Below are positions 1 through 64,000 of a stretch of 64,000 bases of DNA, piece by piece (position 1 is the stretch's first letter; each line of letters begins with the position of its first letter). The DNA comes from Synechococcales cyanobacterium VAR_4_metabat_354. GTDB lineage: Bacteria; Cyanobacteriota; Cyanobacteriia; Cyanobacteriales; Chamaesiphonaceae. Below the pieces are notes generated by a model. It was given only the letters and a program-made list of their open reading frames with translations. It ran no database searches and was not told the DNA's origin. Position numbers and translations under genes: made by a program. The stretch spans positions 30,188-94,187 of the forward strand of contig JANOQI010000011.1 of assembly GCA_031414775.1 (NCBI GenBank), given 5' to 3'.

Positions 1-204
1 CATATTGCTGAAGAGATTGCCGCACAAGGATATTTCATCACTAGCTCCGAACTGGCAGATTTAATGGATATCAATGCTAATGCTGTAACTAGTCGTGGTG
101 ATCATTGGGTGTGGCGCAATTGGATGGTCTGTCGAGCCAGAAGAGAAGGAAATCAGATTCTTTGGCAGCTAGAAAGAATCGATCGATCAAAAGAACTGGC
201 CTAA
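1..204 (+). CDS. 3' end of a hypothetical protein (partial, runs off the window start)
   Basis: Frame +1 is open from base 1 to TAA 202-204: HIAEEIAAQGYFITSSELADLMDINANAVTSRGDHWVWRNWMVCRARREGNQILWQLERIDRSKELA. It resembles a conserved cyanobacterial hypothetical protein. Confidence 0.75.
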   Translation, partial: HIAEEIAAQGYFITSSELADLMDINANAVTSRGDHWVWRNWMVCRARREGNQILWQLERIDRSKELA

Positions 205-339
205 ATCTTTATTTTTGCGGTCAGTAAAATCGCTGAAAGTATCAAATAGTGATAGAAGTTTTTTTATTCAGCTAGTAGGCCAAAGCTGAATAAGAGAGCT
301 AGTTTTAAGCATCAGCCATTTAATTTAACTCCAATAAAA

Positions 340-355
340 TGTATCGCATGATACA
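340..355. promoter_or_regulatory. NtcA binding site
   Basis: TGTATCGCATGATACA is an exact tGTA-N8-TACa consensus, about 90 bp upstream of an ammonium transporter, a classic NtcA target. Confidence 0.9.
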
Positions 356-441
356 GATTAGTAGGTGTCATCAATCACAAAATTGTTGCACTGTGATATA
401 AAACTTCTAATCTTTGTTCTTGGCGTGAGGGAATCAATGCA

Positions 442-1869
442 GTGCTGAAAAAAATACTTTTAATATCCTTAGTTTCTTTATGGTTCTTAAGTGGTCCGTT
501 GATGGGCAATGCCTGGGCTGCTGATGCACCCAAAGATCCGGTGGATACAGGAGATACGGCCTTTATGCTGGTAGCAGCAGCTTTAGTGTTACTGATGACT
601 CCGGGACTAGCCTTCTTTTATGGTGGATTGGTGCGCTCGCGCAATGTCCTTAACACCATGATGATGAGCCTATTACTGATGGGCTTGGTTGGTGTGACCT
701 GGGTGCTATTTGGCTATAGTCTAGCCTTTGATAATCCGATCGATCAAGCAGCCACAACCGCCGCCGGGATTGTGAAATTTGATCTCAAAGCGGTCAATCC
801 CTTCATTGGTGGACTAAGGTGGATGGGCTTAAATGGAGTCTCTGGCTCCGTACCAGTAGAATATGCAGGTACCATTCCTCACCAAGTATTTATGGTGTAC
901 CAGATGATGTTTGCGATCATCACCCCAGCGTTGATCTCTGGGGCGATCGTCGAACGGATGAGCTTCAAAGCTTACTTCTGGTTTGTATTAATCTGGTCTA
1001 CTGTAATCTATGCGCCTCTTGCTCACTGGGTATGGGGTAAAGGCTGGTTAGGCGCCATGGGTGCTTTAGACTTTGCCGGTGGTAACGTTGTGCACATCAG
1101 CTCAGGGGTGTCTGCGGTGGTAGCAGCTTGGGTAATTGGCCCGCGCAAAACCTTCCGTACCCAGCCAGCTGCTCCCCATAACGTCCCCTACGTGATGATC
1201 GGGATTGGTTTACTGTGGTTTGGTTGGTTTGGTTTTAATGGTGGTAGCGGCTTGAGTGCCAAAGGTGCAGTAATTCCTTTTGTCACCACCATGGTTGCCT
1301 CCGCAGCTGCTGGTTTAATGTGGTTGATTTTGGAATGGGTGTTACGCCAAAAGCCAACAGCAGTCGGTATTGCCAGTGGATTTTTGGCTGGCTTGGTCGG
1401 TATTACTCCCTGCGCTGGCTATGTCAGTCCGTTAGCAGCCATTTTAGTAGGATTAATTACATCCACTTGCTGTTTCTTTGCGGTGAGCTTACGAGCAAAA
1501 CTACAATTTGATGATTCCCTGGATGCTTTCCCCATACATGGTGTCGGTGGAACAGTCGGGGCGATTTTGACTGGGATATTTGCCTCTAAAGAGTTCTACC
1601 AAATTATGGGAGAGGATGGTAAAACCCCCATTGCCTTAGGCTTAGTAGATGGTAATGGTAAACAAATTGTCACCCAGTTAATTAGTATTGCTGCTACCTA
1701 TGCTTTTGCCGCTGTGGGGACATTTATTATTCTCAAGGGTTTGAGCTTGGTGATGCCGCTCCGCACCAAAGAAGAATCTGAATACCAAGGTTTGGATGTT
1801 AGTGAACATGGTGAAGAAGGCTATGGTGAAGAATTCGCATCAGGTTTAAGCTTTGCTGAAAGAGAATAG
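442..1869 (+). CDS. amt1: ammonium transporter (Amt family)
   Basis: GLAFFYGGLVR, DFAGGNVVHISSG, WFGWFGFNGGS and DDSLDAFPIHGVGG motifs; multi-TM protein. Confidence 0.97.
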   Translation: MLKKILLISLVSLWFLSGPLMGNAWAADAPKDPVDTGDTAFMLVAAALVLLMTPGLAFFYGGLVRSRNVLNTMMMSLLLMGLVGVTWVLFGYSLAFDNPIDQAATTAAGIVKFDLKAVNPFIGGLRWMGLNGVSGSVPVEYAGTIPHQVFMVYQMMFAIITPALISGAIVERMSFKAYFWFVLIWSTVIYAPLAHWVWGKGWLGAMGALDFAGGNVVHISSGVSAVVAAWVIGPRKTFRTQPAAPHNVPYVMIGIGLLWFGWFGFNGGSGLSAKGAVIPFVTTMVASAAAGLMWLILEWVLRQKPTAVGIASGFLAGLVGITPCAGYVSPLAAILVGLITSTCCFFAVSLRAKLQFDDSLDAFPIHGVGGTVGAILTGIFASKEFYQIMGEDGKTPIALGLVDGNGKQIVTQLISIAATYAFAAVGTFIILKGLSLVMPLRTKEESEYQGLDVSEHGEEGYGEEFASGLSFAERE

Positions 1870-1906
1870 ATTTCTAGATATCTAATCTGGATCTTTAAAT
1901 TGATCG

Positions 1907-1934
1907 ATCGCCAACTAAATGAGTTGGCGATTTT
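1907..1934 (+). terminator. probable intrinsic terminator of amt1
   Basis: ATCGCCAACT-AAATG-AGTTGGCGAT 10-bp stem followed by a short T run. Confidence 0.65.
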
Positions 1935-1978
1935 GATAGGAATCTCAGTCTGATGGAGCCGGTAAAGCGGCACTCATC

Positions 1979-2007
1979 TTGACAAATATGTAGTGCTTTT
2001 GTAGTAT
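1979..2007 (+). promoter_or_regulatory. sigma70-type promoter
   Basis: TTGACA-17 nt-TAGTAT upstream of the protease/TPR gene. Confidence 0.6.
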
Positions 2008-2136
2008 CATTATCCTAAATGTTTAGATAATGCTAAAATGTGTTTCGTTAAGTATGTGAATCAGGCAAAGTAGCTGTCACGAATGAAGCTCCGCTATGTT
2101 GGTTCTATTATTCTCAAAGACTATATTGTGATAAAG

Positions 2137-3846
2137 ATGAAAAATCACCTGTTGCCAACTACTCTCTTGGGTGCAACTGCCCTCGTTGGCTATGTCACAC
2201 CAGCAGCAGCTTTATCCCCAGTAGAAGTTCAGAGAATTGCTAAACAGCGTACCGTCCAGATCGAGGGATGTAACAAAGGCTCCGGCGTAATTATCCAAAA
2301 AAATGGTAATAATTACACTGTGCTGACGGCAGCCCATGTGGTCAGTGACAGTGGCTGCGAAGTCATAGCCCCAGACGATACTAGCTATCGGGTTACCAAG
2401 GTAAATATTTTCCCCAATCAAATCGATCTAGCCGTAGTTAACTTCACCAGTAATAAAAACTACCCAGTTGCTAAAACAATCCGCAATTCTGATCGGATCG
2501 AAGCAGGTGAAACTATTTATGTTTCTGGTTTTCCAGTCTCTACCGCTATTGCTAAATCCGTATTCGCCTTTGTCAAGGGAGATGTGGTCAGTAATGGTAC
2601 TAAGCAACAGGAAAAAGGCTACTCACTGATTTACAACAATAGTACTTTGCCCGGATACAGTGGCGGCCCAGTTTGGAGCGATCAGGGCGAATTGATCGCG
2701 ATCCACGGTCAAGGAGATATCGATACCAAATTACGAGATACGGTCAATGCCGATGTTCGGATTAAGACTGGATTCAATCTGGGGATTACCGTCAATACTT
2801 TTACCAAGCTTGCTTCTACAGCTGGAATCAATGGTTATGAGCCAGTGGCGATCGCGGCAAAACCCAAGCCGATCGATGATTTAATTGCTAGTGCCGTCCA
2901 AAAAGAACGCCAAGGTAACTATCGGGGTGTGTTAGTAGACATGGATCGAGCCATCACTCTGGATGCCAAGAATTCGCGACCTTACTACGGGCGGGGTCTA
3001 GCCAAGGCTCAGTTAGGAGATAACAAAGGAGCGATCGCAGACTATAACCGCGCTATTGCCCTCAATCCTAACTTTACTAACGCTTACCACAATCGTGGTT
3101 TTTCCAAGTCAGAGATCGGCGATGAAAAAGGAGCAATCAAAGACTACAACCGTGCGATCACGCTCAACCCGAATGATGACCAAGCCTACAATAATCGGGC
3201 TAGTGCTAAGTCGGAGGTCGGGGATAAAAAAGGAGCGATTAATGATTGGAATCGCGCCATCAACATCAATCCCAACTTTGCTTTTGCTTACCATAATCGA
3301 GCCATTGTGGAAGCGCGGCTAGGGAATTTAAAAAAAGCCCAAAATGATTGGAACCGCGCTCTTCAGATCAATCCTCAGTTAGCGCCAGCCTATAGAAACC
3401 GTGGCAATATCAAATCTTTATTTGGAGATGCCAGAGGAGCTATCCAAGACTACAATCGGGCTATTTTTCTCAACCCTAATGATGCTCAAGCTTTCTACAA
3501 CCGTGCTCATACCGAATCTGGGTTAGGCAATAAAAAGAAGGCAGTTGAAGACTATAACCGCGCGATCAACCTCTATCCCAACGATTTTCAATCGTACTAC
3601 AATCGGGGCATTACCAAATTTGAGTTAGGAAATCGTCAGGCCGCCATAGAAGACTACACCCGCGCCATCGCTATTAATCCAGGCTTTTCCTATGCCTACC
3701 ATAACCGTGGGACTGTCAAATCTGCTTTAGGCGACAAGGCCGGGGCACTCCTCGACTGGAGAAAAGCCGCCGAAATATTTAATCAACAAGGACAAGTAGC
3801 TAATTATCGCAAGTCGATGTCAGCGATCGAACGCCTGGGTTCCTAA
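2137..3846 (+). CDS. secreted trypsin-like serine protease with C-terminal TPR repeats
   Basis: Signal peptide from ATG 2137; catalytic triad motifs LTAAHVV, DLAVV and GYSGGP; about 8-9 TPR units (AYxNRG...DYNRAI). Confidence 0.9.
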   Translation: MKNHLLPTTLLGATALVGYVTPAAALSPVEVQRIAKQRTVQIEGCNKGSGVIIQKNGNNYTVLTAAHVVSDSGCEVIAPDDTSYRVTKVNIFPNQIDLAVVNFTSNKNYPVAKTIRNSDRIEAGETIYVSGFPVSTAIAKSVFAFVKGDVVSNGTKQQEKGYSLIYNNSTLPGYSGGPVWSDQGELIAIHGQGDIDTKLRDTVNADVRIKTGFNLGITVNTFTKLASTAGINGYEPVAIAAKPKPIDDLIASAVQKERQGNYRGVLVDMDRAITLDAKNSRPYYGRGLAKAQLGDNKGAIADYNRAIALNPNFTNAYHNRGFSKSEIGDEKGAIKDYNRAITLNPNDDQAYNNRASAKSEVGDKKGAINDWNRAININPNFAFAYHNRAIVEARLGNLKKAQNDWNRALQINPQLAPAYRNRGNIKSLFGDARGAIQDYNRAIFLNPNDAQAFYNRAHTESGLGNKKKAVEDYNRAINLYPNDFQSYYNRGITKFELGNRQAAIEDYTRAIAINPGFSYAYHNRGTVKSALGDKAGALLDWRKAAEIFNQQGQVANYRKSMSAIERLGS

Positions 3847-3910
3847 CCAAAAGATTTTTTTGACTGCTATCTCAACCGTTCAAACGCCCTCTAAGTAGGG
3901 TAAGGAGCTA

Positions 3911-3938
3911 TTGCCACCACCATTAAATTTGTTATGAT
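3911..3938 (+). promoter_or_regulatory. sigma70-type promoter with extended -10 for the small basic ORF
   Basis: TTGCCA (3911-3916), 16 nt, TATGAT (3933-3938), preceded by TG at 3930-3931. Confidence 0.65.
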
Positions 3939-3973
3939 CAGCAACAGTAGTTCATAAACTCAACCCAAGAACA

Positions 3974-4183
3974 ATGGCTAGAATGCTTAAGCGCTGGGAG
4001 TCACCGCGCAAAGAAGGTCGCAACGACAAAGGCAAAGGCGGCTCCGCCCGTCAACGACAGGTTAAAAAACAAATGAAAATGCTAAGGAAACGCCTGAAAG
4101 ACCAAGGCCAATCCAGTAATCAGGGCAACAGCCCCCAGGGAGAGTTCTACACTCTCCCTTTTTTTTTGGACAATTTGCTGTAG
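3974..4183 (+). CDS. small basic protein, candidate ArfA/BrfA-like alternative ribosome-rescue factor
   Basis: 69 aa; 17 Lys/Arg in the first 42 residues; DKGKGGS motif; hydrophobic tail FYTLPFFLDNLL; own promoter; terminator inside the CDS. The coding call is fairly secure; the function is inferred. Confidence 0.7.
   Translation: MARMLKRWESPRKEGRNDKGKGGSARQRQVKKQMKMLRKRLKDQGQSSNQGNSPQGEFYTLPFFLDNLL
4137..4167 (+). terminator. intrinsic terminator lying inside ORF 3974-4183, upstream of its stop codon
   Basis: AGGGAGAGT-TCTAC-ACTCTCCCT perfect 9-bp stem followed by 8 more T (4160-4167); the stop TAG is at 4181-4183. Confidence 0.88.
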
Positions 4184-4221
4184 ATTAAGAATTATGCGCT
4201 TGCATCCCCCACTAAAAAATT

Positions 4222-5490
4222 ATGGCTCAATGGGATTTACGCAGCCTCTGGCAAACCTTGGTCTACTTTGAGGCCGTGCCGCTGCTCAAACAACTTCACC
4301 AGCTACAAGGACGAGCAATAGCCCCTAACCATAATTTTATGAATCAAGCAATTTTGGTAATTGGTGGGGTCGATCATCTCAGTCAACGAGTCGTTAAACA
4401 GCTGTGGCAAAAAGGCTATCATCCCTGTCTATTGGTACCTGCCGCTGAGCTATCGATCGCTCACCAACTTTTCCCTCAAGGCGTAGAAATTGTCGGCGGT
4501 GCTCTGAGCAGTATCCCCACAACTGTCTGGCAGCAAGTGAGAGCGGTCATCTATTGCCCCGCAAGTGTTAACCAACCAGAACTGGATGCCCTAGTCCAAC
4601 TTACCAATCAGCATTTGCCTACCAGTAGCGATTTAGAACTTTTTGACTTCACCACAGCACAGACACCAGTGGCTCAAACTTGGGGGGCGGTGGATGATGT
4701 GGTAATGGGTGGGGTTAGTGCCAGTGGTCTGCAAAGTTCGACTAACTGTGCGCTGTTCACCGGCAATATCTCTACTGAAAACTCCGGCGGTTTTGCCTCG
4801 ATTCGGACTCGTAACTTTGAGCCAGCTCTAGATTTGAGCAACTATCAAGGGATTTCTTTACGGGTACGCGGTGATGGTAAACGCTACAAATTATTTTTAC
4901 GCCCCAGCGAGCAGTGGGATGGTTTGGGCTATGCCTATTCCTTTGACACTAACAGCAGTATGGGCAACATCACCAATTTGCGAATTCCCTTTAGCAATTT
5001 AGTGCCTGTGATGCGAGCTAAGACGGTGCCCGATGCTCCTCCGATCGATCCCAGTAAAATTTCGGCTCTCCAAATCATGCTCAGCAAGTTTGAGTATGAT
5101 GGCAACCTCAATCCCAATTTTCGAGCCGGTGATTTTGCCTTGGAATTATTCTCGATCGGAGCTTATGGCGATCGGATTCTGCCCCAACTGATTGTGGTAG
5201 CTCCCTTGACCACCACCACTGGCAACGTTACTCAGCCTCTGGCTGGTAGCTTTAAGCCTTACACCACTTTGCAAATGGGTGTAGTAGTAGACCGCCCTGG
5301 TGGTCAGAATTTAGAGTTTGACTTACAAAAACTATCCAATGGCTCAGTGAGCAGTGAAGATCTGGCCGAACTTTGCGTGCAGTTACTCAATATTCCCACC
5401 GCCTGCAATCAAACTATTAATGTTCAAGAAATTGGCCAGAGAGGGGTTAATACTTGGTCGAACCTGGTAGAAAAAGCTGTCCAATCCTAA
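4222..5490 (+). CDS. CIA30 (complex I intermediate-associated protein 30) domain protein with a degenerate NAD(P)-binding fold
   Basis: WGAVDDVVMGGVS, STENSGGFASIRTRN and LRVRGDGKRYK motifs. Confidence 0.88.
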   Translation: MAQWDLRSLWQTLVYFEAVPLLKQLHQLQGRAIAPNHNFMNQAILVIGGVDHLSQRVVKQLWQKGYHPCLLVPAAELSIAHQLFPQGVEIVGGALSSIPTTVWQQVRAVIYCPASVNQPELDALVQLTNQHLPTSSDLELFDFTTAQTPVAQTWGAVDDVVMGGVSASGLQSSTNCALFTGNISTENSGGFASIRTRNFEPALDLSNYQGISLRVRGDGKRYKLFLRPSEQWDGLGYAYSFDTNSSMGNITNLRIPFSNLVPVMRAKTVPDAPPIDPSKISALQIMLSKFEYDGNLNPNFRAGDFALELFSIGAYGDRILPQLIVVAPLTTTTGNVTQPLAGSFKPYTTLQMGVVVDRPGGQNLEFDLQKLSNGSVSSEDLAELCVQLLNIPTACNQTINVQEIGQRGVNTWSNLVEKAVQS

Positions 5491-5496
5491 AAGACT

Positions 5497-5949
5497 ATGG
5501 CCAAGCAGGTTTTGGAACAATCTATCCAAATTAACGCCAGCGCCGTGATGGTCGATCGATGTATCACGGCACTAGATTTGCAACGACGGTGGCGGAATGG
5601 TAGCTGTGAAGCAATTGGCGAATGGAGCGTGGCGGTGGGTAGCTATAGCCGTTTAATAATAAAAATGCCTTTGTTTCAATTCAGTTTAAGTAGAATTGTA
5701 GTGATCAGAGAACCGGGACTAGTGGTATGGGGATTTAACGGATTGCTGACTGGACGAGATCGGTGGGAATGTCGCCCCAATGAACGCGGCACGCTGGTAG
5801 TGAATCGCTGGGAAATACAAGCTAGTAATGCGATCGGCTGGGGCTGGCAGCGCTTCAACCGTAAATGGACAACTGATGAGATGGCGGCGCAGTTAGTGCG
5901 CTTGAAATATGTGGCGGAAGAGCTGCACTATCTATCGGGGTTCCAATAA
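5497..5949 (+). CDS. SRPBCC/polyketide-cyclase-like protein
   Basis: EQSIQINASA...VDRCIT, REPGLVVWGF and GRDRWEC pattern of the cyanobacterial SRPBCC family. Confidence 0.7.
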   Translation: MAKQVLEQSIQINASAVMVDRCITALDLQRRWRNGSCEAIGEWSVAVGSYSRLIIKMPLFQFSLSRIVVIREPGLVVWGFNGLLTGRDRWECRPNERGTLVVNRWEIQASNAIGWGWQRFNRKWTTDEMAAQLVRLKYVAEELHYLSGFQ

Positions 5950-5950
5950 A

Positions 5951-6023
5951 CATATTAAGAGCAATTGACTGATCTTATTCACAGAAGTGATACAATTAAG
6001 ATCAGTCAATTGCTCTTAATATG
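5951..6023. repeat. perfect 27-bp inverted repeat with a 19-nt spacer
   Basis: CATATTAAGAGCAATTGACTGATCTTA (5951-5977) and its exact reverse complement (5997-6023). Confidence 0.97.
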
Positions 6024-6025
6024 AT

Positions 6026-7492
6026 ATGTTCCAAATATCTGAAAAAGAAATTAAAGCCAGATTGCAGTTTGACAATCCGTGGTGGGAAGACAGTCAGATT
6101 GACCCCCGCTTTGATCAAATGCGCCATCGTCATTACTTTGAGAGCTTCTTTGAATTGGTGAGTGATCGATCGATTAACCGCGCCATTGTCCTGATGGGAC
6201 CAAGAAGAGTCGGTAAAACAGTGATGATCTACCACGCTGTAAAAAAGTTGATCGGTCAAGGGATCGCACCGCACCACATTTTGTATTTATCTCTAGAAAC
6301 TCCGCTCTACACTGATTTACGTCTTGATCAGTTACTCACATTTTTTAGTGAGCTACACGAACACAATCGTCAAAGTAATCTCATAGTTTTTTTCGACGAG
6401 GTACAATATCTCAAAAATTGGGAAGTACACTTGAAATCTTTAGTGGATTCTTATCCCCAGTATCGATTTGTAGTAACAGGTTCGGCGGCGGCAGCGCTAC
6501 GACTCAAAAGTCAGGAATCAGGCGCTGGCAGATTTTCTGATTTTTTACTGCCGCCATTGACCTTTGCTGAATATTTAAGCTTTATCGATCGAGAAGACGA
6601 ACTGATCATTCAGCACAACGATCAATACGTTGCTACTAATATTACAGAATTAAATCAAGAATTCATCAACTATCTAAATTTTGGGGGGTATCCCGAAGCG
6701 GTATTATCGCCGACTGTTCAAGGCAGCAGTTCCAGGTTTATTAAAAGTGACATCATCGACAAAGTACTACTGCGCGATCTGCCCAGTTTATATGGAATTA
6801 GTGACATTCAAGAACTCAATCGCTTATTTACAACCTTGGCTTACAACACCGGTAATGAAGTCAGTTTAGATAATTTATCTAAATCTTCTGGGGTAGGGAA
6901 GACCACTTTAAAGCGATATATCGAGTATTTAGAAGCAGCTTTTTTGGTGCGTCGCATTTATCGCATCGATGATTCCGCTAAACGGTTCCAACGGGCGACT
7001 TCCTTCAAAGTATATTTGACCAACCCTTCTATGAGAGCCGCTCTTTTTGGCTATGTGGACGAAAACAGCCCAGCAACTGGAGCCTTGGCTGAAACGGCAA
7101 TTTTTAGTCAGTGGTTCCATAGCGCCGATATTAGTCAACTACATTATGCCCGCTGGAAAAGCGGCGAGGTAGACTTAGTAGCCTTGGATAAGCTCGATCA
7201 AAAACCTTGGTGGTGTGTAGAAATCAAATGGTCAGATCGAGTCGTTCAAGATCATCAAGAAATTGCTGGACTAATTAAGTTTGCTAAAGACCATCACTTT
7301 TCCGAACCCCAGTTGGTTACGACCAAAACCATCACTCATCAATTTCCAGTCCAGGGAATTGAAATTAGGTTTAAGCCCAGTGCGGAGCAAGTCTATACTT
7401 TAGGGAAAAATATTGTGCTTAGTTTACAGAAAAATCATCAAGAATTAACCGGATCTCATCAAGGGATGGATTTGGTCAGGAATGATTTTTAA
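6026..7492 (+). CDS. AAA+ ATPase (AAA_14/DUF4143-type) with a C-terminal PD-(D/E)xK-like motif
   Basis: Walker A GPRRVGKT, Walker B VFFDEVQ, VTGS, GGYPE, and EVDLV...VEIKW near the C-terminus. Confidence 0.85.
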   Translation: MFQISEKEIKARLQFDNPWWEDSQIDPRFDQMRHRHYFESFFELVSDRSINRAIVLMGPRRVGKTVMIYHAVKKLIGQGIAPHHILYLSLETPLYTDLRLDQLLTFFSELHEHNRQSNLIVFFDEVQYLKNWEVHLKSLVDSYPQYRFVVTGSAAAALRLKSQESGAGRFSDFLLPPLTFAEYLSFIDREDELIIQHNDQYVATNITELNQEFINYLNFGGYPEAVLSPTVQGSSSRFIKSDIIDKVLLRDLPSLYGISDIQELNRLFTTLAYNTGNEVSLDNLSKSSGVGKTTLKRYIEYLEAAFLVRRIYRIDDSAKRFQRATSFKVYLTNPSMRAALFGYVDENSPATGALAETAIFSQWFHSADISQLHYARWKSGEVDLVALDKLDQKPWWCVEIKWSDRVVQDHQEIAGLIKFAKDHHFSEPQLVTTKTITHQFPVQGIEIRFKPSAEQVYTLGKNIVLSLQKNHQELTGSHQGMDLVRNDF

Positions 7493-7568
7493 AAAATCTG
7501 GCCAGAATATACAATACGGTGATGACAATGGCATAATTAAACTAGTTTTTAATATCCACCGTCTGCTG

Positions 7569-8936
7569 ATGCTAGAATTGTTTGCCTCTGGTTTAGCTAA
7601 TAGCTGGCTGAATAACACTCAGATTTTGTCGGCACCCTACGACCCCGTGCCGTTAGTTAGCACTTGGCAAGGTCTACCCTTACTGAACCCGCCACAAGCC
7701 ATCGAACAGCCGGTCAAAAAGTCGATCGAACAATACTTGCAAACCCTCCAAACCATGGGCTTAGATCCCCAAAAGCAGGGAATTTGGCTGCAAACAGACA
7801 GTGTAGGTCTGGTTAATTATCAAGCCCAAATGCCCCTACCAGCAGCTTCTTTGACCAAATCGGCTACCACTCTCGCCGCCCTCAAAACTTGGGGCATCAA
7901 TAAGCGTTTCGATACCAACATTGGTATTACTGGACAAGTGCAGCAGGGGATCTTAGATGGCGATCTAGTAATTCAGGGTGCTGGCGACCCGCTGTTTGTC
8001 TCCGAGGACGCACGGGCTCTAGGCGTTGCCCTCCATCAAATGGGGATTCAGCAGGTCAATGGCAACTTGGTAATAGTTGGCAACTTTGTCATGAACTACC
8101 AAAGAGATTCTAAAAAATCGGGAGAGCTGCTCAAACAATTTTTGGGCGGCACCTCAACACCCCAGAAAACAGCTAGAAAACAGCTGGAAAAAGTGGCGGC
8201 TGTTCCAGAGAAATTCCCGGTCAAAATTGTTGGCCAAGTTGTAGTCACCGATCAACTGCCACCCCAAGCTGGAGCTATTATTCGCCACCAATCCCTGCCC
8301 CTCTTAGATATCCTGCGGGAAATGAATATTTATAGTAACAATGACATCGCTCAAATGTTAGCAGATGGAGTCGGTGGACATGATGTAATTATGCAAATTG
8401 CGACTACCAACGCGGGCTTTACTGCCGCCGAAATCCAGTTAATTAACGGTTCTGGCCTGGGAATGGAAAATCAGATTGCCCCTTATGCGGCCAGTCAAAT
8501 TTTTCGGGCGATTCATGGCTTAGTCCAACCCCAAGGATTAACCATTGCTGATTTATTTCCATCCTCCGGTCTGGATACGAGAGGAAGTATGATCGATCGA
8601 CATCTACCGGTAGGAACCACCGTTAAAACTGGTACCTTAAATGAAGTTAGTGCTCTAACCGGAGCATTACCAACTCGCGATCGAGGGTTAGTGTGGTTTA
8701 CAATTATCAATCGAGGCGCAAAAATTGTCGAGCTGCGCCAGCAACAAGACAAATTGCTTCAAACCCTCTTCAGCTATTGGGGCAAAACCACTACTGTACC
8801 GGGGGGTATTCAACGACAAAACACCATTCCAGCCTATTTGGGAGATCCGCAACGCAATGAGATTTTGGTGAAGTTGCCATCGATCGGTAACTTTTTGCCC
8901 GACCGCAAAATTCAGCCCAGGGTATCTGAACCATGA
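7569..8936 (+). CDS. dacB: D-alanyl-D-alanine carboxypeptidase/endopeptidase (PBP4, peptidase S13)
   Basis: SxxK (ASLTK), SxN (YSNN) and KTG (KTGTL) motifs, plus GAGDP and NGSGL. Confidence 0.88.
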   Translation: MLELFASGLANSWLNNTQILSAPYDPVPLVSTWQGLPLLNPPQAIEQPVKKSIEQYLQTLQTMGLDPQKQGIWLQTDSVGLVNYQAQMPLPAASLTKSATTLAALKTWGINKRFDTNIGITGQVQQGILDGDLVIQGAGDPLFVSEDARALGVALHQMGIQQVNGNLVIVGNFVMNYQRDSKKSGELLKQFLGGTSTPQKTARKQLEKVAAVPEKFPVKIVGQVVVTDQLPPQAGAIIRHQSLPLLDILREMNIYSNNDIAQMLADGVGGHDVIMQIATTNAGFTAAEIQLINGSGLGMENQIAPYAASQIFRAIHGLVQPQGLTIADLFPSSGLDTRGSMIDRHLPVGTTVKTGTLNEVSALTGALPTRDRGLVWFTIINRGAKIVELRQQQDKLLQTLFSYWGKTTTVPGGIQRQNTIPAYLGDPQRNEILVKLPSIGNFLPDRKIQPRVSEP

Positions 8937-11794
8937 CTTCGGGAAATATAGCGGAAAATGTTGATGAGCTTAACCAGCGCGCACTAAGCACCCTGTCACG
9001 ATCCATTACAGTTTCTCAGGGGAGGTTCGCCTTAACATTAGTTCGCTGTAACTACACTACACTACAACATCGTTTAGCGCATAGCTTAAAAGCTATATGC
9101 CCAATTCAAATTCAAGAATTCATCCTGCCGCCTCATCCAGAAAATTTGTGGCAACCGATTCTGAATGCTACTACTCACCAGCGGCAAACGGCTTTAATGG
9201 TTTTTGGCATCGCCGATGTCTGCAACCTCCCAACGCTGCTGCGTAATTTAGAAATAGAAAGAGTCAGCCTGAGCAGTCATTGTCAGCTACCGATTGTGCT
9301 ATGGCTAAATGAAGAAACACTGAGTTATCTCGTCAAGCTAGCTCCGTATTTTTATGCCAGTACGGTTACAGCTATTACATTACTGCCTAGTCTCACTGAG
9401 CTAAATATCCTATGGCGGGAAATTTCTGACCAGTTATTTGGGAAAATATTGACAACGGGGCTAGATCATTTTCACCCAAACGAACAATTGGGTTATGGCC
9501 TGCCCACCAAATTCCGTCAAGAACTAAAAGCAGCCACCAAAGACTTAAAAAGTAAAGGAGCGGTACCATTAGCGCTTACGGCTACTTGGCACTTAATTTT
9601 GGGTCGTGATGATCATACCCAAGGCAAGCTGGGTGAAGCTTTAGTGCATTATCAAAAAAGCTTGCAGATTTGGGAGCAGCTGCAAAACCAAGCTGTCACC
9701 GGCGAACTGGTGGCATTTACTCACAATGCTCTCCAAACCCGCTGGGCAATACTTAAGTTACACATGGGTTGGTGTTATCAACAGCAAGCAATAGGTGCCG
9801 CGACCCACGGGCAATTGGCTAGAGATGCATTTTTGTCCGTTGTTAGAGTTTTTGAGCAGCAGCAGCGGTGGGATACGGTGCGGCAAGTACTCACCCTGAG
9901 CGGCGATACCCTACGCGCCATGGGCAATTGGCTAGAGTTAGAAAATATTGCTAATAGTGTCTTGGCCGAAAAGGAACTTCAGCGTCAACCGCTAAACATA
10001 GCTCAAGCACATGGCTTTTTAGCAGAAGTAGCGCTACACAACAGTGATTTCAAACGCGCTGCTGACCAGGCTCACTATGCTTTGAGCCTGACCCAGCAAT
10101 ATCAATTAGATAGTCAGCTCGGCAATGTCAATTTAGCACGGTATTTACTACTGGTAGCTAAGATTGAGGCCCGCTCTGGAGAATTCTTGATTGCCTTGAA
10201 TCATTTGGAAAGAGCACAGGTAGAAGTGCCAAATGATTCTCAACTTTACCTGGATATCATTCAGGAGCTACGCCTACTCTACTACCACCAAGGTCAGTTC
10301 TGGGAATCTTTTCAAGCGAAGCAACAGCATCAGTTTTTTCGGCATCAACAAGGTTTAACGGCTTTTGTGGGGACAGCCGCCTCTCTCGATCAACCCTTGG
10401 CCATCGGACGAGAGCAAGATGTGCAGGAGCTAGTCGATCGACTGAGTAATGAAAACCAAAAACTAGTAGTCTTACATGGCGAAAGTGGGATGGGGAAAAG
10501 TTCGCTGTTACATGGTGGTGTAATACCGGCTTTGCATGGTCAAATAGTGGCTGATCGACAGGTCGTAGTTGCCGCGCTGAAAACCTATCAAGATTGGACA
10601 ACACAACTGTCCGAAAGTTTATCAGATGCAGTGGGGCATTCCGCTAGGCCAGGAGCTGCGACTCTAGGGCAAATTCAACAGCAACTTCATATCAATATCA
10701 ACAATCAGTTACTGACAGTGCTGGTTTTTGACCAATTCGAGGAATTCTTTGTAGTATCGTCACCAGCCACCCAACGCCAGGAATTCTATCAGTTCTTCCA
10801 GGCTTGTCTGGTTCTACCGCACGTCAAAATTCTATTGGCAATCCGTCAAGCTAGTTTGCATCATTTGCTGGAGCTAGAGCGCTGTATCGATTTAAGTCTG
10901 ATTGGTAAAAGTCTCCTCGATCGACAGATTCGCTATCAGCTCCGCAACTTTAGCATTAGTCAAGCCCAGACAGTGATTAGTAGCTTAACGAACAATTGCC
11001 ACTACTATATTGAGCCAGCGCTAGTCGATCAGCTAGTTAGCGATCTGGCAGATGAATATGCTGAAATACCGCCAGCCCAGATTCAGGTAATTGGGGCACA
11101 ACTCCAAGCCGAAAATGTTAAAACTTTAGGTCAATATTTTCAGCTCAGCCAAAAACCCCAGCAATATTTAATTGAACGGGCTTTAGAAGAAGCTAAACGC
11201 GATTGTGGCCAGGAAAACTTAGAAGCTGTGATAACTGCACTTTTTTTGTTGACTGATAGCCGAGGAAATCGACCACAACGCACTTTTTCCCAGTTGCTGC
11301 CAGCAACAGCAACGACTGGAGGTAAGCATAGCGAAAAACTGCACCGGAGCAGTAACGTCTCGACATTATCCTCTCCACATAACTACTATGCCCAACTTTT
11401 ACTATTGCTAAATATTTTGGTGGGATCAGGTTTGATTGCTTGCACCAAGTCTGAACCAGAACATCTCTATCAATTAGTCCATGATGATTTGGTGGAAATT
11501 ATCCGATCGACATATCTAGCTCAACAGCAAGATCCTGCTCCCAGTAGAAGATCTAGGGTTAAATCGCCCAATAAGTCAATGATTAGGAAGTCTCAAGTTT
11601 ACAGCAAAAAAGCTTGGTTGCAATGGATACAGCCGATCGGGACTGTTATGCACCAGCTAGTTGAGAAAGTTCTCCGACATCTAGTTTGGGGAAATATAAG
11701 CACCTCAGCTATTTTGGTGATCGATCGATCGAACATGACTATAACTAAGTCAGTAAAGTCGCTGATGGCTTGCCTCATCAGAAATAAATCTTAA
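8933..11794 (+). CDS. STAND-class (nSTAND1-like) ATPase with an N-terminal TPR-like region and no WD40 tail
   Basis: GREQDV, Walker A GESGMGKSS, Walker B VFDQFEEFF, and YQLVHDDL winged-helix end. Confidence 0.78.
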   Translation: MTSGNIAENVDELNQRALSTLSRSITVSQGRFALTLVRCNYTTLQHRLAHSLKAICPIQIQEFILPPHPENLWQPILNATTHQRQTALMVFGIADVCNLPTLLRNLEIERVSLSSHCQLPIVLWLNEETLSYLVKLAPYFYASTVTAITLLPSLTELNILWREISDQLFGKILTTGLDHFHPNEQLGYGLPTKFRQELKAATKDLKSKGAVPLALTATWHLILGRDDHTQGKLGEALVHYQKSLQIWEQLQNQAVTGELVAFTHNALQTRWAILKLHMGWCYQQQAIGAATHGQLARDAFLSVVRVFEQQQRWDTVRQVLTLSGDTLRAMGNWLELENIANSVLAEKELQRQPLNIAQAHGFLAEVALHNSDFKRAADQAHYALSLTQQYQLDSQLGNVNLARYLLLVAKIEARSGEFLIALNHLERAQVEVPNDSQLYLDIIQELRLLYYHQGQFWESFQAKQQHQFFRHQQGLTAFVGTAASLDQPLAIGREQDVQELVDRLSNENQKLVVLHGESGMGKSSLLHGGVIPALHGQIVADRQVVVAALKTYQDWTTQLSESLSDAVGHSARPGAATLGQIQQQLHININNQLLTVLVFDQFEEFFVVSSPATQRQEFYQFFQACLVLPHVKILLAIRQASLHHLLELERCIDLSLIGKSLLDRQIRYQLRNFSISQAQTVISSLTNNCHYYIEPALVDQLVSDLADEYAEIPPAQIQVIGAQLQAENVKTLGQYFQLSQKPQQYLIERALEEAKRDCGQENLEAVITALFLLTDSRGNRPQRTFSQLLPATATTGGKHSEKLHRSSNVSTLSSPHNYYAQLLLLLNILVGSGLIACTKSEPEHLYQLVHDDLVEIIRSTYLAQQQDPAPSRRSRVKSPNKSMIRKSQVYSKKAWLQWIQPIGTVMHQLVEKVLRHLVWGNISTSAILVIDRSNMTITKSVKSLMACLIRNKS

Positions 11795-11803
11795 AAAAAG
11801 ATA

Positions 11804-12280
11804 TTAGGCGTTGCTGATTATTGAATAATTGTTGTTGGTTAGTTCGATCGCCAATATTTGTCCTTGATATTTTTGGACAAACTCAGTGATGGCCAAACTA
11901 CCGGGAGCCCAAGCACTAGACAGAGCATCAATGCGGTTTTTGCGAAAAGCGGCACCGACTTGTTCGGGATTGGTGCCAACAAATTGCAGGTCGGCCAGGG
12001 TCAGACCATAGTGGTTGGCTACTTCTGAAAAGGAGTGGAACTGGCCGCTGGTGGGGCTAATCTAACTTGTTTGCCTTTAAGATCTACAAAATTATGGATC
12101 TCAGAATTTTTCTTGACTATCAGTAGAAATAAATCGCGATAGAGAACGGCGATCGATCGAGCTAAGGAACCGCTGGGGACATCAGCTTGAGCAGTAGCTA
12201 GTTGCACTTTGGCTGCTGCTAGCAGGTCAATGTTTTCGACGGTGCCACCAGTAGGAATCACGTTGATGCGAGCTTTAATT
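11804..12280 (-). pseudogene. frameshifted, truncated TAXI-family TRAP transporter solute-binding protein
   Basis: First frame reads INVIPTGGTVENIDLL...ATAQAD...DLKGKQV. After a frameshift near 12050-12056 a second frame continues SGQFHSFSEVANHYGLTLADLQF...RIDAL...GQILAIE. Both the N- and C-terminal parts are missing. Confidence 0.75.
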
Positions 12281-12470
12281 CCAAGAGAAAGGTCGATGCC
12301 GATACATCCCGATCTTTAGCAATGAATTTTTTTAGCTTGCGGATCATTCACTCCTACTGTCGATCGAAACAGCCCTAACCAGTTAAAGTCAGAGCCGTCT
12401 CAATTTAAATATTTCTCAAAATCGTCAAACACTGTAAGGAAAGCGTTGCAAATTCTAACTTTTAGTCAAA

Positions 12471-12544
12471 TCGGGATGAAAGGATTCGAACCTTCGACCT
12501 CTGCTTCCCGAAAGCAGCGCGCTACCAAGCTGCGCTACATCCCG
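12471..12544 (-). tRNA. trnP: tRNA-Pro (anticodon CGG)
   Basis: CGGGATGTAGCGCAGCTTGGTAGCGCG-CTGCT-TTCGGGA-AGCAG-AGGTCGAAGGTTCGAATCCTTTCATCCCGA, 74 nt cloverleaf; CCA not encoded. Confidence 0.97.
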
Positions 12545-12768
12545 TTAGCCTGCTAGTATACATCAAAACCAAAAAGAGCAAAACCTTGACATTTAATAAT
12601 CTAAAAAAGAATGAAGCATTAGCGAGGTCTCTTCTCTCCACAACATCCCAGTTTGAGCGATGCTTGTTAAACTGTTATTAGTACTGAATTTCTCTCCAGC
12701 TGAAACTCTCAGATCAAGAATCAAGCCACGTTTGAAGTACTACTTTACCATTTTGATTTTAAGTGTAG

Positions 12769-13263
12769 ATGGACAGACGAACGCTACTATCAGCAGCAGT
12801 CCTTTTTGGCAGTTCTGTCAGTGGACTTTATTTTTTATCCAGGAAACCATCACCCATGACAACTTCGCCCAACGAATTTGAAATTAACAAAGCTGAAAGC
12901 GAGTGGCGCGAGCTATTGACCCCCGAGCAATTTAACGTCTTGCGGAAGCATGGCACCGAAAGAGCTGGTACTAGTACCCTCGATAAGCAATATGGTAAAG
13001 GCACCTTTGCCTGTGCTGGTTGCGACTTACCCCTATTTGTTTCGGATACCAAGTTTAATAGCGGTACTGGCTGGCCTAGTTTTTACGATCCCATTCCCAA
13101 TGCAATCGCTATTTCAGTCGATCGAACATTGTTAATGAAGCGGACAGAAGTGCATTGTCGCCGCTGCGGCGGACATTTAGGACATGTTTTTGAAGATGGC
13201 CCCAAACCAACGGGGTTGCGATATTGCATGAATGGCATATCAATGAAATTCATCCCCGCCTAA
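12769..13263 (+). CDS. msrB: peptide-methionine (R)-S-oxide reductase
   Basis: GTER, CAGC, SGTGWPSF, CRRCGGHLGHVF and RYCMN motifs. Confidence 0.95.
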   Translation: MDRRTLLSAAVLFGSSVSGLYFLSRKPSPMTTSPNEFEINKAESEWRELLTPEQFNVLRKHGTERAGTSTLDKQYGKGTFACAGCDLPLFVSDTKFNSGTGWPSFYDPIPNAIAISVDRTLLMKRTEVHCRRCGGHLGHVFEDGPKPTGLRYCMNGISMKFIPA

Positions 13264-13421
13264 TCAATCACAGTCCCAGAAATTGGCTTGATTAACCAAT
13301 GGCATTTTCTGGGGAATAGGCAAGCTGCGAACAATTGTTAATATATTTTTCGCATCCGATTCCGAAAACAGTAAAATTTGTAAGCCTGGCTGCTCACCAC
13401 CTTTAAAATTTTCAACTTTAA

Positions 13422-14420
<999 letters not shown>

Positions 14421-14461
14421 GTAACTAGGCACAATTAAACCTCATCATTTTTTAATATCCT

Positions 14462-15547
14462 ATGCCGCCCCCATCATTAAAACTATTGCTCATGTCCACT
14501 TCGGTAGGACCAATAGGTTCAGGTTTGGGCGGTGGGGTGGAATTAACCCTGCATAACCTGGCGATCGAGATGCGCCGTCGTGGGCATCAAATTCAAATTG
14601 TGGCTCCCGCCGGTTCGGTACTGGCCGATTTTTCGATCGCCCAAATTCCTGGTGCCCTGCAAACTACTGCCCAAAGCCAAGCAGTCACTGATCCGATCGA
14701 GATGCCCGCCGATGCCGTACTAGCGAATATGTGGGACTATGCACGGCAGGTACAACAAGACTACGATTTAATTTTTAATATCGCCTATGATTGGCTACCT
14801 TTTTATCTGACCCCCTGGTTTCAGAAGCCGATCGCTCACTTTATTAGCATGGGTTCTTTAATCACCGCCCTGGATCTGGTGATGGAAACAGTAGCTATAA
14901 ATTTTCCTGGATCGATCGGAGTCTGTAGCAAAACTCAAGCCGCCACTTTTAAATTTGGTAATCATTGTCGAATTCTCGGAGGCGCAGGACTAGATCTCAG
15001 CCTTTATCAATATCAACCGCAACCAGAATCGTGCTTAGCTTTCTTAGGACGCATTGCTCCTGAAAAAGGACTAGAAGATGCCGTCGCCGCTGCTCAGGCG
15101 ACCGGGCTAAAACTTAAAATTATGGGCAAGATTCAAGATCTTGACTACTGGCAAAAGGTTCAAGCTAATTATCCCCAAGCCAACCTAGAATATTTGGGAT
15201 TTTTAGATACGGCCATGATGCAAGCCGAGGTCGGTAAATGTCAGGCGTTAATTATGACTCCGCGCTGGATTGAAGCTTTTGGCAATGTGGCGATCGAAGC
15301 TTTAGCCTGTGGCGTACCAGTGATTACTTATGCTCGCGGTGGACCCACCGAAATTGTCCGGGATAGTGAAACCGGTTTTTTGGTAGAGCCAGACAGTATC
15401 GATGGATTAATTACAGCGATTAAAAGATTAGGGGAAATTGATAGGTTAGCTTGCCGCCGACAAGCCGAACAAGAATATTCGGCGCAAGCCTGGGGCAACC
15501 AACTGGAAGAATGGTTCACCGTAATGCATCGCTTGGCAACAAGCTAA
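14462..15547 (+). CDS. glycosyltransferase family 4
   Basis: GGGVE, GRIAPEKG and EAFGNVAIEALACGVP motifs. Confidence 0.9.
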   Translation: MPPPSLKLLLMSTSVGPIGSGLGGGVELTLHNLAIEMRRRGHQIQIVAPAGSVLADFSIAQIPGALQTTAQSQAVTDPIEMPADAVLANMWDYARQVQQDYDLIFNIAYDWLPFYLTPWFQKPIAHFISMGSLITALDLVMETVAINFPGSIGVCSKTQAATFKFGNHCRILGGAGLDLSLYQYQPQPESCLAFLGRIAPEKGLEDAVAAAQATGLKLKIMGKIQDLDYWQKVQANYPQANLEYLGFLDTAMMQAEVGKCQALIMTPRWIEAFGNVAIEALACGVPVITYARGGPTEIVRDSETGFLVEPDSIDGLITAIKRLGEIDRLACRRQAEQEYSAQAWGNQLEEWFTVMHRLATS

Positions 15548-15557
15548 TACTGTCAAC

Positions 15558-17201
15558 TTACAATTCGGTCTTATCAATTAATTCCACTAATTTATGCTGT
15601 AAATTTTCCTTGGCTACTTTACTCCGCTGATCGCGCATTGCCTGGGAATCCTTCTGCTCTTGCAACTGTTTTATTAGTGCAGATTGGGTCATCACTAGGC
15701 TAATCTGCTGTGCAACTTGAGATAACAGGTCAATCTCAAATTTTTCCCACTCCCGAGCCGCACGACTCATATGACCAATTAACAAACCATGAAGAGTGTT
15801 TTCGATAATTACTGGCGCTACGATATTGGCGCGAATCTCTAACCGTTCCATCATCTTCAGATGGCACTCCGTCAAATCAGCAGTATAAGCATCGCTGATT
15901 GAGGAGACTCTTCCGGCCTCATAACCATTTCTCCGGTCATTTTCCAAGCAGGTATCCATAATCTCTTCGCCACTAATTGCTTTGATTGTTGGATCAACCG
16001 ATTCAACCACAATCTCACCGACAGATTCAGCATCCATCTGGAAAAAAAGTACCCGGTCAAGATGTAAGACTTCACGGATTTCGTCCATTAACTTCAGCAT
16101 AAAGTCATGGGGACTAGTGGAATGAGGCAGCTGAGTACTGATCTGAGATAGGATCTGCAAATGCAGAGCAGTCTCCTGTAGGACAGTTTTGTCACCGACT
16201 TGCGTCTGGCTCGAAAACTGTTCGGTTAAGGCATTCTTCTCGCTAACTTCCACTTGATTTAAAACTAGTCCTAAAAAATTAGCGATGTCGGCACAAATGT
16301 CTATCTCCCACTTTTGCCAGTGACGCGTCATAGAACACTGTTGAATAAACAGCAAACCCACCAACTGGTCGCCAACCATAATGGGTGCCGCAATATTAGA
16401 CTTGATTTGAGCTTGCTGATAAAGTGCTAGCTGTTCTCGCTGGAAACCGCTGGTATTGAAATCATGGACTACCAAGATCAGACCATCTCGATATCGATCG
16501 ACCTCCACCATCGATTTAGTAAAGAAGATTTCTGTCACTTGTTCAGCAACTAACGGTGAAAAATTTGGAGAAGTTTCTTGCACTAAGATCTTTCCACTCA
16601 AATTGATAGCCAATTTATAGACAAATACTCGATCAGCTCCCAAGATTTTTTTGACCGCTTGCACTGCTTGCCGATAAATCAGTTGGGGATCAGTACTGCG
16701 CTGCGACAGCGCCAACAAATCTCTAAATAAAGAAGATTGAGCATCGACAGCTTGCTGTTGTATCAAAGACTTCCGAAAATTATCAATCAGCTGGTGAGAG
16801 CTTTTGGTCAAGCGCTCTACCTCTTGCGCATGAGTGGGTAGAGTAGTATCTGAAGACATAAATTGTCCAAAGCTACCGCCATTGGCCTGGGTAATTTCTT
16901 GATTAAGATGATATAAATCTGTCGATAACCGTCGCACCATCAAAATTGCTAGCGTACAGCTCACTGTTCCGATCGCTAAAAACATAACGGTAAACAATAT
17001 CGTCTGATTGCTGTTATCCGTCGATATTATTTGGCTGTTGAGCAAAGGTCTACGCCCCCGAGCACTCTGGTCATTTGCTACCGTAACACCTAACATTAAT
17101 AATGCAATTACCCAAGTCAGAATAATCCAAAAAATTTGTTGGTTCAAACTATTGGATTTGACCAACTTTAATTTACGAGGGTTAGAGACATTATTATTCA
17201 T
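15558..17201 (-). CDS. membrane-anchored two-GAF protein (PixJ-like sensor region, probable cyanobacteriochrome) with no output domain
   Basis: Two N-terminal TM segments and two GAFs (DRVFVY..., DRVLFF...); GAF2 has DTCL and TECH cysteine motifs; ends in a short coiled coil. Confidence 0.8.
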   Translation of the reverse strand: MNNNVSNPRKLKLVKSNSLNQQIFWIILTWVIALLMLGVTVANDQSARGRRPLLNSQIISTDNSNQTILFTVMFLAIGTVSCTLAILMVRRLSTDLYHLNQEITQANGGSFGQFMSSDTTLPTHAQEVERLTKSSHQLIDNFRKSLIQQQAVDAQSSLFRDLLALSQRSTDPQLIYRQAVQAVKKILGADRVFVYKLAINLSGKILVQETSPNFSPLVAEQVTEIFFTKSMVEVDRYRDGLILVVHDFNTSGFQREQLALYQQAQIKSNIAAPIMVGDQLVGLLFIQQCSMTRHWQKWEIDICADIANFLGLVLNQVEVSEKNALTEQFSSQTQVGDKTVLQETALHLQILSQISTQLPHSTSPHDFMLKLMDEIREVLHLDRVLFFQMDAESVGEIVVESVDPTIKAISGEEIMDTCLENDRRNGYEAGRVSSISDAYTADLTECHLKMMERLEIRANIVAPVIIENTLHGLLIGHMSRAAREWEKFEIDLLSQVAQQISLVMTQSALIKQLQEQKDSQAMRDQRSKVAKENLQHKLVELIDKTEL

Positions 17202-17250
17202 AGCAAGATTTCATATTTTCTGTGCGTTGTAGTCGATTATCGATTAGTAT

Positions 17251-17946
17251 TTAAACCACATTGGCGAAAGAAGTAAGATCGTTAACCTGCCAGTTCGCAA
17301 TAGTGGCATTTCGGAAATTAGCCTGGTGAAAGTTACTACCTAAAGCTTGTAAGTTAACTAGTTTAGCACCGGTAAAGTTGGCGCTGTTACAATTAGCTTC
17401 GCTCAAGTTTGCATTACATAGATCAGTACCAATTAGCTGGGTTCGAGTTAAGTTCGCACCCGACAGATTAGCATTAGTTAAATCTGCTCTATTGAGCAAG
17501 GTTGCCGTCAAGTTAGCGGCGCGTAATTCCACCCCCAGCATAAATGCATCCTCCAAATTAGCCCGACTGAGATTCACCTCGGCCAGATTAGCCAGAGTGA
17601 GGTCGGCTTTGGCCAAATTTGCTCCAATAAGGTTAGCTGTTGTCAAGTTAACCCCACTGAGGTTAGCCTCACTCAAGTTAGCACCACGCAGATCAACAGC
17701 TCGGAGATCAGCTCCTTCCAAATTTGTACCACTCAAATTAGCAGCCCGCAAATCAGCTCCGTTTAAAATCACCGCAGTCATCTCACAGTGGCTCAAATCG
17801 ACTTTACGAAACCAGAAAGCTTGTAGATTGGACATCATTAAAACAGAACCGCTCAAGTCTGGATTAATCAGTGAGTTTATATTCCGCCAATTATTCCAAG
17901 CATCTGCGCCTTTCTTGAATTGAGCCAGATGCTCCGGATTAGCCAT
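17251..17946 (-). CDS. pentapeptide repeat protein
   Basis: MANPEHL...WNNWR start followed by tandem A(D/N)Lxx repeats. Confidence 0.95.
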   Translation of the reverse strand: MANPEHLAQFKKGADAWNNWRNINSLINPDLSGSVLMMSNLQAFWFRKVDLSHCEMTAVILNGADLRAANLSGTNLEGADLRAVDLRGANLSEANLSGVNLTTANLIGANLAKADLTLANLAEVNLSRANLEDAFMLGVELRAANLTATLLNRADLTNANLSGANLTRTQLIGTDLCNANLSEANCNSANFTGAKLVNLQALGSNFHQANFRNATIANWQVNDLTSFANVV

Positions 17947-18262
17947 TTCAATTCAACCCTCAATCACCAGAATTCTTTAACATCATCTAAATATCCACTG
18001 ATTCTATCTGTTTTTTTGCTTTTTGCAATTCCTATTGCTATCACAATCAGCAGAATTGCCCAAAATGAAGCCGGACAATTTTATCATTATTAATAGCCCG
18101 AAATTTGAATTACTGACTATTAATTTAAGCTTAAATGATACTAACCCAAAATCGTAGTTCAGTAACAGGAATATGCGATAATTTGGTGGCCTATTCATAG
18201 ATTATGTAGAACGTCAATTATCTGCGACATGGCAATCTGCGTGCGAGACAAGGAGAAGTATC

Positions 18263-19546
18263 ATGGTTAAAATAGGCATTCTAGGATTAGGAACGGTAGG
18301 TACTGGTACTGTCCAGATTTTGAACGACCCTAAGGGTCGGCATCATCTCCTGCAAGAGATCGAAATTGCCAAGGTAGGTGTGAATAGTGTTGAAAAGCTC
18401 CGATCGGTTAGTTTTTCTTCCGGTGTTTTAACCACCGACCTAAATTCGATCGTCATCGACCCTGAAATCTCGATCATAGTGGAAGTAATCGGGGGTTTAG
18501 AACCAGCTCGTAGCTTAATACTGAAAGCGATCGCTCATGGCAAGCATGTCGTCACTGCCAACAAGGCAGTGATTTCCCGGTTTGGAGATGAAATTTTCAC
18601 AGCGGCCAATAAAGCTGGGGTTTATGTTTTACTGGAAGCGGCAGTAGGTGGTGGTATTCCGATCATTCAGCCTCTTAAGCAGTCTTTGGGAGTGAATCGC
18701 ATCAGTAAAGTTACTGGTATTATCAACGGCACCACTAACTACATTTTGACCAGAATGACTACAGAGGGCGGTGAGTTTGAAGATATTTTAGCTGATGCCC
18801 AACAACTAGGCTATGCCGAGGCCGACCCAACAGCAGATGTTGATGGTTTGGATGCTGGTGATAAAATCGCCATCCTAGCAGCCTTGGCCTTTGGTGATCG
18901 AATTAAACGCGAGGATGTCTACTGTGAAGGTATTCGCAAAGTTGGAGCGACCGATATTGCCTATGCCGATCGACTGGGCTATGTAATTAAACTGTTGGCA
19001 ATCGCTGAAAAATCTGCTGATAACTTAGTATCAGTGCGCGTTCACCCCACTTTGCTAGTTAAGTCCCATCCATTAGCTAGTGTCAATGGAGTCTACAACG
19101 CCATTTTAGTAGCAGGTGAGCCCCTCGGGCAGGTCATGCTTTTTGGTCCGGGTGCTGGGGCGGGCGCAACCGCTTCTGCCATAGTATCAGACCTAGTTAC
19201 CATAGTAGCGGCTCGCCAATGTCAAAATGCCGCCGTTAATCCGCTCTTGAGCTGTCCGCATCAGCACTACGCGCAAATGGCTTCCTTAGAAAATATGGCT
19301 GGTCGTTTCTACGTGCGCTTCCAAACTCAAGATCTACCTGGTACTATCGGCCATATCGGCACTGCTTTTGGAAACCACCAAGTTAGCATTGAATCGATCG
19401 TCCAAACTTCGGTGAGCGCCGCTGGAGCCGAAATCGTGGTGGTCACAGGCGAAGTGGCTGAATCTAATTTCAGGCAGGCATTGCAGTCGATCAACCAACT
19501 ACCAGCAATTCAGAGTATTCCGGCTATTTTAAATGTGGTGCAATAA
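18263..19546 (+). CDS. hom: homoserine dehydrogenase (with ACT domain)
   Basis: GLGTVG, VVTANK, EAAVGGGIP, NGTTNYIL and GYAEADP motifs. Confidence 0.96.
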   Translation: MVKIGILGLGTVGTGTVQILNDPKGRHHLLQEIEIAKVGVNSVEKLRSVSFSSGVLTTDLNSIVIDPEISIIVEVIGGLEPARSLILKAIAHGKHVVTANKAVISRFGDEIFTAANKAGVYVLLEAAVGGGIPIIQPLKQSLGVNRISKVTGIINGTTNYILTRMTTEGGEFEDILADAQQLGYAEADPTADVDGLDAGDKIAILAALAFGDRIKREDVYCEGIRKVGATDIAYADRLGYVIKLLAIAEKSADNLVSVRVHPTLLVKSHPLASVNGVYNAILVAGEPLGQVMLFGPGAGAGATASAIVSDLVTIVAARQCQNAAVNPLLSCPHQHYAQMASLENMAGRFYVRFQTQDLPGTIGHIGTAFGNHQVSIESIVQTSVSAAGAEIVVVTGEVAESNFRQALQSINQLPAIQSIPAILNVVQ

Positions 19547-19660
19547 CACAAAGAACCTAGCACAGTCACTACTAATAAGGTGTTATATCCGAACTCGTAT
19601 CCAAAAAATCCTGTGTTAGAATTTACACATCAGGCTAGCAGCAGGTGATGGAGACAAACC

Positions 19661-22162
19661 ATGTTTGAACGCTTTACAGAGAAAGCCATTAAGGTCATCA
19701 TGCTGGCCCAGGAAGAGGCACGTCGCCTGGGACACAATTTCGTCGGCACTGAACAAATCCTCTTGGGTTTGATTGGTGAAGGCACCGGAGTCGCGGCCAA
19801 AGTCCTAAAGTCGATGGGTGTCAATCTCAAAGATGCACGTATCGAAGTTGAAAAAATTATCGGTCGGGGTTCTGGATTTGTAGCGGTGGAAATTCCTTTC
19901 ACTCCCAGAGCTAAGCGTGTTTTAGAACTGTCCTTAGAAGAGGCCAGACAACTAGGGCATAACTATATTGGTACCGAACACTTGCTCCTAGGTCTGATCC
20001 GCGAAGGTGAAGGCGTAGCGGCTAGAGTGCTAGAAAACCTTGGCGTAGATCTTTCCAAGGTACGGACGCAGGTAATTCGGATGCTGGGTGAAACGGCAGA
20101 AGCAGTAGCTCCCGGTGGCGGTTCCTCCGGTCGTGGCAATAAAACACCCACTCTTGATGAGTTTGGCTCCAACCTAACTCAGATGGCAATGGATGGTAAG
20201 CTCGACCCGGTTGTTGGCCGCGCTAAAGAGATTGAGCGGGTCATTCAGATATTAGGTCGGCGTACAAAAAACAACCCTGTGCTCATTGGTGAACCCGGTG
20301 TTGGCAAAACGGCAATTGCTGAAGGTCTAGCACAACGGATTATTGCTGCTGACGTTCCAGACATCTTAGAAGACAAGAGGGTAATGACTCTCGATATTGG
20401 TCTACTAGTGGCTGGTACCAAATATCGAGGGGAATTTGAAGAGCGTCTGAAAAAGATCATGGACGAAATCCGCCAAGCGGGTAACGTGATCTTGGTCATT
20501 GACGAGGTTCACACCTTAATTGGTGCAGGAGCCGCCGAGGGCGCGATCGATGCCGCCAACATCCTCAAACCAGCTTTGGCCAGAGGTGAGTTGCAGTGTA
20601 TCGGGGCTACCACCCTAGACGAGTATCGTAAACATATTGAACGCGATGCGGCTCTGGAGCGGCGTTTCCAACCAGTGATGGTCGGCGAACCGAGCGTAGC
20701 TGAAACTATTGAGATTCTGCATGGTTTGCGCGAACGCTATGAGCAGCATCACAAATTGCGAATTACGGATGACGCTCTTAAGGCTGCTGCCGAGTTAGCT
20801 GACCGGTATATTGCCGATAGGTTCCTGCCGGATAAGGCAATCGATCTGATGGACGAAGCTGGTTCGCGGGTAAGATTACTCAACTCCCAATTACCGGCTG
20901 CTGCCAAAGATTTAGACAAAGAGCTACGTCAAGTCCTCAAGGACAAAGATGATGCCGTTAGGTCTCAAGACTTTGAAAAGGCCGGTCAGCTCAAAGACCG
21001 CGAGTTAGAGATCAAAGCTGAGATCAAAAACATCGCTCAGGCCAAGCGGGCTGAATCAGCTGAAAACAAAGATGCCAAGACTCCGGACGTAACAGAAGAA
21101 GACATCGCGCACATTGTAGCCTCTTGGACTGGCGTACCAGTGAGCAAGCTCACTGAATCGGAATCGATCAAGCTGCTGCATATGGAGGAAACTCTACACC
21201 AGCGCCTGATTGGTCAAGATGAAGCGGTAAGAGCCGTATCGCGTGCTATTCGGCGCGCCCGGGTCGGACTAAAAAATCCGAACCGTCCGATCGCCAGCTT
21301 TATCTTCTCCGGTCCTACTGGAGTTGGTAAAACTGAGTTGACCAAGGCGCTAGCAGCTTACTTCTTTGGTTCCGAGGAATCGATGATTCGGCTGGACATG
21401 TCGGAATACATGGAACGGCACACGGTTTCCAAGCTGATTGGTTCGCCCCCAGGCTATGTGGGCTTCAACGAAGGCGGTCAACTGACTGAAGCTGTGCGTC
21501 GTCGTCCCTATACCGTTGTGCTTTTCGATGAAATCGAAAAAGCGCATCCCGACATCTTTAACATGTTGCTGCAAATCTTAGAAGATGGCCGCTTGACTGA
21601 TTCTAAGGGTCGCACGGTGGACTTCAAAAACACCCTGCTGATCATGACTTCTAACATCGGTTCTAAGGTAATCGAGAAGGGCGGCGGTGGTCTAGGCTTT
21701 GAGTTTGAAGACAACAAAACCGAAGCTACCTACAACCGGATCAAGAGCTTAGTAAATGAAGAGCTGAAGAACTACTTCCGCCCTGAATTCCTCAACCGTC
21801 TGGATGAAATCATCGTCTTCCAACAACTGACCAAGGACGAAGTCAAGCATATTGCCGATATTATGCTGGCCGACCTGTTTAAGCGCTTGACCGAAAAAGG
21901 TATCACCCTAGAAGTCACCGAGAAGTTTAAAGGTCGCCTGATCGAAGAAGGCTATAACCCAGCCTATGGCGCTCGTCCGCTGCGGCGCGCCATTATGCGT
22001 CTGCTAGAAGATGTGTTGGCTGAGGAAATGCTCTCTGGTCGTTTAAATGAAGGTGATTCGGGCATCGTCGATTTAGATGATGACAACAAAGCCTTTGTCC
22101 GGGAGAATCCCAATCCCCCAGCAGTGCCCGAAGACCAAGCGGTCTTGAGTACTGTCGAGTAG
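19661..22162 (+). CDS. clpC: ATP-dependent Clp protease ATP-binding subunit
   Basis: [26 protein letters not shown] start; two AAA modules ([16 protein letters not shown]). Confidence 0.98.
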
Positions 22163-22175
22163 GATCTAATCCATG

Positions 22176-22211
22176 AAAAAGCTCCGCTGTCAGTAGACAG
22201 CGGAGCTTTTT
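22176..22211. terminator. bidirectional intrinsic terminator between clpC and guaA
   Basis: AAAAAGCTCCGCTGTC-AGTA-GACAGCGGAGCTTTTT perfect hairpin between convergent genes. Confidence 0.92.
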
Positions 22212-22241
22212 AATGGATCAAGATCTAATTTCTATACCAAC

Positions 22242-23858
22242 CTATTCCCATTCGATCGTACCAGGAGGCTTCGAGGTAATATCGTAAACCACTCGATTCA
22301 CACCTTTTACCTCGTTCACAATCCGATTAGAGATAATCTCCAATACATCATAGGGAACCCGCGACCAATCTGCCGTCATCCCATCTTCACTAGAAACAAA
22401 GCGCAGGACGATCGGATGAGCATAGGTTCGCTGATCGCCCATTACCCCCACACTTTTTACCTCAGCCAGCAATACGGCAAAAGCCTGCCAAACATCATTG
22501 TACAAGCCGTGACGATTGACTTCTTGGCGCACTATTAAATCGGCATCCCGGAGCGTATTTAAACGTGCCGCCGTTACTTCACCCATAATCCGAATCGCTA
22601 AACCAGGACCGGGAAAAGGCTGTCGATTGACGATTTCCTCGGGGAGGTTCAGCACCTTACCAACTTTACGTACTTCGTCTTTAAACAGCTTGCGCAGCGG
22701 TTCCACCAGCTTGAACTGTAAATCCTTGGGCAAACCACCCACATTGTGGTGACTCTTAATTTTGACTGCTACCCGCTCACCAGTCTGCGGATCAACATTG
22801 GTATCAGCAGATTCAATTACATCGGGGTAGAGAGTACCCTGGGCTAGATAGTCAAAAGGACCAAACTTCTTCGATTCCTCCTCAAAGACCCGAATAAATT
22901 CAGTGCCAATAATTTTGCGTTTTTCTTCTGGGTCAGTAACCCCGGCGACCGCATTGATAAATCTTTCTCGTGCCATCACATGCACGACCGGAATATGAAA
23001 CTGCTCTTTAAAAAGCGTTACCAAGCGCTCTGGCTCTAGCTTGCGCATGAAACCCTGATCGATAAACATGCAGGTGAGCTGATCGCCGATCGCTCGATGC
23101 AGTAAAAAGGCCAGCGTCGAAGAATCAACACCACCAGATAGAGCTAACAAGACTCGTTTATCACCTACTCGCGCTCGTACTTCCCTAATCGCTTCTTCCA
23201 CAAAAGCTTCTGTTGTCCAAGTGGGCTGGCAACCGCAGATGTGATAGACAAAGTTGCTAATCAGAGCAAAACCATCGATCGAATGCACCACTTCTGGGTG
23301 AAATTGCACCCCATAAAGATGGCGCTGGTGATCTGCAATCGCCGCGCAGGGTGTGTTCTCAGTGTGCGCCAGCAACTCAAAACCGGCAGGTAGTTGCGTA
23401 CAAGAGTCACCATGACTCATCCACATCGTGCTGTTTTCAGCCACATTGGTAAGCAGATCAGTCGGGTCATCGATCCGGATGGCAGCTTTGCCATACTCTG
23501 CTCGCTTCGCTTTAATAACCTCGCCACCCAACTGCTGCACCATCAGCTGCATACCATAGCAGACGCCCAAAACCGGAATACCTAAAGCCCAGATCGCCGG
23601 GTCGCATTGCGGTGCTCCGGTGTCATAGACCGAGCTGGGTCCACCAGAGAGGATAATGCCTTGGGGGTTGAGTAGCTTTAACTGTTCGGCACTAGTCCGA
23701 TAAGAAATTACTTCCGAATATACTTGTGTTTCTCGAATACGTCTGGCGATTAGCTCGGAGTACTGCGAACCAAAATCTAGGATAACGATAATCTGACGGT
23801 GAAGTTTACTGGTGATGGATTGTTCTTGACCAGTAATAGTTTGAATTTCGGCGGTCAC
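22242..23858 (-). CDS. guaA: GMP synthase (glutamine-hydrolysing)
   Basis: [35 protein letters not shown] and KPPGTIEWE motifs. Confidence 0.98.
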
Positions 23859-23994
23859 TGCGGGGCTCCCTAATCGCGACGTTGAATGAATGTAACAGGG
23901 ATCAGAATTTTACTAGTAGTTGGTCTTGAAAAGGAAAATATCGAACCAAATAAAATATTCGATTAAACTTAGCACAATTGTGACCAAAAAACTT

Positions 23995-24201
23995 TTACTC
24001 TGGCCATTCTGGAATTACCCATTGGGGTGGAGCCATCATTTTTTTGCGGCGGGCTTCCTCGGCCATTTCATGCATTTGATCGATCGAAGTTTCGCCAATA
24101 AAGTTAGCCGCCGCGTTGATATGAGCCTCGCCTGGACAGTTATCTGGCTGTAGGCAACCATTTTGACATTCGGTAGCGCAGTTAATAGTTGAAGTTTCCA
24201 T
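23995..24201 (-). CDS. small hypothetical protein with a CxxxCxxxCx5CP motif
   Basis: 68 aa, ATG start, co-oriented with its neighbours; NCATECQNGC...NCP and AEEARRKK...PQWVIPE resemble a conserved cyanobacterial small protein. Confidence 0.75.
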   Translation of the reverse strand: METSTINCATECQNGCLQPDNCPGEAHINAAANFIGETSIDQMHEMAEEARRKKMMAPPQWVIPEWPE

Positions 24202-24336
24202 GCTTAAAAAAATTGAATAATAATCTAAATAACCTTCCCAAAGTATAGAAAATGACTGCTGACCAATGCAAGTAAGCTTGCTTAGGAATCAACAGCCATC
24301 AATAAACTAATAAATTGAAACGAATTGATCGCTTAG

Positions 24337-25968
24337 TTATCGACGATCAGACTTATAACTAGTCAACCATTCGCGTAGCTGTTCACCAGCCACATCTCGA
24401 CCACCTAAGCCAAAGGCGATTGCACTAGCAATGGCGATCGCACCTAAGCTCAAACCAAACGCCAAGTTCACAATATCGGGAGCAATACCCATCCGCTGCA
24501 AGCCCATCGCGCTGACCAGCACAATGATTACCACCCGAGCCGCCTGCGCCAAGATATTGGCTTGACGATTGCCCGCTGAGTTAATCAATCGGTAGGCCAA
24601 GTTAGCCAAGAATAAGCCGATGGCTACCACCACCAAGCCAGCCAGAATTTGACCAGCAATTACCAAAATACTTTTGGTAATGTTAGTCAGGGCTGGAATT
24701 TTCAGAACATCCATAGCCGACACTACGGCTAGCAGCATGGTACCCACTAAAGTCACAATCCCAGCAATTTCGGATGGAGTTTTAGCCTGGATTCGGGTTT
24801 GATTAGGTGCGGCCTCGTCAACCAAACTACTCAGACCCAATGTCCGAATAATGTTATTGAAACCCATCGCCGACAAGGTACTAGTTACTAATTCACTGAG
24901 AAAGCGACCAATAAAGTAAGAAAGACCAATCAATGCTCCAGCTGTAAATATGCGGGGTAGCATTAGCATTACTTCGTTCAGCATGGTGACTGCTGGATCA
25001 GAAATGGCCGCAATGTCTAATGCTTGTAATGCCGAGATAATTCCTGGTACCAGAATCAAGACATAAACAATGGTGCCAACAATACCAGCCAGAGTCTGGT
25101 TCGATGTTCTCGGTGGACTAGGTGGTGTAGCCTGACCAGGTGCTGTCCGAGGAATCGGAGGCCGGTTAAAACCAAGATTGGCGGCCAAACGCTCGGAGCC
25201 AGCTGCAATCGCGACATTGATCACAATATCACGCACAATCCGAGCAATAAACCAACTTACTAGTCCAATGATGCCAGCCTTAAAGATCTTAGGCACGGCA
25301 CTGATCATATCGCTAGTCAGGTTTTGCACTGGAGCTAGAGAACCGCTTAATCCGATCGCTTCCAGAATGGGACTCAGGAAGAAGAGCAAAATTAGCCAAA
25401 AGCTCAAATTGGCCATGGTCACGCTGGGTAGCATGGCATTGTGGCTATTGGTATCAACTTGCAACTTACGATCAAGACTAAAAGATTCAGAGACCCGCAA
25501 AATTAGCATTTTGACGGCGGTGGCTACTAGCCAGGCAACTACTGCCAGAGCCGCTGCTGAAAATATTTTGGGTAAGAATCCCAATACTTGATGGAGTAAT
25601 TCCTGCAAAGGGGCGGAAACACCGCTCAGATTCAGGGCATTCAAAAAACCGACAACACCAAAGAGAAAAACAATCCAAAAAACGATTGTCGAAACAATCC
25701 TCTCTGGCTTAATACCGCCGCCCGCTGAACCGCCAGTAAAATTACTCAGAAGTTGATTATCGATATTAGTTTTAGACAGCAGACTGCTAGCGATCCAACC
25801 GGCAATTAAGGCTACGATCCAACCAATTAGTAATATGCTAATTGCCGCCAGCAGGCTAGGCAAAAAGCCCACCACTTGTCCAACGAACTTATTAACATCT
25901 ACTCCCACTAATGCTTGCATGACCAGCACTTGTGACTGAAAAGTCATAGATTGCCAAATTTCATTCAT
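24337..25968 (-). CDS. TM-helix repeat membrane protein (mechanosensitive-channel-associated family)
   Basis: Repeated xLPxIxxA helical units; C-terminal AIAFGLGGRDVA motif. Confidence 0.85.
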   Translation of the reverse strand: MNEIWQSMTFQSQVLVMQALVGVDVNKFVGQVVGFLPSLLAAISILLIGWIVALIAGWIASSLLSKTNIDNQLLSNFTGGSAGGGIKPERIVSTIVFWIVFLFGVVGFLNALNLSGVSAPLQELLHQVLGFLPKIFSAAALAVVAWLVATAVKMLILRVSESFSLDRKLQVDTNSHNAMLPSVTMANLSFWLILLFFLSPILEAIGLSGSLAPVQNLTSDMISAVPKIFKAGIIGLVSWFIARIVRDIVINVAIAAGSERLAANLGFNRPPIPRTAPGQATPPSPPRTSNQTLAGIVGTIVYVLILVPGIISALQALDIAAISDPAVTMLNEVMLMLPRIFTAGALIGLSYFIGRFLSELVTSTLSAMGFNNIIRTLGLSSLVDEAAPNQTRIQAKTPSEIAGIVTLVGTMLLAVVSAMDVLKIPALTNITKSILVIAGQILAGLVVVAIGLFLANLAYRLINSAGNRQANILAQAARVVIIVLVSAMGLQRMGIAPDIVNLAFGLSLGAIAIASAIAFGLGGRDVAGEQLREWLTSYKSDRR

Positions 25969-26471
25969 AGATGCACCATACTCACAGATAGAAGCTGTTG
26001 ACGATTTATACAACCGCAATCTCTTCGAGGGTCAACTATATGTAGCTGCCAGAATCCAAGAGATGCTAATGATTCTACGAATTTTCGTTAGCAATCACAA
26101 ATTCGCTAGTTACAAACCGTAACAATTTCACACTTCTTGATAGTTATAAATATGCTACACGATTACAAAATCTCGCGAGTATTAAAAATTAAAATTAGTA
26201 AATAACTAAATTCAAAAGCGTTGTCCACAGGACTCCTAGCAAATAGCTTGAGATTACAGACTTCATAAAATATATATTTTATGTAGCATAATAAAGAAGA
26301 TAATTACAGGATATCAATTACATTTATTAACTTCTTTATTAGCTAATACATTTCTCTAATCACATTTAAAACTTTTCCAACCACAGTTTTAAAATTCAGT
26401 GTTTAAAAATGGTGATACTGACAACTCTCTTTAATTTTCTAACTCTATAAATATCAGCATTTTAGCGCTTG

Positions 26472-27242
26472 CTAATTTGGCACTAGTTGATCATCTTTGG
26501 CCAAACAGCCATCTTCTAGATGCACGATTCGATCGGCTACATCCAAAATCCGGTTGTCATGAGTCACCATCAAAATGGTGGTGCCTTGCTCCTTGGCTAA
26601 CCGCTGCATAATAGTCACTACGTCCCGCCCAGACTTACTATCTAAAGCTGCTGTCGGTTCGTCCGCCAACACTAACTTCGGACGACTCATTAAGGCTCTA
26701 GCGATCGCCACCCGCTGTTTTTGGCCACCCGATAGGCTCTCAGGGTAATAAGTCTTGCGATCGGACAAACCCACGGCATCCAGCATGGCGGCGGCGCGTT
26801 GCTGGGTTTCTTTATTACTAATATGAGCGTGCAGTTGCCCGGACATTTCTACATTTTGCAGAGCTGTCAGGGACTTAAGCAGATTATGAGCCTGGAAAAT
26901 ATAGCCAATGTTCCGGCGCATTTTGGTCAGGTTGCTTTTGCTAGCGCCAATCAATTCGTCCCCCAGCACCTTCAGGCTGCCTTCTTGCGGCGATCGCAAA
27001 CCACCCATCAAAGTTAGTAAAGTAGTCTTACCCGAGCCGGAGGGACCAGTCATAATCACCAATTCGCCTTTCCCCACTTGCAAACTGATATCGGATAAAA
27101 CTTGCTTGCGGAGGGAGCCTTTGCCAAAGTAATGATTGAGGCGATCGATCGATACTACCACCTCCTCAAAGTGATGTTTGGGCTGAATAGTTTGTAGCTC
27201 TGGTGCTTTGCCATTGAGATTGGTATTAATGGTATCAAACAT
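26472..27242 (-). CDS. devA: DevA-family ABC exporter ATPase
   Basis: GPSGSGKTT, LSGGQKQRVAIARAL and LADEPTAALD motifs; follows devC. Confidence 0.92.
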   Translation of the reverse strand: MFDTINTNLNGKAPELQTIQPKHHFEEVVVSIDRLNHYFGKGSLRKQVLSDISLQVGKGELVIMTGPSGSGKTTLLTLMGGLRSPQEGSLKVLGDELIGASKSNLTKMRRNIGYIFQAHNLLKSLTALQNVEMSGQLHAHISNKETQQRAAAMLDAVGLSDRKTYYPESLSGGQKQRVAIARALMSRPKLVLADEPTAALDSKSGRDVVTIMQRLAKEQGTTILMVTHDNRILDVADRIVHLEDGCLAKDDQLVPN

Positions 27243-27253
27243 AATAATTTCCT

Positions 27254-28426
27254 CTAGAACATATCAGCGGGGTCAGCGGCCCGCAGTTTCCGCACCGCGA
27301 TCGCCCCCGACACCAAGCACATAATAAAAGTCAAGAGCAATACCGTAGAGGCTCTGGCGACAGTCATCATTAACGGTAAATTAGTAGCATTTCGAGTCAT
27401 GGTGTATAAACCCACTGCCGCCAGCATCCCTGGAAAAAAGCCTACTATCGCGAGGATCACAGCTTCTTGGAAGACTATTATCAGTAAATAAAGGTCTGTA
27501 TAACCCATGGCTTTGAGCGTTGCGTATTCTGACAAATGGTCGGCTACATCCGTATAGAGAATTTGATACACAATTACGATACCCACAATAAAGCCCATGA
27601 TTGTGCCTAGGGTAAAAATGAATCCGATCGATGTGCCAGTTTGCCAATAGTTCAACTCAAAATCAATGAATTCTTCCCGGCTTAAGACCTTCACATCATC
27701 TGGCAATTGCTGATCTAGGAGCTTGATAGTTTGCTTTAAGTCTGATCCGGGCTGGAGACGGACAACGCCAATATCTATTAGTCCTTTATCTCGCTTAAAC
27801 AATCGGGTAAAGTTTGTATCACTAGTCATCACATTACCATCAGCGCCAAAGGATGCTCCCAGGGTAAACAAACCACCCACCTTTATTTTACGACTACGCA
27901 TCTCAGTGGTAACAGTTTTACCTTCCTTAAACCATTTACCCACATCGCCAAATTGTTCCCGCGACTGAATATCAAAAAGATAGGTGTCTGGCAACATAAT
28001 TTGGTCAATGTTTTTCTGGTCTTCTGATTTTTTACTAATGCCTGGCAGGTCAAATAGTCCTCGATCAACTGGGTTATAGCCAATCACCATCATACTTCTG
28101 GTAGTTTTATTTTCTGGGTTTTTCCAGAGACCAAAATCGAGATAAATTGGCGTAATCGCAACCACGTTACTGAGCGATCGACTTTGATAAAGACGTCGTA
28201 GCGGTAAGCTTTTCATTGCAATCAGCGAAGTAGACTGTGGACTAATCAGAAATACATCACCCTGAATACTTTTGTGTAGTGTCACAGCACTATCAAACAA
28301 CGCATCTCGAAAACCAAGTTGCATAAACATCAAAATATCAGCAAACGAGATCCCCGCGATCGCCACCATTAATCGAATTTTTTCGTGGCTGAGCTGCAAC
28401 CAAGCTAGCGGAATTTTTCCAAACAT
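27254..28426 (-). CDS. devC: DevC-family ABC exporter permease
   Basis: IPLAWLQL, MFMQLGFRDAL, YQILYTDV, EYATLKAMGY and ADPADMF motifs. Confidence 0.93.
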   Translation of the reverse strand: MFGKIPLAWLQLSHEKIRLMVAIAGISFADILMFMQLGFRDALFDSAVTLHKSIQGDVFLISPQSTSLIAMKSLPLRRLYQSRSLSNVVAITPIYLDFGLWKNPENKTTRSMMVIGYNPVDRGLFDLPGISKKSEDQKNIDQIMLPDTYLFDIQSREQFGDVGKWFKEGKTVTTEMRSRKIKVGGLFTLGASFGADGNVMTSDTNFTRLFKRDKGLIDIGVVRLQPGSDLKQTIKLLDQQLPDDVKVLSREEFIDFELNYWQTGTSIGFIFTLGTIMGFIVGIVIVYQILYTDVADHLSEYATLKAMGYTDLYLLIIVFQEAVILAIVGFFPGMLAAVGLYTMTRNATNLPLMMTVARASTVLLLTFIMCLVSGAIAVRKLRAADPADMF

Positions 28427-28438
28427 AGGTAATTAATG

Positions 28439-29977
28439 CTAGTTCTTGATTTTTATTTCTACTTTGGAGTTAGTTAAACCCCGGACTTGACTACTGTCCT
28501 GCGGATTGAGTGCCAGCTTTACTTCAACAATGCGGGAATCAGCGTCAGCTGCTGGGTCGGTATTTAGCACATCCTTTTTGGCGATCTGCTGCCCAATTTG
28601 ACTCACCGTGCCCTGGATCATGCCGGTAAAGGCACCAGTTTCACTCTTGATTTCAGCAATTTGTCCCATCTTAATCTTACCGATATCACTTTCATAGACT
28701 TCGGCCACAGCTACCATCTGCTCGTTTTGAGCCAGCTCAATAATGCCCTTGCTATTAGTGGCTTCACCCGGTCTGGTGTAAATTTTAAAAACTTCCCCAG
28801 CAATTGGTGCCCGGATATAAGCCAATTCCAAATCGGCCTTGACCTGCCGAGCGGCTGCGATCGAACTAGCAACTTCCGCCTCCGCCGACTTCACATCCAC
28901 TGGTCGTACTTCCGAAATCTTGGCCGCAGTGGCTTTTGCTCCGATGATTTGCTCATTGAGGGTCGCGGCTGTCCGATTGTAGGTAGCTTCGGCTTCCTTA
29001 ATCTGTTGCGTCAAGTTACTCACAATTCGCTTCTGGGTTGCCGTATTTTCGGCAATTTGCTGTTTGATAATACTAATGCTCTGCTGATATTGAGCCTTAG
29101 TTTCGGTCAATTGCTCTTGCACGGTGGCTTGCTCTAAGCACTTGCTATCGCGCAAACTGGCTTGGATGGCCTTCTCGGCAAACAGCGTATTGTAACGCTG
29201 ACACTCCACCGTAGCATTGCGTAACTGCGCACTGAAACGACTAATCCGCGCCTGATAGGTCGGTTTTTCTCCAGCCAATTGCGCTGACAGCGCCTGAATT
29301 TTAGAGCTTTGCGCCTGTGGCTCAAAAATCAGTTGTTCTTTTAACCGAGTCAGAGTAGCTTTGGCAGTAGCAGTTTCCCCGCGCAGCTGCTGTTGAAAGC
29401 GGTTAACTTCAGATCGTTGTGCCGAAATTTCCCCAGCTTGGGCACCGGATTTTACTTTGTTGAGCTTAGCTTGGGCCACTCGGATATCTTCTTGGGCTTT
29501 AGCCAACTGTGCTTGCTTGGTATTGCTACTATCCAAAATAGCCACCACCTGGCCAACAGTTACCCGATCACCCTCCTTGACTAGTAGCTTTTTGAGTAAA
29601 CTACCTTGCGCCGAAGAAGCCCCTAACCTGATGACCTCACTTTCTGGTTCCAAACGCCCCAGCGCTGAGACAGCGTTAATTTTAGTTTCTGGAGCTGACG
29701 ACGCTGTTATTTTCGGGTCGGCTTTGGGAGATGTCACCCCTGTCAAATACAAACTAGCTGGTATAGCCAATAATCCTGCCGCCGCTAATACCCACACCCA
29801 TTTATTAGAAAGCCAAGAATTTGCCTCTGCTACTGGCTCAGACTCGATGACAGGAGTTAACTCATCGATGTCTTCGTTGTGATCAATGATGGTTGGTTCA
29901 TCAGCCGGTGACACTAATTCAGCATCGGTTACCGGATTGTTCAATCTATTGTCCATTCCGGGTTGAGATTGTGGCAT
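28439..29977 (-). CDS. devB: DevB-family membrane fusion protein
   Basis: VSALGRLEP, long coiled coil, AEVYESDI and DSRIVEVK motifs. Confidence 0.9.
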   Translation of the reverse strand: MPQSQPGMDNRLNNPVTDAELVSPADEPTIIDHNEDIDELTPVIESEPVAEANSWLSNKWVWVLAAAGLLAIPASLYLTGVTSPKADPKITASSAPETKINAVSALGRLEPESEVIRLGASSAQGSLLKKLLVKEGDRVTVGQVVAILDSSNTKQAQLAKAQEDIRVAQAKLNKVKSGAQAGEISAQRSEVNRFQQQLRGETATAKATLTRLKEQLIFEPQAQSSKIQALSAQLAGEKPTYQARISRFSAQLRNATVECQRYNTLFAEKAIQASLRDSKCLEQATVQEQLTETKAQYQQSISIIKQQIAENTATQKRIVSNLTQQIKEAEATYNRTAATLNEQIIGAKATAAKISEVRPVDVKSAEAEVASSIAAARQVKADLELAYIRAPIAGEVFKIYTRPGEATNSKGIIELAQNEQMVAVAEVYESDIGKIKMGQIAEIKSETGAFTGMIQGTVSQIGQQIAKKDVLNTDPAADADSRIVEVKLALNPQDSSQVRGLTNSKVEIKIKN

Positions 29978-30105
29978 AGGAGCTGTCCAGAGTGAAGTTT
30001 GGCAAAATCGCAATAAAACTATACAAGCGATTTTGAATAATAAAATGAGGGATAGTCGTTTTGCAATAAAATCGCTTATCCCTCAAGCAAGCTGAACCCA
30101 ATAAT

Positions 30106-30152
30106 TAACTTACTTGTTAGTTATCTTACCTAGCTGCTTAGGCCCCTGTCAA
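30106..30152 (-). promoter_or_regulatory. devBCA promoter with an adjacent TetR-type operator
   Basis: Minus strand TTGACA (30152-30147), 18 nt, TAAGAT (30128-30123); near-perfect palindrome TAACTTAC-TT-GTTAGTTA (30106-30123) covers the predicted start site; a TetR gene lies divergently. Confidence 0.65.
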
Positions 30153-30249
30153 GGGAGCAAAACTTCTGATTTTAAGTATTGGATCATAGAGACATCGGGT
30201 CTACAATGGACTCACTATTTAGTTAAAAAGCATCCACCACAGTATTGCA

Positions 30250-30930
30250 ATGAACATAGCCAAGAAACTCTGCCAGAAAACTTCTAGCCGCGATCCAGAA
30301 TTAACTAAGGCTAAGATCCTAGATGCAGCGGAGGCCGAGTTTGCAATCGGAGGTTTAACAGCAGCCCGGACTGAAGCGATTGCCGCCCAAACAGGGGTAA
30401 CAAAGGCAATGATTTATTACTATTTTGACAGTAAAGAAGACCTATACCGAGCTGTAATTGAGCGCTGTTTTAATGAAGATTTGATGCTAGTAGAATCCTT
30501 GCGTTTAGAAGACTTAGCACCCCAGGAAGCCTTGGTTACTGGTCTGCGGATGATGTTACAAATGATGTCCGCCAAACCTCACATGGCGAATATATTTGCT
30601 TTAGAATCAATCCAGAATAAAGGCAAATATTACCCGAAGCAGACCGCTGAAATTCTGTATGGCAAGCTGATGTGCTTATTGGAGCAAGGAATGGCCACCG
30701 GAGTATTTCGACCGTTAGAACCTCGCCACACGGCGATCAATATTGTGGGCACCTGTGCTTTTTACTTTATTAGTCTCGAAAACATCAAATATCTGTGGCC
30801 AGGTAAGAAGATGCTGGGCAAAGAGATGATGCAACAGCACGCTCAAGAAGCGATGGATATGATTTTGGCTGGCATTTTAGCTGAACCTTATGTAAGTAGA
30901 TCGATCGATGCCAATATTCCCGTTTTCTAG
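30250..30930 (+). CDS. TetR/AcrR family transcriptional regulator
   Basis: ILDAAEAEF...IAAQTGVTKAMIYYYFDSKEDLY helix-turn-helix. Confidence 0.93.
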   Translation: MNIAKKLCQKTSSRDPELTKAKILDAAEAEFAIGGLTAARTEAIAAQTGVTKAMIYYYFDSKEDLYRAVIERCFNEDLMLVESLRLEDLAPQEALVTGLRMMLQMMSAKPHMANIFALESIQNKGKYYPKQTAEILYGKLMCLLEQGMATGVFRPLEPRHTAINIVGTCAFYFISLENIKYLWPGKKMLGKEMMQQHAQEAMDMILAGILAEPYVSRSIDANIPVF

Positions 30931-30943
30931 ACTGAATTAATTT

Positions 30944-31681
30944 CTAAACCGGATTATCAAAGAGTACGGTGGTCATATAACGCTCTGCCCACTCGGTGCC
31001 AAAAGCTTTTTCCAGCACCCGCCGAGTTTTGTCGTTTTGTTGCTGCTTATTGCAGTAGTAGTTCTGAGCCGCAATAATTTCATCCTGCTCTTGTTGAGTA
31101 ACCGGTTGCGAAGAGTTGGCAATCTGACAATGCACTGTCAAAAAACCAGTCACTCTTTCTAAAAACCATTCCTCTTCCTGGGTATCCTCTGGCCGGATGA
31201 AAAAGCAAAATTCCGAAAAGATATCTGCCCAATCGGGCAGCTCGCGGGGCTGGCTAAAATTGCGCTGTGGTAATTGGGCTAAGGCTTGACAATAGGCTTC
31301 TGGTAAAACGCGCTGCTGGTTAAGAGGTGAAAGATCGGCAATGGCGGCACTGATTTGGCCGCGCCCGCCCACAATATCAGCCCCAAACATTGGTAGTGCA
31401 TAGTCCGATCGAGGAAACATCACACAGTGCAGAATATCCAGATTCTTGCCGACTTGTGCTAGTTCTAGATGCAGCTTCCGGAACTGCGGTGTTTGGTAAC
31501 ACTTGTTTTCAATAATTAGCTTTTCGCCCTCTAGCTTGCCCTCGACATATCCGAGGTCATCTGGTAAATAGTAGGGAGACAAGTCTAGGTGCTGATGCCA
31601 AATAGATTCGATCGAATCGGCCAGTTGGCGAATCAAGAGCTGTTGGCGAGCACGGATCGAAGAAGAGTTAGTAGCAGGCAT
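30944..31681 (-). CDS. pcyA: phycocyanobilin:ferredoxin oxidoreductase
   Basis: [23 protein letters not shown] and [16 protein letters not shown] motifs. Confidence 0.96.
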
Positions 31682-31763
31682 TAGGAGACTAGCAGGGGCA
31701 ATAGGTATAATTATCTTAAGAACTGAGTACTCATTTCCAGCTAAATCAATAACATAAATACAC

Positions 31764-31799
31764 AAAAAATATGCAGAGCTAGGTTAGAACTCCGCATAT
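31764..31799 (-). terminator. intrinsic terminator of petF
   Basis: Minus strand ATATGCGGAGTT-CTAACCT-AGCTCTGCATAT (with G-U pairs) followed by a T run. Confidence 0.7.
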
Positions 31800-31827
31800 G
31801 CTAGTAATTCACTCTAGAAACTGCGAC

Positions 31828-32127
31828 TTAGTACAAAGACTCTTCTTGGTGAGTTTCGATCGTACAGTCGGACTTAGGATAAGCCACACAAGTCAGTACG
31901 AAACCAGCTTCAATCTGGTCGTCATCCAAGAAAGACTGATCAGATTGGTCAATTTCACCACTGGTGATTTTGCCAGCGCAGGTGGAACAAGCACCAGCAC
32001 GGCAAGAGTAAGGCAGATCCAAACCCTGCTCTTCAGCAGCGTCTAGAATATAAGTATCATCAGCTACTTCGATGGTTTGATTTAAACCTTCAGCAGCACT
32101 GACTAATGTAACTTTGTAAGTCGCCAT
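31828..32127 (-). CDS. petF: plant-type [2Fe-2S] ferredoxin I
   Basis: MATYKVTL...[17 protein letters not shown]...LTCVAYP. Confidence 0.98.
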
Positions 32128-32342
32128 GGATAATTCCTCTCTAAAACAATCGCGAAAAATTTGCGGGTTCACCACCCCATCTGCATACTAAGGGAAAAAT
32201 CCCCATTTGCAACCGTTATCTAGTCTGGTGTTGAACGGTATTCATAATCGGATTAGCGAAATTCATCCTAATTACTTATGGGTGAATCGGAATCTTAAGG
32301 AGTAAAATCTTGGAACTGGACATTCGCCATCAACCTTGGTAA

Positions 32343-33527
32343 ATGAAAATATTAGTTTTGACTTGGGAATTTCCACCCCGTCTCATTGGCGGGATCTCGC
32401 GCCACTGTGCCGAGCTGTATCCGGAAATAACCAAACTAGGGTACGAAATACATCTGGTGACGATCGAAGTCGGCCTCGCTCCAGCCTATGAAATAATCGA
32501 TGGCATTCATATCTATCGGGTTGAAGTCGAGCCTAGCCCTCGCGATCATCTATTGACCTGGATCAGTAATATGAATACCAGTTTGCAAGAACAAGCGCAG
32601 CTACTGGTGGCATCTCAGCAATTCGATCTAATTCATGTCCACGATTGGTTGGTAGCCAAAGCAGCGATCGCGATCAAGAACATCACGGGCTTGCCTTTAA
32701 TTGCCACGATTCACGCCACCGAATATGGTCGGCATCAAGGCATCCACAACTATGACAGCGAGCAAATTCACCAGCAAGAGCGAGACCTAGTTCAAGAGGC
32801 GGTACAAACGATTGTTTGTAGTAAATACATGCATTGGGAGGTAGATGAAGTTTTGGGTTGCCCCCCTGACAATATCCACACCATCTATAACGGCATTAAA
32901 CCAGAGAAAAAACAGCGGCCTCAAGATTTTGACTTTTGGTCACTGCGCCGCAGCTTCGCGACCGATCATGAAAAAATCATCTACTATGTGGGACGAATGA
33001 CTCCCGAAAAAGGGATTTTTGTTTTACTAAACGCCGCCTCTAATGTTTTGTGGGAAATGGAAGGACGGGTCAAGATTGTGTTTGTGGGTGGTGGTAATAC
33101 CGATCAGCTGAAGAGTCGAGCCTGGGATTTAGGAATTTGGGATAAGTGCTTCTTTACTGGCTTTATGTCGGACAGTGATTTAGATAAATTTCAAACAGTG
33201 GCCGACTGTGCCGTCTTCCCGAGCCTGTATGAACCATTTGGGATTGTGGCTTTAGAGAGTTTTGCTTCTCATGTTCCGGTCGTAGTGTCAGATGCGGGTG
33301 GTTTGCCTGAGGTAGTCAGGCATGGACAAACCGGCATTGTCACCTGGAAAAACAACCCCGAGTCTCTAGCTTGGGGCATTTTGGAAGTGCTCCGCAACCC
33401 CAGCTATGCGAAATGGCTCACCGACAACGCCTATGATGAATTGCGCTTGCGGTTCAACTGGGCAGATATTGCTCAACAGACGACCAAAGTCTATCGACTA
33501 GCCTTGGCCAAAGCCGATCTTAAATAA
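32343..33527 (+). CDS. glycosyltransferase family 4
   Basis: WEFPPR..GGI, HVHDWL and YEPFGIVALE motifs. Confidence 0.92.
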   Translation: MKILVLTWEFPPRLIGGISRHCAELYPEITKLGYEIHLVTIEVGLAPAYEIIDGIHIYRVEVEPSPRDHLLTWISNMNTSLQEQAQLLVASQQFDLIHVHDWLVAKAAIAIKNITGLPLIATIHATEYGRHQGIHNYDSEQIHQQERDLVQEAVQTIVCSKYMHWEVDEVLGCPPDNIHTIYNGIKPEKKQRPQDFDFWSLRRSFATDHEKIIYYVGRMTPEKGIFVLLNAASNVLWEMEGRVKIVFVGGGNTDQLKSRAWDLGIWDKCFFTGFMSDSDLDKFQTVADCAVFPSLYEPFGIVALESFASHVPVVVSDAGGLPEVVRHGQTGIVTWKNNPESLAWGILEVLRNPSYAKWLTDNAYDELRLRFNWADIAQQTTKVYRLALAKADLK

Positions 33528-35736
33528 TCTGGGCAATTTTGCGCAAGAGCTGCTCGGGCTGCACCCGGTTCCAAAACAATCGATCGACAGCCATGGCTTG
33601 TTCTTTGCTATTTTGCTGCTCGGGAGTAGAAATCAACAAGTAGCGGATATGCTGCGTTTCCGTCAAATTATGTAAATAGTTTAAGATATGGCTGGTCTGG
33701 TCTTGACCAATTTCTTGATCGATAATCACCAAATCTGGTTGCCATAGTTCAATTTGTTTGTGTGCCAGATAGGTTTCAGTGAGAGAAACCACTTGATAAC
33801 CGGCGGCGGTCAAGATATCAGCCACCAGACCACCAGCCGCATTATCATCTTCTACTAATACAATTGTTTTAGTAGGTTGTTGTTCATCATCGTTTTTATT
33901 CAAGACGGGCAGCTTTTCCGTTTTGGGCAAGCGTAGCGACTGAGAGGCTAACCACACCGTAAAGGTTGAGCCATCATTTTCAACTGACTCCACTTCAATC
34001 CAGCCGCCATGTAGTTCCACTAGTTGCTTAGTGAGTGCCAGACCCAACCCAATTCCTTCATAAGCTCGATCAAGAGTGGAATCAAGTTGCTGAAATTTTT
34101 GAAAAATGCGCGGAATTTGATCCTGGGCAATCCCAATCCCAGTATCTTCGACTTGCAACACTAAATAATCAAACTCTCGCCAAGTCCGAATGATAATCTG
34201 ACCAGATTCTTCGGTAAACTTGATAGCGTTAGTTAGTAGATTAATTAAAATTTGTTTAATGCGCTTGGTATCGCCCCGAAAGCGTACATCCTGGCTATGG
34301 TCTTGGCTAATATCTTCAACGCCATCCATAATCTGAATTTGCAGACTAATTTTACGCTGATCTGCCCGCTGCTGAACCATTTGAACCACTTGTTGCAGTA
34401 TTCTTAGTAAAGAAAATTCACTAACTTTCAACACTGCCCGTCCAGCTTCTAGCTTAGACATTTCGAGCATATCGTCAATCAATTCCAGCAGGTGATCGCC
34501 ACTATTTTTAATAGTTTGAATATAATTTTTTTGGCGAGTGTCCAAATTGCTATTTAGCAAATTGAGCAAGGTATAAGACAAACCTAAAATACTGGTTAAG
34601 GGCGTGCGTAATTCGTGACTGAGCACCGCTAAAAATTCGGTTTTGGCTTCACTAGCAGACTGAGCCACCATTAAAGCATCACGCAGTTCATTGGTACGCC
34701 CATCGACTTGCTGCGCTAGGGTTTTTTTCTGAATTTGCAACTGTTCATAAAGCTGAGATTGATAGATGGCGATCGACAGATGTCCGGCTACTTTTTGCAA
34801 TAGTTCTTGTTGCCAGCTCTGCCACTCAGAGCACTGATGGCAATCATGGGCAATCAGCAGCCCCCACAGCTGACCAGTCACAATAATTGGAACTACGAGC
34901 TTCGATTTGACCTGCAAGCGCTCCATCTGCTCAGCAAAACAGAGGTGCTTGGCAAAAGTCTGAGCCACATCACTAACCACCTGAATCAAACCATTTTGAT
35001 AATTTTCCCAATGCTGTACATCATCAAAACAGGTTTGGGCTTCATCAAAATTGAGCGAGATCGGAATAGACTCATCCAACCGGGCTTCATGGATGACTTT
35101 ACCACCGCTGGCAAAAATTCCATCTTGCTTTAAACTGTTTGGGTTGAACTGATAAATCACTAGTCGATCGATTTGCAGATAATCTTGCACCTGATCGATC
35201 GTCATCCCTAAAATTACTGACAACTCTACAGTTTCACGGATATTAGTAGCTAACTGATTCAGTATTTTTTCCTGGCTATTTTGTTGTGACAAAATCACCG
35301 CCAACGGACTGGTCGCAGCGGGTGAGGCCAAAGCACTAATTAGCTGCAAGGTAAATTGACCTTGCCAATAACTATCATTGGGTTGTAATCGGGAATACCA
35401 TTTTTTGAGGATTGGTTTCCATTGATGTTTAGCCGGTAGAGTTTTATGAACAGCCACCAAAAAACTTTCAATTTCATCTGTGGCAAAGACCAGATTGAGA
35501 TGATAATTTCCAGAATTTGCGATGCTCTGAATTCCTAAACAAGCCGAAAAATTGGGACTGAGAATCAGCAAAAAATCAGGGCATTCCACACCAGCCAGCT
35601 GGCAACTGGTATCCACTGGCCAAGCCAGAATTTCACTAGTCAGCATGATCACATTGTCCCCAACCATCTCCACCAACTGCGGCCACAACAGGCGCAATCG
35701 GCTAACAGTAGCGGAGCTAAATTGTCCTGGAATCAT
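33520..35736 (-). CDS. cikA: GAF-histidine kinase-(pseudo)receiver protein, CikA-like
   Basis: Cyanobacteria-type N-terminal region, one GAF, SHELRTPL H-box, NAIKF, DTGIG and GLGL boxes, and a degenerate C-terminal receiver. Confidence 0.75.
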   Translation of the reverse strand: MIPGQFSSATVSRLRLLWPQLVEMVGDNVIMLTSEILAWPVDTSCQLAGVECPDFLLILSPNFSACLGIQSIANSGNYHLNLVFATDEIESFLVAVHKTLPAKHQWKPILKKWYSRLQPNDSYWQGQFTLQLISALASPAATSPLAVILSQQNSQEKILNQLATNIRETVELSVILGMTIDQVQDYLQIDRLVIYQFNPNSLKQDGIFASGGKVIHEARLDESIPISLNFDEAQTCFDDVQHWENYQNGLIQVVSDVAQTFAKHLCFAEQMERLQVKSKLVVPIIVTGQLWGLLIAHDCHQCSEWQSWQQELLQKVAGHLSIAIYQSQLYEQLQIQKKTLAQQVDGRTNELRDALMVAQSASEAKTEFLAVLSHELRTPLTSILGLSYTLLNLLNSNLDTRQKNYIQTIKNSGDHLLELIDDMLEMSKLEAGRAVLKVSEFSLLRILQQVVQMVQQRADQRKISLQIQIMDGVEDISQDHSQDVRFRGDTKRIKQILINLLTNAIKFTEESGQIIIRTWREFDYLVLQVEDTGIGIAQDQIPRIFQKFQQLDSTLDRAYEGIGLGLALTKQLVELHGGWIEVESVENDGSTFTVWLASQSLRLPKTEKLPVLNKNDDEQQPTKTIVLVEDDNAAGGLVADILTAAGYQVVSLTETYLAHKQIELWQPDLVIIDQEIGQDQTSHILNYLHNLTETQHIRYLLISTPEQQNSKEQAMAVDRLFWNRVQPEQLLRKIAQII

Positions 35737-35839
35737 AGAGTGAGTAGAGGAGATGGTGCGATCTCTCAAATTGCTACTTTCAACTCTAATTGATAGTTTT
35801 ACGGTCGGCGTGAAATTTCGCAAACATTTAATAGTTGCT

Positions 35840-37600
35840 CTAAAAACCCCCAGCGGTTCCTTCTCCGCGCGGGTCGGCAGCACCAGCTAAAGTACCATCC
35901 GGTAGTTGTTGAATGGCGTTGGTATTGCCCCATTCGGTTCGTTGATTAGGTTTGTGACCCCGCCGTTGAAGTTCTACCCAGGTCGCTGAATTAACTGCTC
36001 CTGGTTCGATATCCAATTTATCTGGCAACCACTGGTGATGAATCCGAGCAGCTGCTACCGCTGCTTTCACGTCCATTTTGTACACTAGCGTATTAAGAAT
36101 CACCTGTAAAACATTGGTGATAATCAGACTACCCCCCGCCGAACCCACCGCCAATCGAAATTTACCGTTTTCCGTCACAATGCTAGGCGTCATACTGGAG
36201 AGAGGGGTTTTACCAGGAGCTACAGCATTGGCCTCGCCACCCACTAATCCATAAGCATTAGGTGTCCCAGGAGCAACAGCAAAATCATCCATTTCATCAT
36301 TCAACAAAATGCCAGTACCAGGTACTACTACCCCCGCCCCAAAGCGATAATTGACGGTAAAGGTGAGGCTCACCACCCGTCGATTGCGATCGACTACCGT
36401 TAAATGGCTCGTATCGGCAGACACCTTCTGGTTTTGAGTACGAGGGACTGGGGGCTGAAGCGGGGCATTAGGCTGAAAGCGCCGCAGCACCGACCAGTCC
36501 GCTGGTTTGACCTGAGCAAAAGGTCGAGCGCGGGTCAAAGATATTTCTTGACGACGCAAAGTGGCATAGCCAGGACTGGTTAAGGCGGTGACTGGTACTT
36601 TGGTGAAAGCTGGATCGCCCAGGTATAAAGACCGATCGGCATAGGCAGTACGCATGGACTCGGCGATCAGATGTATGGCATCGGGACTATGCCAACCCCA
36701 TTTATCTAAACCTTTGTCCCCAATAATATTGAGTATTTGTAATAAATGCACCCCACCCGAAGACGGTGGGGGCATCGAGCATACCTGGTACTGCCGGAAC
36801 TTGCCACAGAGCGGATCGCGCCAAATGGGTTGATAAGCGAGCAGATCGGCTCTCGTGATCAGACCACCATTTTGACGCATATCTCGATCGATCTTCTGAG
36901 CAATGGTGCCTTGATAAAAATTGCGGGGATTGCGGGCAATGGTGGTAAGCGTCTGGGCTAGATCAGTTTGGATGAGCCGCGATCCAGTAGCTAGGGGTCG
37001 TCCACCGGGCATAAATATTTGACGCGCCGCCAGATTTCGTTTTAACAGCGGGGCTTTGTCTTTGATGCGATCGGCTAAAATATTGCTCACCGTAAAACCA
37101 TTACGAGCGAGCTTAATCGATGGCTGAACAACTTGCGACCAGGGCAATTTGCCATATTTTTGATGAGCCGCCGCTAAGCCTGCGATCGTACCTGGAATCC
37201 CGGCGGCAAGGTGTCCTTCTAAGCTAGCCTGAGGCTTAACTTTACCGTTGGCATCGAGGTACATATTGCGGCTAGCCCGGCGCGGTGCCCGTTCCCGGAA
37301 ATCTAGGGCGCGGGTTTTATCCCCTACCTTCAGGAGCATAAAACCACCCCCACCAATCCCAGCAGAAAAAGGTTCTACTACGGAAATTGCCAGCGTCGTG
37401 GCTACGGCGGCATCGATCGCATTGCCGCCCTGTTGCAAAATTTGCACACCCGCTTGAGTCGCTAGGGGATGCGCAGCCGTTACCAGACCCTGCTTAGCAG
37501 TTGTTGGACGAGGAAAAGCAGCCTGGGTGGCAACTCCTGTAGTTAAGTTCAGAGTGACAGCAGCAAGCAATATTCCGGGGCACAAGCGGGCAACTAGCAT
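35840..37600 (-). CDS. ggt: gamma-glutamyltransferase
   Basis: GGNAIDAAVA, DFRERAP, TSH cleavage site, LNDEMDDF and PLSSMTP motifs. Confidence 0.96.
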   Translation of the reverse strand: MLVARLCPGILLAAVTLNLTTGVATQAAFPRPTTAKQGLVTAAHPLATQAGVQILQQGGNAIDAAVATTLAISVVEPFSAGIGGGGFMLLKVGDKTRALDFRERAPRRASRNMYLDANGKVKPQASLEGHLAAGIPGTIAGLAAAHQKYGKLPWSQVVQPSIKLARNGFTVSNILADRIKDKAPLLKRNLAARQIFMPGGRPLATGSRLIQTDLAQTLTTIARNPRNFYQGTIAQKIDRDMRQNGGLITRADLLAYQPIWRDPLCGKFRQYQVCSMPPPSSGGVHLLQILNIIGDKGLDKWGWHSPDAIHLIAESMRTAYADRSLYLGDPAFTKVPVTALTSPGYATLRRQEISLTRARPFAQVKPADWSVLRRFQPNAPLQPPVPRTQNQKVSADTSHLTVVDRNRRVVSLTFTVNYRFGAGVVVPGTGILLNDEMDDFAVAPGTPNAYGLVGGEANAVAPGKTPLSSMTPSIVTENGKFRLAVGSAGGSLIITNVLQVILNTLVYKMDVKAAVAAARIHHQWLPDKLDIEPGAVNSATWVELQRRGHKPNQRTEWGNTNAIQQLPDGTLAGAADPRGEGTAGGF

Positions 37601-37664
37601 ATTAATCCTCTATTTTTAAATTTGGTTTAATTCGGTTTCTAATCTCAACTCTGAAAATTAAATC

Positions 37665-37688
37665 AAAAAAAACGGGGTTGCCCCCGTT
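37665..37688 (-). terminator. intrinsic terminator of rpsF
   Basis: AACGGGG-TTGC-CCCCGTT stem preceded on the + strand by an A run (U tail on the minus strand). Confidence 0.8.
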
Positions 37689-37704
37689 GCTCGTCAACAA
37701 ATCT

Positions 37705-38031
37705 CTAGGCTTCAACAGCCTCAGCTTCTTCGACCTCAGGCTTGGGCGGATCCATTTTGATCGTGAGATAGCGCATCACTTCTTCACTGAGTCGCATAGC
37801 TCTTTCAACGATCGCAACTTCTTTGCCGGTGCCAATGTAGTTTACTTGTACGTAAAAACCATCGCGGTTCTTATTAATAAGATAGGCCAAGCGCTTCTTG
37901 CCTTTGACTTGAATCTCAATATCAGTGCTTTCATTGGCCACAAGCAGCTGTTTATATTTATCAACTGCGGTACTAACCTGCTCATCATTGAGGTCAGGAC
38001 GCAAAATGTACATTAATTCGTAATGATTCAC
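37705..38031 (-). CDS. rpsF: 30S ribosomal protein S6
   Basis: YELMYILRPDL, GKKRLAYLI and RLSEEVMRYL motifs. Confidence 0.96.
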   Translation of the reverse strand: MNHYELMYILRPDLNDEQVSTAVDKYKQLLVANESTDIEIQVKGKKRLAYLINKNRDGFYVQVNYIGTGKEVAIVERAMRLSEEVMRYLTIKMDPPKPEVEEAEAVEA

Positions 38032-38163
38032 AAGTATTTCCTCTTGGACTGGGCGGCTTCTTTATGGTTTAAGAAGCAAGGGCTTCCTATCATATCAGGT
38101 TACTGCCGACCTGTGTCCAATTTTTCCAGACCAGCATCAGCCTAAATTGCCTGAGGCAATTCC

Positions 38164-38655
38164 TTAACGGGGCAGCATCGCATAAACATTTTCCGATAAC
38201 TTGGGGATATCTGGATATTTTCCCAAAACAGTTGATCCGATCGAGTATAGACAAGCACCTAAAACCGCTACCGGCATTAAGAGCATTAATACCAAACCTA
38301 ATTCGCCTACAAATAGCTTAGCCACCAGGTTCCATAACGATAAGACGATACTGAAAAGGATCGCTTGGAGAGTATTAAAACGGATCGAGTAATTGATTTT
38401 CTCGTTTTGGACTACGGCTAAATACATCAGCAAAAATACGGCAAAAGAACCTAAACCCAGTGGAATCATACCGACAACAGCACCATAAACCCGGAGGACT
38501 GGTGCTAGCAGTAGCAAAATGAAGTTGAGCGGAGCCAGGGATGGTAATAACATCTGTAAAAGTGTTAGGGCACCAGCGATCTCAATGAGGGGCAAAAGGT
38601 AAGGTAAACAGCCAAAAAATCGGTCAGTACCAGAAATATTGCTACGCCAAGTCAT
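38164..38655 (-). CDS. Tic20/Ycf60 family membrane protein
   Basis: MTWR...DRFFGCLPYLLPL, IRFNTLQAI and GKYPDIP motifs. Confidence 0.88.
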   Translation of the reverse strand: MTWRSNISGTDRFFGCLPYLLPLIEIAGALTLLQMLLPSLAPLNFILLLLAPVLRVYGAVVGMIPLGLGSFAVFLLMYLAVVQNEKINYSIRFNTLQAILFSIVLSLWNLVAKLFVGELGLVLMLLMPVAVLGACLYSIGSTVLGKYPDIPKLSENVYAMLPR

Positions 38656-38901
38656 GATTTATTTTCCTCAGGTTGCTCTTGTTTGTCCTAGCTTAACTTA
38701 GATAGACCCGCAGGCCAGCCAACAATGGTTGTGCTAGGATTCTAATTTACTCCCCACATTTTCACCTAAATTTCACTTAAGTTTCGATGACTTCGCTCGC
38801 ACTGGTGATGATCGCTACATCAAAATCGATCAGCTAGCACGTTGCCAGAAAATTTCTGGCAGTAGAGATGACGAAGATCGACTTGATACCTCCTACTGGC
38901 T

Positions 38902-40503
38902 ATGACAAGCGGCTACATTTTAATCATCGTAATTTTATTACTGGGGGGCATTATTGCGGTGTCCGGAGATCGGGTGGGCAGCAAAGTTGGCAAAGCTCGC
39001 CTGACTATTTTTAAGCTCCGCCCCAAGCAGACTGCGACCTTAGTCACAATCATAGTTGGCACTTTTTTATCGGCATCAGTATTAACGGTGCTATTTGCTG
39101 CGAGCGAACAGTTGCGTACTGGAGTTTTTGACTTGCAAAAACTTCAGAAAAAGCTGAGTTTGACCAGTGAGGAATTAGCCAAAGCCATTAGCCAAAAAAA
39201 TTACATTCAGCAACAGCTAGAAAAACTGCGGATCGAGCAATCCGAGGCTAAGGACGAGTTGATGGGCATCAATCAGTCTGTCAAAAATGAACTAACTAAG
39301 CGATCGACTAGTGCTCAGCAGCTCAAGAAGGTGCAGCAGCAACTAGAAGAAGTCGGCAGTCAAAAAACTAATCTCCAAAAAGATGTTGATGCCATCACCC
39401 GCCAAATCAGTGACCTCAGCACCAAGCAACTAGTTTTAGAGAAACAGAAAGAGCAGCAAACTACCGAAATTAATCAGGTAAATCGGCGCTTAACTCGCCT
39501 AGCCCAGCAACTCATTAATCTGAATGATACCCAACAGCAAGTATCCAATCCACAAATGTCGATCGAGATAAATCAACAGCAGGCCAAAGTCCGAGAACTG
39601 TCTCAGCAAATCCGCTCTAAGGAAACAGTGCTGGGGCAAATTGCCACCCAATTGCGCCAACAAAAACAGGCATTAGAAGTGCGTAAAGCCCAACTCCAAG
39701 AAAAAAATAGACAATTTCAGGTGGTAGACAATGAATTAAATGATGTGGTCTCTCAGCAACAACTCCTGAATCGTCAGTTAACTGATTTAGAAAAGCAGCT
39801 GCGCGATCGGGAGCAAAAGATGGCTTTTATTGATCAGGAAGTTGGTGATTTAGAACGAGAATATCAACATTTCCGACAGGGAGATATTGCGATCTTGCGT
39901 AATCAAGTCATGGTATTCGATGTGGTCACAGCTACCAAAGATCAACCCACTCAAAAAATCATTGACAAACTCTTACAGCAAGCTAATCAAACCGCCTTAG
40001 CCGCCACCCACCCTGGCGATAGTAATAAAGGTCGGCAAGTTGTCCAACTGAGTTTAGATCAACAACAGAAATTAATTGACCAGATTAAAGATGGACGGCA
40101 GTACGTTGTACGTTTTTTTGCAGTGAGTAATTATTTGGTCAACGATACTGAAATTCGGTTATTTGCCGATGCGGCTCTAAACCAAAAAGTGTTTGCAGTT
40201 GGTGAGATTCTCTCTTCTAGCTCGGCTGACCCCACAAAAATGACTAATGCCCAACTGCGTCAACAATTAGATTTACTACTTTCTTCCTCCCAATTCAGAG
40301 CTAGAAGAGTAGGAATTTTGGGGGATTCGATCGAGATTGGCAACGGCAATATGTCTAGCTTCATCCAGTTTTTAGGACAGATGAAAGCCCAAAGTGGTTC
40401 GATCGATCTGCAAGCCATTGCAGTTAGCGACACCTTTACGGCGGGGCCGCTGAAAGTGAAGCTGCAAGCCCTGCAAAAAGGCAAAGTAATTTTCAGTACT
40501 TGA
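38902..40503 (+). CDS. DUF3084 coiled-coil membrane protein
   Basis: LGGIIAVSGDRVGSKVGKARL..LRPKQTA N-terminus followed by a long coiled coil. Confidence 0.85.
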   Translation: MTSGYILIIVILLLGGIIAVSGDRVGSKVGKARLTIFKLRPKQTATLVTIIVGTFLSASVLTVLFAASEQLRTGVFDLQKLQKKLSLTSEELAKAISQKNYIQQQLEKLRIEQSEAKDELMGINQSVKNELTKRSTSAQQLKKVQQQLEEVGSQKTNLQKDVDAITRQISDLSTKQLVLEKQKEQQTTEINQVNRRLTRLAQQLINLNDTQQQVSNPQMSIEINQQQAKVRELSQQIRSKETVLGQIATQLRQQKQALEVRKAQLQEKNRQFQVVDNELNDVVSQQQLLNRQLTDLEKQLRDREQKMAFIDQEVGDLEREYQHFRQGDIAILRNQVMVFDVVTATKDQPTQKIIDKLLQQANQTALAATHPGDSNKGRQVVQLSLDQQQKLIDQIKDGRQYVVRFFAVSNYLVNDTEIRLFADAALNQKVFAVGEILSSSSADPTKMTNAQLRQQLDLLLSSSQFRARRVGILGDSIEIGNGNMSSFIQFLGQMKAQSGSIDLQAIAVSDTFTAGPLKVKLQALQKGKVIFST

Positions 40504-40544
40504 AAATAATTACCCGGAATCATTACGTTGCGATCGCATCCCCT

Positions 40545-41570
<1,026 letters not shown>

Positions 41571-41748
41571 TCATTTTCCTTGGTGTTAGGCTGGTGTGGC
41601 AAGTGGTAACGGGCTAGAGTATACTCCTGATTGACAAAACTTTATGATGCCGGGTCAGCTAACCGTGGCTGCTGAGTGCCAAACATCAGCCCAACATCAT
41701 AAAGTGCACTGTAAATCTCACTCAGTTTGCTCAAAAGCTGAAGCCCAT

Positions 41749-43674
41749 ATGCCAAGTACCAAAAAGCGCACACAACTCAGTCAGTGGTTGCTGGATGAAA
41801 ATCGCCCCAAGGATGGTGGACACCACCAAACACACCCTTGGTGGCAGGTTATGTGCCTCACGGGTGTTGATTATTTTTCGACTTTGGGCTATCAGCCAGG
41901 GCTGGCGGCATTGGCTGCTGGCTCACTATCTCCGATCGCCACATTAATCCTAGTTCTGCTGACTCTTTTTGGAGCTTTGCCCATCTACCGCAGAGTGGCA
42001 ACAATTAGTCCCCACGGTGAAGGATCAATCTCGATGTTGGCACAGCTACTATCTTGGTGGCAGGGTAAGCTCTTTGTTCTTTGTTTATTAGGGTTTGTAG
42101 CCACCGATTTTATTATCACAATTACCCTCTCGGCAGCAGATGCCTCTGCACACATTATCGAGAACCCCTTAGTGCATCAGTGGGCGGCAGGAAAGGAAGT
42201 AATCATTACACTGTTACTAATTTCCTTATTGGGTGGGGTATTTTTGCGGGGTTTTCAGGAAGCTGTCGGGATAGCGGTAGTACTGGTTATTATTTATCTA
42301 TCTCTCAATTTTGTAGTGATTGGAGAAGGAATTAGAAGAATGATTCAAAATCCAGAATTGCTGACTAATTGGCAGCAATCCATATTTGCGACTCATGGCG
42401 ACCCCTTCAAGATGTTGGCTATTTCGGCTCTTCTCTTTCCAAAATTAGCACTGGGCTTATCAGGATTTGAGACGGGCGTGGCCGTAATGCCCCTTGTAAA
42501 AGGTCATCCTGGTGAAGCAGAGGATAATCCGTTAGGGCGAATTCGGGGAACTTACAAGTTACTGACCATCGCTGCGTTAATCATGAGCTTTTTCTTACTT
42601 ACTAGTAGCTTAGTCACCACGGTTCTAATTCCGGCAGCAGAGTTCAAGACAGGCGGGCTAGCCTATGGAAGAGCCTTAGCTTACTTGAGTCATAAGTTTT
42701 TTGGAGATGGTTTTGGTACCTTATACGACTTGAGTACGATCGCAATTTTGTGGTTTGCGGGATCTTCAGCAATGGCCGGTTTATTGAATATTGTGCCCCG
42801 CTATCTGCCCCGCTACGGCATGGCTCCCGATTGGGCTAGAGCTACCAGACCATTGGTTTTGGTATTTACAACGATCGCTTTTCTGGTCACCATTATCTTC
42901 AAGGCCAATGTCGAAGCTCAAGGTGGAGCCTATGCCACTGGGGTATTGGTACTGATGAGTTCAGCTGCTTATGCGGTCACCCTTTCCGTCCGCAATAGCC
43001 GCAACTCATCGCTGGGCAAAACATTGATGTTTGGCCTAATTACATTGGTGTTTATCTATACTACTGTCGTCAATATTATCGAAAGACCTGATGGTTTGAA
43101 AATTGCGGCTTTCTTTATTGGGGCAATCGTCATTACTTCTTTAGTGTCACGAGTCATGCGATCGACTGAACTAAGGGTAGAAAATATCGAAATGGACGAA
43201 GTAGCTCGCGAATTCATTGCCCAAGATATCCAGGGCACTGTGCGGCTCATTGCCAATCGCAAACAAGCTGGTGATGAAAAAGAATATAGTGAAAAGGAGA
43301 GAGAAGTCAGAGATGATAATCACATCCCCGAAACCGACTCGGTATTGTTCTTAGAAATCCAGATATCTGATGCTTCCCAGTTTGTGGAGACTATTAAAGT
43401 AGAAGGTGTGCAGGTGGGTGAATATCGCATTCTCCGCGCCAAAGGAGCCGCCGTACCCAACACGATCGCGGCTATTTTATTGGATATCCGCAATCAGAAC
43501 CAGAGCGATCGATACCCCCACGCTTACTTTGGTTGGGTGGAAGGCAACCCGATTCAATACCTCATGCGCTTCTTACTATTTGGGGAAGGAGATACTGCTG
43601 TGGTAACTCGCGAGGTTATCAGACGAGCCGAGCCAGATCCCAACCTACGCCCAGGTATCCATGTCGGCGGCTAA
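41749..43674 (+). CDS. APC-superfamily transporter (annotated amino acid permease type; KimA-like K+ transporter features)
   Basis: About 12 TM segments plus a soluble C-terminal domain; [24 protein letters not shown] and AYATGV motifs. Confidence 0.8.
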
Positions 43675-43720
43675 AAATAGCATGGATTTGCAGTATCATA
43701 ATTCACCTAAAAATGTGCTC

Positions 43721-44254
43721 CTAGCTATCTTGTAGATGAGCTTCCAAGAACCATAGATATTTGTCGATCTGACGCGAGATTTCGGTGTATAGATCGGCGG
43801 TATTCGCGTCTTCGAGATCATTAGTTTGTCCAATCATCTCCCGCATAATCTTGGCGTAGGGAGCTAGTCGATCGGCCAGTGCAATAATATGGTCCTTGCC
43901 GTTTACAATCTCAAAGGGATACTCCGGCAGGGTTGAAACTTCGGCAACGACGCGCACTGTACCCATCGGCACTCCACCCAAGGCAGTGATCCGCTCTGCC
44001 AGCATATCAACATATTCTTCTAGTTGGGTGGCCATTTGGTCAAATAGTTGATGTAGGGGCATAAAGTTCATGCCTTTGACATTCCAGTGAGCTTGCTTTA
44101 CCTGAGTTTTAAGATCTAGTGTCAGAGCCAAAGCCAAATTTAGCAGAGCAACTAGTTGAGTCCGATTTTCACCAGGAATATCAATACGGGTTGGATAAAG
44201 CTTATTAAAAGTATTGATTTTAGGACTTTTGGGGATATTAATGGTATTAGACAT
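43721..44254 (-). CDS. dps: DNA starvation/stationary phase protection protein Dps
   Basis: KQAHWNVKG...LHQLFD, DMLAERITALGG and DKYLWFLEAH motifs. Confidence 0.96.
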   Translation of the reverse strand: MSNTINIPKSPKINTFNKLYPTRIDIPGENRTQLVALLNLALALTLDLKTQVKQAHWNVKGMNFMPLHQLFDQMATQLEEYVDMLAERITALGGVPMGTVRVVAEVSTLPEYPFEIVNGKDHIIALADRLAPYAKIMREMIGQTNDLEDANTADLYTEISRQIDKYLWFLEAHLQDS

Positions 44255-44503
44255 GGTTCTTTAATCTCCACGAAAATTATGAACTTCAGCGTCCAGAATG
44301 CTGATAGTAGCGACGTGATCATAATAACAAGACAAGGTTCATTCATATAAACCTTTGCCAATCTTACGGAATATCTTCCAATTCTTGGAAAAGGCTTAGA
44401 TGATGATAGAAACGGAAAAATTTGTTACCGTAGTACATACAAGCAAGTAAAAAAATTGCAGCTCATCACTATCAACCACTTAATTGCAGTAGGGATAGTT
44501 GTT

Positions 44504-44938
44504 ATGAAAAATCTCGATAGCGGCACTGGCATTACTAAGGGGATTCCTGGTCGGGCAAAGTCGAAGCTGACCAAAAAATTACAATCATTGCGGCCATCCG
44601 GCAGCAACAACGAAGATGGTCTTTCCCCTCATCAACTTCACTATGCCATTGATTACATTCAGGCTAATCTGCACAAAACTTTAAATCTGCCGATCATTGC
44701 GACCCACCTCAATCTTAGCTACTACTATTTCTGTTCGCTATTTAAACAGTCAATGGGCGTTTCGCCCTGGCAATATGTGATTAAACAAAGGATCGATCGA
44801 GCTAAGAAATTACTAAAAGACCAAGAATTGTCGATTGCCGAAATTGCTGTAGCTTGTGGATTTTCGCATCAGAGCCGTCTCAGCAAGCACTTCCGCAAAA
44901 TGACAGGTACCACGCCTAAAAACTACCAATATGAGTAG
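44504..44938 (+). CDS. AraC-family regulator consisting essentially of the DNA-binding domain
   Basis: GLSPHQL..AIDYIQANL...FCSLFKQSMGVSPWQYV...IAVACGFSHQSRL..HFRKMTGTTPKNY. Confidence 0.82.
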   Translation: MKNLDSGTGITKGIPGRAKSKLTKKLQSLRPSGSNNEDGLSPHQLHYAIDYIQANLHKTLNLPIIATHLNLSYYYFCSLFKQSMGVSPWQYVIKQRIDRAKKLLKDQELSIAEIAVACGFSHQSRLSKHFRKMTGTTPKNYQYE

Positions 44939-45641
44939 CAGTACACATTTAATCCACAATAGCGATTTACGAGGACGCACCCAGATCAGCTGGCTGGATA
45001 GCTATCACACGTTTTCGTTTGGGAACTTTCAAGATCCAGGTCGAATGGGTTTTCGGTCGCTGCGGGTCATCAATGACGATCGGGTGATTCCTAGTGCTGG
45101 ATTTGCAACTCATGGCCACCGTGACATGGAAATTCTCACCTATGTTCTAGAAGGAGAATTGGCACATAAGGACAGCCTAGGTACTGGAGCCACGATTAGG
45201 CCAGGAGAAGTGCAAGTTATGAGCGCTGGCACGGGCATTCAGCATAGTGAATTCAATCCTTCTGCGGATACACCGGTACATTTACTGCAAATTTGGATGT
45301 TGCCTAATCAAAAAAATTTAGCCCCTCGTTACGATCAACGCGAGTTTCCATTAACAGCCAGAGCCGGTAAATTGTGCTTGGTCGCATCGATCGATGGTCG
45401 TGCAGGATCAGTGATTATCCACCAGGATATCAATCTTTATATTTCAGTGTTAACGGCTGGGGAAAAGGTTTCATTTGAAATGCAGCACGGTCGATATGCT
45501 TGGATTCAAGTAGCCCGGGGGAGTGCCAAACTGAATGGTAATTCTTTACAAGAAGGCGATGGCGTTCAGGTTAATAGCCCCGAATTACTGGAGTTGACCT
45601 CTGACTCCCAAGCAGAAATATTACTATTTGACTTGGCATAG
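44931..45641 (+). CDS. pirin family protein (YhhW-like)
   Basis: WLDSYHTFSF, LRVINDD, HGHRDMEI and MSAGTGIQHSE motifs. Confidence 0.94.
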   Translation: MSSSTHLIHNSDLRGRTQISWLDSYHTFSFGNFQDPGRMGFRSLRVINDDRVIPSAGFATHGHRDMEILTYVLEGELAHKDSLGTGATIRPGEVQVMSAGTGIQHSEFNPSADTPVHLLQIWMLPNQKNLAPRYDQREFPLTARAGKLCLVASIDGRAGSVIIHQDINLYISVLTAGEKVSFEMQHGRYAWIQVARGSAKLNGNSLQEGDGVQVNSPELLELTSDSQAEILLFDLA

Positions 45642-45685
45642 CTGTAAATACCTGATGGTTGCTGAGAACTAGAGCAAAGCCCTTA

Positions 45686-46642
45686 TTAGCTCTGGTTTTT
45701 TTTCTCAGAAATAGATCTACCGATTTCAGCGATCGTATACAAAGGGCGACCTTTGACCTCTTCATAGATGCGGCCAATATATTCTCCCAAAATGCCAATA
45801 CTCACCAGCTGTACCGCCCCTAGAAAAAAGATCGCAATCATAATAGTGGCCAAACCGGTCAGAGCTGAGGCTTTGGAAACTAAACGCCAGTACAAAACTA
45901 AAACTGCCATCAGTAAAGACAAAAATGCTGAAAATAATCCCAAGTAAATTGATAACCGCAGCGGCACCTGCGAAAAAGAAGCTAAACCGTTAATGGCCAA
46001 AGTTAATGATTTTCGGAAAGTATATTTGACTTCACCGGCAAACCGAGGGTCTCGATCGAACAACAAAGCCGTCTGTCTAAAGCCCACCCAAGAGCGCAAC
46101 CCGCGCAGATAACGATTCCGTTCTGGCATCGCATTCAGTAAATCGACCACCTGTCGATCCATCAGACAAAAGTCCCCAGAGTCGATCGGAATTTCCACAT
46201 CAGCTAATCGTTTCAGTAATCGATAAAACACAAAAGCCATCAACCTTTTTAACCACCGTTCCTGCGGGCGCTTGGTTCTTTGGGCATAGACCACCTGATA
46301 GCCAGATTGCCATAGCTTCAGCAAATCTGGCACCAACTCCGGCGGATCTTGGAGATCAGCATCCAAAATAATCACCGCTTGACCGCGCGTTAATTGTAAA
46401 CCCGCCGTCACTGCGATTTGATGGCCAAAGTTACGCGCCAGACTCACGTAGCATACCCGAGCATCTTGCTGCTGCAATTTGCGCAGTAGATCGATCGAAT
46501 GGTCTTTGCTACCATCATTGATCAGTAATAACTCCGACTCCATTGCCAGGCTATCCATCACGGCGCTGACCCGGCGGTAGAGTTCCGGGATATTAGCCTC
46601 TTCGTTATAGATCGGAATCACTAGGGAATATAGGGGAGCCAT
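45686..46642 (-). CDS. glycosyltransferase family 2 (GtrB/ArnC-like polyprenyl-phosphate glycosyltransferase)
   Basis: [19 protein letters not shown] and DADLQDPP motifs; two C-terminal TM segments. Confidence 0.92.
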
Positions 46643-46665
46643 CAAAACCTCTACGATTGATATCT

Positions 46666-47064
46666 TTAGGGCTGAGGAAGCACCGCAATGCAATCAATTT
46701 CCACCAAAACATCCTTAGGAAGCCGAGCCACTTCGACACAGGCTCGCGCCGGAGCAGTGGCTTCATTAAAATACTGGCCGTAGACCCCATTCATGGTCAC
46801 AAAATCATTCATATCTTTTAGGAATACGCCAGTTTTGACCACATCTGACCAACTGGCTCCCGCCTTGGTCAAAATTGCTGCGAGGTTAGCCATCACTTGC
46901 TCGGTTTGCTTAACCACATCTCCCATATGTATAAGCTGATTGGTACTGGGATCGATCGAGATTTGTCCAGAAACAAATAGCAGCTTCCCGCTAGCTGCTA
47001 CTGCCTGATTGTAGGGGCCAACAGGAGCTGGAGCTTGGTCAGTGGTGATGATTTCTCTGGTCAT
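46666..47064 (-). CDS. ridA: RidA (YjgF/YER057c/UK114) family deaminase
   Basis: [23 protein letters not shown] and LVEIDCIA motifs. Confidence 0.93.
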
Positions 47065-47191
47065 GGGGGGAAATATAGCGAGTCTTTCTAGGATTCTAGC
47101 CCAATTAAGTTCTAAAATAAGCGATAGCTAACTGACTGTAGCGGTTTAAGTGATCAGCACTAAACTAGCTCAATGGCCATTTAGTAAATGT

Positions 47192-47857
47192 ATGACTGGT
47201 ACTTTCGTTGGTAATTTAGACTTGAAACCAGAACAAAAGGAAATAGCGAAGCGGCAATCGGAGTTAGCCACCTTAGAAGCGGAACTGGCACGGCGTGAAC
47301 TAGATTTAGTCACGTTGCAAGGCGAGCTGCATTCATTTGAGCGCTACTATCATCAAGTTATTGGGATGCGTTTCGCCGAAATTGATTATCTGGAAGCTCA
47401 GATTGCTGAATATGTGCAGCTTTCAGATTTCGCTCAAGATGTCCAAGCGGCTGGAAACCTTAAAAAAATATATCGAGCTTTAGCTAAGCAAATTCATCCT
47501 GATTTGGTGGCAGATCAAGATGAAAAAGAACGTCGCCTCAAACTAATGATGGCCGTGAATCAGGCTTATGAAAAAGGTGATGAAGACCGATTACGCGAGA
47601 TTATGTACAAGTGGGAGATGCGAGCGGAGCTGATCCGCACTGCCCAAAGAATTTCCCAAAGTCATCATCAGATTAAAGCGATCGATCAAGAAATGGCTGC
47701 AATCCAGCAAACTGAACTTAATCAACTGCGCGTCCAAGTAATAGAAATTCAATCTTCCGGGCAAGATTTATTGCAATCAATGGCCTTAGAGCTAGATGAA
47801 CAAATCAATCATGCTCAAAACCGGTTGAGAGAATTAAAAGTGCAGATAGGACTGTAA
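47192..47857 (+). CDS. coiled-coil protein with a central J-domain-like segment
   Basis: LKKIYRALAKQIHPD...MMAVNQAYEKGD. Confidence 0.78.
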   Translation: MTGTFVGNLDLKPEQKEIAKRQSELATLEAELARRELDLVTLQGELHSFERYYHQVIGMRFAEIDYLEAQIAEYVQLSDFAQDVQAAGNLKKIYRALAKQIHPDLVADQDEKERRLKLMMAVNQAYEKGDEDRLREIMYKWEMRAELIRTAQRISQSHHQIKAIDQEMAAIQQTELNQLRVQVIEIQSSGQDLLQSMALELDEQINHAQNRLRELKVQIGL

Positions 47858-47859
47858 TT

Positions 47860-49230
47860 ATGACAGAAGCCAAAGCAGAGCAGAATATTATAGTATTTTT
47901 CGAGCAAGAATTGACGAGATATTCATCAGATCTAGTAAGTCGGGGGGTACAACTCGCGACTAAAGTACAGCAGTCTGGACTAGATCAGCACACCCGTCCG
48001 CCGGATCAAAGCTTGAAATCAAAATATCCGCGCAGCTGTGGCATTGTCACCTATAAATTAACCGATAAACCAACAGCTCAGTCCGGATCAGAAACTAGTC
48101 CAGGTTCTGTTATCCATATTCAAAAGGGATTAGAATTAGCTACTAAGATGTATCAATTCCAATCAGAAGTTCAGGAAGAATTGGGGAGCCGTGATGATGA
48201 TTCAAAATCAAAATACTGGCATAATTGTGGTGTTATTAAATATGAGTTAGGGGATAAACAAGGGGCGATTAGGGAATTTGGTTTGGCGATCGCCCTAAAT
48301 TCATTAGACTCGAACATTTATTACGAACGCGGTTGCATCAAGTCTGAAGTGGGAGATAAGCAAGGGGCAATCAATGATTTTGATTGTGCCATTACCATTG
48401 CGCCCAGATTTGCGGCAGCTTACTGTAATCGTGGTAATGCTAAGTATGCCCTCAAGGACTGGGAAGGTGCCATCGCCGATCTCGATAGCGCTATTGAACT
48501 GAACCCGCAGTATGCCAAAGCTTATGGCAACCGAGGTTACATTAAATCGGAAATAGGGGATAAGTCTGGTGCCATTGCTGATTTTGATGCTGCGATCGAT
48601 CTCGATTCAAAACTAGTGCAAATCTACTTTGAACGGGCTTTAGCGAAATCCAGCTTGGACGATCCGCAAGGAGCAATCGAAGACTATAACTGTGTACTTG
48701 AAATAAACCCCAATTATATCGATGCTTATAAAAATCGCAGTGATACTAAGTATATTTTGGGAGATATCCAAGGAGCAATCACTGACTACGACTCGATCAT
48801 TACTCTAGAACCGAACAATGCGGAAGCTCATAAAAGTCGTAGCGACATGAAGTATACAGCTGGTGATTATCAGGGAGCGCTACGGGACTATAATCGCTTC
48901 ATTAGGATCAATTCGGTTTATGCCGAAGCTTATTACAAACGCGGTTTTGAAAAGTTTGAATTAGGAAATAACGCCGGGGCAATTCAAGATTTCAATCGGG
49001 CTATTTCGTTGACCCCACACAATGCCAGGGTTTATGTTAATCGGGGGATGGCCAAATATCAATTAGGAAATAAACAAGGAGCCATCGAAGATTGTAATCG
49101 GGCGATCGCCATTTCCCCTGAACTGGAGCATAGTCGTAATTTGCTCATTTCGATTATGGGTAAGGAAGAGAAATTGGCTGCTAAACGCCAGTCCGCCGGT
49201 CAGCCCACAAATCCAGAAATCCAGAGTTAG
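47860..49230 (+). CDS. TPR repeat protein
   Basis: About 9 TPR units (YxNRG..K..LGD..GAI.D...AI). Confidence 0.9.
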   Translation: MTEAKAEQNIIVFFEQELTRYSSDLVSRGVQLATKVQQSGLDQHTRPPDQSLKSKYPRSCGIVTYKLTDKPTAQSGSETSPGSVIHIQKGLELATKMYQFQSEVQEELGSRDDDSKSKYWHNCGVIKYELGDKQGAIREFGLAIALNSLDSNIYYERGCIKSEVGDKQGAINDFDCAITIAPRFAAAYCNRGNAKYALKDWEGAIADLDSAIELNPQYAKAYGNRGYIKSEIGDKSGAIADFDAAIDLDSKLVQIYFERALAKSSLDDPQGAIEDYNCVLEINPNYIDAYKNRSDTKYILGDIQGAITDYDSIITLEPNNAEAHKSRSDMKYTAGDYQGALRDYNRFIRINSVYAEAYYKRGFEKFELGNNAGAIQDFNRAISLTPHNARVYVNRGMAKYQLGNKQGAIEDCNRAIAISPELEHSRNLLISIMGKEEKLAAKRQSAGQPTNPEIQS

Positions 49231-49569
49231 GAAACACTTGCTCTACTCATCGATCATGCCTGGGCAGCTTCTCAATAGCGGCTCAACTTAGACATCAATA
49301 GCTACATCACAATGTTTTAATTTAGATCTAAATATTTAAATTTTAGAAAACCAATATTAATAAAACTTATTAATGTTGGTCAAAACGAGACTATCAAAAG
49401 CATACTCTCACATATTAGTTGACTATACAGACAGGCTTTTACCACTATATATGTTGTTGGAACAAACAAGTGGCATAATAACTGGAAAGTAATTCCCTCA
49501 GGTTAGTAGGCGCACAATTTGGCAACTAGTCTATCGTTAGTTGCAGATCTAAATTAAGTGGAGAACAAG

Positions 49570-50886
49570 ATGACTCAACGCTTTAAGCTACTGAGTATTC
49601 TCGCACCACTGCTTCTATATTTAAGTAGCTGTAGTGGCTCTCATGTCGCCCGCAAAGGTGTGCTGAGAGTTTGGGCGCATTCCGGTCAAGCTACCGAACG
49701 CCAAGTCCTAGAACAACAAATCAAGCGTTTCAATGACTCTCAAAATGCCACCAAGGTTGAATTAACTTTTGTGCCAGAGGGTTCTTACAATTCCCAAGTC
49801 CAAGCAGCGGCTCTCTCTAAGGATTTGCCGGATGTCCTAGAATTTGATGGGCCGTTTGTTTACAACTATGTCTGGCAACAAAATCTGGTGCCAATGGACA
49901 AGCTTATTTCGGAGTCAGTGCGCCAAGATTTATTGCCTTCTATTCTCCAACAGGGCACTTATCAGGGACATTTGTACTCGGTGGGTACTTTTGACTCTGG
50001 TCTCGGGCTGTATGGCCGTCGCAGTCAGCTCCAAGCTGCTGGCATCAGAATTCCGCAGGGCAATAAAGATGCCTGGACGGTCGCGGAGTTTAATCAGGCA
50101 CTGGCCACTTTGGCTAAACGCGACCCCGATCGACAGGTGCTGGATCTGAAACTGAATAACCGGGGAGAGTGGGCGACCTACGGCTTCTCACCTATGATTC
50201 AGTCAGCTGGGGGTGATTTAATTCAGCGTAGCAACTATCAAACGGCATCAGGGAGCCTCAATGGCCCAGCCGCAGTCGCCGCCCTGCAATCAGTCCAAAG
50301 CTGGATGCAAAAAGGCTACGTAGATCCCAACATTGATGATGCTGCTTTCACCAGTGGCCGGGTGCCCCTGTCCTGGGTGGGACACTGGGTCTATAAAGAC
50401 TATGCCAAAGCTGCTGGTAAAGATTTGGTAGTGCTGCCCTTACCCAACTTTGGCCAGGGTTCTAAAACAGCGCAAGGCTCCTGGAACTGGGGGATCACGA
50501 CCAATTGTCGCAATCAGGAATGTCAGAAATCTGCCATGAAATTCCTAGAGTTTTTACTCCAACCGCAGGAGGTATTGGCGATGACCAATGTCAATGGCGC
50601 AGTACCGGGCACTAAACGAGCAATTGCCCAATCCCAGTTGTATAAGCCGCAGGGACCTTTACACCTGTTTGCCGCGCAATTGCTGGCTGGCAGCACTGTC
50701 CCTCGCCCCCAAACTCCGGCCTATCCAGTAATTACCTCAGCTTTTCAGGAAGCTTTTGCCAATATTCGCAATGGCCGATCAGTCAAAACAGCTTTAGATA
50801 AAGCCACTACCACTATTAATTTGGACTTGCAGGATAACCAGAATTATCCTAATCAGCAAAACCAGACCATGGAGAGGAATAAATGA
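49570..50886 (+). CDS. carbohydrate ABC transporter substrate-binding lipoprotein
   Basis: Lipobox LSSC, LPDVLEFDGP, GSWNWGI and PRPQTPAYP motifs; first gene of a CUT1-type operon. Confidence 0.9.
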   Translation: MTQRFKLLSILAPLLLYLSSCSGSHVARKGVLRVWAHSGQATERQVLEQQIKRFNDSQNATKVELTFVPEGSYNSQVQAAALSKDLPDVLEFDGPFVYNYVWQQNLVPMDKLISESVRQDLLPSILQQGTYQGHLYSVGTFDSGLGLYGRRSQLQAAGIRIPQGNKDAWTVAEFNQALATLAKRDPDRQVLDLKLNNRGEWATYGFSPMIQSAGGDLIQRSNYQTASGSLNGPAAVAALQSVQSWMQKGYVDPNIDDAAFTSGRVPLSWVGHWVYKDYAKAAGKDLVVLPLPNFGQGSKTAQGSWNWGITTNCRNQECQKSAMKFLEFLLQPQEVLAMTNVNGAVPGTKRAIAQSQLYKPQGPLHLFAAQLLAGSTVPRPQTPAYPVITSAFQEAFANIRNGRSVKTALDKATTTINLDLQDNQNYPNQQNQTMERNK

Positions 50887-51818
50887 CAAATAATTCCCTA
50901 GCTTCCCTACCAGCCAAGATTAAGCCAACTCGATCGAACAATGATACCAGCACAGCTCTGCTGATGGCCACCCCGGCTTTACTGGGACTCTTACTATTCG
51001 TGGCACTACCGTTTTTGTTGGCAGTGATCCTGTCATTCACCAATTTGCGGCTTGGCTCGCCGCTCCCTCTCCAGTTTTTAGGACTGGAACAGTATCGCCG
51101 CGTTTTGTTAGATCCAAGTTTTCGTCAGGCACTGCTTAATAATGGCTTGTTTGCGTTGGTGATGGTACCAATCCAAACCGCCCTAGCCCTTGGAATTGCC
51201 TTGCTCTTAAACCGGCCATTGCCAGGTATTGCCATATTTCGCACCATCTTTTTCATGCCAGTGGTTTTTCCGATGGCGCTGGTGGCGGTGATTTGGACAA
51301 TCATCTATGCTCCTGGTGCCAACGGCATGATGAATTCCTTGCTGGAGTCAATTACTTTTGGTCGATGGGAGCCGAGGGACTTTCTGAATGATCCAGTTTT
51401 AGCATTACCAGCCATTATGCTGTTATCGATGTGGCAGGGAGTGGGGTTTCAGATGGTCATTATTCTAGCTGGATTGCAATCTATTTCTAGTACTTTATAT
51501 GAAGCAGCAGCGATCGATGGCAGCAATAAGTGGAATCAGTTTCGCTATATTACTGTCCCACAACTACGTAATACGCTGATTTTTGTCATGCTAGTCACCT
51601 CTATTCTATCGTTCCGGCTATTCGATCAGGTCAAGATTATGACCCAGGGTGGTCCCAACGATTCCACAACCACCGTCATGTATGAAGCAGTCAAAGCCTC
51701 TTTTGAACAGCAAAAGATGGCTAAAGGAGCCGCCATGACCGTCATCTTTTTCGTGATTGTACTCACCATCACTATTCTGCAAAGAATTCTGGTAAAAGAA
51801 GAAACTGCGATCGATTAA
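50883..51818 (+). CDS. carbohydrate ABC transporter permease
   Basis: EAA motif LYEAAAIDG and MTQGGP. Confidence 0.93.
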   Translation: MTNNSLASLPAKIKPTRSNNDTSTALLMATPALLGLLLFVALPFLLAVILSFTNLRLGSPLPLQFLGLEQYRRVLLDPSFRQALLNNGLFALVMVPIQTALALGIALLLNRPLPGIAIFRTIFFMPVVFPMALVAVIWTIIYAPGANGMMNSLLESITFGRWEPRDFLNDPVLALPAIMLLSMWQGVGFQMVIILAGLQSISSTLYEAAAIDGSNKWNQFRYITVPQLRNTLIFVMLVTSILSFRLFDQVKIMTQGGPNDSTTTVMYEAVKASFEQQKMAKGAAMTVIFFVIVLTITILQRILVKEETAID

Positions 51819-51918
51819 ATCTTAGATAGGTTGCAGCTGTACCCAACTTACTAGCAATAATTTGAGATCTGGGTGTAGCCACAGATCATTTCAGACTAAA
51901 CATTGTGGAAATCTCATT

Positions 51919-52806
51919 ATGTCTAACCCAAACCCAACAGCAACCATTACTCCAGATGTTGTCATCAAGTCATCGCCGCGTGCCAGGGCTAGTTTAGTGG
52001 GTAGTTATGTTTTACTGATTGTGATGGCCTTACTGTTTATAGCTCCCATCGGTTTTATGTTAGTGGCCAGTCTAAAACCTGATGATTTGGTGTTGTCCCA
52101 GGCTGGTACTATCCAAGGTTTTATTCCCCAACCAACTTCTTTTCAAAACTATCAAGATGTTTTTCAACGCGTTAAATTTGGCCAGTTTTTCCTGAATTCG
52201 CTGTTGATCACTGGTACAGTTGTCATTTTGGGGTTATTAGTTAATTCCATGGCTGGCTATGCTTTAGCCCGCCTCCGCTGGCCGGGACGAAATACGCTGT
52301 TGATGGTGGTATTGGCCTTAATGATTATTCCTTTTGAAGCGATCGCGGTACCATTATTTTTTCAAGTAACCATCCTGGGTTGGCGCAATACCTACCTGGC
52401 TCAAATCTTGCCTTTTGTAGCTAATACCTTTTCTATTTATTTGTTTTACACTTTTTTTATTGGCTTGCCCAAAGAATTAGAAGAAGCTGCCCGTATTGAC
52501 GGAGCAAGCATTATCCGCACTTTCTTTGCAATTATTGTCCCAATCTCCCAGCCAGTATTTGCCACCGTGGCAATTCTGACTTTTCTGACCCAGTGGGGAT
52601 CTTTTCTGTGGCCATTAATGGTGACAATCGGCGAAGGGGTACAACCGCTACCGGTGGCAATTGCCACTTTTCAAACCCAACCGCCTATTCAGTGGGGGGA
52701 CATTATGAGCTTTGGCGTGATGATGGTAGCACCGATCCTCGTTGTGTTCTTGATCTTCCAAAAATGGTTTGTAGAAGGAGTCGCCTCCACTGGTACCAAA
52801 GGTTGA
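51919..52806 (+). CDS. carbohydrate ABC transporter permease
   Basis: [14 protein letters not shown] and FLWPL motifs. Confidence 0.93.
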
Positions 52807-52841
52807 AATACACCACTATTATTTACAAGCGGGTAATAACA

Positions 52842-54014
52842 ATGGCAACAGTAAAATTCGATCATGTTTTCAAGATTTATGCTAATGGTCACAGCGCCAT
52901 TAAAGACTTATGTCTAGAAATTGCTGACGGTGAATTTCTCGTTTTTGTTGGTCCTTCCGGTTGTGGCAAGTCCACCGCACTCCGGATGTTGGCGGGGTTA
53001 GAAGATATTTCCGGCGGCAAAATACTGATTGGTGATCAAGTGGTGAACGATCGAACACCGCAACAGCGCAATATTGCGATGGTCTTTCAGAACTATGCCC
53101 TTTATCCACACATGACTGTTCGTCAAAATTTAGAGTTTCCGTTGCGGATGATGAATCTGCCCCAGAACAAGATGAACGGCCTGGTGCGAGAAGCGGTAGA
53201 TAAACTAGGATTAAATGAGTTGCTCGATCGTAAGCCCAAACAACTATCTGGTGGACAGCGGCAGCGGGTAGCGATGGGACGGGCAATCGTCCGTGATCCG
53301 GCGGTATTTTTGATGGATGAACCGCTCTCTAATCTAGATGCCAAGATGCGATCGCAAATTCGGACGGAGATTACCACCCTCCAACAACGGATGGCCACAA
53401 CGACAGTGTATGTGACCCACGATCAGGTGGAAGCGATGACGATGGGCGATCGGGTGGCGGTAATGCGTGCTGGTCAGCTGCAACAGATTAGCTCGCCGCA
53501 AGACCTCTATGACAAACCCACCAATATTTTCGTGGCGGGTTTTATTGGTTCGCCAGCTATGAACATTTTTCGGACTCGGCTACATAAAAATGAGCAGGGA
53601 ACTTTTATGATTAATTTTGGTGAACAATTCTTAAAGATAGGAGTAGCCACAGTTAGTCGTTACCCACAGTTAGAAAGGTATTGCGATCAGCCAATTCTGG
53701 TGGGTCTGCGACCAGAAGCTTTTACCGTTGCATCGCCCCCGGCGAATAGCTCAATTTCAGTTGATGTGCAAACGGTGGAAGCCCTAGGTCATGAAATGAT
53801 TATTCATGCAGTAGCTCCGATCGACAAAATCGACACCGATGATCAGTCTGGTGAATCAAATGGGGGGCGACAGCTCAGTGCTGAGGGGCAGCATAGTTCG
53901 ATATTGACCGCTCGGGTGGCTTCATCCCGCACAATTCAAGCAGGGCATCGGCTGAATTTAAGTGTGGATGACAGCCAGATGTATTTGTTCTCGATCGATG
54001 GTGAAAGAATTTAG
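52842..54014 (+). CDS. carbohydrate ABC transporter ATPase (MalK/UgpC-like)
   Basis: [31 protein letters not shown] and DEPLSNLDA motifs; start moved to ATG 52842. Confidence 0.94.
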
Positions 54015-54024
54015 TAAGGCTTGG

Positions 54025-55380
54025 TTAGATGGGTTGATTCAAACACTGCTGAATAAATCGCTCCGGCAACTGCCGACCAGCGCCCCAATGCAAATGCAAA
54101 TAAGAAGCATGAAGTTGCGGCAAATGCCAACCCTCCCATAAATCTCCCCCAGGCGACATCACAGTCAACACCCGTCGCTGCATCTGAAACAAAGGACTGG
54201 TTGATTCGATCGATAGACTCGATCGATGAAATTCATGGCCCCGCACCATCTCCCCCTGCACCAACAATGGCGTATCCGCCTGCGCCACCGCCGTCCGATA
54301 ACCCAATGTCAACCGCTTTCCCATCCGTGCCTGCGTCGGCAACATCCCCACCATTGGAAAACTACCACCCTCAAAATCCACGATCGATTCCGTCAGATAC
54401 ATCAATCCCCCACATTCCGCATAAGTCGGCATCCCCGCCAAAACTCTCGATCGCACGGTTGCCCGCATTAGCCCATTTTCCGCCAACTGCGCCGCAAACA
54501 TCTCCGGGAAACCACCGCCAAAGTACAGCCCTTGCACCTCCGGCAACACCTCATCTCGCAGCGGACTCCAATAACATAACTCCGCTCCTAACGACTCCAG
54601 AATCTCCAAATTCTCAGCATAGTAAAAGCTGAAAGCTTCGTCCCGCGCCACCCCAATTTTCACCCGTGGTGCCGCCGGAGCGGAGATAGAGATCGGAGTC
54701 GGAGTCACCTGCAATAACGGCAGCAATTTTTCCCAATCAAAGCACTGTTGACCAATCGCCGCTAACCTACCGACTATTTCCCACAACTCTGGCAACTCAT
54801 CAGTGGGCACTAATCCTAGATACCTATCGGGTAGACTAATGGCATCTTCCCGTCGAAACACTCCCAAAATTGGAATCTGAAAAGGAGCCAAAGCCGCTGT
54901 CAAAATTTCCAGATGTCGATCACTACCTACCCGATTCAGCACTAATCCAGCAATTTGTAGTTGTGAATCAAAACTACAATAACCCTGCACCAACGCCGCC
55001 ACCGATTGTGACATACTCTGACAATTCACCACTAACAATACTGGTAAATTTAGCTGCCGTGCTACCTGGGCTGTACTGCCGTAACCGGGTGGATCAACCG
55101 CACCGTCAAATAGTCCCATCACTCCTTCCACCACGGCCAGTGATACATCCTGAGTGTGGCTAGCAAAACACTGGGGCAGATACTCCGCTGAAGTCAGCAC
55201 CATATCTAAGTTGTAGCAAGGGCGACCAGTAACATGGGCATGAAACATCGGGTCGATGTAGTCTGGACCAACCTTAAAGGACTGCACCGGCTGACCCTTG
55301 GCTCTGAGCGCCGCCAAAAGTGCTAAGGTAATGGTTGTTTTGCCACTGCCACTGCGTTCCCCCGCAATTACTACCGCCAT
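54025..55380 (-). CDS. cobB: cobyrinate a,c-diamide synthase
   Basis: SGSGKTT, FKVGPDYIDP, EGVMGLFDG, AECGGLMYL and GHEFH motifs. Confidence 0.95.
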   Translation of the reverse strand: MAVVIAGERSGSGKTTITLALLAALRAKGQPVQSFKVGPDYIDPMFHAHVTGRPCYNLDMVLTSAEYLPQCFASHTQDVSLAVVEGVMGLFDGAVDPPGYGSTAQVARQLNLPVLLVVNCQSMSQSVAALVQGYCSFDSQLQIAGLVLNRVGSDRHLEILTAALAPFQIPILGVFRREDAISLPDRYLGLVPTDELPELWEIVGRLAAIGQQCFDWEKLLPLLQVTPTPISISAPAAPRVKIGVARDEAFSFYYAENLEILESLGAELCYWSPLRDEVLPEVQGLYFGGGFPEMFAAQLAENGLMRATVRSRVLAGMPTYAECGGLMYLTESIVDFEGGSFPMVGMLPTQARMGKRLTLGYRTAVAQADTPLLVQGEMVRGHEFHRSSLSIESTSPLFQMQRRVLTVMSPGGDLWEGWHLPQLHASYLHLHWGAGRQLPERFIQQCLNQPI

Positions 55381-55437
55381 TTGTTCTAGCCTCCGGTTTC
55401 TCCAGCCCAATCGTGGCACACTTTACCGAAATTCGCT

Positions 55438-56325
55438 ATGCTGCAACGTTTTTTTACTGCCGACCGTGCTCAAAAACTCACTCCTTATTTGTTTCTGGCT
55501 CCAGCCTTGGTAGGACTGGGGTTAACTGTTTTCTTCCCAGCTCTGCAAGCTTTTTACCTGAGCTTCAATTCCTACAACATTTTTGATGGCAGCACCACTT
55601 GGACGGGCTTGGAAAACTTTAATAGGTTGATGCAAGACCAAGTATTTTGGCAGACGGTGCGCAATACCTTGTTGTATTTATTGTTTGTAGTGCCAGCCTT
55701 AGTTTTTCTACCTTTAGCATTAGCGATCGCCGTCAACCAAAAGCTGATGGGAATTAGTTGGTTTAGAGCCGCTTACTATGTGCCAGTGCTAATTTCGATG
55801 GTAGTGGCAGGGATTGCCTGGAAGTTTATTTATGCGGAGAATGGCTTGCTGAACCAATTGCTGCAAGCGATTCATCTACCGCCCGTGGAGTGGCTCACCA
55901 GTCCTTCGATCGCATTGTTCAGTGTGATGATCGTGACGATTTGGAAGGGTTTGGGTTATTACATGGTGATTTATTTAGCTGGTTTGCAATCGATACCCGC
56001 TGATTTGTACGAGGCGGCGGCGATCGATGGAGTGGATGGAGTAGCTAAGCATTGGGATATTACGATTCCGTTGATGCGTCCTTATATGGCTTTGGTGGCA
56101 GTAGTGTCGGCGATCGCGGCTACCAAGGTATTTGAAGAGGTGTATGTGATGACTCAAGGTGGTCCGCGCAATAGCTCGAAAACTGTTGTGTATTATCTCT
56201 ATCAGCAAGCTTTTGGCAGTGATCAAAATTTGAGCTATGCCTGTACGATCGGGCTGGTGTTGTTTCTGGTAATTTTAGTATTGTCGATTATTAATCTTAA
56301 ACTTTCTGATGGCAAGGTAATGTAA
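55438..56325 (+). CDS. stand-alone sugar ABC transporter permease (LacF-like)
   Basis: PYLFLAPA, WKGLGYYM and LYEAAAIDG motifs. Confidence 0.9.
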   Translation: MLQRFFTADRAQKLTPYLFLAPALVGLGLTVFFPALQAFYLSFNSYNIFDGSTTWTGLENFNRLMQDQVFWQTVRNTLLYLLFVVPALVFLPLALAIAVNQKLMGISWFRAAYYVPVLISMVVAGIAWKFIYAENGLLNQLLQAIHLPPVEWLTSPSIALFSVMIVTIWKGLGYYMVIYLAGLQSIPADLYEAAAIDGVDGVAKHWDITIPLMRPYMALVAVVSAIAATKVFEEVYVMTQGGPRNSSKTVVYYLYQQAFGSDQNLSYACTIGLVLFLVILVLSIINLKLSDGKVM

Positions 56326-56362
56326 AAATCAGTCGATCAAGATGATGAGCAAGCTACCAGAA

Positions 56363-56530
56363 TCAATGATTCCCAAGATAGCGACTTCTTTCCGCTAGTC
56401 TCTCAGGACTATTGAGTTTTAATAATTGCACTGTGGTTCTGCCAATTGGTGTTAATCCTACAATTGATAGCTCTTGCATCTCAAAATGTTGCGACCATCT
56501 ATCACGCCGAGGATAAAACAGGAAAGAAAA
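56363..56530 (-). pseudogene. C-terminal remnant of an HNH endonuclease
   Basis: Minus frame FYPRRDRWSQHFE...IVGLTPIGRTTVQLLKLNSPERLAER matches the tail of a common small cyanobacterial HNH family; no start codon, CxxC or HNH core. Confidence 0.72.
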
Positions 56531-56531
56531 C

Positions 56532-56873
56532 TCACCATGACTTCAGCATGATGATCAAGTGTTCTATTCTTTCATATTCATTGAGTTCTTGTTCTTCGGC
56601 AGAGTTCAATTGCCCGTTAGCAGACTTAGCGAGTAAATCTTTTAGTCTTTCTTGCATTTCAATAGTGGGCTTGAATTGCATGACTTCATCATGTGTGGGA
56701 TTGCTCACGATAAAATTTAAAACGTACTGATCAATACCTGTAGGTGATCTGTCAGCTATTAACCCTAAACGCAATAACTCTGGCAATCTTTTTTCTAGAG
56801 TATCTTAACCATTGGCCTCTTTGATAATTTCTCCCAGCAGACTATCGGGAAGCTCTACAGTAATCTTTGCCAT
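56532..56873 (-). pseudogene. antitoxin-like HNH partner gene interrupted by an in-frame stop
   Basis: ATG 56873 gives MAKITVELPDSLLGEIIKEANG, then TAA at codon 23 (56807-56805), then the same frame continues DTLEKRLPELL...NPTHDEV...QERLKDLL...EHLIIMLK. Confidence 0.72.
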
Positions 56874-57000
56874 TTTTTATTCCTTATCTAAGGTAATGGA
56901 TTTCCCTATTTTAGCTTGGTGTAGATATTTGGCACATGTAAGTAACGACAACTATCGTCCGAACCTACCCCTACGAGGTTAATGTTCGATCGAGCTTCAT

Positions 57001-57032
57001 TTAGTTTATACTAAACTTAGTCTGTAAACTAA
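57001..57032. promoter_or_regulatory. palindromic operator/promoter of the TA operon
   Basis: TTAGTTTA...TAAACTAA outer arms with an inner CTAA-AC-TTAG palindrome, overlapping a TATACT -10-like hexamer (57007-57012), 10 nt before the antitoxin ATG. Confidence 0.6.
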
Positions 57033-57042
57033 GTCATTACTT

Positions 57043-57291
57043 ATGGATACCGTCAATATTCATCAAGCTAAAACCCATCTATCCCAACTACTGTCGCGAG
57101 TAGAACTAGGTGAAGAGATCGTTATTGCCAATCGTGGTGTGCCAGTCGCTAAACTAGTACCGATCAAGACCAAGAATATCGATCGGCGGAGTAGCATGGG
57201 GATCGATCGAGAATTATTCCAAGTACCCCCCGATTTCAACGATTCCCTACCAGCAGAATTACTAGCAGCCTTTGAGGGAGAAGAAGTTTGA
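57043..57291 (+). CDS. Phd/YefM family antitoxin
   Basis: VNIHQAKTHLSQLL..VE.GEEIVIANRGVPVAKLVP. Confidence 0.93.
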   Translation: MDTVNIHQAKTHLSQLLSRVELGEEIVIANRGVPVAKLVPIKTKNIDRRSSMGIDRELFQVPPDFNDSLPAELLAAFEGEEV

Positions 57292-57683
57292 AATTGTTGC
57301 TAGATACTCAATGCCTATTATGGTGGTTCACCGCACCAGAGAAATTGAACCCAGAAGCGATCGAGCAAATAGTCGATCAAAACAACAAACTGTTTTTCTC
57401 AGTAGCGAGTACCTGGGAAATTGCTATTAAAGTAGGTATCGGAAAATTGCCCATTACCGAATCCGTTGAAACCTATATAGCTAGTCGGGTACAGCTATTA
57501 GATGCCCAGTATTTAGACATCATTTTCCCTCATGCTTGTCGGGTAGCAACATTACCCTTATTGCACCGCGATCCTTTCGACAGAATACTGGTAGCACAAA
57601 CCCAGATTGAGAAGATGACACTAGTGACAGCAGATCAGATTTTGACTCAATACCCGATTGATTGCTTATGGGCGAAAGCGTAA
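57288..57683 (+). CDS. vapC: VapC (PIN domain) toxin
   Basis: LLLDT, SVASTWEIAIK, HRDPFDRILVAQ and LVTAD motifs; overlaps the antitoxin by 4 nt. Confidence 0.93.
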   Translation: MKLLLDTQCLLWWFTAPEKLNPEAIEQIVDQNNKLFFSVASTWEIAIKVGIGKLPITESVETYIASRVQLLDAQYLDIIFPHACRVATLPLLHRDPFDRILVAQTQIEKMTLVTADQILTQYPIDCLWAKA

Positions 57684-57702
57684 GTTTATGATGCTAATGA
57701 GC

Positions 57703-58323
57703 CTACTCCGATAAACTGGCGATCGCATATCGCAACCATTCCTCCACATTCTGGCTTGCCATAATCGTCTCATTCCGGCTCACCGCTTGCAGCGCCTGCC
57801 TCACCTCCAAATCGCTATAGCCCAACGCCAACAACGTTGATTCCACCTCCGACTGCAACTTAGTATCCAAATCGCCATCTAATTCAATCAAATTCAAATC
57901 CACTACCTCCCGCCACTGTTTTAGTTTCGTCTTCAGCTCCACTGTCAGCCGCTCTGCTGTCTTGGTGCCAATCCCTGGCGTTTTGGTTAGCAACTTGGTA
58001 TTCCCCAACACAATTGCCTGCACCAACTCGGTCATCCCTAAATGGTCAATTAGCACAATCCCAATACTAGCCCCCACTCCACTGACCGTAATTAACTGCC
58101 GAAACAAATCCCGCTCCGTCACCTCTCTAAAACCATATAGCGAGGTTTGATCTTCTCTGGTTTGCTGATGGGTAAAAATCTGCACCTCCACTTGGCGCGG
58201 AAAAGTACTACTCCCAGGCACCTGTATTTCATAGCCCACGCCTTGCACCTCCAGTACCAAAATCGTCTTGGTATTACTCAGCTTTTGGACATCGGCAACT
58301 ACGCCCTTCAGGTAACTAATCAT
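57703..58323 (-). CDS. ruvA: Holliday junction branch migration protein RuvA
   Basis: MISYLKG, GVGYE, REDQ..LYGF, VSGVG, PGIGTKTAERL and LALGY motifs. Confidence 0.95.
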   Translation of the reverse strand: MISYLKGVVADVQKLSNTKTILVLEVQGVGYEIQVPGSSTFPRQVEVQIFTHQQTREDQTSLYGFREVTERDLFRQLITVSGVGASIGIVLIDHLGMTELVQAIVLGNTKLLTKTPGIGTKTAERLTVELKTKLKQWREVVDLNLIELDGDLDTKLQSEVESTLLALGYSDLEVRQALQAVSRNETIMASQNVEEWLRYAIASLSE

Positions 58324-58469
58324 TGGTAAATGCCATTGGATAAACAAATAGTGAAATTATCTAGCAAGTCCCCACCCCAAAACGGTGAAAACGCCGATTA
58401 GCAGCCAATGATACCGCTTTCATGATAAAATTGAACTAGTAATTATCAACGTCGGTAGAGAAGCATTCC

Positions 58470-61073
58470 ATGACTGACTCCCAAGAGCGGATTATTCCGA
58501 TCGATCTTCGCCAAGAAATGTCTAGCTCTTACCTGGAATACGCCATGAGCGTGATTGTCGGGCGCGCTCTCCCCGATGCCCGTGACGGCTTGAAGCCAGT
58601 CCATCGGCGGATTTTGTATGCCATGCATGAGTTGGGTCTCACCGCCGACCGGCCTTTTCGGAAATGTGCCCGGGTAGTCGGGGAAGTATTAGGGAAGTAT
58701 CATCCCCACGGCGATACCGCAGTTTATGATGCCCTAGTGCGCATGGCGCAGGACTTTTCGCTACGCAGTCCGCTAATTAATGGTCATGGAAACTTTGGAT
58801 CGATCGACAACGATCCCCCCGCTGCCATGCGGTATACTGAATCGCGCCTCCAAGCCCTGACACAAGAAGCTTTGCTACGCGACATTGAATGCGAAACCGT
58901 CGATTTTGCCGATAACTTTGATGGCTCCCAGCAAGAACCAACAGTATTGCCCGCCCGCGTGCCGCAGTTGCTGATGAATGGTTCCTCCGGGATTGCCGTC
59001 GGGATGGCCACCAACATTCCACCCCACAACTTGGGTGAAGTCATCGATGGACTCACTGCTCTTATTGCCAATCCCGAAATTACTGATCTGGAATTGATGC
59101 AATACATTCCGGGGCCAGACTTCCCTACCGGCGGGCACATTTTGGGTGTTTCGCCGATCAAAGAAGCCTACACTACTGGTCGCGGTTCGGTGGTGATGCG
59201 CGGTGTAGCTACGATCGAAACACTAGAATATCCTGGTCGTCCCGATCGCGAAGCAATTATTATCACCGAGCTACCCTTCCAGACCAACAAAGCGGCAATG
59301 ATCGAACGCATCGCCGAAATGGTCAACGAAAAGCGACTCGAAGGCATTTCCGACATTCGGGATGAGAGCGATCGCGATGGAATGCGAGTAGTGATCGAGC
59401 TGAAACGCGATGCCTATCCTCGGGTGGTGCTCAACAATCTTTATAAACAAACGCCACTGCAAAGCAATTTCGGTTGTAACATGTTGGCGATCGTCAATGG
59501 CAAACCCGAATTACTTACGCTCAAGCAGTTTCTCACGGTCTTCCTGGATTTTCGGATTATTTCGATTACCCGCCGTACCCAGTATGAACTGCGGAAAGCC
59601 GAAGAACGCGATCACTTACTTCAAGGTCTGTTGATTGCCCTCTCCAATATGGAAGCAATGATTCAGCTGATTCGGGGTTCTGCCGATACGGCTTCGGCCA
59701 AACAGGAAATGCTCGACAGGTTTCAACTTTCCGAAGTCCAAGCGGATGCAATTCTGCAAATGCAGCTGCGCCGGTTGACCGCGCTGGAATCAGACAAAAT
59801 TCATCTCGAACACGACGAACTCCAAGTCAAAATTATCGATTTTCAAGATATTTTGGCTCGTCGGGAGCGGATTCTAGAAATTATTATCACCGAAGTCACC
59901 GAAATCAAAACTGTCTTCTCCACACCCCGCCGCACCCTGATCGAGCATAGTGGCGGCGGCTTAGAAGACATTGACCTGATTGCCAACGAAAAAGCTCTGA
60001 TTTTGGTCACCGAGCAGGGTTACATCAAACGGATGCCGGTAGCGACCTTTGATGTCCAAAGTCGGGCAACGCGCGGCAAGAAGGGCACGGGCATGAAAGA
60101 TGAAGATGCGATCGAGCATTTCATTACCTGCTGTGACCACGACAGCATTCTGCTCTTCAGCGATCGAGGTGTGGTCTATCACGTTAAGGCATACCAGATT
60201 CCAGCGTCTTCTCGTACTGCCAAAGGATTGCCGCTGGTACAGATGCTACCAATTCCCCGCCACGAGAAAATCACTTCAGTGGTACCAGTCAGCGAGTTCA
60301 GTGATAACGAATATTTAGTGATGTTGACCCAAAAGGGTTTCATCAAAAAAACGGCGCTGGCTGCTTTTGCCAATATTCGGACTAACGGTCTGATTGCGAT
60401 TTCGCTAGAAGAAGGTGATCAGTTGCGCTGGGTACGAAGTGCCCGTGCCGAAGATAGTATTATCATTGGTACCAGACTGGGGATGGCTATTCACTTCCGG
60501 ACTAGTCACGACCAGTTGCGGCCTTTGGGCAGAGCCACACGCGGTGTTCGATCAATGTCGCTGAAGAAAGGCGATGAGCTGATTAGTATGGACATTCTGC
60601 CCAGCCAAGTGGTGGATGCCATTGCAGCTGCTACTGGTGAAGATTCTGCCGAGAGCGAAGTGGAAGTTGAAAGTGTGGACATAGAAGTCACTGAAAACGC
60701 CGAGACAGAAGAGATTGCAGTTGTTGCTGGCACTGGTCCTTGGGTCTTAGTTGTTACCACCAATGGTTTTGGCAAGAGAGTCCCAGTGAATCAATTCCGA
60801 CTCCAAAGACGAGCTGGGATGGGTGTGATGGCTACTAAGTTCAAGAAGAAGGGTGATCGGATTGCGGCTATTAGGGTTGTTAATGCGGATGAAGAAATGA
60901 TGATGGTCACCAGTCGAGGCATTATCATCCGGCAAGCAGTTAATGCCATTTCTCACCAATCCCGGATGGCTACTGGCGTGAGAGTCCAAAAGTTAGATAG
61001 TGATGATGCTATTTTTGCGGTGGCGCTGGTGCCGCCGGGTGAAGGTGAAAGCGAAGTAGCAGAAGAAGAATAA
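58470..61073 (+). CDS. gyrA: DNA gyrase subunit A
   Basis: [23 protein letters not shown] and AAMRYTE motifs; GyrA-box-like QSRATRG; acidic tail. Confidence 0.96.
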
Positions 61074-61180
61074 AATCCTTGATCTAGAAAATCGCTATCT
61101 CGGTTCCGCAGAAACAAAGCTATGGAACTCAGCAAATCATAGTTAATATTGTTGTCGATGCATCCATAGCAAGATCTTGC

Positions 61181-61236
61181 GGCAATACAAAAGGCTGCCA
61201 CTTATCCTCTGTCCAATGGCAGCCTTTTGTATTGCC
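61181..61236. repeat. perfect 20-bp inverted repeat with a 16-nt spacer between convergent genes
   Basis: GGCAATACAAAAGGCTGCCA (61181-61200) and TGGCAGCCTTTTGTATTGCC (61217-61236). Confidence 0.95.
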
Positions 61237-61284
61237 AGCGCCTGGGTTTCATAGTAGATGGTCACCTTAGGGCTATTTCGTCTA

Positions 61285-62532
61285 TTAAGAATTCTTTAAG
61301 CTGGTGATACTGGCTTTGGTTAAAGCTGGTACGATACGCTGACTGGCCATTCTGGCTCCAGATAAATTGCGGGCAGTCGGACCCACCCGCAGGGCGGCTA
61401 GTCCCCCCATGATAAATACCTGACTCCCTGGCCACCGTAAATGATCTTCGAGGATTGGTAAGCCGCCTATGATTTCGGTGGGATAAGTTGCTTGGAGTTC
61501 TGATAATAATGGTTCAGCGCTGGCATGGAGCTGGGTACCAGTGGCTAACCAAATGCGATCGAATTCCAACTGCTGACCATGGTGGCAAGTTACCAACCAG
61601 TTCTGATCTTGCCAAGTGGCTTGCTGCACTTCACAGTTTTCTAAGAAACATAGCTGACCTGCTTTTTCGGCGGAGCGAAGTTGGTTCATAATCGCGGGAG
61701 TGAGCGAACCCCCGTTGCGAGCATTTTTAATCATTTTCCACCGTTCTGCCCAGTCCTGGTTAGCTTCAAAGTCCTTCAGATACCTAGGACCTAGCCAGCC
61801 CGGATCGGCATCAAATAGTTTGGCGTAAAACTCGCGCCGGTGCATCATGGTCACCTGAGCACCTGCCGCCAGCACCCCGATCGCTAGGTGGCCACTGGTT
61901 AAGCCACCGCCGATAATTAAAATTCGCTCTCTAGGGGCTGAAATCTGGGCTAGGTCGATGTGGCTAGAGTGCTGCAATCGCTGATCTTGATTTGCTGGCG
62001 AAGAGTCATCTAGATAGTGAATTTTGGCATCGATCGCCCACTCTGGCCAATAGGGCGTGCCCCCACGATGAGCTAAAACAACCCGCCGCGCTCTAATTGA
62101 TTTGCCATTACTGAGCCACAATTGATAGCCCCGTTCCAATATTTCTAGATGGACGACCTGAGCGGCATAGGTTTTAGTCGCGAGGTGCCAGCGTTGCACC
62201 AATTCCGTACAAAAATCTTGAAATATCTGAGTACCGGGTAAATCGTAGGGGTTAAATAATTCAGAGCGGCGGTTTTCGGCAAAGCTGCTCAGAGCATGAG
62301 GATTCGGATCGGGCTGATGTACCACGGGCGATCGCAGATGGGGGATTTGCAATGCCTGGAACTGTCTCGCCCAACCATGCAGCCAAATACCACTAGGATC
62401 GAAAACCAAAAATTTATGGTAAAACTTCTTACTTTTTTGAATGAGGTGTGTGGCTAAGGTCAGAGCCTGAGGGCCACTGCCGACGATAGCCGTATCAATA
62501 TAGGTGGGCAGTGCGAGCTGGTCAAGAGTCAT
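61285..62532 (-). CDS. FAD/NAD(P)-dependent oxidoreductase
   Basis: IVGSGPQA, HLRSP, IIGGGLTSGH, WLATG and GPTARNL.GA motifs. Confidence 0.88.
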   Translation of the reverse strand: MTLDQLALPTYIDTAIVGSGPQALTLATHLIQKSKKFYHKFLVFDPSGIWLHGWARQFQALQIPHLRSPVVHQPDPNPHALSSFAENRRSELFNPYDLPGTQIFQDFCTELVQRWHLATKTYAAQVVHLEILERGYQLWLSNGKSIRARRVVLAHRGGTPYWPEWAIDAKIHYLDDSSPANQDQRLQHSSHIDLAQISAPRERILIIGGGLTSGHLAIGVLAAGAQVTMMHRREFYAKLFDADPGWLGPRYLKDFEANQDWAERWKMIKNARNGGSLTPAIMNQLRSAEKAGQLCFLENCEVQQATWQDQNWLVTCHHGQQLEFDRIWLATGTQLHASAEPLLSELQATYPTEIIGGLPILEDHLRWPGSQVFIMGGLAALRVGPTARNLSGARMASQRIVPALTKASITSLKNS

Positions 62533-62555
62533 GGTAATCGAGTAAGATACAAGAA

Positions 62556-62570
62556 TGATAATCATTATCA
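62556..62570. promoter_or_regulatory. Zur (FurB) box
   Basis: TGATAAT-C-ATTATCA is an exact match to the cyanobacterial Zur 7-1-7 palindrome TGATAATNATTATCA, between divergent genes typical of the zinc-starvation regulon. Confidence 0.85.
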
Positions 62571-62765
62571 CTCTAACGTAGTTTATTTCCAAAACTCCCA
62601 TGTCTAGATATCTGTTTCGCCAAAACTCTCAACTATCACCACCTGCTGCTCAGAAGTGGTCAGCGATCATTGCTCATAACTGGGATGAAGTTTGGAAAAT
62701 CATGATTGACCGCAGTACGCAGCATTCTAAATTGTCATAATTTTGTCCTCGATTCTCTAGAAATA

Positions 62766-63521
62766 ATGAAAAAATCCAATATTATTGCCGTGGCCGGGGC
62801 GGCTGGAGTGGGAAAAACCACTTGGATTGCCCAGCAACTGTCTACGATTAACACAGCACTACTTTATATCTGTCCGCAGACGGCAGCCCTGCCGATCGAT
62901 CGGACGCGACTGTCTACGGAGTTTCCGGAATTAGTCATTTTAGCTGACGAACAAATAGATCAATTACAGCACATCGACCCTAGCACCACGGCTTATATCG
63001 AAGTGGGGTTTCACCTCAGCCTGGAAACCACCACATCACTACTAGCCGGCCGGGATATTTATAAAGTGGCGATAGTTTCCCCCAGCTCTGTGGATACCGA
63101 ATGGCACGGCTGGGCAGATACTCTCGAAATAGGTCAAGTTTTATCGCCAACTACTCCCCAGGATCTGTGGCGATCGAATCTAACCAGTCAAGTTTTGGAT
63201 CCGGCCAGTCTCGATATGCTGTGGTACGAGCTAACCCACGGCGCTTATGGCACAGTCCAAAGAGTTAAAGGGATTTATGATTTGGCCGATGGTCGCTCTT
63301 TTTATTTTGATTTTGTGGCTGGTCAGGAGAGTACGTACCAAGAATTAAACTTACCACCATGGTTAGATGGCCGCCCCGATCGCTTTAGTGGAATGGAAGT
63401 AATTGGGGTAAATCTCGATCGAGATGCCATCGGCGATACTTTGCGGGGTTGCTGCCTTAGTACGGAAGCGATCGCCTACTACCAAGAACAAAATAGACAG
63501 CCATTAATGGAGCCAGCCTAA
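62766..63521 (+). CDS. COG0523/CobW-related P-loop protein (divergent)
   Basis: Walker A GAAGVGKTT; C-terminal CobW_C-like segment YGTVQRVKGI...MEVIGVNLD. Confidence 0.7.
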   Translation: MKKSNIIAVAGAAGVGKTTWIAQQLSTINTALLYICPQTAALPIDRTRLSTEFPELVILADEQIDQLQHIDPSTTAYIEVGFHLSLETTTSLLAGRDIYKVAIVSPSSVDTEWHGWADTLEIGQVLSPTTPQDLWRSNLTSQVLDPASLDMLWYELTHGAYGTVQRVKGIYDLADGRSFYFDFVAGQESTYQELNLPPWLDGRPDRFSGMEVIGVNLDRDAIGDTLRGCCLSTEAIAYYQEQNRQPLMEPA

Positions 63522-63861
63522 TGAAAATCGCCGTTATTTCTTGTATTCATGGTAACTATGAAGCACTGAATGCTGTGTTGTCCGATATCGATAATCACAA
63601 TGCCGATAAAATATTTTGCTTAGGGGATTTGGTGGGCTATGGACCTTACCCCAACGCGGTGGTGGAAATGATTCGATCGCTAGATATTCCCACCTGCCAA
63701 GGTTGCTGGGATGAAGATATTGTAGAGGGGCTAAATGCTTGTGACTGTAGTTATCCTTCCGTATTAGCTGAAAACCGAGGGCGGATAGCTCATGCCTGGA
63801 CTGATCACAAAGTCAATCCTGAGGTGCGAGAGTACCTAGCTCAATTACCCCTAGCCCTAAA
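63521..63861 (+). pseudogene. metallophosphoesterase, apparently interrupted after about codon 113
   Basis: SCIHGN, LGDLVGYG and QGCWD motifs are present, but the expected downstream HGSP and GHTH motifs are absent; the ORF drifts into unrelated sequence and stops at 63967. Confidence 0.7.
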
Positions 63862-64000
63862 CAATACTCCGGACAGTTTTTTTGACGAGGCTGCAAGGCT
63901 TTCAGCACCTTTAATTCAGGAATTGGGATTTATTTCAATGTCTGGGATAATCCAGACATTGAAATAAATATCGAGCCTACGAGAGCATCAGGGCTTGCGC
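63862..64000. mobile_element. probable end of an IS/MITE-like insertion (continues beyond the window)
   Basis: Abrupt loss of protein similarity at CAATACTCCGGACAGTTTTTTTGAC; internal perfect 18-bp hairpin (63928-63969); no transposase visible in the window. Confidence 0.5.

Follow-up and report, generated by a model that had tools for sequence, protein, structure and literature searches.

A conserved small-protein family of oxygenic cyanobacteria with a predicted stop-less message, a candidate tmRNA-gated ribosome-rescue factor

Introduction

The closest described systems, as set out in the accessible parts of the papers cited here, include small ribosome-rescue factors whose own messages lack a stop codon. 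ArfA (YhdL, PF03889) of the beta- and gammaproteobacteria is encoded by a non-stop mRNA truncated at a hairpin, with a hydrophobic tail that is the translated hairpin; E. coli arfA additionally uses RNase III cleavage, and its hydrophobic tail is unstable (PMC8012679). BrfA (YqkK) of Bacillus subtilis, which is RF2-dependent, has an intrinsic terminator in its coding sequence before the stop codon, and its ORF of ~70 aa gives a truncated, basic product without GGQ that is active at ~62 aa (PMC6881298, PMC8012679). Tagging and destruction by tmRNA-SmpB of the product of the stop-less mRNA have been demonstrated both for brfA (PMC6881298) and for arfA (PMC8012679), and the two proteins have in common a C-terminal KH motif that contacts 16S U534 (PMC6881298, PMC8012679). 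ArfT of Francisella, ~40 aa in functional size, works with RF1 or RF2 and, in the available part of its description, is under no control by termination or RNase III; the channel-binding motifs are KGKGS in ArfA and KKGGS, near the C-terminus, in ArfT (PMC6299226). ArfB (NF006718) carries a GGQ peptidyl-tRNA hydrolase domain. According to a review, further small rescue factors should exist that homology cannot find (PMC8012679).

A first-pass annotation of a cyanobacterial locus proposed a rescue factor of this kind, expressed from a built-in non-stop mRNA. Here we compare the locus with its homologues and with the known systems, and describe the family to which it belongs, which is real, conserved and uncatalogued.

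Results

A small basic gene with a predicted terminator ahead of its stop codon

The gene lies on the forward strand of a 64,000-nucleotide stretch of DNA, analysed as a whole and called the window here, between a trypsin-TPR gene (ending at 3846) and a co-directional CIA30-domain gene (starting at 4222), the latter adjoining the family only in the closest relatives. The neighbours in the window are ordinary: an ammonium transporter (442-1869), the trypsin-TPR protein (2083-3846), the CIA30-domain protein (4222-5490), a polyketide-cyclase-like protein (5497-5949) and an AAA_14/DUF4143 ATPase (6026-7492). The features of the locus are as follows.

3911..3916, + strand: -35-like hexamer TTGCCA, from a local scan; weak alone
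3930..3938, + strand: extended -10 element TG.TATGAT, from a local scan and homologous loci
3974..4183, + strand: ORF as it would be annotated, 69 codons and a TAG stop (4181-4183); the mRNA, if terminated as predicted, would encode only ~64 residues and no stop
3974..4099, + strand: conserved basic core, residues 1-42, LKRWESPR..GRN.KGKGGSAR.RQ..K....L...L, from invariant columns and pN/pS
4028..4045, + strand: KGKGGS motif, residues 19-24, a candidate mRNA-channel-binding segment by analogy with the ArfA and ArfT motifs; unique in the host
4037..4102, + strand: predicted basic alpha-helix, residues 22-43 (AlphaFold2)
4100..4136, + strand: variable hydrophilic linker without in-frame stops, from comparison of loci
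4137..4159, + strand: terminator stem-loop within the coding sequence; perfect 9-bp stem, 5 G-C pairs, 5-nt loop
4160..4167, + strand: U-tract, 8 T; predicted 3' end near 4165-4167
4168..4183, + strand: remainder of the frame and stop codon, with no selection evident (random stop distance), reached only by read-through transcripts

The 3' end was placed by the usual 7-9 nt rule for terminators. The hairpin and U-tract (4137-4167) occupy codons 55-65 and end ~14 nt ahead of the stop, which starts at 4181; the fold z-score of the hairpin is -2.2. Upstream, the -35-like hexamer and the extended -10 are spaced by 16 nt, and transcription is predicted to start near 3945, giving a leader of ~30 nt. 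The protein has 17 K/R in residues 1-42 of its 69, with a pI of ~11.8 for residues 1-44, and the pattern KGKGG?S occurs once among 11,854 host ATG-ORFs, in this ORF. The first-pass annotation had reported the ORF and its length, the 17 basic residues, the motif, the extended -10, the perfect stem and T-run and their distance from the stop codon, and all of these are confirmed in the sequence. Public RNA contigs (assembled from one metatranscriptome of low share and from three runs of unspecified kind) place related-strain pieces on 3974-4101; such contigs carry no end, strand or level.

Taken locally, neither signal stands out. Between 2500 and 6000 in the window the scan counts 4 sites of each kind, where shuffled sequence gives 5.2 promoter-like and 3.6 terminator-like ones; neither count is above chance, and the case therefore rests on comparison across loci. 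Of 174 homologous loci, 87 have an extended -10 no more than 70 nt upstream of the start (median 34 nt), where shuffles give 14.5, and a hairpin of the same kind is present in the last 100 nt of only 51/2642 ordinary host gene proxies as against 170/177 family loci. By this comparison, conservation raises both the predicted promoter and the predicted terminator above chance.

Two features had been missed in the first-pass annotation: a minority of terminator-less forms with a stop, described below, and a tRNA-Leu(CAA) that frequently lies directly upstream. The tRNA is found on the same strand, at most 400 nt upstream, in 42/174 loci (L019, L064, L096, L139, L147 and others). As it often lies ~20-30 nt before the start codon, co-transcription is suggested, with the mRNA freed by 3' processing of the tRNA.

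The non-stop layout is kept across the family

A terminator was scored as a G-C-closed stem of at least 6 bp with dG <= -7 kcal/mol, followed by at least 6 T in the next 9 nt, and the 3' end was assumed to lie 8 nt beyond the last G-C pair. In a first set of 177 loci (200 fetched, minus 22 duplicates and 1 weak match), 170 carry a terminator and 7 lack one by this rule. In 167 of the 170 the frame is open up to the assumed end, and in the other 3 a stop falls inside the U-tract. A second set of 80 loci was drawn mostly from other orders, about a dozen being picked for short open frames, and 4 of its loci repeat the first set; 68 of the 80 are non-stop, 9 lack a terminator, 2 are pseudogenes whose core is interrupted by a stop, and in 1 the stop falls within the U-tract. 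Over both sets the terminator precedes any in-frame stop in 231 of 253 distinct loci, which strongly supports the built-in non-stop design claimed at the outset; the loci are related and not independent samples, so that these counts overstate formal significance, though the pattern spans many families. The 16 loci without a terminator by rule comprise 5 with a weaker or irregular hairpin, 1 cut by a contig end, 2 with neither and 8 short stop-bearing forms. The first-pass annotation would have been refuted had homologues generally stopped upstream of the hairpin, and they do not.

The linker between core and stem is highly variable and 4-98 nt long. In-frame stops are present in 0 of 163 linkers, against 73.6 expected from shuffles, and in the second set in 1 of 64, against 26.5 expected, the single case being a pseudogene; in the other two frames, linker stops occur in 34/170 and 144/170 loci. 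Relative to the core, the stem ends in any of the three frames (48/51/71), so that the hydrophobic tail is not a conserved peptide, in agreement with the earlier suggestion that it is simply the translated terminator. Past the terminator, the distance to the first in-frame stop shows no difference from that in the other two frames (p=0.24). The predicted non-stop product spans 50-84 aa (quartiles 62-67), while the annotated ORFs scatter over 58-159 aa. The stop-free linker, the hairpin read in three frames and the random later stop together argue that the message is built to be stop-less, and we have little doubt, judging from these comparisons, that this design is under selection. In four loci (L017, L023, L151, L272) the U-tract contains a TAA 5 nt downstream of the final G-C pair; a stop at the extreme 3' end of the mRNA makes these borderline non-stop cases.

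The hairpins themselves are diverse, with 140 distinct sequences in 169 loci, and many carry an A-run on the 5' side. RNAalifold found no common structure for 45 of them, as their purine runs slip out of register. In an arm-swap test, used instead, the two arms of a locus paired better with each other than with the average foreign arm in 151/156 loci. The strict U-tract and G-C-rich stem are conserved in the family, and the U-tract always lies on the strand of the gene.

These data bear on whether the ORF might be a leader-peptide attenuator for the downstream gene, or an ordinary small gene overlapped by the terminator of a convergent neighbour. In favour of these readings are the convergent gene downstream in 82/167 loci, the 5'-side A-runs of many hairpins and, in the window, the co-directional neighbour beginning at 4222. 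Against this, the downstream genes are unconserved (86 clusters in 157 loci; 75 co-directional, 82 convergent), and the terminator-before-stop layout is kept in 75/75 loci with a co-directional downstream gene, which together argue against an attenuator or a borrowed terminator; the constant strand of the U-tract, the random position of the stop and the conservation of the core as protein stand against it as well. We regard this explanation as very improbable and largely refuted.

Termination in vivo is a further question. In Synechococcus elongatus, terminators built of a hairpin and a U-tract are active both in vivo and in vitro, according to the available part of one study (PMC12642595). 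In E. coli, a terminator that lies over 100 nt inside a gene can be suppressed by translating ribosomes (PMC4824070, in the part covered). Across the family the stem starts ~160 nt into the gene (quartiles 158-170), near the point where the first ribosome is thought to reach the polymerase, and only 23/191 downstream terminators of the host lie within 12 nt of a stop, most lying more than 20 nt past stops. Because of this position of the stem and this habit of host terminators, termination may be partial. Taken to the extreme, trailing ribosomes would melt the hairpin and no termination would occur, the element serving instead in RNase cleavage or stability, or the full-length protein carrying a hydrophobic degron tail; the E. 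coli suppression of late intragenic terminators, the avoidance by host terminators of the 12 nt after stops and the RNase III cleavage and unstable tail of E. coli arfA (PMC8012679) are compatible with it. The conserved U-tract and G-C-rich stem count against it, as does a tail that is read in three frames and is random in length, and hairpin cleavage would still yield a non-stop mRNA. We give this extreme case hardly any credence.

Distribution, conservation and variant forms

The ORF protein is unmatched in Pfam and NCBIfam, as are 30 members in Pfam. Relatives number 1073 at E<=0.01, and the named ones among the 120 matches listed are hypothetical or uncharacterised proteins; a profile search of 1.84 billion representatives gave 458 matches, 394 of them at E<=1e-10, of which the best 150 were listed, the weak tail lying beyond these. 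The family is present in 37/41 related genomes and in 96 of 301 genomes from a sample of the phylum, every one of them in the class of the host; across that class it is found in 186/301 genomes at E<=0.05, a few of them borderline. It is essentially not found in the small-genome strains of f32 (0/17, and 1/33 at E 0.049). Nearly every genome has one match, and the family was found only in oxygenic cyanobacteria, with named records from, for example, Chamaesiphon, Nostoc, Leptolyngbya and Coleofasciculus. The ESM Atlas returned only unnamed cyanobacterial clusters and no usable match among named ones, and the phages and plasmids searched gave no match.

A literature search, covering mainly open papers without their supplements, found no description of the family, in keeping with the earlier statement that no characterised cyanobacterial factor of such a type was known. 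Term look-up in the available parts of a Synechocystis ribosome-profiling preprint and of a heterocyst sRNA paper did not return it, and it is not mentioned in the parts covered of PMC6514570; the tables of the former two and of a Rend-seq preprint may list the transcript unrecognised.

Thirty diverse members share 14 invariant columns, and residues 5-41 are conserved as protein. Over 168 loci the core has a pS of 0.80 and a pN of 0.14 (pN/pS ~0.17); by these measures the basic core is under purifying selection. KG[KR]GG[SAT] is conserved in the family, one Gly longer than the KGKGS of ArfA. In the f33 subfamily (L327-L329, L331, L333, L335), GKGG is replaced by SK/SR-Q/R-AS and some members have a one-residue insertion before RN; the exact KGKGGS motif carries less weight because f33 diverges there yet keeps the terminator-before-stop layout.

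Variants of the gene are of several kinds. L316 (G370) and L336 (G440) have a stop within the conserved core and retain the terminator, and are probable pseudogenes. Longer forms account for 27 matches; none of the 12 scanned has a Pfam domain, and the 6 that were read resemble read-through or upstream extensions. P0381, on a single contig, is a 287-aa protein with the family core fused behind an upstream ORF, probably through a lost stop or an assembly error.

Eight loci (L142, L158, L252, L269, L282, L310, L330, L334), four of them in one family, f39, encode short forms of ~43-52 aa with a normal stop 2-11 codons past the core and no terminator. They show that ~43-52 residues can be the whole protein and that gating can be lost. 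As a marker of tmRNA loss these forms were rejected, tmRNA and SmpB being intact in 7/7 genomes tested (G351 was outside the seven). Since they occur in several lineages with tmRNA and SmpB intact where tested, gating is not indispensable, and the non-stop end could be read as a turnover or dose-limiting device, keeping a toxic or potent basic peptide low by tagging, or the stop as simply dispensable, in either case with no sensing of trans-translation. We consider this improbable: neutrality cannot purge stops from a fast-evolving linker (0 against 73.6 expected), and the promoter, which is near consensus, would set the dose more cheaply.

Predicted structure and comparison with known factors

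AlphaFold2, run with a 30-row alignment (mean pLDDT 74.7), predicts a confident helix at residues 22-43, with residues 1-21 flexible and largely without regular structure; the free model contains no strand, whereas ArfA and BrfA add a beta-strand to domain 2/4 of RF2 and hydrolyse peptidyl-tRNA in an RF2-dependent way. With the 44-residue model, Foldseek gave no match and VIA-align a best Z of 3.6 to generic helices only, which is uninformative. A complex prediction with domains 2-4 of host RF2 scored 0.00 against a mark of 0.32, its controls not having folded, and speaks neither for nor against binding.

Sequence comparison sets the family apart from the described factors. In hhalign against E. 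coli ArfA the probability is 1.8%, the sole likeness being a 13-residue patch around N.KGKG (EGRNDKGKGGSAR against VEKNKKGKGSYMR), and PF03889 is unmatched by the ORF protein, by 30 members and by the host genome, the E. coli control being positive; the likeness to ArfA is thus as limited beyond size, charge and the short motif as had first been judged by eye. A search of the PDB by family profile found no chain below E 0.25, and likeness to BrfA by sequence was judged only in this way, BrfA being assumed to be among the chains from its cryo-EM paper. Host SmpB and ArfB show no homology to the family profile, with scores below that of ArfA. In the 30-member core alignment, both GGQ and a KH motif after KGKGGS are absent, which separates the family from ArfB on the one hand and from ArfA and BrfA on the other.

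The likenesses are those of expression and composition. With BrfA the family shares the predicted terminator in the coding sequence before the stop, an ORF of about the same length and truncated product, and a basic protein without GGQ; with ArfA, it shares the predicted hairpin-truncated non-stop mRNA and the hydrophobic tail translated from the hairpin, E. coli arfA having RNase III cleavage in addition. BrfA is from a different phylum, and its two helices are N-terminal and its basic tail is extended, whereas in the family model the N-terminus is flexible and the single helix C-terminal; in both ArfA and BrfA helices precede the channel-binding tails, whereas the predicted helix of the family comes after the Gly/Lys motif. 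ArfT, compared by description only, is alike in functional size and in its KKGGS-type motif, and the 43-52-aa stop-bearing forms resemble its unregulated layout, whereas most family members are non-stop. As a string, KGKGGS contains parts of both the ArfA and the ArfT motif and appears intermediate between the two. Another comparison is the cyanobacteria-specific protein cS24 (Ssr3189, COG5794), which is likewise small and basic with one helix, and is ribosome-associated; in the available part of its description it is abundant, occurs in picocyanobacteria and has K9, R14 and N15 in an N-terminal helix (PMC13640635), a pattern absent from the family. The host has a 56-aa basic ORF with K9, R14 and N15 (G000:C20, about 22502, + strand), probably its cS24/Ssr3189 (COG5794) orthologue. 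The family is BrfA-like in its expression logic but is no member of ArfA, ArfT, ArfB or cS24/COG5794.

Rescue machinery of the host and of cyanobacteria

The host genome encodes tmRNA, SmpB, RF1, RF2 and, as a separate gene, ArfB; ArfA was not found in it. Its prfB frame (L224, G000:C26:45793-46824, - strand) has no in-frame start near the N-terminus, which we take to be the expected result of a programmed +1 frameshift. Among 144 genomes of the class, 47 carry both the gene and ArfB, 49 the gene only, 25 ArfB only and 23 neither. Mutual exclusion with ArfB was accordingly rejected, with both present in 47/144 and neither in 23/144. The 23 oxygenic cyanobacterial genomes without the gene and without ArfB over the cut-off are candidates for reliance on RQC or on yet another factor. 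In a survey of 162 cyanobacterial genomes, as far as its available part shows, RqcH was found in 161, ArfB in 90 and ArfA in none (PMC11633108), and the Synechocystis ssrA null is viable (cited in PMC5222879); given RqcH in 161/162 and ArfB in 90/162 genomes, viability without tmRNA does not need the gene.

Discussion

The reading of the family that we favour is as follows. A short transcript would start at the extended -10 promoter or, in some lineages, arrive as run-on from tRNA-Leu(CAA), and would end at the in-frame intrinsic terminator. The ribosome would run off after ~64 codons, and tmRNA-SmpB, as for ArfA and BrfA, would tag the chain for destruction. When trans-translation is lost or saturated, untagged chains would be released by another route and accumulate, as ArfA and BrfA do when trans-translation fails. 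By analogy, the KGKGGS segment and the basic helix 22-43 would then bind in the mRNA channel left empty in non-stop ribosomes, and a release factor, RF2 being the likeliest, would be recruited by the invariant LKxWESPR at the N-terminus to hydrolyse peptidyl-tRNA without a stop codon.

Confidence is not equal along this chain. Reasoning from the layout, the stop-less message is very probably tmRNA-gated, and that the mRNA lacks a stop and its product is tagged and destroyed by tmRNA-SmpB we hold with high confidence. The rescue function is proposed on the non-stop layout, the size, the charge and a KGKGGS motif that echoes KGKGS of ArfA and KKGGS of ArfT, and on these analogies it is probable. 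Channel binding together with release-factor recruitment is the weakest step, and we have moderate confidence that the accumulated peptide would rescue non-stop ribosomes by recruiting a release factor, probably RF2. The best overall reading, to which we assign a probability of roughly 0.62, is an independently evolved, release-factor-recruiting, tmRNA-gated back-up rescue factor of cyanobacteria, separate from ArfA and BrfA.

A non-stop layout shows gating, not the job, and the peptide could be a tmRNA-gated ribosome- or RNA-binding stress protein that recruits no release factor and instead, for example, brings about hibernation or shut-down, assists MutS2/RqcH splitting or signals the load on trans-translation. 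Its architecture unlike that of ArfA and BrfA, the absence of KH, the free co-occurrence of the gene with ArfB and the existence of other lineage-specific small basic ribosome-associated proteins in cyanobacteria, such as cS24/Ssr3189 (PMC13640635), are all consistent with this. Yet arfA and brfA, the two described genes with a built-in non-stop design in the literature covered, both encode rescue factors, and the Gly/Lys motif resembles those described as channel-binding in ArfA and ArfT; we consider the stress-protein alternative unlikely. Another reading that we hold unlikely is a class-wide, trans-translation-gated ribosome factor of new architecture, in which the single basic C-terminal helix would plug the empty mRNA channel, as the tails of SmpB and ArfB do, and the invariant LKxWESPR-GRN head would engage RF1, the MutS2/RqcH splitting route or no partner, and not RF2 alone. 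The short stop-bearing forms would then be natural constitutive alleles, the gate having been switched off repeatedly in evolution.

Whatever its partner, the family carries a warning for annotation, since its 58-159-aa 'hypothetical proteins' have meaningless tails. The active unit would be a synthesisable 46-residue peptide with natural stop-bearing variants. The family supplies a concrete rescue-factor candidate across most oxygenic cyanobacteria, including 49 sampled genomes without ArfB over the cut-off. If the protein does rescue ribosomes, a small release-factor-recruiting factor would have been invented independently once more, and tmRNA-gated expression would have been arrived at convergently in a third known case.
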